A stretch of DNA of 16,617 bases, taken from assembly GCA_002794465.1 (NCBI GenBank), contig MTSL01000018.1:1-16617 (forward strand), in the 5' to 3' direction. Both the position numbers and the translations under genes were made by a program. Source of the stretch: Paramicrosporidium saccamoebae KSL3. Taxonomy: Eukaryota; Fungi; Cryptomycota. Below the pieces are notes generated by a model, which saw only the letters and a program-made list of their open reading frames with translations, did no database searches and was not told the origin of the DNA. Of the stretch, positions 1-16,617 are shown one piece after another. How positions within the stretch are numbered: the first letter of the stretch is position 1; each line of letters starts with the position of its first letter.

Positions 1-1
1 C

Positions 2-103
2 TGTGGTCACCGGCCACCGAACAAATCAGGTTTTCGCAAAGCTTTCAGTGAGGTAAGTCAGCTGTTCTCTTCGCCTGCATATTTTTGCAAGACTTGCTTA
101 TAG
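2..103 (+). CDS. 3' end of a family A paralog (copy A0), truncated by the window edge
   Basis: Frame 2 reads CGHRPPNKSGFRKAFSEVSQLFSSPAYFCKTCL-TAG. This aligns without gaps to the C-terminus of copy A1 (CRYRPQERQALKKVLQWIERLVISPPYLCEVC), sharing C, RP, SP, Y and the terminal CxxC. It is too short to appear in the ORF track. Confidence 0.6.
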   Translation, partial: CGHRPPNKSGFRKAFSEVSQLFSSPAYFCKTCL

Positions 104-176
104 TTGATTCTATTTTCGGCAGATTAACTTTGGTCTACAAATACTTTGAATTTCTGGCCCCTGCTGAGTCGTCGCT

Positions 177-1158
177 ATGGACGCTGTCATAACCATCTTT
201 GCGATAATGGGCGCGCTAATTGCCGGTTTCCAAGCGTGCGAGGCAAGCCTGAAAGGGCACAAAGGAGAACCCGGGTGTCTCGTGCTGATCAAGTTTATCT
301 TTTGCCTTGTGGTGCTGTTCGGAGGGCCCGTAGTGACCGCTGATAGAGCCGCCTGGTCCCATGGTCTTGGCGGAGGGTTGGTATGTATAGCTCTAGGCAC
401 GATGTCCTTTCGAGTTATCCGCCAGCATCGCCATAAGAAGGCCATCATTCCTGACCTGCCAATCCCGGTCCTGTGGCGGGTCTTTGATGCACGTCTAGTT
501 GGGGGCCAGAAGCTCAGCTTTGAGGCTTTCAAAGCTGAATACAAGAGCACCAACGAGCGCTTAGGGGCTGGAGGCATTGGAGAGACGGCAGCATTATTGC
601 TGTTCGTCGACCCATTGGAACTTTCCGTGCCAAGAGTGGTGCGTAGAGTGCTTTATCGCAGCGAAGGCGTTTATAAGCGCCAAAGACATGGACTTGGTAA
701 GCGTGGTACGCTTCCTCTGGAAACGTGACCTGTTTAATCAGGAAACGCGACTGGAAATGACTATGGATGCCTTGGGGCGTCTAGGAAGTGAGCTGGCGGA
801 AGACCTTCGTGCTGTCCTCTCCCTCCAGTACCCCACCAATCCGTGGATTTCGGAACGTTTTGGAACCGAAGCTGCACGGAGGAGAGCCGCCAACCCCAAC
901 ATGATTCCTTTTGACGGCCTCCAATCGAGCATGTGGCATGCTGGAGGGGACTTTGAAGAGTGTCGGTTTTGCCGCTACCGACCCCAGGAGAGGCAAGCGC
1001 TCAAGAAAGTGCTACAGTGGATAGAGAGGCTGGTAATCTCACCCCCTTACCTCTGTGAGGTTTGTGAATATAAGGGTATTGAATTGAGCCTTACTGGAAG
1101 AACCATATCAGAGGAATCCGATGACTCCCCCGGCACCAATGTAAATTCTATTGTGTAA
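177..1158 (+). pseudogene. Family A copy A1: membrane protein with F-box-like motif and CxxC-x27-CxxC, frameshifted at about 627
   Basis: ORF 177..728 matches the N-terminal half of A3 up to LLLFVDPLELS, and ORF 577..1158 matches the C-terminal half from CQEWCVEC on. The junction ctt tcc g tgc is 2 nt short of A3 gcc tcc cgc tgc. A1 also lacks the intron and about 37 codons present in A2/A3. Confidence 0.65.
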
Positions 1159-1585
1159 ACAGTACTGGAGATGTCAAGGTGGCTATAATCAAGAATGAAG
1201 GCAGTAGCTATGCGAGTTCTGGAAGCACTTGATACAGAAAATTTCTCATCACCAATAAATCCATTTTATAATCTTTTTGGATAATGAGGAAGGTGGGCAA
1301 AATAATTGAGTGAGCGAGCTAGGTTCCCATGTGTCCTAATGTAATTTATAGTCCAAATATCGGTATAAAATATAACCCGAGTCAAGATTGATCCTGCGAT
1401 GTTTGGAAGACTGGCCAACTCGAACACTTTACAGCTTTTTATTTACAACCCCGTACCCTTGACTGTTATCGATATTCATGTCTAAAAGCAATGGCTATAT
1501 ACGAGTCTAAAGTTTATTAACGAAGAGTTAACTCTGATAGATTAGAGTATCCGGCGACATGTTAACACAGCTCCCGATGAAATAG

Positions 1586-2431
1586 TCAAGATTCACCCCG
1601 CCTTTTTAATTGAAAGTAGTCATGGCAGTCAAGTAGAATAGGATCCATCAATAATCGACAGCAGTGACATGGCGTATTTGAAGCGCGTTCATACCATGTG
1701 CCTTTTAACCCGTGATGAAACAGCAAGCTCATGTAATGTATCAGAAATAGCTCTCCTTCGGGTCCTTCCAGGACACACATTTGCACACCCAAGAGCTTTC
1801 GGGTACATAACTTTCCATCCAAAAATACTTTGTCCCTCCACAAATTGGGTGATATATGACGAAGAAGAAAAGTTTGCATCTGCCCAGACAGAGCAGAGCC
1901 CATTATAAAAAAAAGGATAGTGTTGATACCGAGGAAACAGCCAGCGCAAAGCAATGCTGCCAGCAGTATGAACGGGGCAACATTGGTGGATATTACTACT
2001 AACCATCCCAGCCATTTCGTGTACTTTTCTGTACAATGAAGATTAATGTATCTTTTTCTTAGACAGTATACCCCATCACGGCTGTGATAGTAGGCCAAAG
2101 ATAATGCATCAGGTGACTCCCAGACCGAAAAGAAGAGTCCGAGGTGTTTCAGAACATACAATTCATAGCAGTGGAATTTATCAGTGCTCTGAAATTTGGC
2201 AACTATGAAAGAACGGAGACTTAGCTGCTCAATGAGCCACATTAACGGCACACCTGCCACAAAGCCGATCCAAATGGAAGCATACATGATCCAGCCCCAG
2301 AATGGATAGCAAATATTGACGACATTCCAAATCATGAATAGCGTCAAGAGCACATCAATGATAATACAGAGACATTTTACCAGTTTTGGAACAATCGTGC
2401 TTCCTTTGGCAGGCTTGAATGTGACATACAT
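1586..2431 (-). CDS. Family B copy B1: 281-aa membrane protein with two tandem MscS-like (TM hairpin + beta-domain) units
   Basis: It aligns almost without gaps to the paralog at 7007..7825. The ATG at 2431 matches the paralog start, and the upstream TTG extension carries a 2-nt indel relative to the paralog, so it is non-coding. There are four hydrophobic segments and an internal repeat KHLGLFFSVWESPD-ALSLAYY / KLLGVQMCVLEGPEGELFLIHY. The gene call is strong; the MscS assignment is by-eye (about 0.55). Confidence 0.8.
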   Translation of the reverse strand: MYVTFKPAKGSTIVPKLVKCLCIIIDVLLTLFMIWNVVNICYPFWGWIMYASIWIGFVAGVPLMWLIEQLSLRSFIVAKFQSTDKFHCYELYVLKHLGLFFSVWESPDALSLAYYHSRDGVYCLRKRYINLHCTEKYTKWLGWLVVISTNVAPFILLAALLCAGCFLGINTILFFIMGSALSGQMQTFLLRHISPNLWRDKVFLDGKLCTRKLLGVQMCVLEGPEGELFLIHYMSLLFHHGLKGTWYERASNTPCHCCRLLMDPILLDCHDYFQLKRRGES

Positions 2432-2513
2432 TGTCGAATGAGGGAGCTGGAGTAGCTCTTTGCATATATTGTCGTCCAATGGGAGTGACTCCTGAATGAT
2501 AATGTGGGATGAC

Positions 2514-2538
2514 TATTTATAGGCACTGGGACGATTGG
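2514..2538 (-). promoter_or_regulatory. TATA box (TATAAATA, 2514..2521) and CCAAT box (2534..2538) of B1
   Basis: Both motifs are conserved in order and near-identical spacing upstream of paralog B2. Confidence 0.6.
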
Positions 2539-2894
2539 TCAGTCAGATTAAACAAGAATATTGAGGATAGGCCTCATATAGTAATGTGTCGCTATTTGTC
2601 TAGACGTGTCTGATACTGGTGAAAGCTACATAGTCTTTCGAGCCACCAATTCGACAAAGACTGTTCAGTTGCAATGTCCAGCAATTGGTCTAATGAGTTG
2701 GTATTCTCATAATAGTCATCCAACGGAAGATTGGACCGGCTGAAACATTAATCCAATGCAGTCATCTGGTAATATTAAAATCTTGTTGCTCAGATAAACA
2801 CCAATATGCTAAGGTTGTGCACAATCATGAAACTGTCGATACACGACTGCTAGCTTTAACAGGTCCGCCTCTCCAAGAGCGTGTCATCTATCCT

Positions 2895-2996
2895 CGAACC
2901 AATCACACTCAGCATGATTAGAGTTTATGCCAAGTGCCGAGTCTTAATCGCCGCCTTTAACTACCAGACCCGGCCGCTAGTTGACTTACTCAGCAG
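2895..2996 (+). promoter_or_regulatory. A2 promoter/5' UTR with CCAAT at 2899..2903
   Basis: About 100 nt of non-coding sequence is clearly homologous to 4599..4704 upstream of A3. The CCAAT lies about 98 nt before the ATG. Confidence 0.5.
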
Positions 2997-3875
2997 ATGG
3001 ATACAGTCATTACAGTCTTCGCTCTCGCCTGTACGACCGTGGCTGGTATGCGCACCTGCTATTTGGGCCTGCTGGCAGAGAATTTGAATGGATGGCTGAC
3101 CGTTGGTGAAATGTTCGTTCACTCTGTGGTGCTATTCAGTGGAATGATTGTGGCAGCTGGAGCGGCCAGTTGGTCCTACGGCGTTGGTGGGGGACTAGTA
3201 TGCACCTTTATTGGGCTACTGGCAGGTCGGTGCTGGTGGGAGCATCGTAAGAATGTACGACTCGCCGAGGTGCTCGGTGGACTATGTCCCAATGGATCGT
3301 GGAGCAGGGCCGAATCGTTCCGCCAGGCGCTCTCAGTATCAAGTGTCTCAATCGCCCTCATTTTTGTAGGTCGCCATAAATCGATTTCATGAAGTCGACA
3401 CGTCCTTGATCCCCCAGTTGCCGCTAGAAACCATGGCAAGGGTTATGATGCCTACCTCACTGGGAATCGATACCTCAGTATCCAAACTTTTAAAAAGGGG
3501 TGCTTAAGTACTGTGGCGTGTTTTGAGGTGCGCGGTTTTGGGAAGATGGTTACTCTATTGCTTTTTGTGGAACCCACCGAAGTCTCTTACTGCCAGAAGT
3601 GGTTTGGTGAGCGTGGGACGATCTTGGGAAATTTCCGCAAGGAGCTGACCGATGTTATCAAGCATCTCTGGAAAAAGAAAACACTGGTACGATCGCTTCA
3701 ACTAGACTGCACCTTGAACGCCATGAGACGCCTGGATGACGAGAAACAGCAGGCGCTGCACGAAGCTTACCCGTGGGATCTATGGATCGAGGCATATCTG
3801 CCAAGACTGCCAGGTATGAATGTTGTCACTCCAGAGCAACATTGGACTCTGGCAGCAAATGGGCGGCGTCGTTGA
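2997..3875 (+). pseudogene. Family A copy A2: spliced (intron 3336..3369), 1-nt deletion at about 3443, divergent C-terminus lacking the CxxC pair
   Basis: It is near-identical to A3 in the 5' third and has the same 34-nt intron. After splicing, agg gtt atg atg needs one more T (gtt tat gat gcc tac = VYDAY; A3 has VYDTY) to reach the conserved frame of ORF 3513..3875. Uncorrected, it stops at TAA 3505..3507. No CxxC occurs in any plus frame of 3830..4000. Confidence 0.65.
3336..3369 (+). other. 34-nt spliceosomal intron (GTATCA...TGTAG) in A2
   Basis: It is orthologous in position and sequence to the A3 intron, at the same 1708-nt offset as the ATGs. Confidence 0.7.
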
Positions 3876-4598
3876 ATACCTATTGTATGGGTTTCAGCTC
3901 ATTAAAAAGGCATTTCTATTGGCTGTGGAATATCACAGAGGACCATGTGCCTGGTCGAGCTCATGCAAGGCCGTCTAGGCCCAGACACGCTACGGATTAG
4001 TAAGCTGCGCTAGGATTATCCAAGCATCTACAGCAATGCAGTAGCTAGATTCTTGGAACATCCTAGTGTAGTTGCAAAGTAACTGACAGTAATGCGACCG
4101 ATTGTCAGATTTTGTCTCAGTGGCGGTTAGTAATGCTCGCACTATTCACTACAACCTGCCAAAGCCGGTACCGACCAGCAAGTAAAAGAGCTACACAGCT
4201 TCCGACTTGTTAAAAAGCTAGTAGTGAACCCTTATTTTGCCTCGAGTGATTAGCAGTGATTCTTTCAATTCTCATCATGAAGTATAACTAAGGTAATAGA
4301 ACGGCTGGCTAGCCCTTTATCGAGAACCGTTCACCTAATACTTGATAGAATCTCGATAGATTTAACGTGTAGACAAAGTCAACGTGCAATATTAATGTAC
4401 ATGGTCTGTTAACATTGTTTGGTTGATGGTTTAGCAGGTTTGGCTGCTACGTTAATATAGTGACGCCATCGAGTTACACTGAACACTTGTTACTTAAAGA
4501 CTAGTATTTTAATGTGGTGCACAAGCATGGAGCTGCTGGAATATGACTCCTGGCCTCAAAAGTTCCGTCTCGCCAAAGGCGCGCCATTTACCCTTGCA

Positions 4599-4704
4599 TC
4601 AGCCAATCATATTCAGCATGACTAGAGTTCATGCTGAGTGTTGAGTCTCAACTGCCGCCCATAAATACCTCCGTCCCCCGGCCGTTAGTTGACTCCCTCA
4701 GCAG
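4599..4704 (+). promoter_or_regulatory. A3 promoter/5' UTR: CCAAT 4603..4607, GCCGCC then CATAAATA TATA-like at about 4660..4667
   Basis: The motifs are visible directly, and the region is homologous to the sequence upstream of A2. Confidence 0.5.
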
Positions 4705-5842
4705 ATGGATACAGTCATTACAGTCTTCGCTCTCGCCTGTACGACCGTGGCTGGTATGCGCACCTGCTATTTGGGCCTGCTGGCAGAGAATTTGAATGGA
4801 TGGCTGACCGTTGGCGAAATGTTTGCCCATTCCGTGGTGCTCTTCGGCGGGACAATTGTGGCAGCTGGTGCGGCCAGTTGGTCTTACGGAGTCGGCGGAG
4901 GGCTAGTATGCATTTCTGTTGGGCTACTGGCAGGTCGGTGCTGGTGGGAGCATCGTAGGAATGTACGACTCGCTGAGGAGCTCGGTGGACTATGTCCCAA
5001 TGGATCATGGAGCAGGGCCGAATCGTTCCACCAGGCGCTCTCGGTATTAAGTGTCTCAATTGCCCTCATTTTTGTAGATTGCTGTGGATCGATTTCACGA
5101 AGTCGACACGTCCTTGATCCCTCAGCTACCGCTGCAAGTTTTGGAACGAGTATACGACACCTACTTGACCAAACAACCATACCTAAGCCTCCAGGATTTC
5201 AAGAAGGAGTGCTTGAGCACTGTGACGTGTTTCGAGGCGTACGACTTTGGGAAGATGGCCGCCTTATTGCTTTTCGTGGAACCCATCGAAGCCTCCCGCT
5301 GCGAGGAGTGGTTTGTTGAGTGCGGAACGATCTTGAGAATCTTCCGCACGGCCAAAGGCAAGGAGTTGGCCGATATCATCAAGTACCTCTGGAAGAAGAA
5401 GACACTGGTACGATCGCTGCAGCTCGACTGCACCTTGAACGCCATGCGACGCCTGGATGACGAGGAAAAGCAGGCATTGTGCTTGGCATTGTACGAAGCT
5501 TACCCTTGGGACCCCTGGATCGAGGCATATCTACCAAGACCGCCAGGCGTGGAAGCTGTTACCTCCGAGACGCGTCCCAAGCCCCTTCCAGATATTCCCA
5601 TTGAACGCTGGTACCCGACAGACAGCTTTGCTCAATGTCGCCTGTGTAAATTTCGGCCCGCAGAAACAGTCCTTCTTTGGTTCTTTTTGGAGGTTTCAAG
5701 ATCGATGCTCCGGCGAGCCAAATGCTGCACATTCTGTGGATATCGAACGTTAAAACTCAGGCTAATATCCAGTCCAGAGCCAGCAGAAAATCCAGACAGA
5801 GAATTGAGGAACTTCGGGATCTTAAATAATAACTGTTTGTGA
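4705..5842 (+). CDS. Family A copy A3, intact: join(4705..5043,5078..5842), 367 aa; about 3 N-terminal TM helices, F-box-like motif, C-terminal CRLC-x26-CTFC
   Basis: Removing the 34-nt GT..AG intron fuses ORFs 4705..5319 and 5084..5842 in frame (HQALS|IAVDRFHEVDTSLIPQLP). Both halves match the single A1 locus. Confidence 0.8.
5044..5077 (+). other. 34-nt spliceosomal intron (GTATTA...CTCATTTTTGTAG) in A3
   Basis: It has GT..AG ends, a 3n+1 length that exactly repairs the frame, a degenerate branch-like CTCAT 9 nt from the 3' end, and conservation in A2. Confidence 0.75.
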
Positions 5843-7006
5843 GATAGTATAACTACGGACCAGGGATACCAATAAAGGGTCTTTACTCTAACCTCACAAA
5901 GATGTCACTTTATTATATAGTGTACAAGACTGATACAAAGTTTGGCGTAGTTATGGGCAGGTGTAAAAAGATCTAAATAATGGCCAAGGGTGCTGGTTAA
6001 TCACTAGTGGCATGAACCCTCTGCGAGGTTTTATAGTGCCAACTAGTCGGTCGCCTACATTGAGGTATCCTCAGCATCTGCGTGAATCTTGATGATATCG
6101 CTATCTGGACCGGGATCAGCGAACATTGTCTCATAGTAGCAATAGGGGCGCAAATAATGGGCATGTAAAAATTGCCAATGAAAGTGCAAAGGCTCGAAAG
6201 GCAAAGACAACGATGAGCATAGCAGAGCGTATCCCCAAGCCACCTGAGTAATTTGGACCAAATACATCTCCAACTTTAAATACAAATTTGATAAATAAAC
6301 CGTAGGTGTGTCAATTTACAGGAATCGCAAAATTCAGGGTATCCATGATTTGGCATCTTGGATTTAAAAGTCCAGATCTGAATGGGCACCCTGACATTTC
6401 AGCCAGTCTGAATGGATTTAAACCCTACTGTATCGCACTGATTGCTTGCCAATCACCTGGCTTGAAGACATTCGATTTGGCTATCAGGTTCTCCAGTTAT
6501 CTTCGCTTGCAAGGCTGTGGCAGAACTGTTAAAGTAACATTAAACGTGTTATTTTCCACAAAGCGGTGGCGGCTATTGCACTGTGCGATGCCCATATTCG
6601 AAAAAGTAAAGTCTGTGATGGTTACTGTACAGTGCAACATTATGTATAAGCTAGGCTTGTTCGTCGTCCGATCATCTAAACGATTAAAATACTTGACATT
6701 CGTACTTTCAGTATACGGCCCCCTTGTCGTGTGGTGGGGATAAAACCACAGACTTTGTCACGTTTGTTCGGGAGGTAAGGGAACTTTTATTATATGCGTG
6801 CAAGTCATTTTATAGTCTCACAAATAACATAATCACAAAATGGTAAAGATGTAGATCTCATTATCCTTCATCGATCGCTCCGACTATCTCTTCTCCAAAC
6901 TAGGGAGATATCCTCAAATACCCAACTAATCAATCCTCTACGTCACACCCTTACAAACGGGGTTATTTATTGCTGTGGCAACTGTTATAATGGTATCAAA
7001 GGCACG

Positions 7007-7825
7007 TTACGCTTTGAGGTCAAGTGGAACTGGATCCATCAGTGAATAGCAGCATGTACATGACATATTGTACGCTGCCCGGACAAACCAGTGGCGTCTT
7101 GTGTAGTGATCAAAGATTACCGCCATGTAAGGTGTCAGGAATAGTTCACCCTCTGGTCCCTCCAGAATACACATCATGAAGCCGAGGAATTTCCGTGTGC
7201 ACATCCTTCCATCCAAGAACATTTTATCTTTCCACAAATATAACTCTCCAAAGCGGGCTATGACTGTGTACAGTTGGTCTGATAGAGAAACGCCCATCAG
7301 AAAGAATAGAGCCGTACCGATGCCAAAAAAGTAGCCTGCGCAGACTAGTATAATCAGTAGTACTAACGGGATGGCATCAGTGGACAGAACGATGAGCCAA
7401 CTCAGCCATTTGTTGAATTCTCGTTGATCACCAAGAAGAACATGCCTCTTTCTTAAGCAGCTCACATGATCCTCTTTGTGATAATATCCCAGGGCCAAGC
7501 AATCGGGTTTTTCCCAGACCGAAAATAGAAATCCAAGGTGCTTCAAATCATGCTTACCGTTAGATACAAGCTGATCTTTAGGCTTAAGTCTGGATGCCAC
7601 AAAGGAACGGATGCTGAAGCGTTTGATGAGCCAGTAAAAGAAGGGGTATGGAACAAGACCGACCCAGATGGAAATATACGTGGTCCAGCCCCAGAATGGA
7701 TAGCAAATATTGACGACATTCCAAATCATGAATAGTGCCAAGAGCACATCAATGATAACGCAGAGACATTTAACCAGTCTTGGAACGATTGTGCTTCCCT
7801 TGGTGGGCTTGAATGTGATATGCAT
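7007..7825 (-). CDS. Family B copy B2: 272-aa membrane protein with two tandem MscS-like units
   Basis: It is a paralog of B1, with 41/47 identical residues at the N-terminus and roughly 45% further on. It keeps RLKPKDQLVSNG, KDKMFLDG..CT, EGPEGELFLTPY and C-x-CC..LMDP. Confidence 0.8.
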   Translation of the reverse strand: MHITFKPTKGSTIVPRLVKCLCVIIDVLLALFMIWNVVNICYPFWGWTTYISIWVGLVPYPFFYWLIKRFSIRSFVASRLKPKDQLVSNGKHDLKHLGFLFSVWEKPDCLALGYYHKEDHVSCLRKRHVLLGDQREFNKWLSWLIVLSTDAIPLVLLIILVCAGYFFGIGTALFFLMGVSLSDQLYTVIARFGELYLWKDKMFLDGRMCTRKFLGFMMCILEGPEGELFLTPYMAVIFDHYTRRHWFVRAAYNMSCTCCYSLMDPVPLDLKA

Positions 7826-7905
7826 TGTCGAATGGGGAAGCCGGAGTAATCTCGCATGTATTATCGTCCAATAGGAGTGACTCCGGAATGATAATGTGGG
7901 ATGAC

Positions 7906-7930
7906 TATTTATAGATAGTGTGGCGATTGG
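7906..7930 (-). promoter_or_regulatory. TATA box (7906..7913) and CCAAT box (7926..7930) of B2
   Basis: Both are conserved with the B1 upstream region. Confidence 0.6.
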
Positions 7931-8312
7931 CCAGTCAATTGAACAACAATAGTGTGGGCCAGTGCTATAAATTGGTACGATGCTATTTATTTAGTTACGT
8001 CTGAAGTGGATGACCCATTCCGGGGTAAATAACGTGCAGATGGAATGCAACGAGTGTAACTGAAAACAAAGCGGCAGGCTCTTTACTCCGTTACGCTAAA
8101 AATACGCCACTAACTCCTGTAGCCCAAATATTGACTCTAAAAGAGTGTTGGCTTTCTTTGCAAATTTTTGTACAATGCTAGAGGTTTATTGGCTGGCTGA
8201 TGCTCAACTATATTGCATCGCAATGGTAGTCTTTGTACTTGTATACCATTAGGCAGATGGCTTGTTGCAGTGTGATACGATTGTCGGAACGGACGTGTCC
8301 TTGTGGAGTAGG

Positions 8313-8882
8313 TTACTTTTTTGATTCTATTGGAACTGGTTCCAGTTCGGTCTCGGCCACGGTTGCCTCATCAGGGGCAGGGGTCTCCACCATTGATCGT
8401 TTCTTTTCGGGTTCTGACGGTTTAGGAGAGATTGTCTCCTCATTGATAACATGCAATGGCCGGCCCGCGACCTCAGGCTCGGGAGCAGGAAGTGATTTCT
8501 CCAGATCCGAATCTTGATTCTCGCCGTGTGGCACCAGGAAAGAGGTCGTTAATGCGAGTACACCCAATAAACATAGCACGACGAGCACCCATCTGTCGAT
8601 CAGTATCACGACAGTGGGCAATCTCTGCACCGACCACGCCAAAGCACTAACCACGAGCATTAGGGCCGTAAAGTTTTGCATCCGTGGCACAAAACAAACG
8701 GAAATGCAACAACTGCCAGCCAACACGTGGAATGCTAGAAAAATGATCATTGGGCCGTCAAAACTAGACCATGCCTGGGAGCCCTTTTCGTAGTAAGACC
8801 AACATACCATGATGAATGGCCAGGAAACTAAAATTGCACCCAGAGCGAGAAACGCTATAGTAGCGGGAAGGTTGCGAGACAT
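8313..8882 (-). CDS. Orphan 189-aa membrane protein: about 4 TM helices and an acidic Pro/Glu-rich C-terminal tail
   Basis: It has an ATG start, four hydrophobic segments followed by a DLEKS...PEPE...ETELEP low-complexity tail, and a CCAAT on the coding strand at 8909..8913. Confidence 0.7.
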   Translation of the reverse strand: MSRNLPATIAFLALGAILVSWPFIMVCWSYYEKGSQAWSSFDGPMIIFLAFHVLAGSCCISVCFVPRMQNFTALMLVVSALAWSVQRLPTVVILIDRWVLVVLCLLGVLALTTSFLVPHGENQDSDLEKSLPAPEPEVAGRPLHVINEETISPKPSEPEKKRSMVETPAPDEATVAETELEPVPIESKK

Positions 8883-9315
8883 GCGGAGCGCGTGTGCAGA
8901 TTGTCCTTATTGGGCCGAGGGGAGTATAGCCAGAGCATGCCATCAACCAATCGTCGCGTAGTAGAGGTGGTCATTGCCGGCTGGTGACACCTGGGACCGA
9001 AATTATCACTGACTCGATAAACATTGCTTGTGTGCCTTGATAGACGCTTAAACAGAGCGCCGGTAAAATCAATTTGCATATCTGACGCCTCTATTCAACT
9101 TCACAATTCCAAACAGAGAATCAGTCTATCCCCAATGAGATTCCTTTCTACAGCCAGCCAACCGCCAATTTCTCCTAAATAAGGATAGACTGTGTTGGAC
9201 TACAAACCTGGCAGACAGGCGGTTTGAATAAACACATTTGTAATTTCTGGCACGCAGCAATTCCTATTGGCCGCCGATAGTACATTTGCCCTCGTTGTCG
9301 CCGGGGTGGAGGGAG

Positions 9316-9930
9316 ATGAATACTGCACAGCACAGCACACCATATGCCCCCCAACAACCTACTGCTAATCTGGTTAAGCAACGGAACATGGGAGGCATCG
9401 CAATTTACTCTATAGTGGGATTTCTACTATTGCTTGCGTGCCCGAGCTTTCTAGCGGGCCAGAACTATTCATCCGGTATCGTAGCGGTGTTGGCTGGGGC
9501 CGGCTGTATCTTGGCCTGTACCCCCATGGCCACCAATGCAACTAATCGCGCGACTGGCTTCCTACTCATCGTGTATCCTATAGTAATCTTCTTTGATACT
9601 TGGAATCCGTTGGTATTCCCGATCCCCATATTGATATCACTCCCACTGCTCTATCCGATGGAGTCGCCAAAGTTTGCTCGGTTTAGGCCGTTCAAGTTGG
9701 TTTCCCCCACGCTGCCCTATTATGCTTCGCCTATGCCCTATGGAGTCCCACAATACGGAATGCCGATGGCCGCCCCACATGTCATGACGCCGCCAGTAAT
9801 GCAGCAGCCAGTGTACACGCCTCAACCAGTGTATACGCCTCAACCCGTGTATACGCAACACCCCACTTACATGCCACAGCCGCCTACGCCGTCGCCCCCG
9901 ACGTATCAGCAGTACCAAGAGAAACGATAG
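9316..9930 (+). CDS. Family C copy C1: 204-aa protein with 3-4 TM helices and a Pro/Tyr/Gln/Met-rich tail with PY motifs
   Basis: It is a full-length paralog of 10342..10953. The ATG at 9316 matches the paralog start, so the TTG at 9286 is rejected. Confidence 0.8.
   Translation: MNTAQHSTPYAPQQPTANLVKQRNMGGIAIYSIVGFLLLLACPSFLAGQNYSSGIVAVLAGAGCILACTPMATNATNRATGFLLIVYPIVIFFDTWNPLVFPIPILISLPLLYPMESPKFARFRPFKLVSPTLPYYASPMPYGVPQYGMPMAAPHVMTPPVMQQPVYTPQPVYTPQPVYTQHPTYMPQPPTPSPPTYQQYQEKR
9808..9879 (+). repeat. Four degenerate 18-nt coding tandem repeats (PVYTPQ PVYTPQ PVYTQH PTYMPQ)
   Basis: ccagtgtacacgcctcaa / ccagtgtatacgcctcaa / cccgtgtatacgcaacac / cccacttacatgccacag. Confidence 0.85.
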
Positions 9931-9982
9931 AGACCCACTGTTGGTCATGATCATTAAATGCAAACACGGAGACACAGTAAAC

Positions 9983-10195
9983 TTATTACTACCAGCTATT
10001 GGACCTTTTGATTTCATGTGTATCGTTTGGATTTTTTCATGCCAAACCGTCCCTGATCCCCGTGTTGGCTGCAATATCATTGCTCATTTCGACAGAATCC
10101 GAGGTCTGGGCAGCTTTTGGCTATACAGATAGTTCGGCATCACTTGCATTCGACAAGCTCTCTCGTAGTCGGTCAACCCCAATGTCTCCTAACCA
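9983..10195 (-). pseudogene. Decayed remnant of the 3' end of an Nha1-type antiporter gene
   Basis: TTATTACTA (TAG TAA TAA on the minus strand) lies 53 nt after the C1 stop, exactly as the NHA triple stop lies 53 nt after the C2 stop. The minus-strand translation LGDIGVD--RLRESL resembles NHA LSDVVVDDPTLRETF at a similar distance from the stop. In-frame stops are present. Confidence 0.45.
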
Positions 10196-10341
10196 ATGTA
10201 ATAAATAATGATAGGCGGTATTAGGTCCCAAATTTGACAGACAGACGGTCCAAGTAAACACGCTAAAGATTGTTTACTCCCAGCAATTCCCATTGGCTGT
10301 CGCCAACACACTTGACCTCGTTGTTGCTAGGGTGGTGAGAG

Positions 10342-10953
10342 ATGAATCCTGCGCCGTACGGCACACCATATACCCCGCAACAATCTAATGCTAATCTGAT
10401 TAAGGAACGGAATACGGGAGGTACTATACTTTACGCTATATTGGGAGGTCTGCAGTTGTTGGGGTGCTTGATCTCTATTATGGAGCCGGACTATTCGCTT
10501 GCTTTCATAACGGGATTTGCCGGGATCGGCTGCATCTTGGCCTGTACCTCCATGGCCACCAATGCATCTAACCGCGCGACTGGTTTCCTACTCATCGTGT
10601 ACTCCATAGTGGCATTCTTTGATGATTGGAATCCGTTGGTATTCCCGATCCCCATATTGACGTCGATCCCGCTGTTTTCGTCAATGGAGTCACCAAGGTT
10701 TTCCAGATTTAGACCGTTCAGGTTTGTTTCCGCCACGCTGCCTTACTATGCTTCCCCCACACCTTATGGAACTCCACAGCACGGCATGCCGATGGCTGCC
10801 CCACATGTCATGATGCCACCAATGATGCCGTCAATGCACACACCGCAACCAATGCATACACCACAACCAATGTACACACAGCAACCAACGTACATGCACC
10901 AGTCGTCTACACCAACGCTCCCAATGTATGGACAGTACCAAGAGAGACAATAA
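10342..10953 (+). CDS. Family C copy C2: 203-aa protein with 3-4 TM helices and a Pro/Tyr/Gln/Met-rich tail with PY motifs
   Basis: It is a paralog of C1 with a shared upstream region, including ATTGG exactly 50 nt before both ATGs. Confidence 0.8.
   Translation: MNPAPYGTPYTPQQSNANLIKERNTGGTILYAILGGLQLLGCLISIMEPDYSLAFITGFAGIGCILACTSMATNASNRATGFLLIVYSIVAFFDDWNPLVFPIPILTSIPLFSSMESPRFSRFRPFRFVSATLPYYASPTPYGTPQHGMPMAAPHVMMPPMMPSMHTPQPMHTPQPMYTQQPTYMHQSSTPTLPMYGQYQERQ
10831..10902 (+). repeat. Four degenerate 18-nt coding tandem repeats (SMHTPQ PMHTPQ PMYTQQ PTYMHQ)
   Basis: tcaatgcacacaccgcaa / ccaatgcatacaccacaa / ccaatgtacacacagcaa / ccaacgtacatgcaccag. Confidence 0.85.
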
Positions 10954-11011
10954 AACCCACCAGTGCAAGTGTTCGCTAAATACAAAAACGGAAATAAAGT
11001 AAAGTTTATTA

Positions 11012-12673
11012 CTAACCACTGGACTCGATAGATTCCATCTGTCCATCCGGTCGATGGAGTTGATTGGATTTATCTGGTTGGTCACGTTGATCGGATTGCT
11101 CAGCGTGCTTCTTTCGTCGTCGTGGGGACTGGATTGATGAGCCGGGCGATTCAAATGTCTCACGCAACGTGGGATCATCCACCACCACATCTGACAATGG
11201 CGATTCTGTCAGCTCGTCTTCCCCTTCACCCTCGTCGTCAGTGATATACACATATTCCTCCTCGTGCTCCTCATGCGGGTCCAAAATGGGAGTTTCAGCA
11301 GGGGTCTCTCCCAGCACTGACATGGAAGCCAATTGTTGGGCCAATTTGTTACGACGCTTTACCTTGCGCTTCATGCGGCGCTTCAAGTGCGAGTTGGTCA
11401 GAGGCACAGTGATTCCGTGGATCAGAATGCTTCCCAATACGACAAAGGTGACGACGGGAAAGATGGACTCTAGGAACGCGGAATCGACGACGGTTGTGGG
11501 ATGGGCTTGGAAAATATCGCGTGCCTGGATGGCAAAGAAGATGGCACCCACCCCGATTGGTCCAAACCAGCCGGCAAAGAACGCCTCCTTCTTGCTCTGC
11601 AGCGTGGGAATGACATGGCGCATGAGCATTACAATTGGGAGTCGTCGGAACAGCAGAATCAGCCCCGCAGTCAGGGACAGCTTCAGGATGCCAAATCGGG
11701 CAAACTCGGCCCAGGGGATCAGTGCACCCAGAAAGACGAAAAAGGTCATGTTGAACAACATGTCCATGACTTCGGCAATGTGTGAATCCTGGGTGGCTGA
11801 GTCAAATGTGTCATCCCAGGCAAACACATTTCCCGCAATGAAAATGGCAAACAAATCGTCACTGGCCATCAGTGCCACCAGTCCCGACACGAACATTGTC
11901 AGCGCAATGGTAAACACTAAAAACGACTCTTTGTCAATGAGTTTGCGCGCCATTGATGCCTTCAGCAAGGTGCGTGCACCAAATCCGCAAATAAAGCCCA
12001 CAATGATTGAGACGAGAATTTCCCACAGCCACGTGTGCACCAACCAATGTGCAACGGCATCGCCTGGGGACGATTGGAGCATGAGCCAAATTGGCAACAT
12101 CATAAAGGGGAAGCCAAGACCGTCGTTGGCTCCACTTTCCACGGCCAGGAGATGGCGCAGCCGGGTGGGAATGTACCGTTCAGCAAATTTGCCTTTAATC
12201 ACCGAATGTGCCAACACGGGATCAGTAGGCGTCACACAGGCCGCAATAATAAAACTTTCTCTCCATCCGAGTCTCAGGGCGACCTGAATGCACAATGCAC
12301 TGATTATCCACATGACCACCATGACCGGGCCCAGCATCATTCCGATCGCCAGTTTGTTGCTTCGTAGAAATTCGCCTGGAACTGACACACCGGCCGCCAT
12401 GACCTGCAGGCCGATGACTATGCGCGCTGCCTCGCGCAGCACATAGCTGTGGTCTGGAAACCACTGCTGTGGTGTCACTACCCCCAAACCCACTGGGCCA
12501 AAGGCAACACCCACGAGGGTGGCCACCAGGGACTCGGTAAGGTACAGTTTTTCCTTGACGAACAGCGACACCAGTCCGAATAGTCCGATGAAGCCGCCCA
12601 GCAGCACATAGTTGGAGTGCAGCGCACTGGGCGGCGTGCTCCACAGCTCTCTAAAGAAGTCGAATAATCCCAT
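11012..12673 (-). CDS. NHA1: Fungal-type plasma-membrane Na+(K+)/H+ antiporter, CPA1 family, 553 aa
   Basis: It carries the hallmark motifs KEKLYLTE, TPTDPVLA, ESGANDGLGFPF, DDLFAIF, DMLFNMTFF and GWFGPIGVGA, about 12 TM helices and a charged tail. The first in-frame ATG is at 12673, where similarity to Nha1 N-termini begins; the ORF-track start at 12823 is a TTG. Confidence 0.92.
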   Translation of the reverse strand: MGLFDFFRELWSTPPSALHSNYVLLGGFIGLFGLVSLFVKEKLYLTESLVATLVGVAFGPVGLGVVTPQQWFPDHSYVLREAARIVIGLQVMAAGVSVPGEFLRSNKLAIGMMLGPVMVVMWIISALCIQVALRLGWRESFIIAACVTPTDPVLAHSVIKGKFAERYIPTRLRHLLAVESGANDGLGFPFMMLPIWLMLQSSPGDAVAHWLVHTWLWEILVSIIVGFICGFGARTLLKASMARKLIDKESFLVFTIALTMFVSGLVALMASDDLFAIFIAGNVFAWDDTFDSATQDSHIAEVMDMLFNMTFFVFLGALIPWAEFARFGILKLSLTAGLILLFRRLPIVMLMRHVIPTLQSKKEAFFAGWFGPIGVGAIFFAIQARDIFQAHPTTVVDSAFLESIFPVVTFVVLGSILIHGITVPLTNSHLKRRMKRKVKRRNKLAQQLASMSVLGETPAETPILDPHEEHEEEYVYITDDEGEGEDELTESPLSDVVVDDPTLRETFESPGSSIQSPRRRKKHAEQSDQRDQPDKSNQLHRPDGQMESIESSG

Positions 12674-12738
12674 AATAAAGTGCCCCGGCCTGGAAGTGCT
12701 ATTTTTCGTATTCCAGCGATCCACCGGCTGCGTTGCTG

Positions 12739-12819
12739 ATTGGCCAGGTTTCACTTTATTTAGGTCTGAGCGCCAATCGTCGGGAGTGTTGGATTGGGGG
12801 CGCTGGTTAAGAGTATTGG
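12739..12819. promoter_or_regulatory. Cluster of four CCAAT/ATTGG boxes upstream of the antiporter
   Basis: ATTGG at 12739, 12793 and 12815 and CCAAT at 12773, all within 81 nt. Confidence 0.5.
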
Positions 12820-12823
12820 CCAA

Positions 12824-12844
12824 GAGTGTTGAGTGTCGAGTGTT
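12824..12844. repeat. Short tandem 7-mer, (GAGTGTY)x3
   Basis: gagtgtt gagtgtc gagtgtt is read directly from the sequence. Confidence 0.6.
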
Positions 12845-12970
12845 GTATCATGTCTCGTTAATTCAAGTCGATTTACTAGAGTGTGCTAATTGACCACATC
12901 CTTCTAGTTTGGTCTAGCCCATAAATTTCCATTTTTAGTTGCATCTGCAAGGAGATACTTTATGTATAAT

Positions 12971-13354
12971 TTATGCGGTGGAATGCTTCAAATAAGCAAT
13001 AATGTCTACATTGTAAGGCTAATTGGGTCGAAATACCGTGGCGTTCCTTGGGCTTCTTCAGTCCCGCAAATGCCATCTTTGTGCCGGGAATGTACTTTTT
13101 CGGGTTCTCCAGATACTCAAAGAGAGTATCCGTGTCCCACGTAATTCCTTTGCTTTTGTTTGCGTCAGTGTATGCGTATCCCTCCACTGCACCCGTCTTT
13201 CGTCCGAACAGTCCATAAAGGTTGGGACCTAGCTTGTTTGAACCCCCCTAGACGAGTTGGCACTCTATCCTCTAAATACCTTTTCCACAGTGTGGCATTG
13301 TCCACATCGAGTCTTGAACAGCTTTGCTCCAATCTCCACGTCGCCCTCGGTCAT
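12971..13354 (-). CDS. CYC1: Mitochondrial cytochrome c, complement(join(12971..13005,13037..13247,13280..13354)), 106 aa
   Basis: The spliced product is [25 protein letters not shown]|[19 protein letters not shown]...[23 protein letters not shown](D)|[10 protein letters not shown]. It has the CxxCH heme-attachment motif and the GTKM axial Met; the exons total 321 nt, in frame. Confidence 0.97.
13006..13036 (-). other. 31-nt intron 2 of cytochrome c (GTATTT...CTTACAATGTAG)
   Basis: Its removal restores the conserved C-terminal R-x-D-I-I-A-Y-L-K helix. Confidence 0.92.
13248..13279 (-). other. 32-nt intron 1 of cytochrome c (GTATTT...CCAACTCGTCTAG)
   Basis: Its removal joins CHTVEK to [10 protein letters not shown] in frame, as in other cytochromes c. 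Confidence 0.92.
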
Positions 13355-13417
13355 GACTACCGCCCTGCCAAATTGAGCCGCATAAATTATATTAACCCAC
13401 TTTTGATTGGCTGCCCG
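13355..13417. promoter_or_regulatory. 63-bp head-to-head spacer between CYC1 and NFS1 (bidirectional promoter core)
   Basis: The divergent ATGs are at 13354 and 13418. The spacer contains CCGCCC, an AT-rich core CATAAATTATATTA (13381..13394) and ATTGG (13406..13410). Confidence 0.7.
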
Positions 13418-14791
13418 ATGTCAAGTTTTGGGAAGCTCTTGCGAGGGACCGAAATCGGGAGGATAACATCTTTCAGACGTCCACTCGCCGAGTGGATACG
13501 CAACGCTAGCGGGACCTCCAAAGGTCAGTCTGAGGAGCCAAAGGTTCCTGGCTTTGAGACGACAAAGTCGGTGCGGTTGGCTGGACGACCAGTGTATCTA
13601 GACTTGCAGGCGACTACTCCAATGGACCCGCGGGTCCTCGACTCTATGCTCCCCTTTCTTACGGAACAATTTGGGAACCCGCATTCCCGGACACATGCAT
13701 ATGGGTGGGAGGCCGAAGCTGCCACTGAGGCTGCACGCGGAGAGGTTGCCAGTCTAATTGGTGCCGATCCGAAGGAGGTCATTTTTACCAGCGGTGCCAC
13801 CGAATCCAACAATATTGCAGTAAAGGGGGTGACGAGATTCTACACGCCCAAGAAGAACCACGTGATAACGACACAGACTGAGCACAAATGCGTGCTGGAT
13901 TCTTGTAGGCAGTTGGAGGAGGAAGGCTTTCGGGTGACATATCTGCCGGTTCAGAAGAATGGAATCATTGACCTAGCGGCTCTTGAAGCAGCCATCACTC
14001 CCGAGACGGCCTTGGTGTCTGTGATGGCGGTGAATAATGAGATTGGCGTGGTGCAGCCGCTCCGTGCCATCGGCGAGTTGTGTCGTCGCTCTGGAGTGTT
14101 CTTCCACACTGATGCTGCCCAAGCCGTCGGCAAAATCCCCATTGACGTTAATGCCATGAGCATTGATCTGCTTTCCATATCGGGACACAAGTTGTATGGA
14201 CCAAAAGGAGTTGGTGCTTTGTATGTGCGAAGGAGACCACGAGTGCGAGTTCATCCACTGCAAACGGGTGGAGGACAGGAGCGTGGCATTCGCTCGGGAA
14301 CAGTGCCCACGCCGCTCATTGTGGGACTTGGCTCAGCATGCCGGGTAGCTGCCGCTGAAATGGACTATGACGCAAAGCACATAGGAAAGCTTTCGGAAAT
14401 GCTGGTGGAGGGAATTACTAGCAAGATTCCGCATGTAATTAGGAATGGTGATGCCGAACATGGCTATGCGGGCTGCGTCAATTTGTCATTTTCGCATGTT
14501 GAGGGTGAATCCCTGTTGATGGCACTGAAGAACATTGCCCTCTCCTCTGGCTCTGCCTGCACCTCTGCCTCCCTGGAACCGTCGTATGTGCTGCGTGCAC
14601 TGGGTGCCGACGATGCCCTCGCCCACTCCTCCATCCGATTTGGACTGGGTCGATTCACGACGGAAGAAGAGGTACGTTTTTGTGTTGACGAGACTGTGCG
14701 ACATGTGAGCCGACTAAGAGAACTAAGTCCGCTGTGGGAGATGGTGCAAGAGGGAATTGACATTAACTCTATCCAATGGTCCCAACACTAG
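13418..14791 (+). CDS. NFS1: Mitochondrial cysteine desulfurase (IscS/Nfs1), 457 aa, with N-terminal presequence
   Basis: It has [47 protein letters not shown] (PLP lysine), [13 protein letters not shown] (catalytic Cys) and the eukaryotic C-terminus WSQH. The Arg/Ser-rich N-terminus starts at ATG 13418; the upstream ORF extension is antisense cytochrome c. Confidence 0.97.
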
Positions 14792-14982
14792 GCGGTATGG
14801 ATGTATGGTAGGGTGTGGAATTGATAGAAATACAAGCTAGTAATTGTGCGATGGCAAATACACGGGTCGGTTGGCCAGAGGGAACAATTTTACCAAGATG
14901 ATTGTTTAACAGGGCCCTTATTAAAGCTTTGCAGTATTCATGTTGATCTATTGTGAATTATCCTTGTCGCATATGCTTTATA

Positions 14983-16392
14983 TTAGTCGATGGCAATGGT
15001 GGCGACAATGCAAACTGATTTTTCATCAGAAATTTCGAGAAATTGCTCAGCAATGTGTTCTGGTGGGTTGGTTGGCAGAAATATGAGCTGTTTCAACTTT
15101 AGCGTTGACAATTTTTTACGGGGTCCAACCACAACTACGTCCCCATCCTTGACGTCTGCGGTACGAATAGAGTTGTGAGAAGACCAAGCAATGGGGACCA
15201 GAAGTGCTCCTTGGGGGCGGAGAAGAACCACTCCAAGCGGACAGTTGCCAATAGATCTCATCAACAGTCGGCGGTTCTCACAAAGGTCGACAACGAGACC
15301 ATCAGCTACCTTTGAGTACACTCCGAAAACATTCGGATCATCCAAAATAGTCCTATCGAGTTGGTTAACATCCAAATACGGATCAAGTATGCGATCATTA
15401 GAACCCGAATTCGAGTACCGATCCAGGAGTACTATCTTTTCCCGAGTTATCTGGCAGGTCATTTTATGAGTAAAACCAGTCATATGGTTGCCAAACACTT
15501 GTGGCTGCAAGGCTCCATGAACACAGCGATCAAAGAAGCGGACGGATGGCGCTAGAGAATCGTCATCGGTTTGAGAAGCCGAATAGACACCCGCGTCACG
15601 ACGAAACCACGTTGCAAACGAAGCCGGCTCATCGATTGGCTTGTGAGCTAGCTTGTCAGCTGGCTTAACTGACTTGTCCACCGCCACATCAATTATATTG
15701 TTTACGGGATTTAGGAAATTGGGAGAGGATTCGGTCGGAGGAGTTTGTAGACTTATGACTGGCTTTTCCGTTGCATGTGAGTCGTCCTGACTAGGTTTAC
15801 TTTGATGGGAGGGATTATAGCTGGCATCTGGATGTTTATCCAGCTTCTTAGAAGCAAGCGCTGGGACAGTGGATGCCAAGAAAATGGGTTTTGGGGGAAT
15901 GGATGCAGGGTTTGGAAGAATAGGGGGCGAGGGGACGGATGCCGAAATGTTGTTCGTTGGGATGTCAAGTTCGGGAGAGCACGGCACGGAAGGTTCGGAT
16001 AAGAGGATCTCTAATGTTTCTTCCAAAGCTTCGGGTTGGTGTTACAGGCACTCTTTCGGTAAAGAGTCGTGCAACCACTGCAAATGACACGTTTTATCAG
16101 TCACCAAGTTGAAATTTGTGTCTTCATAGGTCAAAAAAGCGGGATATGGCTCTGAAAGTATCGATTCTTCAAATTCTTGGGAATCTTCAACTGGGCCATA
16201 GATTAGGTTGATATTTAGGTCACTGGGAGGGACTAGTGGCACTGATTTGTCATCAGCTTCACGGGTGAAGAGACCTGGAAACACATTTTCAACGGACCAA
16301 CCTTTGTCTTCAAGTCGGATCTGATAGAGCCGATTGTGTTTTGTTGCGGAGCAGATGGATAGCCCAAGTATTATGACCAGAAAAAACGTCAT
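14983..16392 (-). CDS. Putative secreted protein: signal peptide, Pro/Ser-rich linker, degenerate PPM (PP2C/SpoIIE-like) domain; one in-frame TAA at 16042..16044
   Basis: ORFs 16042..16485 and 14983..16026 are in the same frame, separated only by TAA (LPKECL*HQPEALEETLE). ATG 16392 begins MTFFLVIILGLSICSA-TK, a signal-peptide pattern. The second ORF has no early ATG (its track start is a TTG). Confidence 0.6.
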
Positions 16393-16617
16393 GAGATAAT
16401 CCCTGGTCGCGTTGTGAATCAACAGGTATCGTTGCGCAATGAACAGCCCCTGACTCGGGGACACGGGATTCCCGAATGCTATCAAAAAAGTTTGTTAACA
16501 TGATGTGAAATGGTACACCTTTATTGAGAACATGAGGGATTAGATCACAGATTAGTACGTGTGGTTAGATCAAGGTAGCATTATGAATTTAAACAAGGCA
16601 ACCACTTTACATATTAT

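Follow-up and report, generated by a model that had tools for sequence, protein, structure and literature searches.

Paralogous orphan membrane proteins, their partner gene and the question of an MscS-like core in Paramicrosporidium saccamoebae

Two genes of Paramicrosporidium saccamoebae (Rozellomycota), here called B1 and B2, raise the question of whether one polypeptide can carry two channel cores of the MscS type. Both lie on contig MTSL01000018.1 of assembly GCA_002794465.1, and this entire contig (16,617 nt) is the window analyzed here. To our knowledge, a double-core, non-heptameric MscS architecture has never been described. P. saccamoebae is a parasite of amoebae. We found that B1 and B2 are real, conserved membrane-protein genes and that, together with a neighboring gene, A, the B gene constitutes a new orphan two-gene membrane module. 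With respect to channel cores, B may hold at most one highly diverged, cage-less MscS-like core, in its C-terminal half.

Two intact genes of a small family

Both open reading frames were found on the (−) strand where the original prediction had placed them, B1 at 1586–2431 (281 aa plus stop) and B2 at 7007–7825 (272 aa plus stop), and both are intact and intron-less. The start codon of B1 is an ATG that matches the N-terminus of the family, MY[VL]TF. The two products are paralogs (57% identity, E = 2e-114) with a dN/dS of 0.26, and values in the B family as a whole ranged from 0.17 to 0.26 (about 0.2), with dS forming a mosaic along the gene. B thus evolves under purifying selection, and does so across deep paralogs. 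Further analysis revealed only 15 B homologs among 5.8 billion proteins and, in an exhaustive profile search, 12 clusters among 1.84 billion representatives. Three further intact copies are located on MTSL01000086.1, and P. saccamoebae has at least five intact B paralogs, including B1 and B2. B is a lineage-restricted orphan family of four-helix membrane proteins of ~270 aa.

In the public annotation, no gene is called at B2, and the annotation of the genome lists no B family gene for any of the five or more intact paralogs, which makes comparative studies of Rozellomycota and Microsporidia blind to B. The missing annotation would be accounted for if B1 and B2 were chance open reading frames or decayed remnants, and both the uncalled B positions and the lack of Pfam matches are consistent with this idea. 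However, intact open reading frames of 263–281 aa are kept at nine or more loci, metagenomic relatives included, dN/dS is about 0.2, and 17 residues are invariant in the family. Judged by these sequence comparisons, the idea is effectively refuted, and we give it hardly any credence.

A conserved block that includes TATTTATAG lies upstream of B1, at 2462–2545 on the (−) strand, and may serve as a B promoter. It is 88% identical to its partner at 7854–7937 on the (−) strand, upstream of B2, and both blocks belong to repeat family D5.

Layout of the B protein and likeness between its halves

The AlphaFold2 model of B2, built from an input alignment of 17 sequences, consists of helices at residues 13–40 and 43–79, strands within 92–138, helices at 139–167 and 169–193, and strands within 201–232. 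The two blocks per protein described originally, each a transmembrane (TM) hairpin followed by a beta-rich stretch, are therefore repeated in the predicted secondary structure. The mean pLDDT of the five models was 73.6, 63.0, 48.1, 47.0, and 44.8, i.e., a single model exceeded 70. Confidence was highest for residues 181–240 (pLDDT 81–89) and ranged from 64 to 76 for TM3-TM4 (residues 139–180).

The N-terminal module of B2 (residues 1–138; TM1, TM2, and beta-rich region 1) is encoded by 7412–7825 on the (−) strand and hosts the motif KHLGFLFSVWEKPD at residues 95–108; its equivalent in B1 lies at 2018–2431 (−). The C-terminal module (residues 139–232; TM3, TM4, and beta-rich region 2) is encoded by 7130–7411 (−) in B2, with the equivalent at 1736–2017 (−) in B1, and is the sole part of the protein with a faint MscS-core-like signal. 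In B2 it is followed by a C-terminal helix and a Cys cluster (C-x-CC, consensus CxCCxSLxDP; 7010–7129, −), which are predicted to be cytoplasmic. The TM1-TM2 and TM3-TM4 loops contain no charged residues, and the region between TM2 and TM3 contains 14 K+R. The predicted topology has the N-terminus inside, places both termini and both beta-rich regions in the cytoplasm, and leaves hardly any of the protein exposed on the opposite side of the membrane. The proteins are small and paralogous and, as originally claimed, carry no cage domain.

Next, we examined the internal duplication that had been reported for both proteins. The strict motif K-x-LG-x4-[VI]-x-E-x-P-[DE] is found at residues 95 and 212 in B1 as well as in B2, a spacing of exactly 117 aa at which a motif of 15 residues is shared, and BLASTP showed a weak likeness of one half to the other (E = 0.002–0.006 over 50–66 aa). 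Together with the TM-hairpin and beta architecture that occurs twice in the B2 model, these matches speak for two tandem-fused homologous minimal MscS cores per chain, an arrangement that was proposed to permit only pseudo-symmetric rings of even number (3x2 or 4x2), in which B1 and B2 might be combined. The motif pair, however, is present in only 3 of the 26 family members, and the divergent members, located on the second contig and among the metagenome contigs, have the strict motif in neither half. The BLASTP comparison of halves across paralogs gave no match. With hhalign, the repeat was significant with 17 sequences (P = 0.005) and lost significance with 26 (P = 0.096); 46 of the 200 block-shuffled nulls scored as well as the true comparison, and the score of a reversed control was similar. 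Homology of the two halves is thus without statistical support in this comparison (26 sequences, 200 shuffled nulls), and what stands of the reported duplication is the motif pair of B1 and B2.

Comparison of B with MscS channels

We found no similarity between B and MscS channels by any standard sequence or profile search. Pfam MS_channel (PF00924 and related), which had been suggested as a comparison for each half separately, gave no match even at E ≤ 10 to B1, B2, their four halves, or 17 family members. Full-length and unit-only profiles matched no PDB sequence, MscS chains included, and an exhaustive hmmsearch of 1.84 billion proteins returned only B family members and no MscS protein. 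Comparison of each half with an MscS-core profile of six paralogs (hhalign) yielded P values of about 0.5; as a positive control, the MscS-core profile found the left-out YbdG, YbiO, YnaI, and MscK at P = 4.5e-11 to 3.9e-21.

The register that the original prediction had drawn between B and the MscS beta-domain stood out in one half of the protein only. For unit 2, the register (B2 200–235 against EcMscS 134–169), which was chosen by eye, ranked first among 236 ungapped windows (max-over-windows P = 0.009–0.02), albeit with a negative absolute score (−6.1). It holds in both clades of the B family and ranked 1 to 4 against each of the six MscS paralogs. At this register, the hallmark beta-domain residues G133, G143, V145, and P166, invariant in MscS, are not conserved in B: the first three correspond to K/E, Cys (23/25), and R/L, respectively, and the fourth position varies (Pro in 6/24); only D134, T144, and D159 of MscS have conserved counterparts. 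Unit 1, in contrast, ranked 27 to 88 among the 236 windows, and the N-terminal module folded poorly on its own (pLDDT 52), which leaves the claim of an MscS-like unit 1 without footing. Since the sequence and profile tests for MscS were negative and neither unit 1 nor the homology of the halves was supported, the claims of two fused cores and of even-numbered rings are unsupported. We consider two homologous cores per chain very unlikely and hold the same low opinion of the wider model of a non-heptameric, pseudo-symmetric ring, perhaps a B1/B2 heteromer, under A as a zinc-ribbon partner.

In a Foldseek comparison of the B2 model with the PDB, MscS-family chains made up 34 of the 50 best neighbors, led by AtMSL10 (E = 0.075, prob 0.84), with TM of about 0.2 over 70–95 aligned columns; superposition on open-state MscS and MSL10 gave 3.2–3.6 Å over about 70 columns. 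These fold neighbors may belong to the C-terminal module. In the viral library, an MscS protein, of a kind that is rare among viruses, ranked fourth. No Foldseek match to the B2 model reached E ≤ 0.001, and an E-value of 0.075 is within the noise range because unrelated proteins of the viral library scored E = 0.015–1. The structural comparison proposed originally therefore did recover the MscS family as the prevailing neighbor, but not at a significant level. The same match list contained, with similar scores, the C-terminal domain of an integrase and a Tudor domain, which shows that a shape of this type is widespread.

We tentatively prefer, with confidence that stays clearly below even, the reading that the C-terminal half of B is a much-diverged, cage-less MscS-like core in a channel-like ring, with the N-terminal half as an accessory and A as a partner or regulator. 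B would oligomerize in the membrane as a small ring via TM3-TM4 and beta region 2, which would be a very diverged equivalent of the TM2-TM3-beta-domain core of the cage-less Trypanosoma cruzi MscS and of microsporidian MscS2. TM1-TM2 and beta region 1 would form the accessory module, not a second core, so that a canonical odd-numbered (heptameric) ring would be possible. If true, MscS would be known in a further form, equipped with an accessory module and a partner of its own, and this form would bear on the minimal mechanosensitive unit.

Alternatively, B may be an unrelated novel fold that forms with A a lineage-specific membrane complex other than a channel (e.g., a scaffold, an adaptor, or an organelle-membrane factor), the MscS echo arising from the generic shape of a helix followed by a small beta-meander or from AlphaFold bias. 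The uniformly negative sequence and profile tests alongside a working control, the missing hallmark residues, Foldseek E-values inside the noise range, the helix plus SH3-like barrels (integrase C-terminal, Tudor) among the matches, and the low confidence of four of the five models all argue for it. On the other hand, the fold matches pointed consistently to the MscS family in two libraries, the unit-2 register was reproducible over clades and paralogs, and no search yielded an alternative family. We regard this alternative as a serious possibility, almost as likely as the preferred reading. If B is not related to MscS, it would belong to a new two-component membrane module in an intranuclear parasite.

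The predicted TM3-TM4 and beta region 2 share their layout with the miniature TcMscS of T. cruzi (PDB 9bgq; PMC12334622), whose subunits consist of a pair of membrane helices and, after them, a small beta-domain in the cytoplasm, with no cage; TcMscS was among the fold neighbors of B2 at E = 1.5. Cage-less channels of two TM helices and a beta-domain function as heptamers (PMC12334622). TcMscS has been proven to be a mechanosensitive channel that forms heptamers, and sequence comparison with E. coli MscS recognizes it (E = 5e-8), whereas B, at most a putative channel, was recognized by no test. Compared with TcMscS, B carries an additional N-terminal TM hairpin plus beta region and ends in a Cys-rich tail, and its gene has an obligate neighbor.

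The minimal MscS2 family of microsporidia has been expanded (PMC11262690). [quoted passage not shown] Microsporidia are relatives of Paramicrosporidium. MscS2 retains P129, G143, and P166 (PMC11262690), unlike B, and is smaller (73–150 aa with 0–2 TM helices, compared with ~270 aa and four in B), and no partner gene has been described for it, whereas B has A. If the C-terminal half of B is indeed a diverged cage-less MscS core, compaction and expansion of MscS would reach from Microsporidia to Rozellomycota.

The best structural neighbors of the B2 model, all below significance, were E. coli MscS, YnaI, YbiO, and MscK, Arabidopsis MSL1 and MSL10, and Flycatcher1. Canonical MscS-like channels possess a sequence-detectable TM3 and beta-domain core and a C-terminal cage, and B has neither. 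Generic small beta-barrels after a helix (Sm-like, SH3-like, Tudor) scored similarly against B2, but the integrase C-terminal and Tudor domains are soluble, have no preceding membrane helix, and were a minority of the matches.

Partner gene A and the A/B arrays

Members of the A family share a conserved W and CxxC motifs as their hallmark; they start with three TM helices, continue with ~280 aa of cytoplasmic domain, and end in CxxC…CxxC. Three copies are located on the (+) strand of the window. A1 (177–1158) and B1 are convergent, their 3′ ends lying 427 nt apart, and A1 changes frame near nt 620 through an indel of 1–2 nt, so that either this copy is frameshifted or the assembly is wrong. 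A2 (2997–3875) is degenerate, having lost 1 nt by deletion and been truncated in its 3′ part, and stems from a 1,708-nt tandem duplication with A3. A3 (4705–5842), convergent with B2, is apparently intact; its best model, from which a 34-nt GT…AG intron (5044–5077) is removed, encodes 367 aa that begin with TM helices, pass into a cytoplasmic domain, and carry the CxxC…CxxC motif at the C-terminus, whereas the model in the public annotation has 316 aa. The original prediction overlooked both the partner gene and the array structure. Under the preferred reading of B as a ring with a diverged MscS-like core, A would be a membrane-anchored cytoplasmic partner or regulator of B.

A and B faced each other convergently in all seven informative cases (two in the window, two in L001, and one each in L087, L088, and L090). 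The pairs are amplified into arrays, which lie at contig ends, and patchily homogenized through gene conversion. The strictly conserved linkage, the contig-end arrays with degenerate A copies (frameshifted A1, truncated A2, and fragments on L087), the gene-conversion mosaics, and the extremely narrow phylogenetic range are what might be expected of a selfish or conflict module (toxin-antidote or killer-immunity) in which one product, a small protein, damages membranes and is neutralized by the other. Such a module would explain why the pairs are amplified, why some copies have decayed, and why the distribution is patchy. We nevertheless consider it improbable, given the purifying selection on B over deep paralogs, the lack of similarity to known toxin and antitoxin families, and a window free of mobile-element signatures.

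Families amplified in reduced parasites usually matter to the parasite's lifestyle. The reduced genome of P. saccamoebae has 3750 predicted genes (PMC5701793). We found that it keeps at least five intact B copies and several A copies, in arrays under purifying selection.

Unannotated membrane-protein genes of family B

The two paralogous membrane-protein genes B1 and B2 proved to be uninterrupted ORFs of 281 aa (1586–2431, minus strand) and 272 aa (7007–7825, minus strand), respectively. In each case, the ATG fits the conserved N-terminus of their family (family B), and the two products are 57% identical (E = 2e-114). Another contig of the same genome, MTSL01000086.1, holds three further intact copies on the minus strand (7221–8018, 8707–9513, and 11634–12434; 48–52% identity to B2) and one B fragment, bringing the number of intact B genes in P. 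saccamoebae on MTSL01000018.1 and MTSL01000086.1 to at least five. Public gene calls are lacking at B2 and at all three intact copies on MTSL01000086.1. A search of 5.8 billion proteins returned 15 B homologs, none of them an NCBI protein; all are unnamed, carry no Pfam domains, and lie on short metagenome contigs. The absence of the family from public calls is an annotation gap in this genome. When 1.84 billion cluster representatives were searched exhaustively with a profile, 12 proteins came up, each of which was a B member or fragment; a scan of metagenome contigs found no further B loci. The family alignment contains 17 invariant residues, and pairwise dN/dS values of 0.17 to 0.26 indicate that the B genes are real and constrained; this conservation, together with the dN/dS values, refutes the possibility that B is not a gene. 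Family B is both undescribed and unannotated.

Arrays of B with a second orphan gene

On one metagenome contig (L001), we found B genes in alternation with a second gene, A, of 374 aa. Its product combines TM helices at the N-terminus with a cytoplasmic domain containing invariant Trp residues and a CxxC...CxxC motif at the C-terminus. Family A matched no Pfam family, and a PDB profile search gave only zinc-finger noise (E of about 0.5). Three sets of A-family ORFs are present in the window: A1 (177–1158), which is frameshifted by a 1–2 nt indel near nt 620; A2 (2997–3875), which is degenerate; and A3 (4705–5842), for which the best model is a 367-aa protein with a 34-nt GT...AG intron. PSACC_01160 on MTSL01000086.1 also belongs to family A; a supplement search for its expression found nothing. 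A2 and A3 stem from a 1,708-nt tandem duplication (2969–3836 versus 4677–5569), with the first ~300 nt being 91% identical, after which A2 carries a 1-nt deletion and has lost its 3′ part. The candidate spliceosomal intron of A3 (5044–5077, plus strand; GTATTAAGT...TTTTTGTAG) falls at A residue ~115; two metagenomic A genes (contigs L088 and L090) also change frame at this residue, and PSACC_01160 and the L001 copies do not. Introns as short as 34 nt recall those of microsporidia.

A and B are oriented tail to tail (A→ ←B) in all seven informative cases (two each in the window and on L001 and one each on MTSL01000086.1, L088, and L090). On each of the two P. saccamoebae contigs, an array runs to one end: the start of MTSL01000018.1, which is the window, and the end of MTSL01000086.1. 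Neither the partner gene nor the array structure featured in the original prediction.

Between paralogs, dS differs strongly by segment along the B gene. For B1 versus B2, it is 0.58 in the first 79 codons and reaches saturation in the remainder of the gene; in line with this, the two genes are 88% identical over their 5′ 200 nt and a block of 85 nt upstream (2259–2545 versus 7653–7937). Copies a and c on MTSL01000086.1 show segments with a dS of 0.05 as well as segments with 0.5, and a similar mosaic separates the metagenomic copies L088 and L093. The mosaic dS and the 88% identity of the 5′ and putative promoter segment indicate segmental gene conversion inside the arrays. It is well supported that A and B form an orphan two-gene membrane module that is amplified, gene-converting, and under purifying selection. 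The paired arrangement could also be read as a selfish toxin-antidote system, which we consider improbable.

Architecture of B and its relation to MscS channels

Each B chain is predicted to consist of two units, or halves: TM1-TM2 with beta region 1 and TM3-TM4 with beta region 2. The TM1-TM2 loop (NICYPFWG) and the TM3-TM4 loop (GYFFGIG) contain no charged residues, and the basic parts of the protein are the N-terminus, the tail, and region 66–138 (14 K+R). The positive-inside rule predicts a cytoplasmic location for the two beta regions as well as for the N- and C-termini, with almost nothing exposed on the opposite side. Such a layout argues against a role of B as a variant surface antigen and suits a module facing the cytoplasm, as in MscS. 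Conservation within the family is highest in the stretch LKHLGFLFSVW of unit 1 (residues 94–104; 7514–7546 in B2). Its likeness to the RRM RNP1 motif (hnRNP A1 RRMs were pulled by the unit-1 PDB profile search at E of about 1) was judged to be noise.

The original prediction described an internal duplication about 117 aa apart in each protein. We found the motif K-x-LG-x4-[VI]-x-E-x-P-[DE] at residues 95 and 212 of both B1 and B2, a spacing of exactly 117 aa. The best AlphaFold2 model of B2, computed from a 17-sequence alignment (pLDDT 73.6, pTM 0.64; the other four models, pLDDT 63 to 45), places helices 13–40 and 43–79 and then six strands (within 92–138) in half 1, and helices 139–167 and 169–193 and then four strands (within 201–232) in half 2, followed by a helix at 233–252. 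Half-versus-half BLASTP gave E = 0.002–0.006 inside each of B1 and B2 and nothing across the two paralogs. The corresponding hhalign comparison gave P = 0.005 with 17 sequences and P = 0.096 with 26, with 46 of 200 block-shuffled nulls reaching the real score; the strict motif is present in both halves of only 3 of the 26 members. The observation is, therefore, confirmed only in part: the modeled architecture is repeated and a short motif is common to both halves, but sequence homology between them is not established.

At E ≤ 10, Pfam MS_channel matched neither B1 and B2, nor their separate halves (the comparison proposed originally), nor any of the 17 family members. PDB sequence searches with full-length, unit-1, and unit-2 B profiles gave no match, and no MscS proteins appeared in the exhaustive search of representatives. 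Since a scan of bacterial and archaeal genomes gave only enterobacterial MscS orthologs of 81–99% identity, an MscS-core profile was built from E. coli MscS (sequence equal to PDB entries) and five divergent K-12 paralogs. This profile recovered each left-out paralog as a single sequence (P = 4.5e-11 to 3.9e-21), and when the two B halves were each compared with it by hhalign, P was about 0.5; global mode picked trivial end overlaps rather than the predicted register. In that register, G133, G143, V145, and P166, which are invariant in all six MscS paralogs, correspond in B to K/E, an almost invariant Cys, R/L, and a position that varies, respectively. By an ungapped column-versus-column score, the unit-2 register (B2 200–235 versus E. 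coli MscS 134–169) is the best of 236 B windows (P = 0.009–0.02 under a max-over-windows shuffle null), albeit with a negative absolute score, and it ranks 1–2 in both B clades and 1–4 against each MscS paralog singly. The proposed MscS likeness of unit 1 found no support, its register being unremarkable (rank 27–88 of 236). Half 1 modeled alone does not fold (pLDDT 52; 31–41 in the beta region), and a fold search from that model returned only noise. Two fused MscS cores per chain would account for the repeated architecture; with homology of the halves not established and unit 1 devoid of register signal, this model is unsupported and very unlikely.

MscS-family chains (AtMSL10, MscS, YbiO, MSL1, Flycatcher1, and TcMscS) made up 34 of the best 50 Foldseek matches of the B2 model in the PDB, but none reached E ≤ 0.001. 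AtMSL10 scored E = 0.075 (prob 0.84), and open-state MscS and MSL10 superposed at 3.2–3.6 Å over about 70 columns. In a library of predicted viral structures, a Sylvanvirus MscS-family protein ranked fourth (E = 0.16); unrelated proteins scored E = 0.015–1, which places E = 0.075 inside the noise range. The most that can be said is that the C-terminal half shows a faint MscS-core-like signal; B is not assignable to the MscS family, and the link is a lead rather than a finding.

Tentatively, B chains may oligomerize into a small channel-like ring through TM3-TM4 and beta region 2, which would correspond, in very diverged form, to the cores of cage-less MscS channels; TM1-TM2 and beta region 1 would then be an accessory module and A a cytoplasmic partner. 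One precedent is TcMscS, a cage-less protein with two TM helices and a beta-domain that is a proven heptameric channel (PMC12334622), and another is MscS2, which is compacted and expanded in Microsporidia (PMC11262690). Nearly as plausible is that B has an unrelated fold and resembles MscS only through a generic helix plus beta-meander, as the unmatched invariant residues might suggest; the rank of the unit-2 register speaks for a diverged MscS core.

Genomic setting

P. saccamoebae, a member of the Rozellomycota, lives as a parasite inside amoeba nuclei and has a reduced genome (3,750 predicted genes, 47% GC) (PMC5701793). The window carries eukaryotic genes, namely those for an NFS1-type cysteine desulfurase and a Na+/H+ exchanger, along with a cytochrome c exon (12960–13187, minus strand), which ends at an apparent intron and has no covering gene call in the annotation listing. 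Positions 1–11000 form an island of lineage-specific membrane-protein genes adjoining housekeeping genes. Between the A/B array and a pair of tandem paralogs lies a gene without a Pfam family (8313–8882, minus strand), predicted to encode a 189-aa multi-TM protein whose tail is acidic and Pro-rich. The tandem paralogs (9286–9930 and 10342–10953, plus strand) encode small multi-TM proteins of 65% identity with Pro/Tyr/Gln-rich tails and PQPVYT repeats; one of them has a sub-threshold TspO/MBR match (20.4 bits versus a cut-off of 24), and public annotation merges the pair into a single 433-aa gene (9316–10953). Likewise, two neighboring ORFs of 347 and 147 aa without a Pfam match (14983–16485, minus strand) are publicly annotated as one 468-aa gene.
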